DNA of 64,000 nt from Bacteroidales bacterium (lineage in GTDB: Bacteria; Bacteroidota; Bacteroidia; Bacteroidales; GCA-2748055), in assembly GCA_030673645.1 (NCBI GenBank), contig DAOVIO010000004.1:4641-68640 (forward strand), given 5' to 3'. Positions within the stretch are counted from its first letter, which is position 1. Each line of letters starts with the position of its first letter. The position numbers and the translations under genes are program-made. The notes beneath the pieces are model-generated. The model saw only the letters and a program-made list of their open reading frames with translations. It was not told the origin of the DNA and ran no database searches. Shown here piece after piece: positions 1 through 64,000 of this stretch.

Positions 1-162
1 ATTAGGATGACGTCGTTCAAGAAAAAATTGGCCGTCTAGATATTATCTAAGGCGCAATAATACAGCCAAATACGCGACATTGCCACCAAAAAAACAATTT
101 TTTTTATGGAATTTCAATTCCCCCTGCATCCTACATGTGAAGTTAAACAAAAACTAAATGTC

Positions 163-2043
163 ATGAGAAAAATTATTGCATATTTCGTAATTCTGTTAAT
201 CACAAGCATGAGCATACAGGCTCAAAGTAGGACTATAACAGGTACCGTTAGTGATGAACAAGGAACAGTGCTCGTAGGAGCATCTGTAAAAGTTAAGGGG
301 AAAAATCTAAAAACACTTACAAATTATCAGGGTAAGTATAGTATTCAGGTTAGCTCCGGACACACTCACTTAATATTCTCTTTCATCGGATTTGAAAGTC
401 GTGATGTAAAAATTTCGGGTCGTTCAATAATCAATGTTAAGCTAAAGTACTCCAAAATGGAAATGGATGAAGAGATATCAACCAGTGTTGAGGAATTATC
501 CCGACCAAAATTGGACAATATAAGAGGCTACACCGGAAAAAAAATAATGCATGAATCACAGGCCATGTATTTTGCTGATGGCGCTTCTGTCGATTATTAT
601 CAAGTTCAGTTTAACACAGAAGGCTATTCAACTATTCATGAAAACGGATATAAAAACGTTAACAACGCACCACTTTCAACATTTTCAATTGATGTAGACA
701 GAGCTTCTTATTCTAATGTTCGAAGATTCCTGAATAGTGGACAAATGCCACCAAAAGATGCGGTAAGAATAGAGGAGATGATCAACTATTTCTCTTATAA
801 TTATATTGAGCCGGAAGACGAACACCCTTTTTCTGTCAGTACCGAACTTTCTGTTTGTCCCTGGAATACTAAACATCAGTTATTACATGTAGGATTAAAA
901 GGGATGGATATTGATAAAGATGAATTGCCTGCATCCAACCTGGTATTTTTAATTGATGTGTCAGGATCTATGAATTCCCAAAATAAACTTGGACTTTTAA
1001 AGTCTGCATTTAAAATGCTGGTTAATCAACTTCGAGCTGAAGATAAAGTATCCATAGTAGTTTATGCCGGTGCTGCCGGACTCGTTTTGGAACCAACCTC
1101 TGGAAGTAATAAGCAGAAAATTCTTGAATCAATTGAAAGACTTAGTGCAGGCGGATCTACTGCCGGTGGAGCAGGCCTGGCGCTTGCTTATAAAACAGCG
1201 ACAGAGAATTTTATTGAGGATGGCAATAACCGGATTATTCTAGCTACTGACGGTGATTTTAATGTAGGAGCTTCTTCTAATGCAGAAATGGAGAGAATGA
1301 TTGAAAAAGAGAGAGAAAAAGGTATCTATATGACCGTCCTTGGATTTGGAATGGGCAATTACAAAGACGACAAAATGGAGATAATTGCCGATAAGGGGAA
1401 TGGGAATTATGCCTATATCGATAATATCCAGGAGGCAAGGAAAGTACTTGTTAATGAATTTGGCGGAACTTTATTCACTATTGCCAAAGATGTAAAATTC
1501 CAATTGGAGTTTAATCCGCAAAGAGTAAAAGCCTACCGTTTAATAGGATATGAGAACAGATTGTTAAACGATGAAGATTTTAACGACGATAAAAAAGATG
1601 CAGGCGAAATGGGTGCCGGACATACGGTTACTGCTCTTTATGAAATTATCCCCGCCGGATCTGACGAAAGTATTTATAAGATAGATCCGTTGAAGTATCA
1701 GGAAAATAAAGATGCAAAAGAGATCCGTCCCGACAAAAACGCAGAACTGCTTACCATAAAACTTCGTTACAAAAAACCAGACGGATTTAAAAGCATCCTG
1801 ATTGAAAGATCGGTTCAGGGCAAGATCAAAGATAGAAATGAGCTTTCAGCAAACTTCAGATTTAGTGCAGCAGTTGCAGAATTCGGACTTCTTCTCAGAG
1901 ATTCTGAATTCAAAGCAAACGCCAGCCTCGAACAGGTTGTTGAGCTTGCAAAAAGTGCAAAAGGAGAAGATGAAAAAGGATACCGGTCTGAGTTTATAAA
2001 GCTGGTTCAGGCAACCGGCGGACTTGCAAAATTAGAGAATTAA
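163..2043 (+). CDS. Secreted VWA-domain protein (YfbK-like) with N-terminal carboxypeptidase-regulatory-like domain
   Basis: Signal peptide from ATG at 163 (MRKIIAYF...); 'TITGTVSD..GASVKVKG' domain; PLSTFSIDVD; MIDAS motif 'LIDVSGSM'; 'LATDGDFNVG'. Confidence 0.9.
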   Translation: MRKIIAYFVILLITSMSIQAQSRTITGTVSDEQGTVLVGASVKVKGKNLKTLTNYQGKYSIQVSSGHTHLIFSFIGFESRDVKISGRSIINVKLKYSKMEMDEEISTSVEELSRPKLDNIRGYTGKKIMHESQAMYFADGASVDYYQVQFNTEGYSTIHENGYKNVNNAPLSTFSIDVDRASYSNVRRFLNSGQMPPKDAVRIEEMINYFSYNYIEPEDEHPFSVSTELSVCPWNTKHQLLHVGLKGMDIDKDELPASNLVFLIDVSGSMNSQNKLGLLKSAFKMLVNQLRAEDKVSIVVYAGAAGLVLEPTSGSNKQKILESIERLSAGGSTAGGAGLALAYKTATENFIEDGNNRIILATDGDFNVGASSNAEMERMIEKEREKGIYMTVLGFGMGNYKDDKMEIIADKGNGNYAYIDNIQEARKVLVNEFGGTLFTIAKDVKFQLEFNPQRVKAYRLIGYENRLLNDEDFNDDKKDAGEMGAGHTVTALYEIIPAGSDESIYKIDPLKYQENKDAKEIRPDKNAELLTIKLRYKKPDGFKSILIERSVQGKIKDRNELSANFRFSAAVAEFGLLLRDSEFKANASLEQVVELAKSAKGEDEKGYRSEFIKLVQATGGLAKLEN

Positions 2044-2087
2044 AAATATGGTGGAAAATCCACCTGACTTTCGGTATATTGGTTTTA

Positions 2088-2121
2088 AAGGCCGCCTTGG
2101 AAATTTCTGAGGCGGTTTTTT
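2088..2121 (+). terminator. Rho-independent terminator
   Basis: aaggccgccttgg-aaattt-ctgaggcggttt stem followed by a T run, just after the VWA gene. Confidence 0.75.
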
Positions 2122-2294
2122 ATAAGAGCAATTCCTACAGCAATGAAGATAATTACTTGATTTATACTTGCCATGGAAAAAAAAGCACAATAATTTAACT
2201 CTTGATAATTTACCGGGACATTTCAGTTATATTAGTACCTGCAATGGAAAATTTTGATAGGAGATATTAGTCTGAAATATTTAAAATAAATAAT

Positions 2295-3371
2295 ATGCAC
2301 AAATCGCAGAAAAGATTATCATTCTTAGATCGGTATCTCACAATCTGGATATTTTCAGCAATGTTGGTTGGTGTTTTTTCAGGATATTTATTTCCTGATA
2401 TAGCTGCATTTTGGAACGGAATGAGTCGGGGAACGACAAATATTCCAATTGCAATTGGACTGATAATAATGATGTATCCACCCCTTGCGAAGGTTCGTTA
2501 TGAAGAGCTGAAAGATGTCTTTCGCAACCGTAAAGTCTTACTTCTGTCTTTAGTACAAAACTGGATTATTGGTCCAATTCTGATGTTTGTTCTTGCAATA
2601 GTTTTTCTTCGTGATTATCCTCATTATATGGCCGGATTAATTTTAATTGGTCTGGCAAGATGCATCGCTATGGTTATAGTATGGAACGATCTGGCAAAAG
2701 GCGATACGGAATATGCAGCTGGATTGGTTGCTTTTAATTCTATTTTTCAGGTTATCTTCTTTTCGTTCTATGCCTATGTATTTATAACGGTCCTGCCGGG
2801 ATGGTTAGGGCTCGAATCTTTCGAAGTAGATGTCACTATCGGACAAATTGCGAAAAGCGTTTTCATTTATCTTGGGATTCCATTTATTGCCGGGTTTTTA
2901 ACAAGATTTATACTTATTCGTGTAAAAACAAAAGAATGGTATCATAGAAAATTCATTCCAAAAATTAGTCCGCTGACACTGATAGCCTTGCTTTTTACCA
3001 TTTTGGTAATGTTTTCACTAAAGGGAGAATATATTGTCAAAATACCTCTTGATGTAGTCCGGATTGCCATTCCGCTGGTGATTTATTTTGTAATTATGTT
3101 TTTGCTTTCTTTTTTTATGGGGAAAAAGATTGGGGCGAATTATCCAATTACCACCACTATTGCTTTTACATCAGCCAGTAACAATTTTGAATTAGCAATT
3201 GCCGTTGCCATTGCCGTTTTTGGTATTAACTCAGGCGAGGCTTTTGCAGCAGTGATCGGGCCGCTGGTTGAAGTGCCGGTTTTGATATTACTTGTAAATG
3301 TTGCACTGAAATTTCAAAAGAAGTATTTTGTAGATGAAGGGGAATCGGTAGTTGTGAGCGAGAAGGGTTAA
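2295..3371 (+). CDS. acr3: ACR3 family arsenite efflux transporter
   Basis: [41 protein letters not shown] and GPLVEVP motifs. Confidence 0.95.
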
Positions 3372-3382
3372 AATTATAAATC

Positions 3383-3592
3383 ATGAAGGTATTCCAGCTT
3401 AAATCGACCATTACTTGTCCTGTGTGCGGACATACAAAAGAAGAAATTATGCCGGAAGACTCTTGTCAATTTTTCTATGACTGCGAAAACTGTAAAACAA
3501 TTATTAAACCTAAAAAAGGCGACTGTTGCGTTTATTGTTCTTATGGAACAGTAAAGTGTCCTCCCATTCAGGCTGGCGAAAAGTGTTGTTAG
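3383..3592 (+). CDS. GDCCVxC-domain small cysteine-rich metal-binding protein
   Basis: TITCPVCGH..E.MP..C..FY.C..C...KPKKGDCCVYCSYG..KCPPIQ. Confidence 0.9.
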   Translation: MKVFQLKSTITCPVCGHTKEEIMPEDSCQFFYDCENCKTIIKPKKGDCCVYCSYGTVKCPPIQAGEKCC

Positions 3593-3755
3593 TGAAATTA
3601 TTTAAAATATCAATCCTTTTTGCCATTGACGGTTGTGATAATAAATGTGGTTTAATTCTCAGACACTTCAAGTTGAAAATTAATTTATTTGTAGTGCAAA
3701 CACCTTATAACATCTAGATGGCTCTGCTTAGGGGTGATATATTCAAAATGTGTTA

Positions 3756-4391
3756 TTAGAGCCATTCTTTTGGTTTTTTAATTACATAGCCATCATACTT
3801 TGAGACATCATTCTCAAATTGACTATCCATAAGTTTTTTGCGACCAATTGTCATTGAGCCTTTAGCTACAAGCGAAACAGAATTATTATGTCGTTTTGGG
3901 GGGAATGCAACAAAAACTCTTTTATTACTGAAATTCTCATGTATTGCTTTAATAGGAGGAACAAGATCGCTGTCTCCAGAGATTAGCATAGCCATATCAT
4001 ATTTATCCTGGTAGGCATCAATGAGCATCTGTGTAGCAATATTCACATCTGTCATTTTTTCATTAAAAGTAGGCCAAATATTACCACAGCGATTACACTC
4101 AAATCTATCACGTTGGTAGTGACCGTAAAATATTTTAATACCTACAGACTCTAAGGCTTCAATATAAAGAGTTTGTCTTTTCTGCTTATCGGGATTATTA
4201 CTCACCCTACTAGTAAAGTATTTTATCTCTTTGATATCTTGCTTGGTTAGCAACAAATTTTTAATTAACAAATTCAAATTAAGCCATTTGAGATTAGTGT
4301 ATCCAGCTTCCATCATTCCAAAATATAGGTTAAAACCATCAACATAAACGATTACTCTTTCTTTTCTTGTGTTTTCTTTTGCATTTGTCAT
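3756..4391 (-). CDS. NYN-domain (LabA/DUF88-like, PIN fold) putative RNase with CxxC insert
   Basis: VYVDGFNLY, EKMTDVNIA and SGDSDL acidic motifs; CNRCG. Confidence 0.88.
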   Translation of the reverse strand: MTNAKENTRKERVIVYVDGFNLYFGMMEAGYTNLKWLNLNLLIKNLLLTKQDIKEIKYFTSRVSNNPDKQKRQTLYIEALESVGIKIFYGHYQRDRFECNRCGNIWPTFNEKMTDVNIATQMLIDAYQDKYDMAMLISGDSDLVPPIKAIHENFSNKRVFVAFPPKRHNNSVSLVAKGSMTIGRKKLMDSQFENDVSKYDGYVIKKPKEWL

Positions 4392-4402
4392 AATATATAT
4401 TG

Positions 4403-4473
4403 TATATTTGCATCATAACATCACTGAAGATAGCATCTTCAGCCTGACGCTCCGTAAGGAGCGTTTCTTTTTT
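4403..4473 (+). ncRNA. Candidate small RNA unit (promoter, hairpin, terminator) divergent from the NYN gene
   Basis: TATATTTG (TAnnTTTG) at 4403-4410; hairpin ctgaagat-agc-atcttcag 4424-4442; hairpin acgctcc-gtaa-ggagcgt then T-rich tract 4447-4473; no ORF. Confidence 0.45.
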
Positions 4474-4692
4474 ATTCTATTCCAACATTTTTTCTCCCAA
4501 ATAAAACCAATTGCAAGTCTGCGCTTACACGAATATGTAGATTAAATTTAGGCAAGTTTTTTTAAATAGGGATAAATTTATGCTTTTTATTCCCGCTAAA
4601 TTGGGATTTCATAGTTATACATTTGAATGTTTTTAGGGAGATCACTAATCAATCCTTAGATAAGCGAAAAATTTATATACACAAGGATTAGA

Positions 4693-5871
4693 TTACATAT
4701 ACTGATTCAACTCAATCAGAGTTTTACTCAAATCCCTCTCCAAATCTATCAGCTTATTAAAACTTTCATAATAAATTGTGAGCTCAAGAATATATTCAAT
4801 CAAAGAAATCTCGCCATTATCCAATGCTTTTATTAGCAATTCTGAATTGTCAAATGAGAGGAGATTTACCCTATAATCATTTGCGTTTTTTTGTAAACTG
4901 ATAGCCTTGTTGTGTAAAGTGATTAGTTGATTGTATAGCTGTAATTTGTTATCTGTTTTTATACTTTCCATGGCCAGTGTATTTGTTCTGGCATATTTCA
5001 CTGTATTCTTATTTTCCCACAGAGGGAGGCTTAGACCAAAAGTAATTCCCTGATATTGCTGTCCTATAACCTTTTCACTCATATAACCGGTTTGAATCTT
5101 AGGTAATGACATTGCTCTGCTGAGTTTTTCCTGCTTTTGACTTAATTCAACTTCCTGCTTCAACCAGCTTAACAATGGACTGTTTTCCTCAGCGATTAAA
5201 TACCATTGTTCAAAATCAGCAGGGATTTCAGGAATCAGAAAAGAGCTTTCGCTAAAGTCAATAAATACTCCACCATTCAATCGTGTTAATTCAGCTAAAA
5301 GAGCGCTTTTTTCAACCTCTTTCGATTCTAATTCAACACTGATATTTAATAGATTTAATTGCGCCTTATTGTATTCAATAATATTCGTTTCCCCATAGTC
5401 GTACTTCGATTTATATGAATTCGCAATGCCATCAGCATGAGTAAGTCTTTTAGATAATTCAAATAATAGAGCATTTACATGAACCAGATCATTACAAATT
5501 ATTCGAGTCTCCAACATAAGAGCTTTTAATTGTGCCTGATATTGTTGTTCTGTTTGCTCATTTTTTAGATTGGAAATTTGATTTTTATATCTGTAAGTCG
5601 TTGGGAAATCAAAACTCTGTTTAAAGATTATATTTGTTTTATTGCCAATTACAGCAGGACCTCCCCACAAATAACCTAGTTCAAGGACAGGGTTTTGCAG
5701 GTAAATTCCTGTTTTATTGCCAATTTTTTCAGCTTCAACACTTTGTCTTAAGGCTATGAGGGTTGTATTGTTCTTCTCAACTTCACTCAACACGTTGTCA
5801 ATCGGGCTTTGAGAAAAAGTGTTTGCGCTAAATGTGACGATGCTAATTAAAGCTATTATTAGACTTTTCAT
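4693..5871 (-). CDS. TolC-family outer-membrane efflux protein
   Basis: Signal peptide from ATG 5871 (MKSLII); helical OEP-like repeats; 'GLSLPLW'; follows the RND pump gene. Confidence 0.85.
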   Translation of the reverse strand: MKSLIIALISIVTFSANTFSQSPIDNVLSEVEKNNTTLIALRQSVEAEKIGNKTGIYLQNPVLELGYLWGGPAVIGNKTNIIFKQSFDFPTTYRYKNQISNLKNEQTEQQYQAQLKALMLETRIICNDLVHVNALLFELSKRLTHADGIANSYKSKYDYGETNIIEYNKAQLNLLNISVELESKEVEKSALLAELTRLNGGVFIDFSESSFLIPEIPADFEQWYLIAEENSPLLSWLKQEVELSQKQEKLSRAMSLPKIQTGYMSEKVIGQQYQGITFGLSLPLWENKNTVKYARTNTLAMESIKTDNKLQLYNQLITLHNKAISLQKNANDYRVNLLSFDNSELLIKALDNGEISLIEYILELTIYYESFNKLIDLERDLSKTLIELNQYM

Positions 5872-5959
5872 TTCACAACAATTTATTATTAATGGTCCTA
5901 TGCTTCTCAATTCGAATTTGTTTCGTAGTTCGATTCATATTAGTAAGTTAATACGTATA

Positions 5960-8900
5960 TTATACTTCTTTTGATTTGATAATCTTGCGGTTATTCAGGA
6001 TGCTAAAAACGATAGGTACAACATAAATATTAAGCAGGGTAGATGTTAGCAAGCCACCTAAAATAACCTTTGCCATTGGACTTTGAATTTCATTTCCCGA
6101 TAAATTTCCTTTTAATACAAGCGGAATAAGTGCGAGAGCTGCTGTTAATGCAGTCATTAAAATAGCGTTCAGCCTGTCAGTAGATCCTTTTACTACTGTT
6201 TCTGATATAGATATATCCCGATTTAGCAATTTTTGGTAATTAGAAATTAAGAGAATTCCATTTCGGGTTGCAATACCAAAAAGCGTGATAAATCCAATAA
6301 TTGCCGGAATACTCAATATGCCTGAAGTAAAGTATATTGAAAAGACACCGCCAATTAATGCCAGAGGTAAATTAAGTAAAATGATACCTGCCAGTTTGAA
6401 ATTTTTAAATTCCTGAAATAATAGCAGAAAAATTATCAAAATTGAAAAAATTGAAGTTAGCATAAGAGTTCGGGAAGCTTTTGCCTCGCTTTCAAACTGT
6501 CCGCCATACTCAATCCTATAGTTTTCAGGTAAGTGAATATTCTCATCAATATTTATCCGAATATCTTCAACCACACCACGTAAATCGCGATCCGCGACAT
6601 TTGCAGAAATCACAATTTTACGCTGCACATTCTCTCTGTTAATTGAAGCCGGACCCGATACCGATACAATGTCAGCGACCAGCGCCAGAGGAACTTTTTT
6701 CCCATCTCCGGTATCTATTAAAGCAGAGCGGATTCCCTCAATTGTCTCTGTATAATCTTTATTCAGCCTTAATATTAATCCGAAGCTCCGTTGACCCTCA
6801 TAAATATCTCCGAGCTTTTCGCCCCCAAAGCCCATATCAATAAAGTCATTAAATTGCTCCAATGTGATACCATAATTGGCTAACATATCCCTGTTGGCCC
6901 TTATCTGAATCTGCGGTATGTCAACTTGTTGATCTACATTGACATCAACCAATCCTTCTACATCAATGATTGAGTTCTTCACTTGATTTCCAATAATAAA
7001 CATTTCATTCAAATCGTTACCAAAAAGTTTAATAGCTATGTTAGCCCGTGTTCCAGAAAGCATGTGATCTATTCTATGTCCTAAGGGCTGACCAACCGTG
7101 AAGGCTATTCCTGGAATTTTCGAAAGAGTTTCCCTGACATCAGAGAGAAATTCGGGCTGGCTTCTTTCATCAAGATTAAAGTTTATATCAATTTCAGCGC
7201 TATTGGTTGTTTGTGAGTGTGCATCAAGTTCACCACGCCCGGTTCTTCTTGCTGTGCTTGATATTTCGTGAATAGAAAGCATTTCAGATTCAATCAAATT
7301 TCCTAATCGGTTACTTTCTTCAAGTGAAGTTCCTGGCTTTGTAACTACAGAAAGAGTAAGTGACCCTTCATTAAATTCAGGTAGAAAACTTCGGCCTAAT
7401 GTTGAAAAAACAAATATTGAAAGCGCAAACAATCCGAATGCAGGAAAGATAATAGCTTTTTTATGTTTCAACGACCACCGAAGCGATTGTTCATAGTAAT
7501 AAGTCAATTTTCGAACCAACCACTTCTCTTTTTCATTTTTTGCGAGATATTTATCTCCGGTTAGTAGCAATTTTGACAATAATGGAGTAAGTGTCATCGC
7601 TACGATTAAAGAAATAAACAAAGACACTATGAAGGATATTCCAAGTGGCTGTAACATTCTGCCTTCCATTCCCGAAAGAAAAAATAAGGGTAGAAATGCG
7701 ACCATAATAATTAAAGTTGCGTTTAAAATTGAAGACCTGATTTCCTTCGACGCTTCGAATACTACACTAAAGTCTGATTCTTTTTCTTCTTTGGGTTTTA
7801 GCCGATTTTGCCGCAAGCGTTTATATACATTCTCTACATCAATAATGGCATCATCTACCAGAGAACCAATGGCTATGGCCATTCCACCAAGACTCATAGT
7901 ATTTATGTTCAATCCCAAAACTTTCATCACCAAAATTGCGCCAAGCAAAGAAAGAGGAATTGCCAAAAGAGAAATTAATGTTGTCCGGAAACTTCCTAAG
8001 AATATAAACAGAATAATTACTACAAAAATTCCACCCTCAATTAAAGCATTTTTGACATTATTAACAGAAGTTTCAATGAAGTCTGCTTGTCTAAAAATTT
8101 TAGTATCCACTTTTACGTCTGCGGGTAATGTTTTCTGAAGCACAGCAAGATTATTTTCAATCTTTTCAGTTACCTCAAGAGTATTTGTATTTGGTTGTTT
8201 TGAAACGGAAATAATTATAGCCGGACTGGCATTTGATGATGCATGCCCTAGTTTTACCGCACTACCTATTACTACTTCTGCTAAATCTCTTATTTTAATT
8301 GGCTTACCATTTACAGATTTAATATATGAATTACCAATCGCTTCCAAATCTGATGTTCGTCCTATTCCTCGAATCACATATTCATTTCCATATTGTCTTG
8401 TAACACCACCGGAGGAATTTTGACTGACACCCTTGCAAGTTGCAGCAAGCTCTGTTAAAGAAACATTGTAAAATTTCATCCTTTCAGGGTTAGCCAAAAC
8501 CTGATATTCTTTAAATTCCCCTCCAATTATTGTTACTTGTGATACACCCCCGGTCGCTAAAATCAGTGGTTTCAAATTCCATTCGGCAATAGTACGGAGC
8601 TCCATCATACTTGTGCTGTCAGCTGTCATACCTATAAAAAAGATTTCGCCCATTACACTCGATTGCGGAGCCATAATTGGCTGTTCAATTCCTAAGGGCA
8701 TCTGTGAAGAAATGGTCATTAGTTTTTCGCTAACAATTTGTCTTGCTTTGAAAATGTCTGTTCCCCAATCAAATTCCACCCACACAAAAGAAAATCCCTG
8801 TGATGAATTAGATCTTACACGGCGCACATCTGTGGCACCGTTTACTGCTGTTTCTATTGGGAAGCTTACTAATCGCTCCACTTCCTCGGAAGCCATACCG

Positions 8901-9061
8901 TGAGCGTCGGTCATTACAACCACCGTGGGAGCAGTCAGATCTGGAAACACATCAACATCCATGTTTATGGCCGTTCTGGTTCCTACTACTACCAATGTTA
9001 ATGAAAAAAGTAAAATCAGATATTTGTTCTTCAAAGAGAACTTTATAATATTATTTAACAT
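5960..9061 (-). CDS. CusA/CzcA-family heavy-metal RND efflux permease
   Basis: VDVFPDLTAP, EVERLVSFPIE, GSLVDDAIIDVEN, FLPEFNEG, R..AILMTALTA. Confidence 0.95.
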   Translation of the reverse strand: MLNNIIKFSLKNKYLILLFSLTLVVVGTRTAINMDVDVFPDLTAPTVVVMTDAHGMASEEVERLVSFPIETAVNGATDVRRVRSNSSQGFSFVWVEFDWGTDIFKARQIVSEKLMTISSQMPLGIEQPIMAPQSSVMGEIFFIGMTADSTSMMELRTIAEWNLKPLILATGGVSQVTIIGGEFKEYQVLANPERMKFYNVSLTELAATCKGVSQNSSGGVTRQYGNEYVIRGIGRTSDLEAIGNSYIKSVNGKPIKIRDLAEVVIGSAVKLGHASSNASPAIIISVSKQPNTNTLEVTEKIENNLAVLQKTLPADVKVDTKIFRQADFIETSVNNVKNALIEGGIFVVIILFIFLGSFRTTLISLLAIPLSLLGAILVMKVLGLNINTMSLGGMAIAIGSLVDDAIIDVENVYKRLRQNRLKPKEEKESDFSVVFEASKEIRSSILNATLIIMVAFLPLFFLSGMEGRMLQPLGISFIVSLFISLIVAMTLTPLLSKLLLTGDKYLAKNEKEKWLVRKLTYYYEQSLRWSLKHKKAIIFPAFGLFALSIFVFSTLGRSFLPEFNEGSLTLSVVTKPGTSLEESNRLGNLIESEMLSIHEISSTARRTGRGELDAHSQTTNSAEIDINFNLDERSQPEFLSDVRETLSKIPGIAFTVGQPLGHRIDHMLSGTRANIAIKLFGNDLNEMFIIGNQVKNSIIDVEGLVDVNVDQQVDIPQIQIRANRDMLANYGITLEQFNDFIDMGFGGEKLGDIYEGQRSFGLILRLNKDYTETIEGIRSALIDTGDGKKVPLALVADIVSVSGPASINRENVQRKIVISANVADRDLRGVVEDIRINIDENIHLPENYRIEYGGQFESEAKASRTLMLTSIFSILIIFLLLFQEFKNFKLAGIILLNLPLALIGGVFSIYFTSGILSIPAIIGFITLFGIATRNGILLISNYQKLLNRDISISETVVKGSTDRLNAILMTALTAALALIPLVLKGNLSGNEIQSPMAKVILGGLLTSTLLNIYVVPIVFSILNNRKIIKSKEV

Positions 9062-9072
9062 CGTTTCCTGGT

Positions 9073-10728
9073 TTAATGAATATGACCTGAATGAGCATCT
9101 AAGGCACCTGTTCCCTGTGCTAGCTTGATAAATATTGCTCCTAAGCTTACTATCCGTTCTTCTTGTTGGATTCCTTTTAATATCTCAGTTCTGAAGCCGT
9201 CCATTGAACCAACTTTTACTTCTCTTTTTTCAAAAAGTTCAGGTGTAATTTGAACGAAAACAAAGTAATTTCCCTGTTCTTCCAGGATGGCGGAATTTGG
9301 GATTGTCAATGCCTTTTCGTTAGTAATAGATTTCAAATAAAGTTCCACAAAACCGCCGGTCAGGAAGTTTTCTGTATTATCAATCTGAAAGGCAAAGGGA
9401 ATTAAGTAATTATCATAATTTGTACTCCTTCCATAGGACAAAATTTTACCGTTTAATTCTTCAAGAGTATAAGTTTTGTTATCGTGAAGGGTTCGAATGT
9501 CAGCAGAATTTATAGAACTTAAAATTCCGGCATACTTTTGCTGAATTTCAGCATGCAGAATTAGGACTTCATTTTTAGAAATACTCATAATAGCTTGTCC
9601 GGATTCTACATATTCACCATTTTTAACAAAAAGTTGATTTATGAATCCAGTAATCGGACTTTTTACAATTTGTCCGGAGGCGTTAAAATTCCTACTCAGA
9701 TTATCATAAATTACTTTTGCATTATCGTATTGATTTTTTGTATAAAGTAGATCTTTTTCAGAGATAATTTTGTCTTTTGCAAGCTCTTTTGATCTATCAT
9801 AGTCGGCTTTAGCTTTTTCATAATTGTTTTGAGCCTCCATAAATCTTACAGTGGAATTATTGTCGGCAAAATCTTTTCCAGAAATTGAAAACAGGTTCTG
9901 TTCTTTCAATACGCTAATTCCTTCCAGTAAATTTATTTTTGAAAGAGTCACAACACCATTTGTTTTCGCAGAAACTAAAACCTCATCTGCCTGGGCAGAT
10001 TGTACCTGAGCAGTGGTTTTAATTACCTGACCAAAGGCTTCCTTTTTTGGCTGTTCTGTGGCGAAATCTATCAACCACGATTGCTCTTTTGTAAAGACGG
10101 TAGTATTTGTTGTTGAAATAGACTCATTTTCGTGTTCTGCGCCGTGTATTGCTTCATGAGCATCATCATATACAAAAATATTCGGCACGGATATTTTAAA
10201 GTTTTCGTTTTCAAGGGCTATTTCAAAAACTATGCTTCCGCTGCCCATTATTTTAGGTTCAATATTGAAGATATAAATGCCCTTTCTTATTGGAGTTTCC
10301 TGGATTTGTGTAGTTTCATTACCATCGACAATTAAACGAATGCTAACTTTTCCGTCTTCCAGTGGTGAAAAGTCTTTTAAATGTGTAAAGTGGGCAAGGA
10401 CCATTGATGATTCACCTGTTACGAATGGATCAGCCTCAGCAAAAACTTCAAAATTCTGGCTATAAGACGTGAATTGAATTTTGACGTCTTCATGATTATG
10501 AGCTTGATCATTTTCGCTTTGAGGACCATGATCCTCAGGTTCTTCTTGCTCATTGTTGTGATCATGAATATCTTCACTGTGATCAATATGATCTGTGCCT
10601 TCTTGTAACACATTATGCTTATCATGATTGTGCTCACTGTGATCACTATCATGGTCATGGTCGTGGCCAATGTGGCAACTAGCAACCATGAAAGCAAGTA
10701 TTAATGAAAAAATTATATTTCTTGTCAT
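9073..10728 (-). CDS. RND periplasmic adaptor lipoprotein with His-rich N-terminus (CzcB-like)
   Basis: Lipobox VASC; HDHDHDSDHSEHNH tract; KSPITGFI barrel-sandwich motif; ends in HSGHIH. Confidence 0.88.
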   Translation of the reverse strand: MTRNIIFSLILAFMVASCHIGHDHDHDSDHSEHNHDKHNVLQEGTDHIDHSEDIHDHNNEQEEPEDHGPQSENDQAHNHEDVKIQFTSYSQNFEVFAEADPFVTGESSMVLAHFTHLKDFSPLEDGKVSIRLIVDGNETTQIQETPIRKGIYIFNIEPKIMGSGSIVFEIALENENFKISVPNIFVYDDAHEAIHGAEHENESISTTNTTVFTKEQSWLIDFATEQPKKEAFGQVIKTTAQVQSAQADEVLVSAKTNGVVTLSKINLLEGISVLKEQNLFSISGKDFADNNSTVRFMEAQNNYEKAKADYDRSKELAKDKIISEKDLLYTKNQYDNAKVIYDNLSRNFNASGQIVKSPITGFINQLFVKNGEYVESGQAIMSISKNEVLILHAEIQQKYAGILSSINSADIRTLHDNKTYTLEELNGKILSYGRSTNYDNYLIPFAFQIDNTENFLTGGFVELYLKSITNEKALTIPNSAILEEQGNYFVFVQITPELFEKREVKVGSMDGFRTEILKGIQQEERIVSLGAIFIKLAQGTGALDAHSGHIH

Positions 10729-10827
10729 CAGAGATATTGTTAAATTTTATAATCAATTTGAAATGCAGACAAAATTGCATTAATGCATTTTGACGCCTGA
10801 GATAAGCAATCGAGAAGCTTAATAAAA

Positions 10828-11262
10828 TTATGCAGTAGGAGGACCCCGTAAACCTTGACTTAGGCTTACAAAACAGGAATATAATGAGGACTTAAGGCCG
10901 AAATGAATGTTGGAATATTCCGGTGGAACGTAACTGATGAAAACGGATTCATTCGGGATATTCCAGAAACCGTCAAAACCAGGATGATTATCTGCAGAAT
11001 CTAAGGTTTTTAGAAGATGCTCTAAATTATTTGATCGAAGAATGATCTCTTGTTCAAGAAGGCAAAAATGATTATCATCGTTAACATTATTATCATGATT
11101 GTGACGTGTATTATTATTATGGTTGTCTTCGTGGTCGGAATGACAGATATGGTTTATTATACAGATGTTGCTATCATGATGATGATGTGGCACAACAGCC
11201 AAAGCCAATAAAACAATATTGACCAGGATAGTAAAAAATAATGATGTTTTCTTTTTTATCAT
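10828..11262 (-). CDS. His/Cys-rich exported leader protein with C-terminal RGPP motif
   Basis: Hydrophobic N-terminus then VPHHHH, C..HIC, C-terminal GLRGPPTA; directly upstream of the RND operon. Confidence 0.75.
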   Translation of the reverse strand: MIKKKTSLFFTILVNIVLLALAVVPHHHHDSNICIINHICHSDHEDNHNNNTRHNHDNNVNDDNHFCLLEQEIILRSNNLEHLLKTLDSADNHPGFDGFWNIPNESVFISYVPPEYSNIHFGLKSSLYSCFVSLSQGLRGPPTA

Positions 11263-11321
11263 ATTTTAATTGTCACGACAAATGTAATGTTTATTTTTTC
11301 TTTATAAATTCCAAAGTAAAT

Positions 11322-12350
11322 TTAAATGAATACTACATAATTGAACAGATATCCAACCAGGATAATTCCCAGAGCCACAACTCCTATAAATACGCCAATT
11401 AGTTGCCACTTCAGAACCTTTTTAAGAATGATAATTTCCGGTAATGAAAGACCAATAACCGACATCATAAATGCAAGTGCAGTTCCCAGGGTAACTCCTT
11501 TTTCTATTAGTACGCTTACAATAGGAATAATTCCAGCAGCATTGGAATAAAGAGGAATTCCAACAACGATGGCTAAAGGAATAGAATACCAATTTTGATT
11601 TCCTAATGCCCCGGCCAGATATTCGTCAGGCACAAAACCATGAGCTCCGGCCCCAACGGCTATTCCAAGAATGATATAAATCCAGATTTTTCCAACAATT
11701 TCTTTGACTGTATTTAATCCAGAAGAAATACGATCATTTATAGAAGGTTTTTCCTCTAAGGAAACACTGTGTTTTGCATGAGTATTGAATACCCATTCAG
11801 CCACATATTTTTTCAGATTCAGCTTTTCGATGATAAATCCGGCCATTATAGCAATTACCAGACCGGTAAAAACATAAATAACCGCTACTTTCCATCCAAA
11901 AAGTCCGATAAGCAATACAAGTGCTACTTCGTTAATCATAGGGGCAGCAATAAGGAATGAGAAAGTTACTCCAAGCGGAATCCCTGCCTCCACAAAACCT
12001 AAAAAGAGAGGGATTGCAGAGCATGAACAAAATGGGGTTACAATTCCCAGAAAAGAAGCCATTACATTTCCAGCAAATAATGATTTTCCCTCAAGTGCTT
12101 TGCGCGTTTTTTCAGGCGAAAAAAAAGTTCTGATAATTCCAACAATGAAAATGATAAGCACCAATAGCATCATAACCTTTGGAACTTCATAGATTAAGAA
12201 TCCAACAGATTCTGTCAAATGCGCTTCATGTGGCATTTGAAAAATTCGTAATACAATAAAATCAGAGAATACCTGAAGATTATTATAAATAAATATCCAT
12301 ACAGGAATCAACAATAACAGGATTATTATTTTCGTATTTAGTTTTTTCAT
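11322..12350 (-). CDS. arsP: ArsP/DUF318-family permease
   Basis: TPFCSCSAIP, FLIAAPMINE, GIPLYSNA, LSLPE motifs; ars-cluster context. Confidence 0.85.
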   Translation of the reverse strand: MKKLNTKIIILLLLIPVWIFIYNNLQVFSDFIVLRIFQMPHEAHLTESVGFLIYEVPKVMMLLVLIIFIVGIIRTFFSPEKTRKALEGKSLFAGNVMASFLGIVTPFCSCSAIPLFLGFVEAGIPLGVTFSFLIAAPMINEVALVLLIGLFGWKVAVIYVFTGLVIAIMAGFIIEKLNLKKYVAEWVFNTHAKHSVSLEEKPSINDRISSGLNTVKEIVGKIWIYIILGIAVGAGAHGFVPDEYLAGALGNQNWYSIPLAIVVGIPLYSNAAGIIPIVSVLIEKGVTLGTALAFMMSVIGLSLPEIIILKKVLKWQLIGVFIGVVALGIILVGYLFNYVVFI

Positions 12351-12369
12351 TTTTTCTATCAATTATTTT

Positions 12370-12487
12370 CTCGGCTATTCACCAGTACCCTTCGGCTATC
12401 TCTGGGATCGCAGGCTCAGGGCGGCGCTCAGTACCCTTCGACAGGCTCAGGGCTGCGCCCAGCAACCAGAACCGAGCGAAGCGAGCT
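12370..12487. repeat. Cluster of CCCTTCG...GCTCAG REP-like elements
   Basis: agtacccttcg occurs twice; cccttcgacaggctcaggg; ccgagcgaagcgag; GC-rich patch in AT-rich context. Confidence 0.65.
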
Positions 12488-12598
12488 CAACGACTGAAAG
12501 GAGTTAAACCAGTAACCAGTCCAGTGTGCGGGCAAAAACCGCAATTTTGAATTGAATATAACAGTATCATGTTATATAGTAGCAACCATCCACCACCC

Positions 12599-13306
12599 TC
12601 ACCCCCAAACAGCAATAATATAATACACACCCATCCCAATAAACAGTATTGAGACAATCCTTCTAAACCAATATTCAAAAGATTTGATCTTATTATAAAG
12701 CTTCCCAGCACCAGAAATTGTATATGCTATTAGCCAGGCAAAAATAATCACGGGAATCCCAGTGGCAATAGCATAAACGGCTGGAAGATAAAGCCCTGCG
12801 GCCGAATTGATCGAAAGTGGGACTAGAATTCCAAAATATAAGACTCCACTATAGGGGCAAAAGGCGAGGGCAAATACGAGACCTAAAAAAAATGCTTGCC
12901 AGTAATTATGACCTGATCTTTTTGTGCTGATTTTTTGTGTCAAACCAGAAAAGCCGGGAAAGTTTATCTTTATCAGGCCAAGCATAAATACACCGATAAT
13001 AATTAATAGGGGTCCGATAATTTTTTCCCCATTTTGCTGAAAAACCCCGGATATTTTGAATTGATCTGCACCAAAATAGAGAATCAATGCCAAGGCCGTA
13101 TAGGAAAATATCCGGCCTGAAGTATAGATAAGCCCTTTGTAAAACACTCGCCTTTTCTGTTCAATATCTTTGCCAATAAACCCAATGGCTGTAATATTGG
13201 TTGCCATCGGACAAGGGCTAATTGCGGTCATTAAACCAAGCAGTATTGCTGAAATAACCGGAGCTGAGTTATTCAGGTATAAATCGTTTAGAAAGCCTTC
13301 CAGCAT
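12599..13306 (-). CDS. arsG: ArsG-family (DsbD/CcdA-like) membrane protein
   Basis: ISPCPMATNI and LAFCPYSG motifs; context trx-arsF-arsG. Confidence 0.8.
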   Translation of the reverse strand: MLEGFLNDLYLNNSAPVISAILLGLMTAISPCPMATNITAIGFIGKDIEQKRRVFYKGLIYTSGRIFSYTALALILYFGADQFKISGVFQQNGEKIIGPLLIIIGVFMLGLIKINFPGFSGLTQKISTKRSGHNYWQAFFLGLVFALAFCPYSGVLYFGILVPLSINSAAGLYLPAVYAIATGIPVIIFAWLIAYTISGAGKLYNKIKSFEYWFRRIVSILFIGMGVYYIIAVWG

Positions 13307-13728
13307 TATAGTAACTCGTCCATCTTTGTTTTAATAATCTCATGGAATTTTTCAGGATTAGAGCGGGCTTGCATAAATCCCTGACTTGTCAGGTTAACAT
13401 GCTTGTCACCTTTAACTAACAACAACGATTGTCCAGATAGCTTTAAACCATCAGCAATTTTTTTGCTATTCTTATTATCCAGATTCAATGAAGTAAAATG
13501 GATTATTCCTTTTTCCATTTCTTCAGCATAGAATTTTTTTAATGCTGTTTTTGTTTCGCTCTCAACAGCACTACAGGTAGGGCATCTCTTGGTAAAATGG
13601 AAATAATAGACCTCAATGTTTTCGGCTACTACTATATCCTTCTTGGCCAAATCAACTTTTTGGGCCTGAATAGTATTCATCGTTCCCAAAATGAATAATG
13701 AAATAAGAAAAATTCTTAATGTTTTCAT
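13306..13728 (-). CDS. arsF: ArsF-family thioredoxin-like exported protein
   Basis: Signal peptide; VYYFHFTKRCPTC. Confidence 0.78.
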   Translation of the reverse strand: MKTLRIFLISLFILGTMNTIQAQKVDLAKKDIVVAENIEVYYFHFTKRCPTCSAVESETKTALKKFYAEEMEKGIIHFTSLNLDNKNSKKIADGLKLSGQSLLLVKGDKHVNLTSQGFMQARSNPEKFHEIIKTKMDELL

Positions 13729-13732
13729 GTGT

Positions 13733-13972
13733 TTATAATTTACTGGTTAGCAATTCTTTAAGATCAGATAATTTTGGTATAACTCCCGTCAGTACCACTT
13801 CCTCATTAATGACCAGTGCCGGTGTGCGCATTACGGAGTATTCCATAATCTTTATAATATCTTCTACTTTTTCTACTTTCACGTTCAAATTTAATTCTTC
13901 AACTGCTTTTAATGTGACTTTTTCCATTGTTTTGCATTTAGCACATCCTGTTCCCAATACTTTTATTTCCAT
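13733..13972 (-). CDS. Small redox-active disulfide protein (thioredoxin family)
   Basis: MEIKVLGTGCAKC...VMRTPALVIN; ATG at 13972. Confidence 0.9.
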   Translation of the reverse strand: MEIKVLGTGCAKCKTMEKVTLKAVEELNLNVKVEKVEDIIKIMEYSVMRTPALVINEEVVLTGVIPKLSDLKELLTSKL

Positions 13973-13993
13973 AATTTTCAGATTTAATTCGTA

Positions 13994-14011
13994 GTTCGCA
14001 AAAGAACGAAC
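13994..14011. promoter_or_regulatory. Putative ArsR operator (copy 2)
   Basis: GTTCG-N8-CGAAC between arsR and trx; same geometry as the copy at 14332-14349. Confidence 0.6.
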
Positions 14012-14027
14012 AGACAAAGCAAATTTT

Positions 14028-14321
14028 TTAAGTTTTTATAAAGTTTGAAAATAAGCTTTGAGCTATTTCCCAGTTTTCGTTATTTAAACAATATTTGATT
14101 TTTGGGGACTCTATCTCTCCCTGAATAAGGCCTGCATCTTTAAGCTCCCTTAGATGTTGTGATAAAGTAGATTTTGCAATTGGAAGCACATCGCTTAAGT
14201 CTCCGCTATAACAGCAACTTTGGGAGGAAAGCAAATGAAGGACGTAGATGCGTACAGGGTGACTCATGGCTTTTGCAAAACGCGCGAGCCTGATCTGATC
14301 ATCAGTAATAATTTTTTCCAC
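14028..14321 (-). CDS. arsR: ArsR/SmtB-family repressor
   Basis: KAMSHPVRI, SCC, STLSQHLRELKDAGLI, YC; probable GTG start at 14321. Confidence 0.92.
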   Translation of the reverse strand: MEKIITDDQIRLARFAKAMSHPVRIYVLHLLSSQSCCYSGDLSDVLPIAKSTLSQHLRELKDAGLIQGEIESPKIKYCLNNENWEIAQSLFSNFIKT

Positions 14322-14330
14322 CTTTATGCT

Positions 14331-14356
14331 TGTTCGTAATTTACCGAACAAAGATA
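14331..14356 (-). promoter_or_regulatory. arsR promoter (-7 box) overlapping a putative ArsR operator
   Basis: TGTTCG-N8-CGAACA at 14331-14350; TATCTTTG on the minus strand at 14356-14349. Confidence 0.65.
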
Positions 14357-14496
14357 TAAACTTTTATTGGTTTGTTATACTAATTGGGGAAAATATGGAA
14401 TATGTTATTTAGAAGAATAGAATTTTTCAATAAAATATTGTCCAGGAATTAAAATGGTACTAATTAGTATAGCTATTTGTGTTCAGGAATATTCGA

Positions 14497-15129
14497 TTAT
14501 TTTTTTCTGAACAATGTATAAATATATTCCCTGGTATCTCCCGAAGGCATTGTATAAGTAAAATCAAAATTTTCAATTAATTCAAAATCAGATCCCATTT
14601 GCTTTACAAGCATATTTTTGTCATATCGATGAACCCGGAGACCACTACACATAGGTGCTCCATTCAAATTGAAACCAGCAATTATTGCAAAACCTTTTGG
14701 TTTAAGCAGATTTTTCAATAATGTAAAATAGGTATTTTGTTCTTTCTTATCAGTGAAAAAATGCATTACTGCCCTGTCATGCCATAGATCAACTTTTTCT
14801 ATTGTTTTCAGAACAGTAGGTTGGGTTAGATCATCAATAATCCATTTGACTTTTTTGCTTTCTGTGCCCAGAAGGCCTTTAAGCTCATCTAATGCTTCAT
14901 GGCTAATGTCGTTTGCAATGATATTTGTAAATCCGCGATTAATTAATTCCCGAACAAGGTTTGTTGCACCAGCCCCAACATTTAGAAGCATGGCATCTTT
15001 ATTAAAACGGCACTTTTCGATTAACCGTAATGAGGGTTCTGGATATTCTTCATGCCATCCAAGCTTTTCAATCGATGATCTCTTGTAGGCATTATTCCAG
15101 TGAGAAGCTAAATCTTTTTGACCTTCCAT
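14497..15129 (-). CDS. Class I SAM-dependent methyltransferase
   Basis: HW..AY, NVGAGA, DIS, LWHDRAVMHF, CSGL motifs. Confidence 0.85.
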   Translation of the reverse strand: MEGQKDLASHWNNAYKRSSIEKLGWHEEYPEPSLRLIEKCRFNKDAMLLNVGAGATNLVRELINRGFTNIIANDISHEALDELKGLLGTESKKVKWIIDDLTQPTVLKTIEKVDLWHDRAVMHFFTDKKEQNTYFTLLKNLLKPKGFAIIAGFNLNGAPMCSGLRVHRYDKNMLVKQMGSDFELIENFDFTYTMPSGDTREYIYTLFRKK

Positions 15130-15201
15130 TGTTTATATTATCTAATAATCATCTTATTAACACAAGTAAAATGAAAATTGTTTAAAACAACGACATATCA
15201 T

Positions 15202-15951
15202 TTAACGATTTTCTTCGTCGAATATTGGGGTGTATCTTTTCAGATATTTTAAGATGAAATATAAGATAAAGGTTATTGCTGCTGTATAAGCAAGCCAGGA
15301 GTTTAAAACAAGGCTACCGGTATTAATATAATCTCCAATAGCTCTAAATATAAAGAATACCAGGAAAATTGCAGCGAAGCCGTTTTTTTCTTTCTTAAGG
15401 GCTTTTTTCCAGCTAAAGGACATACTTGGAGAGCTGAAATTCTTAGTTGAGGGGAGAAATGCCGGTGTTTTTTTTGACCAGTCTAGGTAAACTTCACCAA
15501 ATTTTCTTCTAAGGAACTGTTCTTCTGCAAACATTATGCGTTCATAATAGATCCAATAAATCAGGACAAATGCAAACATATACCATAAGCTTTGAACCAG
15601 CATCGCTATTCCAAGCCACATAAAGAGATTCCCTACATATAAAGGATGCCTAACCATGGAGTATATCCCTGTTGTGTTCAATACATCTGCCTTTTGAATT
15701 TTTGTATTTCTTCCAGATGTGTTTTCAGGAGTATAACCAACAGTGTATATTCTGATTCCCAGGCCAATAAAACTGATTATTAAACAGAGCAACTCATAAA
15801 TTTCAAAAGGAATATAATTTTCAAATCCGGTTGAATTCATTCTTGAAAAAACAAAAACAATTATTCCGGTAACCAATAAAATTAAGGGTATTGAACCCCG
15901 ATATTTAAATAATTGACTACCCTGACTTTCGAATTCTTCTTGTAATGCCAT
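15202..15951 (-). CDS. Isoprenylcysteine-carboxylmethyltransferase-like membrane methyltransferase (LmtA-like)
   Basis: TSGRNT, LNTTGIYSMVRHPLYVGN, YYERIMFAEEQFL, TPAF. Confidence 0.8.
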   Translation of the reverse strand: MALQEEFESQGSQLFKYRGSIPLILLVTGIIVFVFSRMNSTGFENYIPFEIYELLCLIISFIGLGIRIYTVGYTPENTSGRNTKIQKADVLNTTGIYSMVRHPLYVGNLFMWLGIAMLVQSLWYMFAFVLIYWIYYERIMFAEEQFLRRKFGEVYLDWSKKTPAFLPSTKNFSSPSMSFSWKKALKKEKNGFAAIFLVFFIFRAIGDYINTGSLVLNSWLAYTAAITFILYFILKYLKRYTPIFDEENR

Positions 15952-16213
15952 ATTAATTTCTATTTATGCCAAATATTTATCTTGATTTGGAACAAGTCTT
16001 TGATGGAGTGGATTACAATAATTTTCTTTAGCAGAATATATTTGAAGCCCATTTTTAAGGGATTTATCCATCGAAAATATTGTTGAAGTTTGAGTTTACA
16101 ATAATAGAAAATTTCCTGAAACTTTAAAAGAGGTAATTATCACATCCTGGGCTTTTTGAAATAAGCACAACTTCACTTTCAAGGGACACCCCTGCTTTAA
16201 GATTATTAAATGC

Positions 16214-16463
16214 TCAGAATAAAATCTGAGAATAGTCCAACGGAATTAGAAATTTTTTATTGACTACACTATCTGTATTAGCATATTCAGGCCTTACTTT
16301 CATTTCACTCCATTCCGGACTTGCGCCAAATTTTTTCCAGTTTGCGATCCTTTCGTCCATATCTTTAAACCACAGCATATACATCAGAGCTGGCAGCAGC
16401 TTGTCCGGTTACAGCGGCCCCGGCAAGTATAGCAGAGCCTTTAATGAAATGTCGTCTTTGCAT
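16214..16463 (-). pseudogene. NIPSNAP-family gene remnant with internal deletion
   Basis: Tat leader MQRRHFIKGSAILAGAAVTG from 16463 joined out of frame to a NIPSNAP C-terminus LPALMYMLWFKDMDERIANWKKFGASPEW...LIPLDYSQILF*. Confidence 0.7.
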
Positions 16464-16469
16464 GGTTTA

Positions 16470-16655
16470 TTTTTTAGTGGAATTTCGCTTTGACTGCTCA
16501 TTAAAACCAGCTCCCTCAGGATAATCTGGTAAATGTCCTCCTGGATGCTCAAGAAGCTCACCGTAAAGAGAGCTATGCTCCGGATTCTGAACATCGGAAG
16601 GTATTTCTTTACCTCCGTTAAAAAACCATGCATTTTCTGCGCGATGAGATGATAA
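16470..16655 (-). pseudogene. Internal fragment resembling a GH29 alpha-L-fucosidase
   Basis: Startless frame LSSHRAENAWFFNGGKEIPSDVQNPEHSSLYGE, recognised from memory of Bacteroidetes GH29 sequences. Confidence 0.5.
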
Positions 16656-16776
16656 ACAAAAATGAAATCAGGAATTGATTGAGTTTTTCGGAGAAAATGT
16701 ATAAATTCAATCCCGTAACTTACCTCATTCCAGACAAGAGTGAACAGGCAGTTTTCTACATTTATAGTCTAAGAGC

Positions 16777-17586
16777 TCAATAATCAGAATATTCAGTAGG
16801 ATATAGATAATACTTATCACTATGAGAAACACTATTCTTGTATTTCTCTACTGCTTTTAATTCCAACCATTCAGGAGCTTCGCGAAAAGCAGTCCAATGA
16901 GCACTCTGGCTTGCCTCATCTGAGAAGGTGGTCATATACATTAGGTTGGGCATTTTTGGTCCTGAAATTACAGATGCATAAAATACAGCATTGAAATCAA
17001 GGCTCGCAAAAAGTTTTACTTCACCGCCTGCATTGAACATATCAACCTTAGTTTTGTGATAATTTTCTGTTGCAGACTCATAACTCCTTAATTCATAAAC
17101 CCGATCCTCTCTCGGATCATCTAATTTTGGCGTTTCCATAAAGGGCATATCTTCAAATGCTATCATCAAAGTTGATTCAATACGCTGATAAGGAGGCTGG
17201 TCATAGCTGGCATTAATATATTCACTCCCGGCAGTCAAATAAGCTTCGTCCTTTGCAAGCTTTCCCTCGAGTGAATTAAACTGTTCTAAAGTAGAAAATG
17301 GAATTAATACATAAATCTTTTTTAAAGAGTCGGTACCTGGTCTTGGCTTGAATACACCAACATTATTAATCCCAAGTTTTTTAAGACCCGGAAGAAAGGC
17401 TTCTTTAAGATAATTATCAGTAGTTAATTCTTGTTCATCTGTATCAAGAGTATATGTTTTAAACTGATAGTATTCCCTAGCTTGTTCTGTAGAAGTATTT
17501 TCGGCAGTATTATCAGAATTTGTTGTGTTACAGCTTATGATAGAAAAGACCATAACGATAAGAAGAAGAAATTTTGATGATTTCAT
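16777..17586 (-). CDS. NIPSNAP-family lipoprotein
   Basis: Lipobox IISC; RVYELRSYES, MFNAGGE, PNLMYM, HW.AF...PEW, LYPTEYSD. Confidence 0.85.
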   Translation of the reverse strand: MKSSKFLLLIVMVFSIISCNTTNSDNTAENTSTEQAREYYQFKTYTLDTDEQELTTDNYLKEAFLPGLKKLGINNVGVFKPRPGTDSLKKIYVLIPFSTLEQFNSLEGKLAKDEAYLTAGSEYINASYDQPPYQRIESTLMIAFEDMPFMETPKLDDPREDRVYELRSYESATENYHKTKVDMFNAGGEVKLFASLDFNAVFYASVISGPKMPNLMYMTTFSDEASQSAHWTAFREAPEWLELKAVEKYKNSVSHSDKYYLYPTEYSDY

Positions 17587-17931
17587 GTTTCGGTATTTTA
17601 ATTATTTTTACTAATAATATTTAAAGATTAGGATATTAAATCTTTTTATCAAAGATAGCACATTGAATTAATCGAGCGAACGAAATATTAATAAAAGTAA
17701 AAATCAGATATGTCCGGAAATAAATAAAAATCAATTTATAGTGATTGCATGTCCCTGAAAAATTGAGTAATTTTATACGAACCTTCAGAATAAATTTTTA
17801 TACGAGAAAGTGTGAATTTAACTGATGTCTGATATACCGGTGATTAATTTATTTGGAGAATCAACTAATAATTTTATTGTCTACCTGTTTTTTCAAATGC
17901 TGAAAAATTAAATCTTATAAAAAGTAATCTT

Positions 17932-19281
17932 ATGACAACAAATTCGAGAAGGAACTTTATTAAAAAAACTACTGCCGCTTCAGTAGCGATCTCCCTGGGA
18001 GGCTCTCTTCCCTCATTTAGTGCAAAAAGTTACCGTCGCATTATGGGATCAAATGAAAGATTAAGAGTATCTGTGATGGGTGTAAATTCAAGAGGAACAG
18101 CTTTGGCTACAAATTTTGCTCGCCAGAACGATTGCGATGTTGTTAACATTTGTGATGTAGATAGCAGAGCAATTGTAAAATGTCAAAAAGAATTAGAGAA
18201 ATATCAGGACATAAAAACTAAAGGTTTTAGGGATTTTCGGGAATCCCTGGAAGATAAAGATATTGATGCAATGGTTATTGCTACTCCCGATCATTGGCAT
18301 GCTCCGGCTGCTCTACTGTCAGCACAGGCAGGAAAACATGTCTATCTGGAGAAACCCTGTAGTCATAATCCAAATGAAGGAGAAATTCTTATAAAGGCAG
18401 CGTCTATTTATGGGAAGGTCATACAAATGGGCAATCAACGTCGATCTTTTCCCAATGTTGTAGATGGTATCCAGGAATTAAAGAATGGTGTTATAGGACG
18501 CGCCTATTTTGGCAAAGGGTGGTATGCCAATAACCGTGAGTCGATAGGAATAGGGAAAGAGACTGCTGTACCCGAATGGCTCGATTGGGATCTGTGGCAA
18601 GGGCCAGCTCCCAGAAAAGCATACAAGGACAATATTGTTCATTATAATTGGCACTGGTTCTGGCATTGGGGAACAGGTGAAGCATTGAATAATGGTACAC
18701 ATTCCGTCGATTTGTTACGCTGGGGACTTGAAGTGGATTATCCCTTAAAAGTGAGTTCGAACGGGGGAAGATACCATTATAAGGATGATTGGGAAACGCC
18801 AGATACACAGGTGATTAATTTAGATTTTAAAGAGGATGTTACTATAACCTGGGAAGGGAGAAGTTGTAATAAAAAATTGATTGAAAAAAGTTCTTCAGGA
18901 TGTATGTTTTATGGAGAAAAGGGAAGTATGTTGTTTCCCGGGGGTAATAGTTATACAATTTTCGATCTTGATGATAACATTATAAAGGAGATAAAAGAGG
19001 AACACAAGTTTGATCCGACAAATTTGGTTAATCCTTCTGAACAGCTTGACATTATTCATATCAGGAATTTCTTTGATGGGATTCGCATTGGAAGAAACAA
19101 ACTTAATGCAGATATAGAATCCGGACATAAAAGCATATTACTTTTACAGCTTGGCAATATTGCACAGCGAGTAGGTCATTCTCTTGAAATTGATCCTACA
19201 AACGGACATATTCTGAATGATAAAGAAGCACAGAAATACTGGTCAAGGACTTATGAAAAAGGCTGGGAAATGAAACTATGA
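17932..19281 (+). CDS. Tat-exported Gfo/Idh/MocA oxidoreductase
   Basis: SRRNFIK leader; IATPDHWH, LEKP, QMGNQRRS, WDLWQGPAP. Confidence 0.92.
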   Translation: MTTNSRRNFIKKTTAASVAISLGGSLPSFSAKSYRRIMGSNERLRVSVMGVNSRGTALATNFARQNDCDVVNICDVDSRAIVKCQKELEKYQDIKTKGFRDFRESLEDKDIDAMVIATPDHWHAPAALLSAQAGKHVYLEKPCSHNPNEGEILIKAASIYGKVIQMGNQRRSFPNVVDGIQELKNGVIGRAYFGKGWYANNRESIGIGKETAVPEWLDWDLWQGPAPRKAYKDNIVHYNWHWFWHWGTGEALNNGTHSVDLLRWGLEVDYPLKVSSNGGRYHYKDDWETPDTQVINLDFKEDVTITWEGRSCNKKLIEKSSSGCMFYGEKGSMLFPGGNSYTIFDLDDNIIKEIKEEHKFDPTNLVNPSEQLDIIHIRNFFDGIRIGRNKLNADIESGHKSILLLQLGNIAQRVGHSLEIDPTNGHILNDKEAQKYWSRTYEKGWEMKL

Positions 19282-19306
19282 TATTTCACTGAAAATTATT
19301 CAATTA

Positions 19307-20299
19307 ATGAAATCGAGAAGATCATTTTTAAAAACCATAAGTAAAGGTGCTGCATTTTCTACCATTGCTCTTTACTCAAATACTGCTTTTTCATCGCAAG
19401 GCTTGTCACAAGCTGACAATGAACAGAAACGAATCCGGATTGGGATCATCGGCGCCGAAAATTCGCATACGATCAGCTTTGGAAAAATGTTTAATATTGA
19501 AAATAAATTTCCCGGAGTAGAGCTTAAGTATGTCTGGGGAGAAACTGATGAGTTTGCCAGTAATGCAGCGAAAAAGGGCAATATTCCAAACATAGTCAAA
19601 GATCCCGGTGAAATGTTGGGAAAGATTGACGCACTTATTGTTGACCATCGCCATGCTATGTACCACCTGGAGGCAGCAACTCCTTTTGTTAAGGAAGGCA
19701 TTCCAACTTTTATCGACAAGCCATTTTGCTACAGATTAGATGAAGGAAAAGAATTTTTAGCAATGGCCAGGAAGTATGGAACTCCAGTAACCTCATACAG
19801 TTCGATAGCACATAGTAAAACTACTTACGATATAAAAAAGCAGGTAGAATCAATGGGGAAAATCAATCAGGTAGTGCGTTATGGCCCTGTAGATGTTGAA
19901 TCGGTATATGGAGGCATATTTTTTTATGGCGTACACCTTTTGCAGCCGTTGATGAATATTTTTGGTGAAGATGTTGAAAGGGTGAAGGTAACAAGAAACA
20001 ATCAAAAGGGTAGTGCAAGCCTTATTTTTAAAAGCGGATTATATGCAACACTTATTTTTAAAAATGTATCCAGGGGCTGGGAAACTTTTGTTGAAACGGA
20101 AGAGGGTCTTGTTGAGCTCAAATCTCGTGTAGAAGAAAGTGATCCGGGAATAAATAATGTGGACATGGTTGAAATGTTCAGAACAGGAAAAGAACCCAGA
20201 AGCCATGAAAGTATATTAAATGGTGTGGCTGTGCTTGAAGCGCTGGAGAAATCGGTTGAGAGTCAGAAATGGGTGGAGGTAGGCTATAGCAATGGTTAA
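19307..20299 (+). CDS. Tat-exported Gfo/Idh/MocA-like oxidoreductase
   Basis: SRRSFLK leader; RIGIIG, FIDKP, YGVH. Confidence 0.8.
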   Translation: MKSRRSFLKTISKGAAFSTIALYSNTAFSSQGLSQADNEQKRIRIGIIGAENSHTISFGKMFNIENKFPGVELKYVWGETDEFASNAAKKGNIPNIVKDPGEMLGKIDALIVDHRHAMYHLEAATPFVKEGIPTFIDKPFCYRLDEGKEFLAMARKYGTPVTSYSSIAHSKTTYDIKKQVESMGKINQVVRYGPVDVESVYGGIFFYGVHLLQPLMNIFGEDVERVKVTRNNQKGSASLIFKSGLYATLIFKNVSRGWETFVETEEGLVELKSRVEESDPGINNVDMVEMFRTGKEPRSHESILNGVAVLEALEKSVESQKWVEVGYSNG

Positions 20300-21744
20300 A
20301 AACTACCTTTATTATTATTTTGTGTAGCATTTACCTTTAAGCCTGGCATTTCACCCCTAACATTATGATACTTTGTCTTTCTATATCCGGCTTCCCTATA
20401 ATACCAGTCTTTTGTAAGATTAACAGGTATATTGTCTCCGGTTTCCTTCATCCATTCTTCTAATACATTTCTTAAGTCATAGAGTATGTCATTGTATTCA
20501 GGGAGTGACGAAATATTATTCAATTGAAGGGAATCGCTATGACAATCATATAATTCTTCATTAGGTCTTGGAACAATAAATATATCAGCTTGAATAGTAG
20601 ATAGGTTTCCACTTTCATTTAAGGATGCCAATTCCTTAAAAGATGGACTGCCGACCGCATCAGCAGGTCCCATTTGAGGAAACTGAGGTCTGGAATTTAG
20701 AATATACATATAATCCTTATTTCTTACCATACGCTCATGTGCCTCATAATCATGCCAGTTATGTTCGGCAAATACATAATTTCGAAATTCCGTTTCAGGA
20801 TTTATGATTAACTGGTCGAAACTATATCCCTGAAATTGCTCAGGCGCATCAATTACTGCTAAATTCATAATTGTGGGAGCAATATCAATTGCACTAATAA
20901 GGCTATTAGAAATACTACCTTTGTTCTTTATTTTGTCGGGATAATGTATTATAAAAGGTGTTTTCATTCCACGATCATTAACCCTTGTTTTACTATGTGG
21001 GAAAGGCCTTCCGTTGTCAGCCATTATTATTATCATAGTATTATCCAATACATTTTGGGCTCTTAGCTCTTTTAATACTTCCCCGATGTAATAATCAAAT
21101 CTTTTTATTTCATCATAATATTTTGCCAGATCAGCCTTGGTTTCATTTCCATCTGACAAATAAAAAGGAGGATTAATTTCGTCCGGATTGTGAGTTCCGG
21201 AAAATTCATTTGAACCCCAACTGCGATGAGCATCATATGAGGCAAACCACATAAAAAAAGCTTTGTCTTTTGGCCTGTTTTTTATTGAGCTAAGCCACAT
21301 TTCTTCTCCACCGTCACCATTTTCTTCTTTGTTTTCATAAATCTTGTCAAAACCCCGTTTAGCATATTGCCCCATATGGAATTTTCCTGCCTGAACGGTA
21401 TAATAATTATTCATTTTTAATACTTCAGAAAAGGACATCATCTGAATTGGTGGCTCTGTATGTAATTCTGCAGCACCTGTATTGTGAGGATATCTGCCAG
21501 TCATAATACTATTCCTACTTGGACTACATGAACTTGCAGTTAGATAAACATTAGTAAATCTTATTCCATTTTCAGCTAATCTGTCAATATTAGGAGTTTG
21601 CACTTGATTATTACCATAACAGCCGAAGTCATCCCAGCTAACATCATCTGCTATAAAAATAATAAAATTTGGTGCCGGGTTTTGACCATAAGCATTGATT
21701 ATAAATAATTGGGCAGCTAATATAATTGATGTTGTATATTTCAT
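20296..21744 (-). CDS. Sulfatase (S1, Cys-type)
   Basis: PNFIIFIADD, CSPSR formylglycine motif, GKFH, ADNG. Confidence 0.93.
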   Translation of the reverse strand: MKYTTSIILAAQLFIINAYGQNPAPNFIIFIADDVSWDDFGCYGNNQVQTPNIDRLAENGIRFTNVYLTASSCSPSRNSIMTGRYPHNTGAAELHTEPPIQMMSFSEVLKMNNYYTVQAGKFHMGQYAKRGFDKIYENKEENGDGGEEMWLSSIKNRPKDKAFFMWFASYDAHRSWGSNEFSGTHNPDEINPPFYLSDGNETKADLAKYYDEIKRFDYYIGEVLKELRAQNVLDNTMIIIMADNGRPFPHSKTRVNDRGMKTPFIIHYPDKIKNKGSISNSLISAIDIAPTIMNLAVIDAPEQFQGYSFDQLIINPETEFRNYVFAEHNWHDYEAHERMVRNKDYMYILNSRPQFPQMGPADAVGSPSFKELASLNESGNLSTIQADIFIVPRPNEELYDCHSDSLQLNNISSLPEYNDILYDLRNVLEEWMKETGDNIPVNLTKDWYYREAGYRKTKYHNVRGEMPGLKVNATQNNNKGSF

Positions 21745-21993
21745 TTTTTTATGGAGTTTATTTTTGTGTCAGGCATGGTTTATATTTAGTACGTCTGCCC
21801 AATTTATTCTTTTCTTTTAATTCATATTTTATGCAGGGAAGTTGTTTTGTTCGCCATGAGACCTAAAGCTTAGTGAATGATAAGTATCGACATTGAACGC
21901 ATATTATTGGGCTTATGTTATATATAATAACTTCGATATATTTCTCATTAAGTGACTGATTAGATGTTAAGTATACCATTGTGTCGTCTTGCT

Positions 21994-22341
21994 TTATTCC
22001 AGGTCAATAATTATCATTATATTTTCTTTGACCAGATTTATTAAATTAGTTGGTAAGTTTCCTATTTTTTTCACCAACCTTTTATTATCAATTGCTCTAA
22101 TTTGGTCAACCATAATATCGCAATCATATTTTAGGTTTGCCACACCTTTTTTAAGATGAATTCTTAATATATCAGAGTCTTTATTGATATTTGTTGTTAT
22201 CGGGCAAATTATGGTTGACGGATGTGGTATCTTGTTTAGCAGATCTGTTTGAACAACTAAAACAGGCCTTATTTTATCTGTTTCTGTGCCTATCTGAGGA
22301 TTCAGTTCTGCAATCCAAATCTCATATTGTTTAATCGACAT
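21994..22341 (-). CDS. mazF: PemK/MazF-family toxin
   Basis: EIWIAELNP..GTE..KIRPVLVVQ, CPITT, DQIRAID..RL; ATG at 22341. Confidence 0.9.
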   Translation of the reverse strand: MSIKQYEIWIAELNPQIGTETDKIRPVLVVQTDLLNKIPHPSTIICPITTNINKDSDILRIHLKKGVANLKYDCDIMVDQIRAIDNKRLVKKIGNLPTNLINLVKENIMIIIDLE

Positions 22342-22561
22342 AATCAATCTCCTCAAAATCTTTAAGCACATCCATTGAATCCTTTTTCACCAACTCTGAT
22401 TCCATTTTAAGTCTTTTCTCAAGAATCAGGCGCTTTTGAAATTTGTTATAGTAATCAATCGCCTCATTAATATATCTATTACGAGGTTTCTTAAGCCTTG
22501 AAAGAATCTTCTCCGTTTCTCCAAAGATTGAATCGTCAATTTTTAATGATACTGTTTTCAT
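22331..22561 (-). CDS. Cognate antitoxin (RHH-like)
   Basis: MKTVSLKID...RNRYINEAI; overlaps the toxin start. Confidence 0.8.
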   Translation of the reverse strand: MKTVSLKIDDSIFGETEKILSRLKKPRNRYINEAIDYYNKFQKRLILEKRLKMESELVKKDSMDVLKDFEEIDYVD

Positions 22562-23002
22562 GATGGTATATTATGATAGCACAAAGGTATATCTATTTAG
22601 TATATCAATCAAAGGTTTTTATAACTTTATTTTTTTATCATTTTGTGTGTTCGTTAAGATGTACGTATTGGATTGTCTGATGCAGGCTTTTATCTAAATC
22701 CCAGGTTAATTACTCAAAATAAAACTATCATAGATCCATATTTTGCATTTGGAAGTCCTGAAAACTTTCAGGTTGGATTGAGGCTCCACTATGTATTAAA
22801 TTCAAATAAAAGAAAATATTGAGTTTTAATAATAAGGTATTTATCTATCTCATAGATAATAATTTGAAATCCCAATTTGTGCGAAGCACACAAGCGCGTT
22901 AGGTAAAACGGAAACTAAGAATCTTACCTTTACAAAAGAAAGAAAACCGAACGCCAATTCATTTCTTTCTTCTGACCGGAGTGCTATCCCATAGACTCCG
23001 GT

Positions 23003-23503
23003 TTATTTTTTAAACAATCTTATCAATTTATCAATTTCACCAAAAGGCAAGCTGGAATTTACTTTTTTCAGTAATTCCAACAATTGAATTCCTTTATCAT
23101 TAGTAATCATGCCATCATTAACCAATCTCTTTATTACCCAAATAGACCCATGGACTTCAATCCCCTGATCTTCTGCTTCATTTCTTAGCTTTTTGTCCCC
23201 GGTTAAGAGGAGACAGTCAAGTTGAAGTGATTTCCAAAGGACTGATTTATCTGTAATACCTTGGAAATTTCTCTTAGTTCTGAATCCAAGTATTTCTCCA
23301 ATCTACTCTGCTGTAAAATCAATGACATTAATCTTTTTTGCCCTAATGAATACGTTTATGGCTTCATTCTGGTCTGATTGTATTATTTCTTTAATAACAA
23401 ACTCCGTTGTACATATTTCAAAGTCCAAACTAAAGAACTCTGGCAATGCTTCGATACTGATAATATCAAAAAATATGTTCGTATCTGTTATTATCAGTTT
23501 CAT
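23003..23503 (-). pseudogene. PIN-domain protein interrupted by one in-frame TAG (23305-23303)
   Basis: MKLIITDTNIFFD...FTAE*IGEILG...ITDKSVLW...LLTGDKKLR...EVHGSIW...LFKK*; the frame continues past the stop; ATGA overlap with the upstream gene. Confidence 0.82.
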
Positions 23504-24585
23504 GCCAATTGCCTCATCGATTTTCGAAATTCCCAAACACTTTCTCCAGAATAATATGCTGCTTCATTCACTGATATTAAGCCTTTACCGAGGGCAAAGT
23601 ATACCAACCGTGAAAACCTGACAGGTTTTTCTTGACTCAAGTAATTTCCGGGTTCATTATTGTCTTTGTGATACCCTCGTGAACGGTAATTGATATTTAG
23701 GTTTCTGAAGACATAATCATTTACTATTTTCAATCTCAGGGCAGTTTGAAAAATTGCAGAGATGGAAATCCCCCATCTTTCTTTAATAAGAATTAATTCT
23801 TTTTCGTAAAAATGAAACCGTTCATAATGTAGTTCCCTTTCTGCCATTTCTGATGGATACAATACAACATTTGCGAATACATGACATAATCTTTCTTCAA
23901 CCTTATGTTCCATTCCTTCTGGAAACCTAAGAGAATGATGTGCAAGTTCATGTAAAGCAGTGAATCGTTTACGGCAGTTGTTCCCTTTGTATAAACCACC
24001 ATTTAAAACAATTACCTTTAATTCATTTACATCTGCTGATAATCCATCGAATTTTTCAGGAGCGTCAATCTCAATTACTTTATAGCCTTTATCTTCGAGC
24101 ATGGCAACAACATCAGGGATAGGATCATATCCTAAATTCCATTCTGTACGTAATTTTTTAGCAGCTTCCTCTGCATCGTCCGGGGTAATAATTTCTTGCT
24201 CAAATTCGAAGTAGGTTGGCTTCTCATCCAAGTTGAGTAGGTTTTCCAGTTCCAGATATCTCTCAAGAAGGGTTCTTGATTTTTCTTCAATTGTATCTTT
24301 TTGGGTTACTGAAATTCTGGATGAATGCTTGCGATAATCAGGATTGGAGAGTTTAACGATCACGGTTGGCTCAGCGAAGAAGTAGTCCACAGGGACATTT
24401 AATACGCTTGACAACTTAATCAGCAAGGAGCTATCTGGCTTCATAGCACCCTGCTCATACTTATTGAGAGATTGTTTGGTTACAATATTCCCTAAAGCAT
24501 CAGCGAGTTTCTGAAGCGACATGCCAGCCATTTTGCGGGCAGACGATAATCTTATTGCAAAGATGTTATCCATTATTTTGTTCAT
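23500..24585 (-). CDS. XRE HTH plus ImmA/IrrE (M78) Zn-metallopeptidase
   Basis: RL..ARKMAGMSLQKLA HTH; RKRFTALHELAH; E..CH.FA; WGIS. Confidence 0.92.
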   Translation of the reverse strand: MNKIMDNIFAIRLSSARKMAGMSLQKLADALGNIVTKQSLNKYEQGAMKPDSSLLIKLSSVLNVPVDYFFAEPTVIVKLSNPDYRKHSSRISVTQKDTIEEKSRTLLERYLELENLLNLDEKPTYFEFEQEIITPDDAEEAAKKLRTEWNLGYDPIPDVVAMLEDKGYKVIEIDAPEKFDGLSADVNELKVIVLNGGLYKGNNCRKRFTALHELAHHSLRFPEGMEHKVEERLCHVFANVVLYPSEMAERELHYERFHFYEKELILIKERWGISISAIFQTALRLKIVNDYVFRNLNINYRSRGYHKDNNEPGNYLSQEKPVRFSRLVYFALGKGLISVNEAAYYSGESVWEFRKSMRQLA

Positions 24586-24592
24586 CTGGTTA

Positions 24593-24630
24593 TGTTGACA
24601 AATATACAATAAATATACTAATTGTCAACA
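24593..24630 (-). promoter_or_regulatory. Promoter and putative XRE operator
   Basis: TGTTGACAA-N20-TTGTCAACA inverted repeat overlapping minus-strand TATATTTG (24606-24599). Confidence 0.55.
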
Positions 24631-24930
24631 AGAAGAGAATGATTTTTTTTGGAGTATTTACTAATAATTTGGTTTTATAGTCCCAAATTCTTGAATTGCT
24701 TGTGATCCTGTTTCACTTCAGCGTAGCTATCGAGGGTGCCATCCAGGAGGAGATAGAAAATCTGCTTTGTTTGAAACGTCAAGTCCAGGCCCTAACGGGT
24801 CCAGGAAGGAGACTTGCCTTATTCAAGCCAAACCAACCCCCTTTCACATGCCGAAAATTGTCTGAACTCGCGGGCGGCTCGCCCCACTAGCTATACCCAC
24901 TTTTAATATTAACAACTAAAACTTAATAAA

Positions 24931-25396
24931 ATGAAAGAAATTGAACATGTTAAATCATACAAAGCTGCTGAAGTAAAGCTTACTTACCTTACTAAACAGA
25001 AACCTTCAGATCGTTTTCAAATAAAGGATGCTAAGGATGCATCTGAATTGTTTTTTGAGATATATGGAATATGGAGACGATAGAGTTTATTGAGGAAGTC
25101 AAAATGATATTACTCAATAGAGATAACCGGGTACTTGGGATTGCTAATATCTCAATGGGTGGTATAACCGGAAGTATAATAGATACAAGAGTGATCTTAC
25201 AATATGCCATTAAATCTAATGCTACTTCTGTAATACTTGCTCATAATCATCCCAGTGGAAGTACTAAGCCAGTGAAGCTGATAAGCATATTACAAGGAAG
25301 ATAAGGGATGCTTTGAAAGTATGTGATATTAGTTTATTGGATCATTTGATTATTACTAAGGAGAGGGAACAGAATTCTATTATTGATTTGAAATAG
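24931..25396 (+). pseudogene. radC: RadC/JAB-domain gene with two frameshifts
   Basis: AAEVKLTY... frame from 24931; shift near 25060 (gagatatatgg); IEEVKMILLNR...AHNHPSG; shift near 25268 to SEADKHITRKI...LLDHLII. Confidence 0.85.
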
Positions 25397-25405
25397 TTCA
25401 ACTGG

Positions 25406-25441
25406 GACTTCATGCTGGGTCGTACCGGCCACATGAAGTCC
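25406..25441. terminator. Hairpin between convergent genes
   Basis: ggacttcatg...catgaagtcc 10-bp arms. Confidence 0.5.
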
Positions 25442-25470
25442 TATTTATTAGCAGCTGGTAAATCCCGTTC

Positions 25471-26094
25471 TCAATCAGAGCTATTTCTGTACTTCTTTTT
25501 AATTCTTTTAATATCAAATTTTAATCCTAGTGAAATAAATCTGTCCACAGACTTTTTAGTAATTCCATTATAATCAATGTAATGAGGAAAACCATTTGCG
25601 ACAGATAATTGGAATCCGAAAGATTTATTATTTTTAAATTCCGATCCTATTCCAAAGATCCAAAATGTGTCTTCATGATAATTAATTCCACATGTTCCAT
25701 ACAACCATTTGCTACCAAAAAGTAAGTCGTATTGAATTCCATATGGTTTTAAGTCAAGATTAAATAATGCAAGATCACCAGAAAATATAAAATCCCCCTT
25801 CTTATAGAATTGATGCTTATAATCAATTACTTGACTATATAAACCATATTGAGTTATTCCTATTTCATGGTTTGAAGCAATTCCGGTTCTATAACCTATT
25901 ACTGGTATTATGCTTTCATCTGTTAATAAGAATCTATTAGTTAATGGTTCATCAATTACAATCCCAAATGTCCAATTTCTCTCTTCTTTATCAAGCACTT
26001 GTGGTGAAGTTATTCGATTATAAGGTAAACACGAATTAAGAATAAAGATTATTAGTAAAATGCATATATAATTTTTCATAACTTGAATTCTCAA
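25471..26094 (-). CDS. Hypothetical lipoprotein, possibly beta-rich
   Basis: Lipobox LNSC after a hydrophobic leader; no family recognised. Confidence 0.55.
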   Translation of the reverse strand: MRIQVMKNYICILLIIFILNSCLPYNRITSPQVLDKEERNWTFGIVIDEPLTNRFLLTDESIIPVIGYRTGIASNHEIGITQYGLYSQVIDYKHQFYKKGDFIFSGDLALFNLDLKPYGIQYDLLFGSKWLYGTCGINYHEDTFWIFGIGSEFKNNKSFGFQLSVANGFPHYIDYNGITKKSVDRFISLGLKFDIKRIKKKYRNSSD

Positions 26095-26631
26095 TATTTT
26101 TAAAACTTGCTGCTAGTTTATATGTACTACAAAATCGTACATAAAATCCTCTGGAAAGTTATTATGTTTTGAAGAGTCGTACAATAATCTATTCTAATAT
26201 AGGAATAATATTCCACATCATCATTCCTGATCGTACAGATAATACTAGAACGAGCACAAAGAAACTACAATAACATCCCATATATTACACATAATCAAAC
26301 GCTTACAAAACAACAGCCTCAAATCTTTGATTTAAAGCCATTTACAGCCTCATAGAGACACTATCTCCACATGAGCAATAAGGTTTGTATAAATAGACAT
26401 CAAAAACACCTTATAAGGCTTTGAGACAACTAGTTAGGAAATAGAGTGAAATAGAAGGAAGTGGGCTTATAGCTAAGTCAATCAATAAGTAGGAAAGTAG
26501 AATTTGTTTCGGTAATGTTTCGGTAGCATAAAACAAAAATGCTCCTAAGCCTTATGTTTAAAGGCATTTATTTATTATCTTGCTCCTTAGTCCCGATGTA
26601 CATCGGGAGAACCTTCGACCTACGGACTGCT

Positions 26632-26919
26632 CTAACCAACTTTAAATCTTGCAATAATCTGAGAAATAGAATTCCGCTTTATAATAGTCTCAATGTAATT
26701 CCGACTTTTCTGCTTTTTAATATGTGACTCAACTTTCCTTGCTAATCCTCGATCATCACCTATTTCAAAAGAACAGCTCAGTACCCAAGGTCTGAAACGA
26801 GATGTAAATGAATTTTCAGAAAGATCATTATGTTCAATTAAACGTCTTTTCAGATCATTCGTATAACCTACATAATACTTATCATAACTTTCCGAATAAA
26901 GAATATATACCCAAAACAT
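26632..26919 (-). CDS. Small stand-alone GIY-YIG nuclease
   Basis: WVYILYS...YYVGYTNDLKRRLIEHN, FT.RFRPW, E..IKKQKSR. Confidence 0.92.
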   Translation of the reverse strand: MFWVYILYSESYDKYYVGYTNDLKRRLIEHNDLSENSFTSRFRPWVLSCSFEIGDDRGLARKVESHIKKQKSRNYIETIIKRNSISQIIARFKVG

Positions 26920-27203
26920 ATTAGGAATAATTTAATGCTACAAAAAAGCAAAATCAAATTTATGGAGCTAAATTGCTCCTCTGTCCCGGGAACTCTGGAG
27001 AACCTTCGACATACGAACCGCTCTAACCAACCCCAAATAAAAAACCCCAGTAAAATACATTTGTGGGGTTTTATTTGCTCCTTAGTCCCGATGTACATCG
27101 GGAGAACCTTCGACCTACGGATTAATCCCGATGTACATCGGGACCGCTCTAACCAACCCCAAACAAAAAACCCCAGCAAAATACATTTGTGGGGTTTTAT
27201 TTG

Positions 27204-27277
27204 CTCCTCAGGAAGGACTCGAACCTTCGACCTACGGATTAACAGTCCGCCGCTCTAACCAACTGAGCTACTGAGGA
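27204..27277 (-). tRNA. tRNA-Asn (GTT)
   Basis: TCCTCAGTAGCTCAGTTGGTTAGAGCGGCGGACTGTTAATCCGTAGGTCGAAGGTTCGAGTCCTTCCTGAGGAG folds as a cloverleaf with anticodon GTT. Confidence 0.97.
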
Positions 27278-27404
27278 AAATATGTTAATGAACTTCCTTT
27301 TTATTCTGTTGGATTCGAGATACGGATTAATCCCGATGTACATCGGGACCGCTCTAACCAACTGAGCTACTGAGGAAAATTTTATTACTTTTTCAAAAGC
27401 TCCG

Positions 27405-27412
27405 CAAAACTA
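27405..27412 (-). promoter_or_regulatory. Bacteroidetes -7 promoter box for the tRNA locus
   Basis: TAGTTTTG on the minus strand about 30 nt upstream of the first tRNA-like 5' end (27376). Confidence 0.6.
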
Positions 27413-27541
27413 ATAGCTTTTCAGGAATTAAGCAACATATTTGCTAAAAATATTTCCGATATTTAAAATCTTCTTCTTTTATTCTATTGAAAAAACTATT
27501 AAATCCATTAATTTAGTGGCAATAATCCTTAAACAATAATT

Positions 27542-28522
27542 ATGAAAGTTCTTGGGATGGGCAATGCCCTGGTAGATATAATGACCCGCTTGAAAAGTGA
27601 TGATATATTAGAAAAATTCAACCTTCCGCGTGGAAGCATGACTCTTGTTGATTTAGAGCTGTCAAACCTTATTAATATTCAATCTTCAAGTCTCGATAAA
27701 ACTATGGCTTCGGGCGGATCAGCAGCTAATACTATTCACGGACTGGCAAAACTAGGTATAGAAACCGGGTATATTGGAAAAATTGGAAAAGACGATCTGG
27801 GGAAAATCTTCAAAAAAGACATGAAAAAAAGTGGCATTAATACAATTCTGTATCAGTCAATGAATGATACCGGAAGGGTAATAGCCATGATTAGTCCCGA
27901 TTCAGAACGAACAATGGCTACATACCTCGGTGCTGCTGTAGAGCTTTCGGGTGAAGATATTTCGTCTGATATATTTCAGAATTATGATTTGTTTTATATT
28001 GAAGGATACCTGGTAAATAATTTTGAACTTTTCTCAAAATCTCTTCGGATAGCAAGAAAAAGCGGACTTAAAACAGCTCTTGATCTGGCTAGTTTTAACG
28101 TTGTGGAACAGTATAAAAACGAACTTTGTGAAGAATTAACCGGCTATGTTGATATTGTCTTTGCAAATGAAGATGAATCAAAAGTGCTTACAGGAGAACA
28201 ACCCGAGAAAGCTGTAAATACAATTTCCAAACTTGCAGATATTGCTATAGTGAAACTGGGTGCAAATGGATCCCTGATCAAACAAGGCTCTGATGAAGTT
28301 CATGTACCTGCACCGGTTATCAATAGTATCGACACTACAGGTGCAGGTGATATTTATGCTTCTGGATTTCTCTTCGGACAATCAAAAGGCCTGAGCCTGA
28401 AAAAATGCGGACAATTAGGAACTTTACTCGCCTCTGAAGTCATTCAGGTTATCGGCCCTAAATTAAATAGTGAGTCATGGAAAAAGATTGAGGAGAAATC
28501 GAATGAAATTATTGTGGAATAA
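27542..28522 (+). CDS. PfkB-family (adenosine/sugar) kinase
   Basis: GMGNALVD, SGGSAANT, FANEDE, DTTGAGD. Confidence 0.92.
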   Translation: MKVLGMGNALVDIMTRLKSDDILEKFNLPRGSMTLVDLELSNLINIQSSSLDKTMASGGSAANTIHGLAKLGIETGYIGKIGKDDLGKIFKKDMKKSGINTILYQSMNDTGRVIAMISPDSERTMATYLGAAVELSGEDISSDIFQNYDLFYIEGYLVNNFELFSKSLRIARKSGLKTALDLASFNVVEQYKNELCEELTGYVDIVFANEDESKVLTGEQPEKAVNTISKLADIAIVKLGANGSLIKQGSDEVHVPAPVINSIDTTGAGDIYASGFLFGQSKGLSLKKCGQLGTLLASEVIQVIGPKLNSESWKKIEEKSNEIIVE

Positions 28523-28591
28523 ATCTCCTTTCATATTTACAATTACTATATTATCATTTTGGCTAACTTTTATTATTAATTCATATTTGTC

Positions 28592-30997
28592 ATGAAAATA
28601 AAATATCTGAGCATCTATATTCTTTTTTTTCTCTTCCTATCTCTAAACATTCCGTGCGCTAATTCCCAGTCTTATAGAAACAATTCTGATCTCAAACTTG
28701 AAAATATAATGAAGGGTGTTGAATGGATGGGAACTCCTCCTGATAATATAGAATGGAGTGTTAACGGAGATGTAGTTTATTTTGACTGGAATCCTGATAA
28801 TGAATTAATCCCTCCTAAATATAAATATGAACTGGCAAGCGGTAATCTGACGAAATTATCTTTAGAAGATAAAAGAAACAAGTTGCCATCAAGGGGAAAA
28901 ACAGCAAATAAAGCAAAAGACAAATATATTTTTGTTGATAAGGGTAAACTCTGCATTTATCATGTAAATGATAGAAAAAAACAAACCTTACTCGAGTTGG
29001 GCACCTCCATCTCCTCTCCTTTTTTCTCAAATAATGAAGATGCAATATATTTCAAGTTGGAAAACAATCTATATAAATATACAATTGAAAATGGCAGCGT
29101 AATAAAACTTACAAATTTTGTAGCTGAAAAGAAGAAACCAGAGAAGCCTAAATGGTCAAATGATCAGGAAAAATGGCTTTATAAAGATCAGATGGCTTTG
29201 TTTGATGTTATAAAGCAAAATGAAGAAAAATCAAATCTACGGAAGGCTGAACAAGAAGAATTAGAAGAAAAAAAGCCTGTTTCCATCACTATTGATAAAG
29301 CAAGAATCTCTTCCTTTGGTGTTAGTGCTGACAAGAAATACATTACTTTCCTGAGTTTCAAAACTTCAACTAACGGAAAACGTGCCGATATGCCCAAATA
29401 TGTCACTGAATCAGGATTTACAGAAGCTCAAAGTGTAAGGTCAAAAGTTGGATCTCCATATGGCGACATGAAATTGGGAATCATTAATATTGAAAAAGAT
29501 AGTTTCTATTATGCTGATATTACCGGACTACCAGGAATTTACGATTTCTCTGTTTTTGGAGAAAAACAGAAAATTATAACCAAAGAAGAGCCACGAAAAG
29601 TATACTTCAGCAACCCCCTTTGGTCTCCGGAAAATGACAAAGTAATAGTAAATATAAGATCTACTGATAATAAGGACCGGTGGATTGCTGAGCTTAATCT
29701 CGAATCCGGAGATCTCGTTTCACTTAATCGCCAAAATGATGAAGCATGGATTGCCGGTCCTGGTATAGGTTGGTCAACATCCTCAGGAACTCTTGGTTGG
29801 CTTGATGATAATAGATCAATATTCTTTCAGTCTGAAGAAAGCGGTTATTCGCATCTCTACTCTCTTAATGTTGAATCTGGAAAGAAAAAAGCTCTTACCA
29901 AAGGTTCCTTCGAAATATACAATCCCTTTCTTTCAAATGACCAGGAATTCTTCTATTTCACATCTAACGAAATTGATCCCGGCCAGCATCATTTCTACAA
30001 AATGAATGACAAAGGTGGTAAGAGGGAACAGATTACTTCTGATGCCGGAAACAACGAAGTATCTCTTTCTCCGGATGAAAAAACCATGATTATTCGTCAT
30101 TCTTATGCTAATAAACCCTGGGAACTATATGTTATGAAGATGGATGGGAAAGGTGAAGGAGAATGGGGAAAGTATTCGAAGATTACAGATTCTTATTCCG
30201 ATGACTTTAAATCTTATAACTGGCGCGAGCCCGATTTTATCATGGTTCCCGCATCTGATGGTGAAAATATTCCGGCAAGAATTTATCGTCCGGAAGAAAA
30301 TAAAAAGAATGGTGCCGCAGTAGTATTTGTCCATGGTGCCGGCTACCTCCAAAATGCCCATAAATGGTGGAGCAGTTATTATCGCGAATATATGTTTAAC
30401 AATTTCCTTGTCGATAACGGTTATACTGTTCTCGACCTCGATTACAGGGCAAGTGCGGGTTATGGTCGCGACTGGAGAACAGCAATCTACCGGCACATGG
30501 GAGGAAAAGATTTAAGCGATAATGTTGATGGTGCAAAATTTCTGGTCGAAGCTGAAGGAATCGACAAAAATCGAATCGGAATTTATGGAGGTTCATATGG
30601 CGGATTTATTACCCTAATGGCACAGTTTACTAACCCGGGTGTATTTAAGGCTGGTGCAGCCTTGCGACCTGTGACGGATTGGGCGCATTATAATCACGGA
30701 TATACTTCAAATATTCTGAATACTCCTGTTGAAGACTCAATTTCTTACCGAAGAAGTTCTCCGATTTATTTTGCTGAAGGATTCGAAGATCATCTTGTAA
30801 TGCTTCACGGAATGATGGATGATAATGTTCACTTCCAGGATGTGGTAAGGCTATCTCAAAGATTAATTGAATTGCAAAAAGATAATTGGGAATTGGCTGT
30901 ATTCCCGCTTGAGGCCCATGGATTTAAGGAATGGACCAGTTGGTTGGATGAATATAAGAGGATATATAAGATTTTTGAAATGAATCTGCTGGATTAG
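28592..30997 (+). CDS. S9 family peptidase (DPP-IV-like)
   Basis: Signal peptide; beta-propeller repeats; VHGAGY, GGSYGG, DDNV, EAHG. Confidence 0.92.
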   Translation: MKIKYLSIYILFFLFLSLNIPCANSQSYRNNSDLKLENIMKGVEWMGTPPDNIEWSVNGDVVYFDWNPDNELIPPKYKYELASGNLTKLSLEDKRNKLPSRGKTANKAKDKYIFVDKGKLCIYHVNDRKKQTLLELGTSISSPFFSNNEDAIYFKLENNLYKYTIENGSVIKLTNFVAEKKKPEKPKWSNDQEKWLYKDQMALFDVIKQNEEKSNLRKAEQEELEEKKPVSITIDKARISSFGVSADKKYITFLSFKTSTNGKRADMPKYVTESGFTEAQSVRSKVGSPYGDMKLGIINIEKDSFYYADITGLPGIYDFSVFGEKQKIITKEEPRKVYFSNPLWSPENDKVIVNIRSTDNKDRWIAELNLESGDLVSLNRQNDEAWIAGPGIGWSTSSGTLGWLDDNRSIFFQSEESGYSHLYSLNVESGKKKALTKGSFEIYNPFLSNDQEFFYFTSNEIDPGQHHFYKMNDKGGKREQITSDAGNNEVSLSPDEKTMIIRHSYANKPWELYVMKMDGKGEGEWGKYSKITDSYSDDFKSYNWREPDFIMVPASDGENIPARIYRPEENKKNGAAVVFVHGAGYLQNAHKWWSSYYREYMFNNFLVDNGYTVLDLDYRASAGYGRDWRTAIYRHMGGKDLSDNVDGAKFLVEAEGIDKNRIGIYGGSYGGFITLMAQFTNPGVFKAGAALRPVTDWAHYNHGYTSNILNTPVEDSISYRRSSPIYFAEGFEDHLVMLHGMMDDNVHFQDVVRLSQRLIELQKDNWELAVFPLEAHGFKEWTSWLDEYKRIYKIFEMNLLD

Positions 30998-31031
30998 GTA
31001 GAGACGCAAAATCTTGCGTCTCTACCTAATC
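30992..31031. repeat. GTAG-type REP palindrome / bidirectional terminator
   Basis: gattaggtagagacgcaa-aatc-ttgcgtctctacctaatc, 18-bp arms. Confidence 0.75.
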
Positions 31032-31952
31032 CCCCAATTCCGAAACCATCCACCCCGGCCTTTCAAAGCTCAATACTACTGAAATTCCAATAGTCGTATA
31101 AGGAAAATCATTTATCCCGGTCTGAAACCTTAGTTTATAATTAAGCTGGGATTCCAAAGCAGATTTTATTTCCATTCTATAGACCAATGGCTGATCTCCA
31201 TTTCCAAAATAACCATAATATCCTCCCAGGCCGGAATCTAGATGAAACTTTTCAAATCCTAATACAAAACCTACAGCATATAAAATAGCGTCATTTTGCA
31301 CATAGTCATCGCGATTGGTCTGATAAGAATAAAAACCTCCCATTCCATAAGGTCGCCAGTATTTTAATTTTCCTTTTCTTGTTTCAATATCTTTCCCCAT
31401 TGATAAATCAAAATAATAACCGGGGGCATCGGTATGCCTTGCATTTCCAAGATTTGTTCCAGAAGATGTCTTCAGATTTATGCTTGCCATAATATCCGGC
31501 AACCGATCCTTGTCTTTTATAATCTGCAAATAGGTTGTTACATATACATCGCCAAAACTACCCCCTGAAGGTTCAAAGTCACGAGCTCTTCTCAAATCAC
31601 GTGTCTCTATGTCCATAGAATAAATCTCATATGGAACATAACTAACATTTACTCCCGCAATACCCGGCGCCAGAGCCAGATTCAGTTTAGTAAAAAGATT
31701 TGCAGTTTGATCTCCGATTGATGAATGATAAGACGCCCCCAACTCATATTCAAAATCACCTGAAAATATTCCCGTATTAAATTCGGGCACAGGAAGAGCA
31801 TTGGGTCCCATGTATGAAGGCGAATAAATAATATACTCCCTCCATGATGTAACTCCATCCCAATTATGCAAATCATTCCACCAGTTATAATCTTGCGAAA
31901 AAACGGAATGAAAGCCCGAGAAGATTATGAGAATCAGTAATATTCGCTTCAT
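31026..31952 (-). CDS. Hypothetical exported, probable outer-membrane protein
   Basis: Signal peptide; HNWDG..W, MGPNALPVP; alternating beta-strand pattern. Confidence 0.65.
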   Translation of the reverse strand: MKRILLILIIFSGFHSVFSQDYNWWNDLHNWDGVTSWREYIIYSPSYMGPNALPVPEFNTGIFSGDFEYELGASYHSSIGDQTANLFTKLNLALAPGIAGVNVSYVPYEIYSMDIETRDLRRARDFEPSGGSFGDVYVTTYLQIIKDKDRLPDIMASINLKTSSGTNLGNARHTDAPGYYFDLSMGKDIETRKGKLKYWRPYGMGGFYSYQTNRDDYVQNDAILYAVGFVLGFEKFHLDSGLGGYYGYFGNGDQPLVYRMEIKSALESQLNYKLRFQTGINDFPYTTIGISVVLSFERPGWMVSELGD

Positions 31953-32085
31953 AAGGTAAAAATAGGAAAAATGTTGAATTATAGATTTGTGGGCGATTTC
32001 TTGAAAATATCTTTAGTCCTAAAGCTTTTTCATAAAGATGTATGTATTCTTCATATTCTCTATTATTTTACTGTATGTTAATACC

Positions 32086-32171
32086 TTACGCAGAGGCTCG
32101 CTAAGAACCGCAAAGCTTCGCAAAGGATTTCTTAGCGAACCTTTGCGAAAACTTTGCGTGTCTCTGCGTAA
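32086..32171. repeat. Inverted array of CGCAAAG-like 10-bp-period repeats
   Basis: cgcagag/cgctaag/cgcaaag/cgcaaag followed by cttagcg/ctttgcg/ctttgcg/ctctgcg. Confidence 0.75.
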
Positions 32172-32262
32172 TTTTCATATTATCTGACCCAAAGGGAGCC
32201 ATTTATAAACAGTTTATTCTAAAATACCCTTTTCACACAATCAATATTTCCTAATCTAAATC

Positions 32263-33774
32263 TTAACTATACCACTTCCTCTTACGATCCAGATCTCCGG
32301 CAAGAATTCTGTTTAAAATATTCACATCTTCGATAATCTGAAAGTCAAACATTCCAACGCAGATAAAATCAGCTCCACTCTCGAAGGCATACTTGAATCC
32401 GTCTTCTGGCTTAATTGCCCCTCCAGCTAAAACTTTAAATCCAAACAATGGAATATCAAAATTTTGGAAAAAATCGACAGTCTTTTCAGGGAAAATATCA
32501 AAGATATTATCATGAAATTCATTATGATTTAAGCTTTTCTTTGTATCAACCTCAAACTCTACACGATTTTCTCTTGGGTGTGCCGACCAGTAATTATCAT
32601 GGTGGACAGTTTTAAAATAGTAATCTGGTCTGATCCCGGCTTTCTCGCATGCGATCGGTACCTGAATAGTATGGCCTCCTACTCCGGCCAGCATTCCCTG
32701 ACTTCGTGTGTATTCTAACGCCATTTCAATCATATCTAAACGTTCATTCTTAACCAGCTTATCTGCATTTCCCCCTTGAACATACATTGTTGTAACCCCA
32801 TAATCTCTTGCTTCTTTGAATTGCCACAGAGGATCCTCATGATCGGGTTCCATATGAACCTGGGCAATTGTATGCATCTTACTTCCGGAAATCCTTTTAT
32901 ACCTGTTGAAAAATTGCATATTAGAAAGAACTACATTGGTTACATTTATACCAGCTTGTTCAGCAATATTGAAAGTTTCGTAAATCTTTTTTTCAGTATT
33001 ATAATGTCTGAATAATCTATTTGCGTATAGAAGATCGCGAGCGTGAGCGTAACCGCTGATTAAATTGCAGCCCATTATCAATCGGCTAAATTCAAGATCA
33101 CCAATTTTCCCTTTAGGCATAGTCCCTTCTAATTCATTAAGATTAAAGTTTTTAAAGCTCATCGTTGCCCCGGTACTGCCATCCAACTCTCCTTCAGCGG
33201 CTTTCATCCCTGCAGTATAAACTATTCCACCTATAAAAGGGAGGGTCGCTAAGCTCTTTAGCATATCCCTTCTACTGTTTGATGAATTATCATTTTCTAA
33301 ATCTTGCCCGGCTTTCTTTTTATTGAACAAAGCCATAATGCTAAATTCCACAGAAGGAAAACCAGCGATCAGTCCAAGGGCAATCGCCTCAATAAAATTT
33401 CGGTTAATAATCCAAAAATGACCCTCAATACTTCCAATTAATAAATGGTTTCCAAATGGAGGGTAAGAGAGATAATACATCAACAATAAAAGAATTCCGG
33501 CGTAAGATGCAAAACGGATAAATATTCCTAAAATAAGACCTGATCCAATTATTATTAAGCCCCATAAATTGAGGAAATCAACTATATTTAAAAGAAATTC
33601 ATTTGCTGCCAGAGAATGGAAAAATCCCGATAAAAACCCATAAGAGCCCTCAAGATAATTTTTAGCTGTCCAATTCGTACTGAATAATTTAATAATCCCT
33701 TCATAAAGGAAATGCCAGCCAATTACAAAGCGTAACAAAAAGAGTAGCCACTGTTTTGGAGTTTTCATGGACAC
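32263..33774 (-). CDS. DoxX-family membrane domain fused to an aldo/keto-reductase-like domain
   Basis: LRFVIGWHFLYEG..K (DoxX); internal SRRDMLK; SRLIMGCN...FKVLAGG...GADFICVGMF. Confidence 0.7.
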   Translation of the reverse strand: MSMKTPKQWLLFLLRFVIGWHFLYEGIIKLFSTNWTAKNYLEGSYGFLSGFFHSLAANEFLLNIVDFLNLWGLIIIGSGLILGIFIRFASYAGILLLLMYYLSYPPFGNHLLIGSIEGHFWIINRNFIEAIALGLIAGFPSVEFSIMALFNKKKAGQDLENDNSSNSRRDMLKSLATLPFIGGIVYTAGMKAAEGELDGSTGATMSFKNFNLNELEGTMPKGKIGDLEFSRLIMGCNLISGYAHARDLLYANRLFRHYNTEKKIYETFNIAEQAGINVTNVVLSNMQFFNRYKRISGSKMHTIAQVHMEPDHEDPLWQFKEARDYGVTTMYVQGGNADKLVKNERLDMIEMALEYTRSQGMLAGVGGHTIQVPIACEKAGIRPDYYFKTVHHDNYWSAHPRENRVEFEVDTKKSLNHNEFHDNIFDIFPEKTVDFFQNFDIPLFGFKVLAGGAIKPEDGFKYAFESGADFICVGMFDFQIIEDVNILNRILAGDLDRKRKWYS

Positions 33775-33888
33775 TTGTGTTAGAAGTTAATACTCACAAA
33801 TTTAGAAGAAATGGATTTAAAAAAAATAGCAGGTTGTAATTTTGATTCGATCTTAATACAAGAAATTATAAATACAACTGAAAAAGAT

Positions 33889-34115
33889 GAGATTGCTTTA
33901 GTCGCTAACTGCCTCGGGTTCCCCCGTTATAATCTAGTCTTGGGAAAGTGAGGACGGGATTGCTTCAGTCACCCTCGTACCTCGGGTTCCCTCGCAATTG
34001 ACGCGGCTTTGGTGGTGCGGGGGGATAAAAAAGTTGGCAGCTTTGCCGCCAACTTTTTTATCCCCTACACACTAGTATGCTAGGTCTCTGCCGACGAAGA
34101 AGGCGAAGCAATCTC
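33889..34115. repeat. GATTGCTT...CTCGCAAT-type REP cluster with a central long hairpin
   Basis: gagattgctt at 33889; gggattgcttcagtc...ctcgcaattgac 33956-34002; hairpin 34021-34065; inverted end gaagcaatctc at 34105-34115. Confidence 0.7.
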
Positions 34116-34119
34116 GCAT

Positions 34120-34857
34120 CTACTTCTTAAGGCTGGCTTTAGAAAATATCACTTCGGGAATTTCTTTATCAAATTCAATTTCAGTAATAACAAACTCTGT
34201 TCCCTTTCCGGTCTTAAGCATATCATTGAATACAATTCTCATTGGAAACCACTTCCCTGCAACTTGTTTCACGTCAAATAATTCAGTCTTTTTTAACAAT
34301 TTACCACTCTTGGCATAAAGCTCTTCTTTAAGTGGGACATTCCTATCTTTATCCACCCATACAATCCGCTTAGGATAAGAAACTGTATTATCTGTTGCGT
34401 TCATTTCAATAATCCAACAATTTCTAGATTCTATTTGCTCTTCACCGGTTACCGTAGCATCATAATGATCGCTTAATTTACTGTCGTCCATCATGTCTTC
34501 ATATGAGAGGTCAGAACCCATAAGCGATTGTCTGAGCATATGTCCGGCAATCTGAATTGTCCGGTCGGTTGAAGGTGAATATAGCCATAGTTTGTCCTCC
34601 AGTTTTAGCATCTTCGTTCCTCTTTCGCGGGCTGGGTTCAGGTATTCAGTGAATGCTTTTTCATCACCAACTATCCATGATTTGGATTCAATCGTCCTGT
34701 CCCCTCTTTTCCCATGAATAACCATTTTAGAAGTGTGTATCATGGATTTTGCGGACATGTTTTTATCAATTTTATCCATAATTACATCCCCTTCAGGAAA
34801 CTGGGCAGCCAGTGAAAGGGGGAAAATAATTGATATTAGAAATATTAATCGTGTCAT
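34120..34857 (-). CDS. Outer-membrane lipoprotein-sorting (LolA-like) protein
   Basis: PARERGTKMLK, LW.YSP, MGSDLSYED, SGKLLK. Confidence 0.85.
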   Translation of the reverse strand: MTRLIFLISIIFPLSLAAQFPEGDVIMDKIDKNMSAKSMIHTSKMVIHGKRGDRTIESKSWIVGDEKAFTEYLNPARERGTKMLKLEDKLWLYSPSTDRTIQIAGHMLRQSLMGSDLSYEDMMDDSKLSDHYDATVTGEEQIESRNCWIIEMNATDNTVSYPKRIVWVDKDRNVPLKEELYAKSGKLLKKTELFDVKQVAGKWFPMRIVFNDMLKTGKGTEFVITEIEFDKEIPEVIFSKASLKK

Positions 34858-34890
34858 AAGGTTTAACTTTTTAATGTATTTCAAATTTGG

Positions 34891-36174
34891 TTATCCGCCC
34901 CAGGCATCAAGCTCTTTAAATAATTGGGCTGTTTGTCTTTTATAAATGCCGATACCTGACAGTAATGTTCCAAGTACAATAGAAAATAATCCGGGAATAA
35001 ATCCGAGATAATATGCTTCCGGAGTAATCCTTGCTCTTATTATACCCGGCATCATCATAGTTGAACCCTCCATCATTCCTGAAATATCAATTCCTTTTGT
35101 TTGAAGCAAGTAGGCAAAAAACAGTCCGAAAATTGTTCCAGACACAGATCCTACTATTCCTATTAGAACGGATTCACTAATCATGCTTCTGTAAATATGA
35201 CCCTTCTCTTCACCAATAGCCAACCTTAAACCTACTTCTCCATATCTACGCAGACCACCAATCAGGCCTGTGTTCCATAGCACTGTCGACATAATTAGAA
35301 TAAATACAAAAGCAATTATTCCAGCTAAACTGTCTGCCATATCTATCATGGTAGCAAAGGTATTCTGGTCACGCATACTTACCATCATAGGAGAAAACTC
35401 ATCCTCATTTGATGAATACTTCTCATTAAATTCTGTTGATAATGCTACAGCATTTTCGTCTTCATAGTAACCACCCCCAAAATATCCAAGCAATTCCCCG
35501 GTAGCGTCATTCATATCCAAAGCCAGGCGAATATCTTCGATATCAGCAATCATTGCTCCACGATCCATAGCTGGTATTCCAAAAATTACAGTGCCTGACA
35601 CTTTAAAATTTGATATTGACATCCCTCCATACATCGTTGCTGAAATTAGTGTCACTTCATCACCGGGATTAACACCAAGGTTTTGCGAAAAATCTTCACT
35701 CAATAAAACTTCACCCGGAGATTCAGGTATGGCTCCTCTTACAATCGATTCTCTAAGATTCATTCTGTCAATTTCCCCTGATCCTTCGTTAAATATATCA
35801 ATAGCAATTCCCATGGCAGGACCTTGTGCGTATGTTTCACCAAACTCATCAGGAGCATCAACCAGTCCCCCAAATTTTATTCTTTCAACCCATGTCATAT
35901 CGGGGTATTGAGCTTCAATATTTTCCCTAAGCTCTTTTACATCAATTAGTGCAAGATCGTTTGGCGCCAGATCAGAATTTTCAGCATAGACCCGAGACAT
36001 AACTTTCACATGCCCGGTGCTAAATCTGGCTGTTAGCTCTAAAGTGTCACCCATAACTCCGGTGATATAGCAGTGCATCAGAACCGTTAGCATTACTCCA
36101 ATCGAAACAATAATTATTGGGAGAATACTTCGATGTTTATCGCGTAATAATCCTTTTATTATAAATCGTATCAT
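34891..36174 (-). CDS. ABC transporter permease (LolC/E, FtsX-like)
   Basis: N-terminal TM, large periplasmic loop, RRYGEVGLRLAIG, C-terminal TMs. Confidence 0.85.
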   Translation of the reverse strand: MIRFIIKGLLRDKHRSILPIIIVSIGVMLTVLMHCYITGVMGDTLELTARFSTGHVKVMSRVYAENSDLAPNDLALIDVKELRENIEAQYPDMTWVERIKFGGLVDAPDEFGETYAQGPAMGIAIDIFNEGSGEIDRMNLRESIVRGAIPESPGEVLLSEDFSQNLGVNPGDEVTLISATMYGGMSISNFKVSGTVIFGIPAMDRGAMIADIEDIRLALDMNDATGELLGYFGGGYYEDENAVALSTEFNEKYSSNEDEFSPMMVSMRDQNTFATMIDMADSLAGIIAFVFILIMSTVLWNTGLIGGLRRYGEVGLRLAIGEEKGHIYRSMISESVLIGIVGSVSGTIFGLFFAYLLQTKGIDISGMMEGSTMMMPGIIRARITPEAYYLGFIPGLFSIVLGTLLSGIGIYKRQTAQLFKELDAWGG

Positions 36175-37343
36175 ATCGTTTTTCCTTTCAATGCTTCTGT
36201 AGGTTTCATTTTTGAGATTTTTCGGGTTGGCAGGTAACTAACAATGGTCGTTGTGATTACTATTAAAAGAATGGTAACAGTTACCAGTCCCAAAGAGTAA
36301 TATGGATATAGGGTCTCAGCCATAGTAATTCCCATATCACTTCCATCCATTCCAAAACTCATTCCCTTCTTTGCCTGCTGAATAAAAAGTGGAACCCCAT
36401 AAAGAGACCCCACAGCAACAGCTAAAATAGAATGCATTCCCCCTTCCACAGTAAAAAGGCCTATAACCTGTCCTTTAGTCATCCCCATTGCAAAATAAGT
36501 TCCTATCTCTTTTTGTCTCCTGAATATCGCTAATATTTGTGTGTCGAATATTGCAAGCCAGGCCAGCATTAATAATATGAAATAAAATATGGAACCTCCT
36601 ATTGACTTGGACTTAATAAGTTTATCAATATCACTCATCAAATAAGAAAGATCCTTAAAATCCCAGGCTTCATATTCAGCTTTGTCCAATTCATCATTTG
36701 CAGCAACAATAATCGTAGCCTCCCCTGGCATTACCATCATTTCCTGTAACTTCTCCAGAGGTATCCATAATTGTCCGCCATCCACCGCAGGAACATTTGT
36801 TTTAAAAATAGAGGTAATCATGACCTCATTTGCATCAAAAGTACCATTAGCATCTCTCCACCTTAGGGTCATCATGTCCCCCACTTCAAGCTTATTACTT
36901 TCAGCCATATGAGCACCAATTATCGCTGGTATTTCGGTAATCATAGTATCAAGCTTCGAAGTTGGAAGAGCAAGAATATTTTGATTTTTGTCAATTCCTT
37001 TAATTAAAATGCTCCGCATTCTACCATTTGGATAGATCGTGCCCTGTGTGATAAGAATAGGGGCAAGCTTCCTGTTTTCTACCATTGTTACCTGATCATT
37101 ATTCAACACACCATGACTTTCAGTAAGAGTAAATGGATCGAATGGATCATATTCTTTGTGCCAGTATTGACCGCCACCATATTCCCAGGTAATAGAATCT
37201 ACCTTGGCCTGGCGATCCCATCCGTCGAGCAAGCCCTTATGCCAGATAATCATCACAAAAGCAAGTGACAGAATAATTACATTGAGCCAGGTTCGCAAAC
37301 CTGCCCCAAGCAAATTTCTATAAGCTAATTTAAAAGCAAGCAT
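36171..37343 (-). CDS. ABC transporter permease (LolC/E, FtsX-like)
   Basis: KLAYRNL, RRQKEIGT..AMGM, P.RK...MKP.EAL. Confidence 0.87.
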   Translation of the reverse strand: MLAFKLAYRNLLGAGLRTWLNVIILSLAFVMIIWHKGLLDGWDRQAKVDSITWEYGGGQYWHKEYDPFDPFTLTESHGVLNNDQVTMVENRKLAPILITQGTIYPNGRMRSILIKGIDKNQNILALPTSKLDTMITEIPAIIGAHMAESNKLEVGDMMTLRWRDANGTFDANEVMITSIFKTNVPAVDGGQLWIPLEKLQEMMVMPGEATIIVAANDELDKAEYEAWDFKDLSYLMSDIDKLIKSKSIGGSIFYFILLMLAWLAIFDTQILAIFRRQKEIGTYFAMGMTKGQVIGLFTVEGGMHSILAVAVGSLYGVPLFIQQAKKGMSFGMDGSDMGITMAETLYPYYSLGLVTVTILLIVITTTIVSYLPTRKISKMKPTEALKGKTI

Positions 37344-37354
37344 GATTTGTCCTC

Positions 37355-38053
37355 CTAATTAGATATATATTCATCCTTAACTACCATACCATCTGAAAGA
37401 CTAATTTTCCGTTTCAGATATTTAATAACCTTGTCGTCATGTGTTGCAAAAAGAAATGAAGTTTTTAAATCCTCATTCAATTTTACCATGGTTTCAAGGA
37501 TATGATGAGAGTTTTCAGCATCAAGGTTCGCAGTTGGTTCGTCTGCAAGTACCAGTCGTGGCTTTTTTACCATAGCTCTGGCAATTGCCACCCTCTGCGA
37601 TTCGCCACCAGAAAGTTGTGGGGGTTTGGATTTTATTTTTGGTACTAATCCTACCCATTCCAAAGCTTCCATAACCGCTTTTTTTCGTTCTGCTGAAGTC
37701 ATTTTTAGTAATAATAAGGGAAATTCAACATTCTCAAAAACGGTATAAACAGGAAGTAGATTATAGGATTGAAATATAAATCCCAGGTCTTCCTTTCGTA
37801 ATTTTGCTGACTCTTTTATACTAAGCTTACTGATAGCTCTTCCCAGAACAACAGCCTCTCCTTCTGAAGGAGTATCCAGCGACCCAACAATATTCAGCAA
37901 AGTTGTTTTGCCTGATCCGCTAGGGCCAACCAGTCCTGCAAATTCGCCTTCACCAAAACTCAGGTCTATTTCTTTGAGTGCGGTGAACTTACCTCCACCA
38001 ACAGGAAAATGTTTTGATAACTTGTTGATGGAGATTTGATTTTGTGTTTCCAT
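37355..38053 (-). CDS. ABC transporter ATP-binding protein (LolD-like)
   Basis: GPSGSGKTT, LSGGESQRVAIARA, LADEPT. Confidence 0.95.
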   Translation of the reverse strand: METQNQISINKLSKHFPVGGGKFTALKEIDLSFGEGEFAGLVGPSGSGKTTLLNIVGSLDTPSEGEAVVLGRAISKLSIKESAKLRKEDLGFIFQSYNLLPVYTVFENVEFPLLLLKMTSAERKKAVMEALEWVGLVPKIKSKPPQLSGGESQRVAIARAMVKKPRLVLADEPTANLDAENSHHILETMVKLNEDLKTSFLFATHDDKVIKYLKRKISLSDGMVVKDEYISN

Positions 38054-38123
38054 TTTTTGTAAAATTTTAGTTTACATGTTTCTGTTGGGTAATATCTACC
38101 ATAATACCCTTATTCTTTATTTA

Positions 38124-48369: not shown

Positions 48370-48699
48370 ATGAATGTAGAAAATTCAAAAGCACAGATGC
48401 GAAAAGGCGTCCTTGAATATTGCATACTTCTAATGCTATCAAGAAAGGACGCTTACGCCTCAGACATTATTAATCAGCTGAAAGATGCGAAGTTGATAGT
48501 TGTAGAAGGAACATTATACCCTCTTTTAACCCGGCAGAAAAATGCAGGTTTGCTGACATATCGCTGGGAAGAATCGACCCAGGGTCCGCCACGTAAGTAT
48601 TACACAATTACAGAAATTGGAAAAAGCTATATTAAAGAGCTTGATAAATCCTGGCTCGAACTGGTAAAATCCATTGGGTCAATTAGAAAAAGTAAATAA
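48370..48699 (+). CDS. PadR-family regulator
   Basis: QMRKGVLEYCIL, EGTLYPLL.R, W.ES..GPPRKYY. Confidence 0.95.
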   Translation: MNVENSKAQMRKGVLEYCILLMLSRKDAYASDIINQLKDAKLIVVEGTLYPLLTRQKNAGLLTYRWEESTQGPPRKYYTITEIGKSYIKELDKSWLELVKSIGSIRKSK

Positions 48700-48714
48700 T
48701 TAAAAAAAGATAAA

Positions 48715-50283
48715 ATGAAACGAGCACTTAAAATAAATTTAAACGGGCAGATTTTTCATATTGATGAGGACGCCTATGAGAAGCTTAAAAATTATCTGGA
48801 CACGATAAGTAGTCATTTTTCAAATGTTGAAGAAAGCAAAGAAATTATTGACGATATTGAGTCCAGGATAGCTGAGCTTCTTGAAGAAAAATTAAAAGAC
48901 CAGTCCCAGGTCATTGGTCTCAAACAGGTAGAGGAGATAATTGAAATAATGGGCAAACCTGAAGAGATAGTCGATGATGAAACTACCGCTAATGAACAAA
49001 AGCAAAGTTTTAATTCTTCCGATGGAAAATACCGAAGACTTTATCGCGATCCCGACAATGCAGTATTTGGTGGTGTTGCAGCAGGTCTATCAGCCTATTT
49101 TGCCATAGACTTGCTGTTTGTCCGTATACTATTTGTAGTTCTGATCCTTGCTGGTTGGGGTCTCCCATTTATTCTGTACCTGGTATTATGGATTGCAGTA
49201 CCAAAGGCTTTGACAGCGGCAGAAAAACTGGAAATGAAAGGAGAGAAAGTTAATGTCTCAAATTTGGAGAAAAAAGTAAGAGAAGAATATGAAGATGTGA
49301 AGGAAAATTTCTCTAAAGCAAGAAACTCTAAAGCTGGGAGAAGAACAGAAGATGCTTTTCATGAAATATTCAGAATTTTGGGTGTGATTATCATCGGATT
49401 TTTCAAAATAATCCTAGCTATAATAGCTGTCTCATTTGTGATAGCAGGCATAAGCCTGATTGCATCTTTAATAGGATTGGCTTTCTTTGGTGCCGGAGCT
49501 ACAGGTTGGGGTCTGTTCCATGTATGGGATTCTGATGTCAGTCATTTTATTGTACCATTTATTAGTCCTGCGAATCTTTCATTTTTAGGAATGTCTGCAA
49601 TAATGATAATTCTAATTCCTCTTTTGGCTATAATTTATGGACTCTTCAAGGCATTGTTTCGCTTTAAAGCTAAAGACAAAGCACTAGGAGCAGGCGCGTT
49701 TGCTCTTTGGTTCCTGTCTCTGATTATACTCATTACTCTTGGTGTATTTGAAGCCAAGGAATATAGAGAAAGCGAGGATGTTGTAAACGAGATCAGCTTA
49801 AGTGACATTTCGGGCAACACTTTATTTCTGGCTATGAATAATTTTGATGAGGATTTGTTTGATGATAAAGAGAATTTCAGAATAGATGAATTTAATTACA
49901 TTATGGGCACTGATGAAAATATTTATGGTGAAGTGAATATTGATTTCAGAAAATCGAAAACCGATGATTTCAAAATGGAAATTGAAAAATCGTCGAGAGG
50001 TGAAGATTTTGAAGAAGCATTAAGATTCGCTGAAAACATCAATTATCGTTTTACAAGGTCAGACAGTATGCTTTATATAGATCCATATTTCCATTCACAA
50101 TATGAAAATAAATGGAGATTCCAGACTGTTGAAATTAACATCTTTGTACCCGAGGGAAAATCTATTCAATTCGATAAAGAAGTTGCAGATTATGTAGACT
50201 ATATCCGAAATGAAAACAACTACTCTCCATGGAAAATGGCAGATAAAACCTGGACAATGACAGACGGAAAGTTTAGAAGATAG
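48715..50283 (+). CDS. PspC-domain membrane protein
   Basis: IDEDAY..L..YL, DIESRIAEL, RRLYRDPD...GGVAAGL..YF, LY..LWI..P. Confidence 0.9.
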   Translation: MKRALKINLNGQIFHIDEDAYEKLKNYLDTISSHFSNVEESKEIIDDIESRIAELLEEKLKDQSQVIGLKQVEEIIEIMGKPEEIVDDETTANEQKQSFNSSDGKYRRLYRDPDNAVFGGVAAGLSAYFAIDLLFVRILFVVLILAGWGLPFILYLVLWIAVPKALTAAEKLEMKGEKVNVSNLEKKVREEYEDVKENFSKARNSKAGRRTEDAFHEIFRILGVIIIGFFKIILAIIAVSFVIAGISLIASLIGLAFFGAGATGWGLFHVWDSDVSHFIVPFISPANLSFLGMSAIMIILIPLLAIIYGLFKALFRFKAKDKALGAGAFALWFLSLIILITLGVFEAKEYRESEDVVNEISLSDISGNTLFLAMNNFDEDLFDDKENFRIDEFNYIMGTDENIYGEVNIDFRKSKTDDFKMEIEKSSRGEDFEEALRFAENINYRFTRSDSMLYIDPYFHSQYENKWRFQTVEINIFVPEGKSIQFDKEVADYVDYIRNENNYSPWKMADKTWTMTDGKFRR

Positions 50284-50332
50284 GATAAATTCCTAATAAA
50301 TGGAATAAAATCTAATTTTTAATAAATATTCA

Positions 50333-50365
50333 AAAAGAAGGTATCGTTTTAGACACCTTTTTTTT
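50333..50365. terminator. Probable bidirectional terminator
   Basis: aaaagaaggtatc...gacaccttttttttg between convergent genes. Confidence 0.55.
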
Positions 50366-50378
50366 GCTTTATTGATAT

Positions 50379-51026
50379 TTAAAACAAAATACCAAGACTT
50401 AATAAATGCATATTCGCCCGTGAGTCGAAAGCATAATCATTTGCTCCAATGGTAAGTTTATCTCCCCATTTACTCAGGCCGCCTTCATAGCGGTAATCGA
50501 GAGCAAGAAATTTCAAAATATCTATTCCAACACCCGCCTGATATCCAATTGTGGCCGCTTTGGAAAGAGACTCCATTTCAGGAATGACTTCTTCTATCTC
50601 ATTTTTTTCCGAAAGTACAACAGAGGCAACCGGACCAGCATTAATTCTCAATGGACCCATTTTAAAACCAAGTAGAACCGGAATGTCAATTTTGCTAAAT
50701 TTTACCTGCTTAACATATTCAATACTTGCTCCCGAAGCTTGAACTTCCTCAATCAGTACATTTCCACCAGATGTAGTGAAATACAACTCAGGCTGAATAT
50801 ACATATTGAAAATATTCAAGCGGGTCATCAATCCAAAATGAAAACTCTGAAAAGCATCGTCTTCCATTAATTTATAATCAAGAGTGTTAGCAGTAATATT
50901 CGAAATTTCATCAAATTTTAATTTTGAATAATTCACTCCGCCCTTTATTCCATAGCTTAAAAATTGAGCCGACGCAATCCCAATGCTAAAAAAGGTAACT
51001 CCTATCAATAATAATATCCTCTTCAT
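50379..51026 (-). CDS. Porin-family outer-membrane beta-barrel protein
   Basis: Signal peptide; YGIKGGVNYS, YIQPELYF, IDIPVLLG, terminal LSLGILF. Confidence 0.85.
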   Translation of the reverse strand: MKRILLLIGVTFFSIGIASAQFLSYGIKGGVNYSKLKFDEISNITANTLDYKLMEDDAFQSFHFGLMTRLNIFNMYIQPELYFTTSGGNVLIEEVQASGASIEYVKQVKFSKIDIPVLLGFKMGPLRINAGPVASVVLSEKNEIEEVIPEMESLSKAATIGYQAGVGIDILKFLALDYRYEGGLSKWGDKLTIGANDYAFDSRANMHLLSLGILF

Positions 51027-51282
51027 AATTAATAAATTTTGTTCGTTGCTAAATTAACTAAAAACATGCCAAAAAAAATAGAAAAAATTCTAATGTTAGA
51101 AAAATATATAAATTCCATTAATAATTGACTTGAGAATTGTCTCTTAATAATATGATGAATTTATTTTTTGAGGTTAAAAAAATGTGTGTGTTTAGGAAAA
51201 CCCTTAAAGTATAGTAGGATTTTTTAAACGAGAAGATATCAGGGTAATAGTGTTCAAGGAGTGTTTCTGATAAAATTATATC

Positions 51283-51316
51283 TTAAACCTCCGAGGTTTA
51301 TAGACCTCGGAGGTCT
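51283..51316. repeat. ACCTCGGAGGT doublet REP (copy 2)
   Basis: taaacctccgaggtttatagacctcggaggtcta followed by aaataaaaa, matching the flank of copy 1 in inverted orientation. Confidence 0.75.
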
Positions 51317-51461
51317 AAAATAAAAATTTATTCTATATATCCAATTCCTAAATAATTTTTTTAAACACATCCAAATAACCACCTAAAACAACCAATCCCT
51401 ATTACTAAATTACTTAATATTATCTCCTCTATTTTACTATCTTTGGGAAAATTTTCTAATA

Positions 51462-52751
51462 ATGAATTTCGTTGAAGAATTAAAGTGGAGAGGCATGCTG
51501 CACGATATCATGCCCGGAACGGAGGAGCTGCTTAAAAAAGAAATGGCAACGGCTTATGTTGGAATTGATCCGACGGCCGATTCTTTACATATAGGTCACC
51601 TGGTAGGAATTATGATGCTTAAGCATTTTCAGGTAGCCGGACATAAACCTCTGGCTCTGGTAGGTGGAGCAACCGGAATGATAGGTGATCCTTCCGGAAA
51701 ATCGCAAGAAAGAAATCTTCTGGACGAAAAAACCTTGCGCCATAATCAGGATTGTCTCAGAGATCAGATTGCTCTTTTTCTCAACTTCGACTCCGAGGCT
51801 CCTAATGCGGCAGAGATGGTGAATAACTATGACTGGATGAAGGATTTTGGCTTTCTAGATTTCATTCGTGAAATCGGTAAGCATATCACAGTAAATTACA
51901 TGATGGCAAAAGATTCTGTTAAAAAGCGCTTGTCAGCAGAATCAAAATTTGGAATGTCATTTACAGAATTCACATACCAGCTTGTACAGGGTTACGACTT
52001 TCTTCATCTTTACCGTGAGAAAAGCTGCAAATTACAAATGGGAGGCTCTGATCAGTGGGGAAATATAGTTACCGGTACTGAACTAATCCGTAGAATTGGT
52101 GGAGGAGAAGCATTTGCTCTTACTTGTCCTTTAATTACTAAAGCGGATGGCGGTAAATTTGGGAAAACCGAAGAAGGCAATGTCTGGCTTGATCCAAAAC
52201 GTACATCTCCTTATAAATTTTATCAATTTTGGTTAAATGTTTCAGATGAAGATGCTGAAAAATATATCAAAATTTTTACCCTTCTTGGAAAAGAAAAAAT
52301 AGAAATTCTCGTTAATGAACATGAAGAAGCACCACATATGAGAATACTTCAGAAGAAACTGGCATTGGAAGTGACCACAATGGTTCATGGTGAAGAAGAA
52401 TACAAATCGGCTGTTGAAGCTTCGGAAATTTTATTTGGTAAAGCAACTACCGAAAGTCTGAATAAAATTCGCGAAGATGTTTTTCTGTCTGTTTTTGAAG
52501 GTGTCCCACGGTTTGAAGCCGGCAACAATAATCCGGATTCTAATGTTCTCGATTTTATGGTAGATGAAACTGGTGTTTTTTCATCAAAAGGAGAATTACG
52601 AAGACTAATTAAGGGCGGTGGATTAAGCATTAATAAAGAAAAAGTTAGTAATGAAAATGTAATCATCACAAAAGACCACTTTATTAACGGAAAATATATT
52701 ATCGTTCAAAAAGGCAAAAAGAATTACTACCTCATAAATATTAAACAATAA
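51462..52751 (+). CDS. tyrS: Tyrosine--tRNA ligase
   Basis: [29 protein letters not shown]-terminal S4 domain. Confidence 0.98.
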
Positions 52752-52762
52752 AAACATCTGTT

Positions 52763-53785
52763 ATGTCCAGAGACAATCAATCAAACTACGATTACGATTT
52801 CAGCTCTACTGATTTTCTGATTTATATGTGGAATAAACGGGTTCCCTTGCTTATTATCACATTTTTGGCCGGAGTTGCATCAATTCTAATCTCTTTTTCA
52901 ATTACGCCAAAATTCAGATCGACTGTTGTTATGTTTCCAACAACAAGCGCCTCGATTGCAAAAAACCTACTTGCAGATAATTATGGTGGGAGATCGTCCA
53001 TGTATGAAATAGGAGAAGAAGAACAGTCTGAGCAACTTATGCAAATTCTTAATTCAGAAGGAATCCGTAATCGTATTATTGAAAAATACAATTTGATGGA
53101 TCATTATGAGATTGAGGGTAATTCTAAATTCCCAATGACTCAATTATATGCAGAATTTAGCTCAAACATCAATTTTGAGCTAACTCAGTATTTATCAGTA
53201 GTTATCGATGTTCTTGATACCGATCCGCAAATGGCGGCAGATATCGCCAATGACATTGCAGCCCTTGTCGATACCGTTTACAACAGAATGTTAAAACAAA
53301 GAGCTATTGACGCTTTCTACCTTGTTGATAAAGAATATAATTCAATGATTACGAATATGGATATACTTCAAGATTCCATTAATAAAATTCGTTTTCTCGG
53401 CATTAACGATTATGAAACACAGTCAGAACGCTACTACGAAGGTCTCTCAAGAGCTATTAATGAAGGAAATTATAATGCACAGAAAATTTTTGAAGATAAA
53501 CTAAAAGTTCTTTCCAAACATGGAGGTAGCTATGTAGTAATTCGGGATCATCTTCTGCATGAAACAGAGAGATTGAGTAGAATGAAACAAAGATATCAGG
53601 AAGCAGAGCTCGAGGCATCTCAAAATCTTCAGCATATTTTTATTGTCGACAGCGCCTTTAAAGCCGAAAAGAAAGCTTATCCAAAAAAATCTATCATAGT
53701 TATCATTTCAACTTTGGCTGCATTTTTACTCACTTTGATTACATTAATAGTAGTTGAAAATATCAGGAAAAAAGTTACTGCCTGA
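52763..53785 (+). CDS. Wzz-like polysaccharide chain-length determinant
   Basis: Two terminal TMs; P.F.ST; DP..AA.IAN; coiled coil; VD.A..AEKK.YP. Confidence 0.8.
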   Translation: MSRDNQSNYDYDFSSTDFLIYMWNKRVPLLIITFLAGVASILISFSITPKFRSTVVMFPTTSASIAKNLLADNYGGRSSMYEIGEEEQSEQLMQILNSEGIRNRIIEKYNLMDHYEIEGNSKFPMTQLYAEFSSNINFELTQYLSVVIDVLDTDPQMAADIANDIAALVDTVYNRMLKQRAIDAFYLVDKEYNSMITNMDILQDSINKIRFLGINDYETQSERYYEGLSRAINEGNYNAQKIFEDKLKVLSKHGGSYVVIRDHLLHETERLSRMKQRYQEAELEASQNLQHIFIVDSAFKAEKKAYPKKSIIVIISTLAAFLLTLITLIVVENIRKKVTA

Positions 53786-55254
53786 TGCGGGTTTTCAAAA
53801 CAGAAAATAAAGATAGCTACCTGATCTTTATTATCGGGTTGACCTTTGTAATTTTGAATAGCATTCTTCTTTACTACGAAGTATTCTATCTTCCTCTTTT
53901 GCCTATTCTTTTAGCGGTAACCTGGTTGTTTTTTACTTCTCTTGAAAAAGGACTTTTACTCATTGTTTTTTTCGTGCCGTTTTCCATTCCATTATCAAAA
54001 ATAGTTCCCGGTCTTCCAATAGATATGTTCCTTCCTACAGAGCCCTTGCTTGCTGCCATTATGCTTTTGTACTTTCTTAAATACATAAAGGGTAGCCGGA
54101 TTGACATTAAAATTTTAAGACATCCGGTAAGCCTGGCTATCTATTTTAACCTGGCTTGGATCTTTATCACGTCCATAACATCTACAATGCCATTGGTATC
54201 GGCAAAATTTTTGCTTGCCAGAATCTGGTTTATCATTGCATTTTATATTCTCGCCGCACAAATTTTTAAAAATCCACAAAGAATTCGTCAATACCTATGG
54301 GTATATATTATTCCCTTCAGCATAATAATCTTTTATGTTCTTATTCGACATTCTGCTTATGGCCTTAACAACCAGGTAGCTTCACACTGGGTTGTTAGAC
54401 CCTTTTATAATGATCATACTTCCTATGGTGCCATGCTGGCAATGCTCCTGCCGGTTTTAATTGCGCTGTTCATGAGTTATTTGAAAATGGATATTGGACA
54501 AAAAATTCTTTTCTTTTTGTTGATAGGATTATTTGTCGCGGCAACTTTATTTTCTTATACCAGGGCTGCATGGGTTAGTTTGGTGGCCGTTTTTGGCCTG
54601 TGGGTCATTATAAAACTTCGGATTAAACTTCAATTTCTAATTCTGGCAGGAATTATCTTTGGAGCAATTCTTTTTAGCGCCTGGCCAAGATTAATGGTGC
54701 AAATGGAACAAAACAATCAAACTTCTTCAGGAGAATTGACCGAGCATATTCAATCAATCTCAAACATAAGAAACGATGCCTCTAATCTTGAGCGTCTTAA
54801 TCGATGGAACAGTGCCATCAGAATGTTTAAGGAGAAACCCGTATTTGGCTGGGGACCGGGGACTTACCAATTTAATTATGCTCCCTTTCAGGTTTCACAC
54901 GAAAAAACCAGCATTAGTACTAATACCGGAAGACGCGGCAATGCACATAGTGAATATCTCGGACCCTTAAGTGAATCTGGGGTTTTGGGAATGTTAAGTA
55001 TAATCATGATTGTAGCTATCAGTATATATACCGGATTAAAAGTTTACTTCAAGTCCAAAAGCCGGCAAATTAGAACCCTTTCACTCGGAATTCTTTTAGG
55101 ATTGGTAACTTACTTTATTCATGGTGTACTAAATAATTTTCTAGATACGGATAAAGCCTCAGCTCTTGTCTGGGGATATATTGCCATCCTTGTAGCAATA
55201 GATCTGTATCATAAAAATTCTGAGGGAGTGATTGGGGCAGACCATAAACCATAG
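53785..55254 (+). CDS. O-antigen ligase/polymerase-family membrane protein
   Basis: Multi-TM; SYTRAAW; ER..RW..A..MF...P.FGWGPG; AHSEYL..L.E.G..G. Confidence 0.85.
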   Translation: MRVFKTENKDSYLIFIIGLTFVILNSILLYYEVFYLPLLPILLAVTWLFFTSLEKGLLLIVFFVPFSIPLSKIVPGLPIDMFLPTEPLLAAIMLLYFLKYIKGSRIDIKILRHPVSLAIYFNLAWIFITSITSTMPLVSAKFLLARIWFIIAFYILAAQIFKNPQRIRQYLWVYIIPFSIIIFYVLIRHSAYGLNNQVASHWVVRPFYNDHTSYGAMLAMLLPVLIALFMSYLKMDIGQKILFFLLIGLFVAATLFSYTRAAWVSLVAVFGLWVIIKLRIKLQFLILAGIIFGAILFSAWPRLMVQMEQNNQTSSGELTEHIQSISNIRNDASNLERLNRWNSAIRMFKEKPVFGWGPGTYQFNYAPFQVSHEKTSISTNTGRRGNAHSEYLGPLSESGVLGMLSIIMIVAISIYTGLKVYFKSKSRQIRTLSLGILLGLVTYFIHGVLNNFLDTDKASALVWGYIAILVAIDLYHKNSEGVIGADHKP

Positions 55255-55608
55255 ACCATGGAGGCTCTGTTGTATATTAATGGGAGTGCCCAAACTATTG
55301 TTAATGTGGCATTTAAAAGGTGACGTAGGTTACTTGTTGCAGTGATTACTCTTACCTGGATCAGACACCAGCATCCTGCAACTTCAATTAACTCAATTAC
55401 TTTGCAACATTGCATCAGTTGTCTACCGTCTATTATCTATTGTCATTAACTATCTTCAATCCCTCAAAAACAATCTCTACTCTAATTCCCATTCCTTATT
55501 TTTTTTATATCTTTAACTGATTATTGTAGAATTTTATGTCATTTATAATTTGACATAAGTTCTTTATTTGTAATTAATTTCATTTGAACAACCCATAAAA
55601 TCAATATA

Positions 55609-57066
55609 ATGGCCGGTTTAAAATTCGCATTAGGAATGATTCCTAACACTGCAAAAATTGAAGGTGCTGATGACTATATTCGTAAAGAATTCTCTGATTA
55701 TATTGAATATGAAAAATCAGATGATCTGCAGCATTTTACTGAATTGGAAAATGAAGTTACTTCAGCTGAATTTTTATCAGAGAAAAAGGGAATTCTTACA
55801 TTGAAATTCAAGACCTCTGAAGAATATAACAAAGAGAAAGAATTTCAGGCTATTAAAAAATCTAAGCCTATCAAAAATTATTTTAAAATTAAAGAGTCCA
55901 GGCAGCTAAGTAATTTTAATAATTTTAAAACTTCTGAGAGTCTGAAAACATACTTTGAGTTGGAAAAGTTTGTAAATTCAGAAGAACTAGCAAAGATAAA
56001 AACGGAACTTTCATCGAAAGAATTTAAGGCTTCTGAAGAAGCTACAAAAGAAAAAAAGTATTTTAAGGCTAAGAAAAATTCTCAATTCAAAAATCATTTT
56101 AAATTTGAAAATTCTCCAGTTTATAAGGAATATCTACGTGTAAAAGATTCCGATGAGTTGAGGAAATTTAATGAACTAAAAGAATATTTAAATTCTGAGG
56201 AATTTCTCAAACAAAAGGAATATTTGATGCTTCCGGGCAAAAAGAAATATGGATTGTCTAAAGAATTTAAAAGGGAAACTGAATATTTTGATCTGAAAAA
56301 ATCTGAAAAAGTTCTTTGGCATAAGAAAATTAAAAAGAAATATCCTTTTACTGAAATTGAAGAATGGGATCTAGCTTTCGAAGAAAAGTTTGAAACAGAT
56401 AAACTTGAATCCAATAAATGGATGAATCGTTATATGAATGGTGATAAATTACTGAATAAACCCTATGTTTTAAATGACGATATTCATGCGTTTACAGACG
56501 GAAAAAATATTGAAGTTTCCTCAGGAAAATTAAATATTGTGACAAGAAAAGAAGATGGTTGCGCACTTTCCTGGAGTCCGCAATTTGGCTTCACCGAAGA
56601 AGAATTTGAATTCACTTCCGATATGATTTCAACTGCAAAAAGCTTTAATCAGAAGGAAGGAATATTCAAGGCAAAAGTTAAATTTGGTAATAGTGGGGTC
56701 ACACAAGCCTTTTCTCTTATGACCGATCAGATATTGCCTCACATAGATGTGGTTAAGTTTGAAAAGAAAAAACTCTTTGCAGGCAATTTTTGGAAGAATG
56801 GAGGGAGGACTGGATTTTCGAAATCGATTGGTAAAACAGGAGGCAGCCGATACAAAAAAGATTTTCATATATACAGCCTTGAATGGACAGAAGGAAAAAT
56901 GGTCTGGAAAATAAACGATCTCATTTTCAAAATTCAGACCCAAGGATTGCCCGAATCTAAAATGCACCTTTGTTTAAATGCCAGCCTGAAAAAAACAGCA
57001 AAAAACATGAACTTTCCATCAACTATGGAAATTGACTGGGTAAGGGTTTACAAAAAAAGGATATAA
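55609..57066 (+). CDS. Lys/Glu-rich helical N-terminus fused to a GH16-like domain
   Basis: W.L.FEEKF, N.EVS.GKL.I, FHIYSLEWT...M.WKI, MEIDWVRVY. Confidence 0.7.
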   Translation: MAGLKFALGMIPNTAKIEGADDYIRKEFSDYIEYEKSDDLQHFTELENEVTSAEFLSEKKGILTLKFKTSEEYNKEKEFQAIKKSKPIKNYFKIKESRQLSNFNNFKTSESLKTYFELEKFVNSEELAKIKTELSSKEFKASEEATKEKKYFKAKKNSQFKNHFKFENSPVYKEYLRVKDSDELRKFNELKEYLNSEEFLKQKEYLMLPGKKKYGLSKEFKRETEYFDLKKSEKVLWHKKIKKKYPFTEIEEWDLAFEEKFETDKLESNKWMNRYMNGDKLLNKPYVLNDDIHAFTDGKNIEVSSGKLNIVTRKEDGCALSWSPQFGFTEEEFEFTSDMISTAKSFNQKEGIFKAKVKFGNSGVTQAFSLMTDQILPHIDVVKFEKKKLFAGNFWKNGGRTGFSKSIGKTGGSRYKKDFHIYSLEWTEGKMVWKINDLIFKIQTQGLPESKMHLCLNASLKKTAKNMNFPSTMEIDWVRVYKKRI

Positions 57067-57214
57067 TTATAAAGAATCCTTTTGCTGATTTTTTAGTTTT
57101 ATAAAGTTCCATAATTATAGCTTTTATGGTTTTATTATTAGCCAATTGGATTACTTAATAAGATTTCTTAATTTTATTCAATGAACCTCATCTTAAATTC
57201 TCAAACAGAAAGTA

Positions 57215-58087
57215 ATGAGTAAAAAAGATGGTAAAATAACAGTTAAACATTATCTGAATAAAAGGGCAAAATCTAAATCCATAAACGGAGAGAGTTTTTA
57301 CCCCCTTTATCTTCAACTTATTGTTTCTGGTCATAAAGCTCAGCTAAAAAGTAAGGTTCAGAGCGCATTAATTTCTTATAAGGGATATACAGATAAGTTC
57401 CTAATCAACCCGGCAATCAGTAATTTAGTGTCTGTAGGCTATTTCTCTGAAAATTTGTTGGAGAGGATTGAAAATGAAAAAATCTTTCCCTTTTACCAGC
57501 TGCTTAATGATGAAATAAAAATACTTAGCTACATAATAAACTATGGGCAGCCGTTTACAAATAAATCATTTTCATTTGTAAATATTAGTTCGACTTATAT
57601 GTTGTATTTAAAAGATATTCAGCATGTTCTCGATGATTGTGTAAGAAAATATTACCTGAAAGAACTGAATGAAGTTTTTCTCAACTCTACAAAAAACAGG
57701 GAAAACAAAAAGATATTCAAAATCACGAGCTTCTTTATTCATTATATTAATTGGACTAATAATTTTTGTGAATACTACGAATCTACTTACGACGTATTGC
57801 CTTCAGAGATTAAATTTATTGAGAATTTTCTAACTAAAGAATTGAAACTCCAAATAAAAGCTGTTTTAGCTTTTCATTCCAGAGCAAATTTTCTTAAACG
57901 GTTTTTGGATAAAACACAAAAAGGATTATCCCCTAATGTAAATATTATCGACTGGAGAACAAGTGGTAAAGAATTTATAAATAAAGAGTTTACCGAAATT
58001 TTCGGAAATCAAAAAGCAAAGGAATTTATTAAAAGCATTGATCTTATTCTAACAAATGATATCTGTAATCCTTTAAATGTGGGGTAA
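57215..58087 (+). CDS. Hypothetical protein
   Basis: 290-aa ORF; N-terminal KITVKHYLNKR...YPLYLQLI. Confidence 0.6.
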   Translation: MSKKDGKITVKHYLNKRAKSKSINGESFYPLYLQLIVSGHKAQLKSKVQSALISYKGYTDKFLINPAISNLVSVGYFSENLLERIENEKIFPFYQLLNDEIKILSYIINYGQPFTNKSFSFVNISSTYMLYLKDIQHVLDDCVRKYYLKELNEVFLNSTKNRENKKIFKITSFFIHYINWTNNFCEYYESTYDVLPSEIKFIENFLTKELKLQIKAVLAFHSRANFLKRFLDKTQKGLSPNVNIIDWRTSGKEFINKEFTEIFGNQKAKEFIKSIDLILTNDICNPLNVG

Positions 58088-58163
58088 TTGTGTGTTGTAA
58101 TGCTAAAAACAGGAATATGAGTTTCAATCATCCTGCCTTCGTAGAAGGCAAATATTTCCTTAA

Positions 58164-58880
58164 TTACGATGTTGACCAATTTCTAAGCTCCTTAGCTAAC
58201 GATTTTGAATCACCAACATATTTGTTAAGTTCATTCCAAAACTTCAGACTATGATTATGATGAATGGTGTGGACAAGCTCATGTAATATTACATAATCAG
58301 ACAGATGTGTAGGTAGTCGCATGAGATGAAGATTCAGATTAATATTTTTTTTGGCAGAACAACTTCCCCAGCGCGATTTCAAATTTTTTACCTTTATTTC
58401 ATTTATTAAGAATCCGTACTTCGAAGCCATTTCCCGGGTGCGATTAACCAGGATAATTTTAGCCTCTTTTCTTAGGGTAGCAATAAGACTATCTGAAATG
58501 TATTTTTGAGATTTTTCTGAGTTTAGAGCTTCTTGTTCAGGTATAAATATTTCGCATAAACCAACGGTAAACTTTCTAAAATATCCTTGACGCTCCGTCC
58601 TTTGGATAAAAAATTCATGATGTTTAGTTGTTGGTAAATTTTCCTCTGTATAAATAGTTTTAGGCGGTTTCTTTTCTTCAATTTTAATTCGACATTTCTT
58701 AATCCAATCCATTCTTGAAATCAGAAATTTCTCCCCTTCTCTGAATGAAACAAAAAATGGAATATTAATTTTAACCTTCCCTTCTTGATTCACCCTGATA
58801 CTCATTCTCTTGCTGCCTTTTCTCTTTTTTATGACAACTTCACCAATTTCATTAAAAAAAAAACTTCTTTCTATAATCAT
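58164..58880 (-). CDS. YgjP/DUF45-like zinc metalloprotease
   Basis: KSRWGSCS, I.LN..L, DYVILHELVH..H.NHS..FW. Confidence 0.9.
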   Translation of the reverse strand: MIIERSFFFNEIGEVVIKKRKGSKRMSIRVNQEGKVKINIPFFVSFREGEKFLISRMDWIKKCRIKIEEKKPPKTIYTEENLPTTKHHEFFIQRTERQGYFRKFTVGLCEIFIPEQEALNSEKSQKYISDSLIATLRKEAKIILVNRTREMASKYGFLINEIKVKNLKSRWGSCSAKKNINLNLHLMRLPTHLSDYVILHELVHTIHHNHSLKFWNELNKYVGDSKSLAKELRNWSTS

Positions 58881-58950
58881 TCTTCAAATTCTCCTTCTTA
58901 AATCACTATATTTATCATTTCTTTGTAAAGAAACGTAAAAATCACACGAG

Positions 58951-60324
58951 ATGAATTTTAAAATACGAATTCTGCTGATTATTTTATTATCATTCAGCAT
59001 ATCAGGAGTATCTTATTCTCAGGAGGCCTGGTCATTACAAAAATGTGTCGATTATGCTCTTGAAAACAATATTCAGATTAAGCAATCTAAATTGAACACA
59101 GAGTATAACGAAAACTTGCTTAAACAGTCACAATCAGATCTTCTTCCAAATTTAAACGCTTCTATAGGTCATGGTATTTCATTTGGTCAAGCTCTGGATC
59201 CAACAACCTACGAATTCACTGAGGACCAAACGATTAATTCTATTAATCCAGGCATCAATTCAAGGCTTACTGTATTCAATGGATTCCAATTGAGGAATAC
59301 TATAGATCGAAATCGTTTTAATTTACTCTCTTCCATTCAGGATCTTGAGAAGATAAAAAATGATATTTCGCTCAATATTGCCGGCCAGTATTTGCAGATT
59401 TTATTCAATGAAGAGCTCTTAAATATTGCAAAAGAACAGCTCGAAGTTACATCTGCTCAGGTTGATAGAACTTCAATCCTGGTTGCAGCTGGTAGTGTAG
59501 CAAGGGGAGATTTATTAGAAATTCAGGCTCAGGAAGCTGCCGATGAGCTTACTGTGATTACTACAGAGAGCAATCTTGAAATGTCTTATCTTACTCTTTC
59601 TCAATTACTCGAACTGGAATCTGTTGAGAATTTCAATATTATAATTCCTGAAATAACTGATATTTCCGAGGATAATTTATTGGAAACAGTCGATCAAATA
59701 TTTCCCGAGGCTCTCCAAATACTTCCTCAGATTAAAGCCGCTGATAATAGACAAAAGAGTGCTGAAAAAGACCTCGATATTGCAAAAGGGAGTAGAATGC
59801 CAAGATTAAGCATTTCTACTTCTTATGGCTCAGGTTTTTCCGACAGTCGCCAACGTATGATTCTTCCGGGTCCTGTTTATGAAGCCTATCCTTTAATGGA
59901 TCAATTATCTGATTACCGGAGTCTGAGTTTATATTCAACATTAAGTATCCCTATATTTAATAATTTTGCAGCAAAAAACGGAATTAAAAATGCCCGGCTG
60001 AATGTTGATAATTCTAATCTTGAAGTAGAGAATCAAAAAAACATTCTCTACAAAGAAATTCAACAGGCATACGCTGATGCATTTGCAGCTTTAAAGCAAT
60101 TCAGAGCTTCCGAAAAAGCTTTAGTTTCAATGGAAGAAGCTTTTAAATATACTCGTGAAAAATATGAGGTAGGACTTCTAAATGCTGTTGATTTTAATAT
60201 TGCACAAAGCCAGCTGGTTCTGACCCGTTCGGAATTACTACAGGCAAAATACGATTATATATTCAAAACAAGTATTTTAAGTTTTTACAGAGGTAAGCCA
60301 CTGAGTATCTCACAAAATAATTAA
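58951..60324 (+). CDS. TolC-family outer-membrane protein
   Basis: WSL..C..YALENN, LP.LNAS, LSIPIFN, AKYDY. Confidence 0.92.
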   Translation: MNFKIRILLIILLSFSISGVSYSQEAWSLQKCVDYALENNIQIKQSKLNTEYNENLLKQSQSDLLPNLNASIGHGISFGQALDPTTYEFTEDQTINSINPGINSRLTVFNGFQLRNTIDRNRFNLLSSIQDLEKIKNDISLNIAGQYLQILFNEELLNIAKEQLEVTSAQVDRTSILVAAGSVARGDLLEIQAQEAADELTVITTESNLEMSYLTLSQLLELESVENFNIIIPEITDISEDNLLETVDQIFPEALQILPQIKAADNRQKSAEKDLDIAKGSRMPRLSISTSYGSGFSDSRQRMILPGPVYEAYPLMDQLSDYRSLSLYSTLSIPIFNNFAAKNGIKNARLNVDNSNLEVENQKNILYKEIQQAYADAFAALKQFRASEKALVSMEEAFKYTREKYEVGLLNAVDFNIAQSQLVLTRSELLQAKYDYIFKTSILSFYRGKPLSISQNN

Positions 60325-60343
60325 CACAAAATAATATATTCTG

Positions 60344-61654
60344 ATGAAATCAAAAAAACTGTTAAGATATCTGGGAATTGTCGTAATTCTTGCCCTCGTA
60401 GTTTTACTTATTGGCAAGAAAAAAGGGTGGTTTGGAAATGAGATAATAATACAGGTTGCAGTGGAAGAAGGTGTTTATCGTGATTTAATAGAAATTATAA
60501 CCGCCAATGGAAAAATTCAACCCGAAACGGAAGTCAGGCTAAGCCCCGATGTCTCAGGAGAAATAGTTGAACTTGCAACCAGAGAAGGAAATATTGTTAA
60601 AAAAGGTGACTTTTTGCTGAAAATTAAGCCAGATAATTATATTTCAATGAGAAATAGGTCAGAGGCAACCCTAAACAGCACTAAAGCAAGACTAACTCAG
60701 GCTAAGGCTCAATTAAATCAAGCCAGGCTTGAACATAAAAGAAAAAGCAAGCTTTGGGAACAAAAGGCCATTTCTGAGGCAGAATTTGAGCAATCTCTTA
60801 CATCTCTTAACACTTCTTTAGCCGAAAAAGAGGCCGCAGAATATTCGGTTGCCAGCGCAAACGCTTCGCTCACAGAAGCCGAGGAGAATTTAAGAAAAAC
60901 CTCAATTTATGCACCAATGGATGGAACCGTTTCTATGCTTATTGTAGAGCTGGGCGAACGAGTAGTTGGGACCGAAATGATGTCTGGAACAGAACTTTTG
61001 AGAATTGCCGATCTGAGCCGCATGGAAGTGGAAGTGGAGGTTAACGAAAACGATATTGTAAGTGTTCAACTGTATGATACAGCACTAGTTGAAGTAGACG
61101 CATACCTTGGCAGAAAGTTTAAAGGCATTGTAACTGAGATTCCTGTTTCTGCTGCAACTGCAGGACTTGCAACTGATCAAGTAACAAATTTCAATGTTAA
61201 AGTTCTTCTTTTAGCAGATGACTATTCCGATCTGGTATCCGAATCAAACCCCAATCCATTCCGTCCGGGAATGTCCGCTACAGCTGATATTCAAACCTCT
61301 CATCAATACGATGTCTTTTCAATTCCAATTCAATCTGTAACAACCAGAGTCGATACGGCTAATATAAAAGATTATATGGCGGGAGAAAATAAGGAGGATG
61401 AAGAGGCTGATAAAAGAGAAGAACTTATAGTTGCTTTTGTTGCAGTAGAAGACAGCGCTTTTATGAAGATTGTTGAGACCGGTATTCAGGATGACAGGTT
61501 TATTGAAATTACTTCCGGACTTTCTGATGGTGACAAAGTTGTTGTAGCGCCCTTTTCTGCAATTTCAAAAAAACTGGAAGATAAAAGCCTCATCGAAATA
61601 GTCGAATTTGAAGAATTATTTAAAGAAGACAAGAAAAAGAAGTCAGATAAATAA
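60344..61654 (+). CDS. Efflux periplasmic adaptor subunit (MacA-like)
   Basis: ANGKIQPE.EV..SPDVSGEI, IYAPMDGTV, FRPGMSA. Confidence 0.9.
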   Translation: MKSKKLLRYLGIVVILALVVLLIGKKKGWFGNEIIIQVAVEEGVYRDLIEIITANGKIQPETEVRLSPDVSGEIVELATREGNIVKKGDFLLKIKPDNYISMRNRSEATLNSTKARLTQAKAQLNQARLEHKRKSKLWEQKAISEAEFEQSLTSLNTSLAEKEAAEYSVASANASLTEAEENLRKTSIYAPMDGTVSMLIVELGERVVGTEMMSGTELLRIADLSRMEVEVEVNENDIVSVQLYDTALVEVDAYLGRKFKGIVTEIPVSAATAGLATDQVTNFNVKVLLLADDYSDLVSESNPNPFRPGMSATADIQTSHQYDVFSIPIQSVTTRVDTANIKDYMAGENKEDEEADKREELIVAFVAVEDSAFMKIVETGIQDDRFIEITSGLSDGDKVVVAPFSAISKKLEDKSLIEIVEFEELFKEDKKKKSDK

Positions 61655-62358
61655 TGGCCCTTATATTAAATCTTGAAACTTCAACAAAGGTTTGCTCGGT
61701 TTCTCTTTCTAAAGGTTTGGAAATTATTGGCTGGAAAGAAGACACAGAAGGAAGAAATCATGCAACTTTATTAACTGTGTTCATTGATGAAATCCTTAAG
61801 GAAAATGGCATAGTTACAGAAGATCTTGATGCTATTGCGGTAAGTAAAGGTCCGGGCTCTTATACAGGATTACGAATTGGCGTTTCTACAGCAAAAGGAA
61901 TGGCTTACGCATTATCAATTCCCCTGATCTCGATTAACACTTTAAAGATGATGGCTTCTGGTTTCCTCCAGGAAAATGAACAAATTGGTTTAGAGAATGA
62001 TATTTTGTTATGTCCAATGATTGATGCTCGCAGAATGGAAGTATATTCTGCAATATATGATACAAAATTGAATGAACTTCGAAAAGTAGAGGCTGAGATC
62101 ATTGACGAAAACTCCTATAAAGATATTATCAAAAAAAAACGCATGATTATCATTGGCGATGGAGCTGCAAAGTGTTCAGAATATTTAAAGCATCCTAAGA
62201 TAAACATTGATTCAGACTTTATGCTCTCATCAAGATTTATGGTTCCTCTTGCCTACGATAAATATGAAAAAAAGAATTTTGAAGATGTTGCATATTTTGA
62301 ACCCTTTTACCTGAAAGATTTTGTTGCAACCATTCCTAAAAAGAAACTTCTTGCATAG
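61654..62358 (+). CDS. tsaB: tRNA t6A37 biosynthesis protein TsaB
   Basis: LETST..CSV, GPGSYTGLRIG, DARRMEVY, EPFYLK. Confidence 0.96.
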   Translation: MALILNLETSTKVCSVSLSKGLEIIGWKEDTEGRNHATLLTVFIDEILKENGIVTEDLDAIAVSKGPGSYTGLRIGVSTAKGMAYALSIPLISINTLKMMASGFLQENEQIGLENDILLCPMIDARRMEVYSAIYDTKLNELRKVEAEIIDENSYKDIIKKKRMIIIGDGAAKCSEYLKHPKINIDSDFMLSSRFMVPLAYDKYEKKNFEDVAYFEPFYLKDFVATIPKKKLLA

Positions 62359-62389
62359 GCATGGAATTTGAACTATCTTGTAAAAAGAG

Positions 62390-63130
62390 ATGAGAAAAAA
62401 TCTTTTTATATTATTCCTCCTACTCATTCATTTGTCAACTCATTCACAGGATGGGAAAAATCACTTTTCCAGTGGAGAAAAACTTCGATATATAATTTAT
62501 TATGGTATTATTGATGGTGGATTTATTGAAGCGCAATTGAATATGGTGAATTTTGAAGGAAAAAAAGTATACCATAGCAAAATGCTGGGAAAAACAACCG
62601 GCATAACAGACAGATTATACAAAGTCAGAGATGAATACCAGGCATATTTTGATCCCTTAACCATTCTTCCATATAAATCTATTCGCGACATCAGTGAAGG
62701 TAGATACAAAAAATACAACGTTGTTTCATGGGATCACGATAGTTTAAGGGTCACAAATATTGATAGAGATACTTTCGAAATTACTCCTGATATGAGGGAC
62801 ATGGTTTCTGTATTTCACTTAATTCGAAATTCCGATTTTGAAAGAATGCAATACGATGATTTAATCAAGGTTAACACCTTTTTTGACAATGAACTCTTTC
62901 CTTTTGATATGCGATATCGCGGGATTGAAACTATCAAAACGCGAATGGGAAAATTCAAATGCATAAAACTCGTCCCATACGTTGAACCCGGTAGAATTTT
63001 TAATTCAGAAGATGATATGACAATATGGTTATCGGCTGATAAAAACAGAGTTCCGGTACGGGTAAAATTCGATTTGAAAGTTGGCTCGATTAAAATAGAC
63101 CTTATTGCGTATTCTGGACTAAAATATTAG
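62390..63130 (+). CDS. DUF3108-domain exported protein
   Basis: GEKLRY...YG, KVRD.Y, IW.S.DKNRVPV. Confidence 0.82.
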   Translation: MRKNLFILFLLLIHLSTHSQDGKNHFSSGEKLRYIIYYGIIDGGFIEAQLNMVNFEGKKVYHSKMLGKTTGITDRLYKVRDEYQAYFDPLTILPYKSIRDISEGRYKKYNVVSWDHDSLRVTNIDRDTFEITPDMRDMVSVFHLIRNSDFERMQYDDLIKVNTFFDNELFPFDMRYRGIETIKTRMGKFKCIKLVPYVEPGRIFNSEDDMTIWLSADKNRVPVRVKFDLKVGSIKIDLIAYSGLKY

Positions 63131-63159
63131 TTGGAGGAGATGATGGTATTTCGGCTTAT

Positions 63160-63292
63160 TTCGACTTCGCTCAATAACCGAAAGCACTCAATAACCGAAA
63201 GCACTCAATAACCAAACCTCAATAAGCAAAACCTCAATAAGCATTAAACTGTACCTTTCTAGCACACATCAGCACATCAGCACATCAGCACA
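63160..63292 (+). repeat. TTCGAC-REP remnant plus tandem repeats (CTCAATAA x5, CAGCACAT x3)
   Basis: ttcgacttcgctcaataaccgaaagca, 17-bp unit repeated then degenerating; catcagcacatcagcacatcagcac. Confidence 0.75.
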
Positions 63293-63296
63293 CCAA

Positions 63297-63866
63297 CTAC
63301 CCCTTCACTCTCTCCGAGTAACTACGATCGCGGGTGTCAACTTTAATTGTCTCACCTTGCTCTATAAAAATTGGAACCATGATTTCTGCACCTGTCTCAA
63401 GGGTTGCAGGCTTTAATGCAGTGCTTGATGATGTGTCGCCTCTAACTCCGGGTTCAGAATAAGTTATTTCCAATTCAACAAATGGGGGGAGGTCAACAGA
63501 AAGAGGAGATTCTGTATCGGCATGAAAAACAACCTCAACTTCCTGTCCTTCTTTATACAAATCTACGTTTTCAATCATGTCCTTAGAAATCATAACCTGC
63601 TCAAAAGTTTCCAGATGCATAAAATTAAAGCCTAAATCATCCTCATACAAGAATTGATAGGGTCTTCTCTCTACTCTTGCAGTATTTACTTTTACACCTG
63701 CGTTGAAAGTATTTTCAATAACTTTCCCGGTAGTTAAACTTTTAAGTTTTGTTCTGACAAAAGCCCCACCCTTGCCTGGCTTTACATGTTGAAAACTTAC
63801 GATTACAAATAGATCGTTATTATATTCCAGACATAATCCGTTTTTGAAATCAGAAGTATTTGCCAT
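63297..63866 (-). CDS. efp: Elongation factor P
   Basis: QHVKPGKGGAFVRTKLK, PGVRGDT, KPATLETG, VP.FI..GE.IKVDTR; ATG at 63866. Confidence 0.98.
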   Translation of the reverse strand: MANTSDFKNGLCLEYNNDLFVIVSFQHVKPGKGGAFVRTKLKSLTTGKVIENTFNAGVKVNTARVERRPYQFLYEDDLGFNFMHLETFEQVMISKDMIENVDLYKEGQEVEVVFHADTESPLSVDLPPFVELEITYSEPGVRGDTSSSTALKPATLETGAEIMVPIFIEQGETIKVDTRDRSYSERVKG

Positions 63867-63925
63867 AATTATTTGGTTTAAGCGTGGACAAATTAACAAA
63901 TTTATTTTATTGTTTGCAAGGAGAT

Positions 63926-64000
63926 TTCGACCCTTCGGTTAACTTCGACATGCTCAGCATAATAGCTCAATTACCGAAAACACAACCATCAGCACATTAG
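63926..64000 (+). repeat. TTCGAC...GCTCA REP-like remnants similar to 63160-63292
   Basis: ttcgacccttcgg, cttcgacatgctcagcat, ctcaattaccgaaa, catcagcacat. Confidence 0.6.

Follow-up and report, generated by a model that had tools for sequence, protein, structure and literature searches.

A small GIY-YIG nuclease gene and hairpin-edited tRNA copies as a candidate selfish cassette in Bacteroidales tRNA genes

SegB, a free-standing GIY-YIG nuclease of the phages T4 and T6, is described as cleaving tRNA-gene DNA (PMC2330249). Its gene, which lies among tRNA genes, promotes a recombination-dependent amplification of the tRNA-segB unit in tandem, with microhomology shared by the tRNA's 5' end and the 3' end of the gene (PMC13096335). 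Small GIY-YIG ORFs have also been described in or beside conserved RNA genes, with no intron, in a study of CPR rRNA-gene insertions whose authors place their GIY-YIG cases outside spread by homing (PMC11270868). A third point of reference is the stand-alone SLX1-like branch of these nucleases, whose members are minimal single-domain proteins, mostly vertically inherited and with a role still unassigned but for a hint at RNA metabolism; SLX1 itself is a structure-selective nuclease that cuts branched and looped DNA (PMC1564403).

The locus reported here resembles segB in having a GIY-YIG nuclease gene among tRNA genes. It differs in that SegB is phage-borne whereas this element is chromosomal, in that its 95-aa protein lacks a DNA-binding domain, and in having no phage homologue at E <= 1e-3 among 50,697 phage records; furthermore, an arm-replaced second tRNA copy is not reported at SegB loci in the accessible parts of that literature. 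Like the CPR insertions, homologous loci found here in CPR genomes have ORFs that adjoin tRNA, RNase P RNA or rRNA-like sequence, but duplication of the target or its replacement by a hairpin is not described in the accessible part of the CPR study (PMC11270868). In the main texts of the literature I found no account that links GIY-YIG genes with hairpin-edited copies of tRNAs.

The window, that is, the whole 64-kb (64,000-nucleotide) stretch of Bacteroidales DNA that was analysed, contains one tRNA gene by ARAGORN, a tRNA-Asn(GTT) on the minus strand at 27203-27277 (Rfam RF00005, 27204-27277, 74.7 bits). Unit-by-unit alignment bears out the four partial copies that the first-pass annotation placed around it. 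In window positions, and in the direction of the tRNA, the array reads:

27321-27376, minus strand: unit A, tRNA nt 1-28, then the palindrome replacing cggactg, then ttaatccgta
27349-27376, minus strand: 5' part of unit A, tRNA-Asn nt 1-28, identical to 27250-27277
27331-27348, no strand assigned: palindrome copy 4, TCCCGATGTACATCGGGA, replacing cggactg of the anticodon arm in unit A
27321-27330, minus strand: ttaatccgta, the remaining anticodon loop and 3' stem of unit A
27278-27320, minus strand: 43-nt spacer from unit A to the intact tRNA, not present in the same-genus genome G001
27203-27277, minus strand: intact tRNA-Asn(GTT), ARAGORN and Rfam RF00005
27165-27198, minus strand: terminator-like hairpin 1, aaaacccc...ggggtttttt, with its duplicate at 27039-27072
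27076-27157, minus strand: unit C, tRNA-Asn copy from the D-loop, gttggttagagc, to the 3' end, both arms edited
27126-27143: palindrome copy 3, in the anticodon arm of unit C
27086-27103: palindrome copy 2, in the T arm of unit C
27039-27072, minus strand: terminator-like hairpin 2, duplicate of hairpin 1
26974-27032, minus strand: unit D, degenerate tRNA-Asn copy from the D-loop on, with a decayed hairpin
26632-26919, minus strand: GIY-YIG ORF, 95 aa and stop
26581-26640, minus strand: unit E, tRNA-Asn copy from the D-loop onward
26591-26608: palindrome copy 1, in unit E, replacing the 3' half of the T arm
26535-26569, minus strand: putative terminator 3' of unit E, a weak hairpin conserved in G001

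The sequence upstream of unit A is the one that directly precedes the intact tRNA-Asn in G001, and unit A appears still to be joined to the ancestral upstream (promoter) region. The palindrome repeats with the tRNA units: its 18-mer is exact at 26591, 27086, 27126 and 27331, unit D has TCCCGGGAACTCTGGA where the other units have the palindrome, and a fifth site with two mismatches lies at 45007, giving five matches in the window against 0.01 expected by chance (0 of 100 shuffles reached five). That the palindrome stands in for fixed segments of the anticodon and T arms, as first proposed, is correct, but the T-arm segment had been given wrongly. It is gagtccttc, and its replacement is accompanied by one G-to-A change in the acceptor strand. 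Nor is the anticodon arm of unit E replaced, being mostly deleted there. The proposed duplication of the terminator hairpin and the ending of the ORF in the tRNA D-arm both hold: unit E starts within the final ORF codons (aaa gtt ggt TAG agc), and the last codons with their TAG are D-loop and D-stem sequence.

The ORF product matches Pfam PF01541 over residues 1-73 (E 5.1e-15, 56 bits against a curated cut-off of 22.6), which places it in the GIY-YIG superfamily. The motif residues of that superfamily are the Tyr of GIY, the Tyr and Gly of YIG, and an Arg, a His and a Glu; 20 homologues all have the corresponding Y5, Y16, G18, R26 and H30, and E64 is conserved in at least 90% of them. A profile made from this ORF and 19 ORFs of relatives (A1) finds as its nearest solved structures the UPF0213 proteins 1zg2 (E 4.9e-13) and 1ywl (E 2.3e-11), and matches the SLX1 structure 7cq2 at E 2.4e-6, so that by its closest solved relatives the protein belongs to the stand-alone SLX1-like/UPF0213 branch. 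It has the same single-domain build, Pfam and the homologue alignment showing only a catalytic domain and no DNA-binding domain, and its last residues are encoded by tRNA sequence. By contrast, tRNA linkage, hairpin-edited copies and tandem arrays do not appear in the accessible description of UPF0213. With its motif residues and its kinship to SLX1 it looks like an active nuclease. It has neither the separate DNA-binding domain nor the family sequence membership of the Seg/I-TevI type, and the group I intron endonuclease model TIGR01453 scores 20 bits, far under its cut-off of 56. The homodimer prediction score is 0.28, below the mark of 0.42, and is weighed on neither side.

The layout of tRNA, nuclease gene and hairpin-edited tRNA recurs across genomes, mainly Bacteroidales, and with many tRNA species. 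Cultured carriers of related cassettes include Geofilum rhodophaeum HF401 (L076) and Roseimarinus sediminis DSM 28824 (L083). In a survey of 122 complete ORF hits in 109 loci, an intact tRNA lies on the same strand within 150 nt upstream of 38 ORFs, 36 of which have enough sequence past the stop to be scored for a downstream copy. Half of these (18/36) carry a copy of the last 33 nt of the upstream tRNA with a score of at least 17, the null reaching a maximum of 12 in 2000 trials, and 13 of the 18 have a perfect hairpin (stem of at least 6) just 5' of the copy. Fourteen ORFs end at or inside a tRNA call. Where the stop codon lies in the tRNA, it is either the TAG within TAGAGC of the D-stem or the TGA in the anticodon loop of tRNA-Phe. 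As in the window, the hairpin in the second copy replaces the anticodon arm or the T arm. In the tRNA-Lys family the 17-nt anticodon arm is replaced, exactly between A26 and G44, by TTCCGCTTTGCGGAA, a hairpin with compensatory changes in four of six stem pairs and pairing in 98.8% of cells, a covariation reached by none of 500 shuffles.

The T arm and acceptor strand of the spare copy agree with each host's own tRNA. ORF clades track tRNA identity, with 21 label changes on the ORF tree against 32-37 in 300 shuffles, a clustering that fits vertical descent of a resident gene equally well. In the tRNA-Asn clade the hairpin holds the same position in the window, in G001 and in L010, a locus from another family that carries the closest homologue and has its hairpin placed as in unit E. 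Tandem amplification also recurs (at least five ORF copies with a 347-bp period at L099, four at L079), and for the array of the window a contig of run X2 is one 127-nt unit short. Homologous ORFs of CPR genomes stop 2-18 nt short of an intact tRNA or of RNase P RNA. The distribution is that of a homing-type element, an ORF beside a conserved gene and patchy among relatives: besides the many loci of the survey, G001 has a hairpin-edited pseudo-tRNA-Asn with only 10 nt at the place homologous to that of the ORF.

Since the layout recurs across Bacteroidales, it looks like a selfish cassette that has so far gone undescribed. The reading I favour, with moderate confidence, is that the locus is a partly decayed and tandemly amplified homing-type selfish cassette for which the tRNA gene would be both target and homology. 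The cassette would have four parts: a minimal GIY-YIG ORF of the stand-alone SLX1/UPF0213 branch with no DNA-binding domain; an intact upstream tRNA copy, because of which the host would lose nothing; a second copy of the same tRNA, truncated at its 5' end, that the ORF runs into; and a short, perfect hairpin, rich in GC, standing in that second copy in place of the anticodon or T arm. The nuclease would break or nick tRNA-gene DNA, and recombination repair, with the two tRNA copies as portable homology arms, would copy the ORF into tRNA genes that lack it, while unequal exchange would amplify the units in tandem. The hairpin may protect the spare copy from renewed cutting, or may prevent its recombination with the real tRNA, by which the ORF would be lost. 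On this account TCCCGATGTACATCGGGA would be this genome's version of the cassette hairpin, and the hairpin family would here also have multiplied through intergenic DNA and into RNase P RNA.

Two features of the cassette count against such an account. The protein is a catalytic domain alone, unlike the known site-specific GIY-YIG homing enzymes, which carry a DNA-binding domain. Immunity by the hairpin would also be incomplete as stated, because the intact upstream tRNA retains any target site that lies within the tRNA. The low TIGR01453 score and the lack of a phage homologue at E <= 1e-3 weigh on the same side, as does the equal fit of the ORF tree to vertical descent. A bolder form of homing, for which the chances seem slim, would have the nuclease choose its target from nucleic-acid structure rather than by protein-DNA reading, so that homing would be guided by structure or by RNA. 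In the form of RNA or of extruded DNA, the tRNA copy with its substituted hairpin would then pair with or mimic the tRNA gene and present a looped arm for cutting, and microhomology-templated repair triggered by the nuclease would copy the hairpin onto hairpins with similar stems. The identical 18-mer that makes up three hairpins of this genome's RNase P RNA would follow from such copying.

What can be said against the selfish cassette from the palindrome itself is best weighed together with the rival that survives best, unlikely as I think it is: that the palindromes are autonomous REP- or MITE-like repeats in dispensable DNA and the ORF a separate resident on tRNA promoters, which neither makes nor needs hairpins. 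The palindrome is not private to the tRNA-Asn locus. A pattern search for TCCCGAT-N4-ATCGGGA gives 68 matches in this genome, and there are 83 near-exact copies, of which 80 are intergenic. Like REP sequences, then, these are short, mostly intergenic palindromes in tens of copies and with variants specific to a genome; the loops AGCT (34 copies) and GTAC (21) dominate here and AATT and AGCT predominate among the matches listed for G033, the dominant loop variants differing from genome to genome. Of the 83 copies, 24 lie between direct repeats of 4 bp or more, against 0.95% of control sites. Further copies stand in the RNase P RNA, in group II introns of the genome G005 and in the pseudo-tRNA arrays carried by G013, a genome that gives no GIY-YIG match at E <= 1e-5. 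In the genome of the window, tRNA-Arg, tRNA-Ser and tRNA-Cys have edited partial copies that lack an ORF. These last two cases, and the fact that most copies are unrelated to GIY-YIG genes, stand against the selfish cassette as well. The G013 arrays, like the ORF-less pseudo-tRNA-Asn of G001, also go against the earlier idea of a joint spread of the nuclease with this palindrome, and the majority of the 83 copies are far from any GIY-YIG gene. What survives of that idea is the recurrence of nuclease gene, tRNA duplication and arm-replacing hairpin together, in many genomes and at many tRNA species.

Separate origins are harder to reconcile with the presence of a hairpin at the equivalent position in the GIY-YIG cassettes of many genomes, or with the compensatory changes by which the tRNA-Lys family has kept its own. 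In genomes with only four or five palindromes, one or two of them adjoin the ORF, and a palindrome-family match occurs in 9 of 30 relatives' loci (about 1.8-3.3 kb), which is above a rough and uncomputed estimate of chance at well under 0.05 per locus. In this genome 6 of 27 tRNA genes have a palindrome no more than 320 bp away (0.87 expected at random intergenic sites), an association on which the first-pass annotation had made its reading depend and which is thus not lost on this count; its link between palindrome and nuclease holds for both tRNA-type GIY-YIG genes (2/2), which adjoin palindrome-bearing pseudo-tRNAs, and fails for most palindrome copies. Across 41 genomes a hand tally gives the palindrome in 22, a GIY-YIG match in 26 and both in 16, a weak co-occurrence that I do not rely on because it becomes strong only after post hoc removal of a non-tRNA subfamily. 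As for the direct repeats beside the copies, many are part of contexts that are themselves repeated and therefore do not mark independent insertions.

No cognate transposase was found either: five PF01797 Y1-transposase hits lie on contigs without the palindrome, two of which, C116 and C253, were inspected and have the gene flanked by other hairpins. In this the repeats differ from REP/RAYT systems, as they do in showing no constant flanking tetranucleotide and in taking the place of tRNA-copy arms and of RNase P RNA hairpins. Two other candidate insertion habits were dropped as general rules. For insertion at hairpin tips, 1 of 83 copies has flanks that lengthen the stem by 3 bp or more against 2.1% of controls (4.8% against 3.6% with a bulge-tolerant score), and for a preference for gene 3' ends, crude ORF calls make 63 of the neighbouring-gene ends that face a palindrome 3' ends and 59 of them 5' ends. 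BLAST clustering of the palindrome flanks merged 50 sites into one component and yielded no families that could be used. That one 18-bp hairpin has spread genome-wide, an essential ribozyme gene included, makes a case of its own, of concerted evolution of dispersed hairpins.

It is improbable, more so than separate origins, that the locus encodes an RNA-protein system in which a hairpin-bearing tRNA-like transcript works with the nuclease, whether as a guide that pairs with tRNA-gene DNA and loops out the anticodon arm for a structure-selective enzyme, as an antitoxin-like or decoy RNA, or as a stabiliser of the mRNA 3' end. RNA-repeat arrays before a nuclease recall type III toxin-antitoxin loci, and repeat units do lie upstream of the ORF in the window. 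The protein has no domain of its own to give sequence specificity, the stem covariation speaks of structural constraint, and the T arm and acceptor strand of the spare copies match each host's own tRNA rather than decaying. The nearest characterised relatives, moreover, cut branched or looped DNA (PMC1564403). Yet in most spare copies the 5' acceptor strand and D-stem strand are missing, so that they cannot fold like a tRNA, no Rfam family was matched, and the covariation is equally expected of a DNA cruciform or of a palindromic protein-binding site. GIY-YIG enzymes are not known to be linked to guide RNAs.

Partial tRNA genes are commonly the attachment-site scars of integrase-type islands, an intact tRNA standing beside a partial direct 3' copy (PMC9897764), and in G001 the intact tRNA-Asn and the pseudo-copy locus do lie 32 kb apart on one contig, C101. 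Nevertheless, it is very doubtful that the copies here are such scars, with the ORF as a passenger. The units measure 127 bp to about 0.45 kb, too small to hold an integrase, and are tandem together with their terminator; the integrase search, made in G001, gave no PF00589 match in the 32-kb interval, the four matches of that genome all lying on contigs other than C101, and an integrase island there was dropped. Scars would lead one to expect neither conserved, covarying hairpins in place of an arm nor ORFs that read into the copies in dozens of genomes.

The draft genome comprises 269 contigs and has just 27 tRNA genes, and assembly of the array was checked against short-read DNA contigs from four runs, which are not fully independent since they come from one study and possibly include the source sample; gaps in the cover of single runs were given no weight. 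Contigs of the four runs cover every array junction piecewise, including one of 524 nt across 26580-27104 (palindrome 1, ORF and palindrome 2), none spans the whole array, and one contig of run X2 connects 27034 to 27162 and so misses 127 nt, about unit C and its terminator. That the array is an artefact of a short-read metagenome bin, as these gaps and the very short contigs of many homologues might suggest, is hardly credible when unitigs from four runs support all junctions and the same architecture occurs in many other assemblies, some of them isolates and some with contigs of several hundred kb to megabases.

If the selfish-cassette reading is true, very small selfish cassettes form a widespread class of residents in the tRNA genes of Bacteroidales and, it appears, of CPR bacteria; they spare the host's tRNA by making a second copy of it, which a conserved hairpin marks. 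It would explain tRNA loci that are rich in repeats and break assemblies, as in this draft with its few tRNA genes, and the origin of many calls of 'tRNA-like' genes and of tRNAs with undetermined anticodon. It would also assign a role to one branch, if not more, of the stand-alone GIY-YIG proteins that are still uncharacterised, and it raises a testable question: how does a bare catalytic domain find a tRNA gene?

The only tRNA gene within the window is a tRNA-Asn(GTT) (Rfam, 74.7 bits), and it lies among partial copies of itself together with an ORF that encodes a GIY-YIG domain (PF01541, E 5.1e-15). In the tRNA's own orientation, the array comprises the following features.

Unit A (first): the ancestral upstream region, tRNA nucleotides 1-28 (27349-27376), the palindrome and ttaatccgta
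Spacer: 43 nt between unit A and the intact tRNA
Intact tRNA-Asn: 27203-27277, minus strand
Terminator-like hairpin: directly after the intact tRNA; a second copy follows unit C
Unit C: tRNA-Asn from the D-loop through the 3' end; one palindrome occupies the anticodon arm and another the T arm
Unit D: a decayed version of unit C, after the terminator copy
ORF: 26632-26919, 95 codons; its terminal codons and TAG stop are made of sequence from the D-loop and D-stem
Unit E: after the ORF; T arm with the palindrome, anticodon arm mostly deleted
Putative terminator: 3' of unit E, at the end of the array

The first-pass annotation had described this locus correctly overall, erring in small details at the T-arm junction. 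The palindrome (TCCCGAT-N4-ATCGGGA), in the form TCCCGATGTACATCGGGA, has four exact matches in the window, starting at 26591, 27086, 27126 and 27331, where chance predicts 0.01; five matches were reached in none of 100 shuffles.

In the same-genus genome G001, neither partial copies nor an ORF accompany the tRNA-Asn that adjoins the same kinase gene. Beside the G001 homologue of the window's left flank, 32 kb off, lie 15 nt of tRNA-Asn 3' end and the terminator, followed after 10 nt by a tRNA-Asn copy, which starts at TAGAGCGC, has imperfect hairpins in its anticodon arm (tcccgagacatcggga) and T arm (tcccgaatcctcggga), and shares its acceptor strand with G001's own tRNA. Because G001 carries this copy, the hairpin-edited tRNA-Asn predates the split between the two genomes, while the ORF is present in the source genome, G000, and absent from G001. 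That all four window hairpins are the same perfect 18-mer points to homogenisation in G000. The two G001 loci (L043, L044) occupy 25073-25153 and 57535-57921 of contig C101, which has no tyrosine integrase; rearrangement and an island of another type are candidate causes of their separation.

A single tripartite layout of tRNA, ORF and spare tRNA copy is conserved across the loci examined (30 from 41 related genomes and 79 from a one-genome-per-species scan), and the ORF reads into the spare copy. Of the 122 complete ORF hits, which come from 109 loci, 38 follow an intact tRNA on the same strand at a distance of no more than 150 nt. Of these, 36 have room for a downstream copy of the tRNA, and in 18 its final 33 nt recur there (score of at least 17; null maximum 12 in 2000 trials); in 13 of the 18 a perfect hairpin, its stem at least 6 bp long, stands just 5' of the copy. 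Fourteen ORFs have their end at or within a tRNA call. The ORF's stop is typically the TAG of the D-stem sequence TAGAGC, or else a TGA that belongs to the anticodon loop of tRNA-Phe. Among the tRNAs involved are Asn, Lys, Met, Phe, Leu, Val, Ala, Asp, Thr and Arg. In its T arm and acceptor strand, the spare copy matches each host's own tRNA, and the terminator is sometimes duplicated too. Tandem amplification of ORF plus spare copy is frequent (at least five copies with a 347-bp period at locus L099, four at L079, two or three at several others). The closest homologue of the window protein (50-51% identity in two alignments) comes from another family and lies after a tRNA-Asn, with TCCCGAAGTTTCGGGA at the T-arm position equivalent to the unit E hairpin (L010).

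G000 itself has a second tRNA-type homologue, on contig C163 (45% identity), with a tRNA-Leu 3' end and terminator upstream and, directly 3', a tRNA-Leu copy bearing three AGCT-centred palindromes. Two further G000 paralogues, of another subfamily, have neither tRNA nor palindrome nearby. A paralogue of the non-tRNA subfamily just left of the window (C187:4361-4675, L008) has an open frame that ends at a TGA, past which family-like sequence goes on. Homologous ORFs from CPR genomes have their stop 2-18 nt short of an intact tRNA, ahead of RNase P RNA, or inside rRNA-like sequence; at L118, L124 and L132 they either run directly up to RNase P RNA (ggaggaaagtccgaac) or enter 16S-like sequence.

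The hairpin that replaces a tRNA arm is likewise conserved, and it covaries. In the large tRNA-Lys(UUU) family, TTCCGCTTTGCGGAA takes the place of the real arm CATCCCTTTTAAGGATG, exactly between A26 and G44; its 27 distinct sequences show compensatory changes in four of six stem pairs, with 98.8% of cells paired, and no shuffle or slid control came close. Hairpins of the tRNA-Met family have the TCCCGA...TCGGGA stem of the window palindrome with varying loops. ORF clades are faithful to tRNA type: on a tree of catalytic cores (61 loci, one ORF per locus) the type changes 21 times, versus 32-37 in 300 label shuffles, a result that speaks to fidelity and not to its origin, because kin share labels.

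Spare copies also hold a second mini-insert of ~49-nt units (CCGAGG...GAGCTCATGAG...CGAATAA), often tandem. The units lie exactly between GGTTCGAA and the T-loop's TCC; in G013 (L162) they lie in the D-loop instead. The end of every unit nearly duplicates the T-loop target. This mini-insert occurs in G000 at C40:7100-7700, C179:15950-16130 and C191:200-330 (L003-L005), at L091 and L105, and in Rikenellaceae MAGs.

The palindrome matches 68 times in G000 and its reversed control not once. The centres AGCT (34 copies) and GTAC (21) dominate, the next palindromes of the same build having eight and six copies. Allowing one mismatch raises the count to 83, and 80 of these sites lie outside long ORFs. 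The palindrome is enriched beside tRNA genes: six of 27 tRNA genes have a palindrome within 320 bp, against a random intergenic mean of 0.87, and six was reached in none of 2000 samples. Partial, edited copies, some including the promoter, also lie near the G000 genes for tRNA-Arg-CCG, Ser-GCT, Ser-GGA and Cys. Of 41 genomes sampled across genus, family and order, 22 have the pattern; G005 has four copies, three of them inside group II introns. At the 83 sites the stem is not prolonged into the flanks more than chance predicts; 24 of them have flanking direct repeats of 4 bp or more, versus 0.95% of controls, but many of the 24 belong to repeated contexts. None of the G000 contigs with the five Y1-transposase hits carries the palindrome, and both inspected Y1-transposase genes (IS200/RAYT-like; C116:160-1160, C253:570-1160) are flanked by other hairpins, CTTGGGACGATGTCCCAAG, TCAGGCTGAAAGCCTGA and CCGTGGGTGAAACCCACGG.

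Several G000 18-mer copies adjoin CCCAAGG...CCTTGGG hairpins like those flanking the transposase genes. Many AGCT copies sit within simple repeats (CACCAGCAC-type hexamers, TTACGGGG heptamers), as at C220:895-945, C227, C183, C42:24381, C105:1015-1300 and C56, flanked by 5-7 bp direct repeats (agcac..agcac, tcccatc..tcccatc), some being 31-bp tandem units. A 66-bp tandem repeat at C30:9100-9274, running off the contig end, has a palindrome or one-mismatch copy per unit. Downstream of a gene in the window (44990-45210), about eight different short hairpins each follow TTGGGAGG with a period of ~24-27 nt; they include a two-mismatch relative of the palindrome (45007-45024), and the array matches nothing in Rfam at E <= 0.01.

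In the RNase P RNA gene of G000 (C177:3471-3807, L001; 206.7 bits), GTAC palindromes form the P3 and P12 hairpins, and a one-mismatch copy forms a third hairpin immediately ahead of the 3' strand of P4. RNase P genes could be parsed in 25 relatives, and all of them lack the palindrome in P3 and in this third hairpin. P12, readable in 13 relatives, has TCCCGA...TCGGGA-type stems in three (G037, G005, G033) and a related TCCCGG...CCGGGA stem in G018, so the P12 resemblance is old.

Across 20 homologues of the protein, Y5, S9, Y16, G18, R26, H30, W45 and K68 are invariant and E64 nearly so; their profile retrieves the UPF0213 structures 1zg2 and 1ywl, then SLX1 nuclease domains. The sole NCBIfam match, a group I intron endonuclease model, falls far below cut-off, no match was found among phage records, databases give generic names ('GIY-YIG nuclease family protein', 'putative endonuclease'), and many relatives lie on very short contigs. 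Passages of Dunin-Horkawicz et al. (PMC1564403) treat prokaryotic SLX1-like proteins as a minimal stand-alone form, mention one fused to a tRNA methyltransferase, and ask whether further members are molecular parasites.

I favour, with about even confidence, a homing-type selfish cassette: a bare GIY-YIG gene lodged in a duplicated tRNA gene, its presumed target. Excerpts from earlier work record free-standing GIY-YIG homing genes beside tRNA genes in T4-like phages (PMC2330249, PMC13096335) and GIY-YIG ORFs in CPR rRNA insertions (PMC11270868). Searching full texts, supplements aside, I found no account of minimal SLX1-like ORFs with a tRNA duplication and hairpin-substituted arm, of tandem arrays of ORF and hairpin-edited tRNA units, or of one 18-bp hairpin occurring both in three RNase P helices and in spare copies of tRNAs.

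Against homing stand a protein without a DNA-binding domain, a target still present in the intact tRNA copy, and hairpin-edited copies lacking the ORF at other G000 tRNAs and in G013. The main rival, which I hold to be rather improbable, is that the hairpins are autonomous mini-palindromes that accumulate in spare copies of tRNAs, and that the ORF is a resident gene hitch-hiking on tRNA promoters. I give still less credence to the hairpin copy acting as RNA, whether guide, decoy or antitoxin, or stabiliser. Attachment-site scars are unlikely, even if tRNA fragments are known as integration scars (in part of PMC9897764). An assembly artefact is also unlikely: G000 is a draft (269 contigs, 94.5% complete, just 27 tRNA genes), but near-identical contigs from four runs labelled cold seep metagenome (one study, possibly including the source sample) cover every array junction piecewise, one 524-nt contig spanning 26580-27104, another 27250-27377, and one omitting 27034-27162, a single 127-nt unit, with no single contig spanning the whole.

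If the locus is a homing cassette, the nuclease would break tRNA-gene DNA, and the two tRNA copies would supply homology for copying the ORF into genes that lack it. Arrays may arise by unequal exchange after breaks, as part of PMC13096335 shows for phage SegB. The hairpin, finally, would shield the spare copy from cleavage, or shorten the homology that would otherwise delete the ORF.
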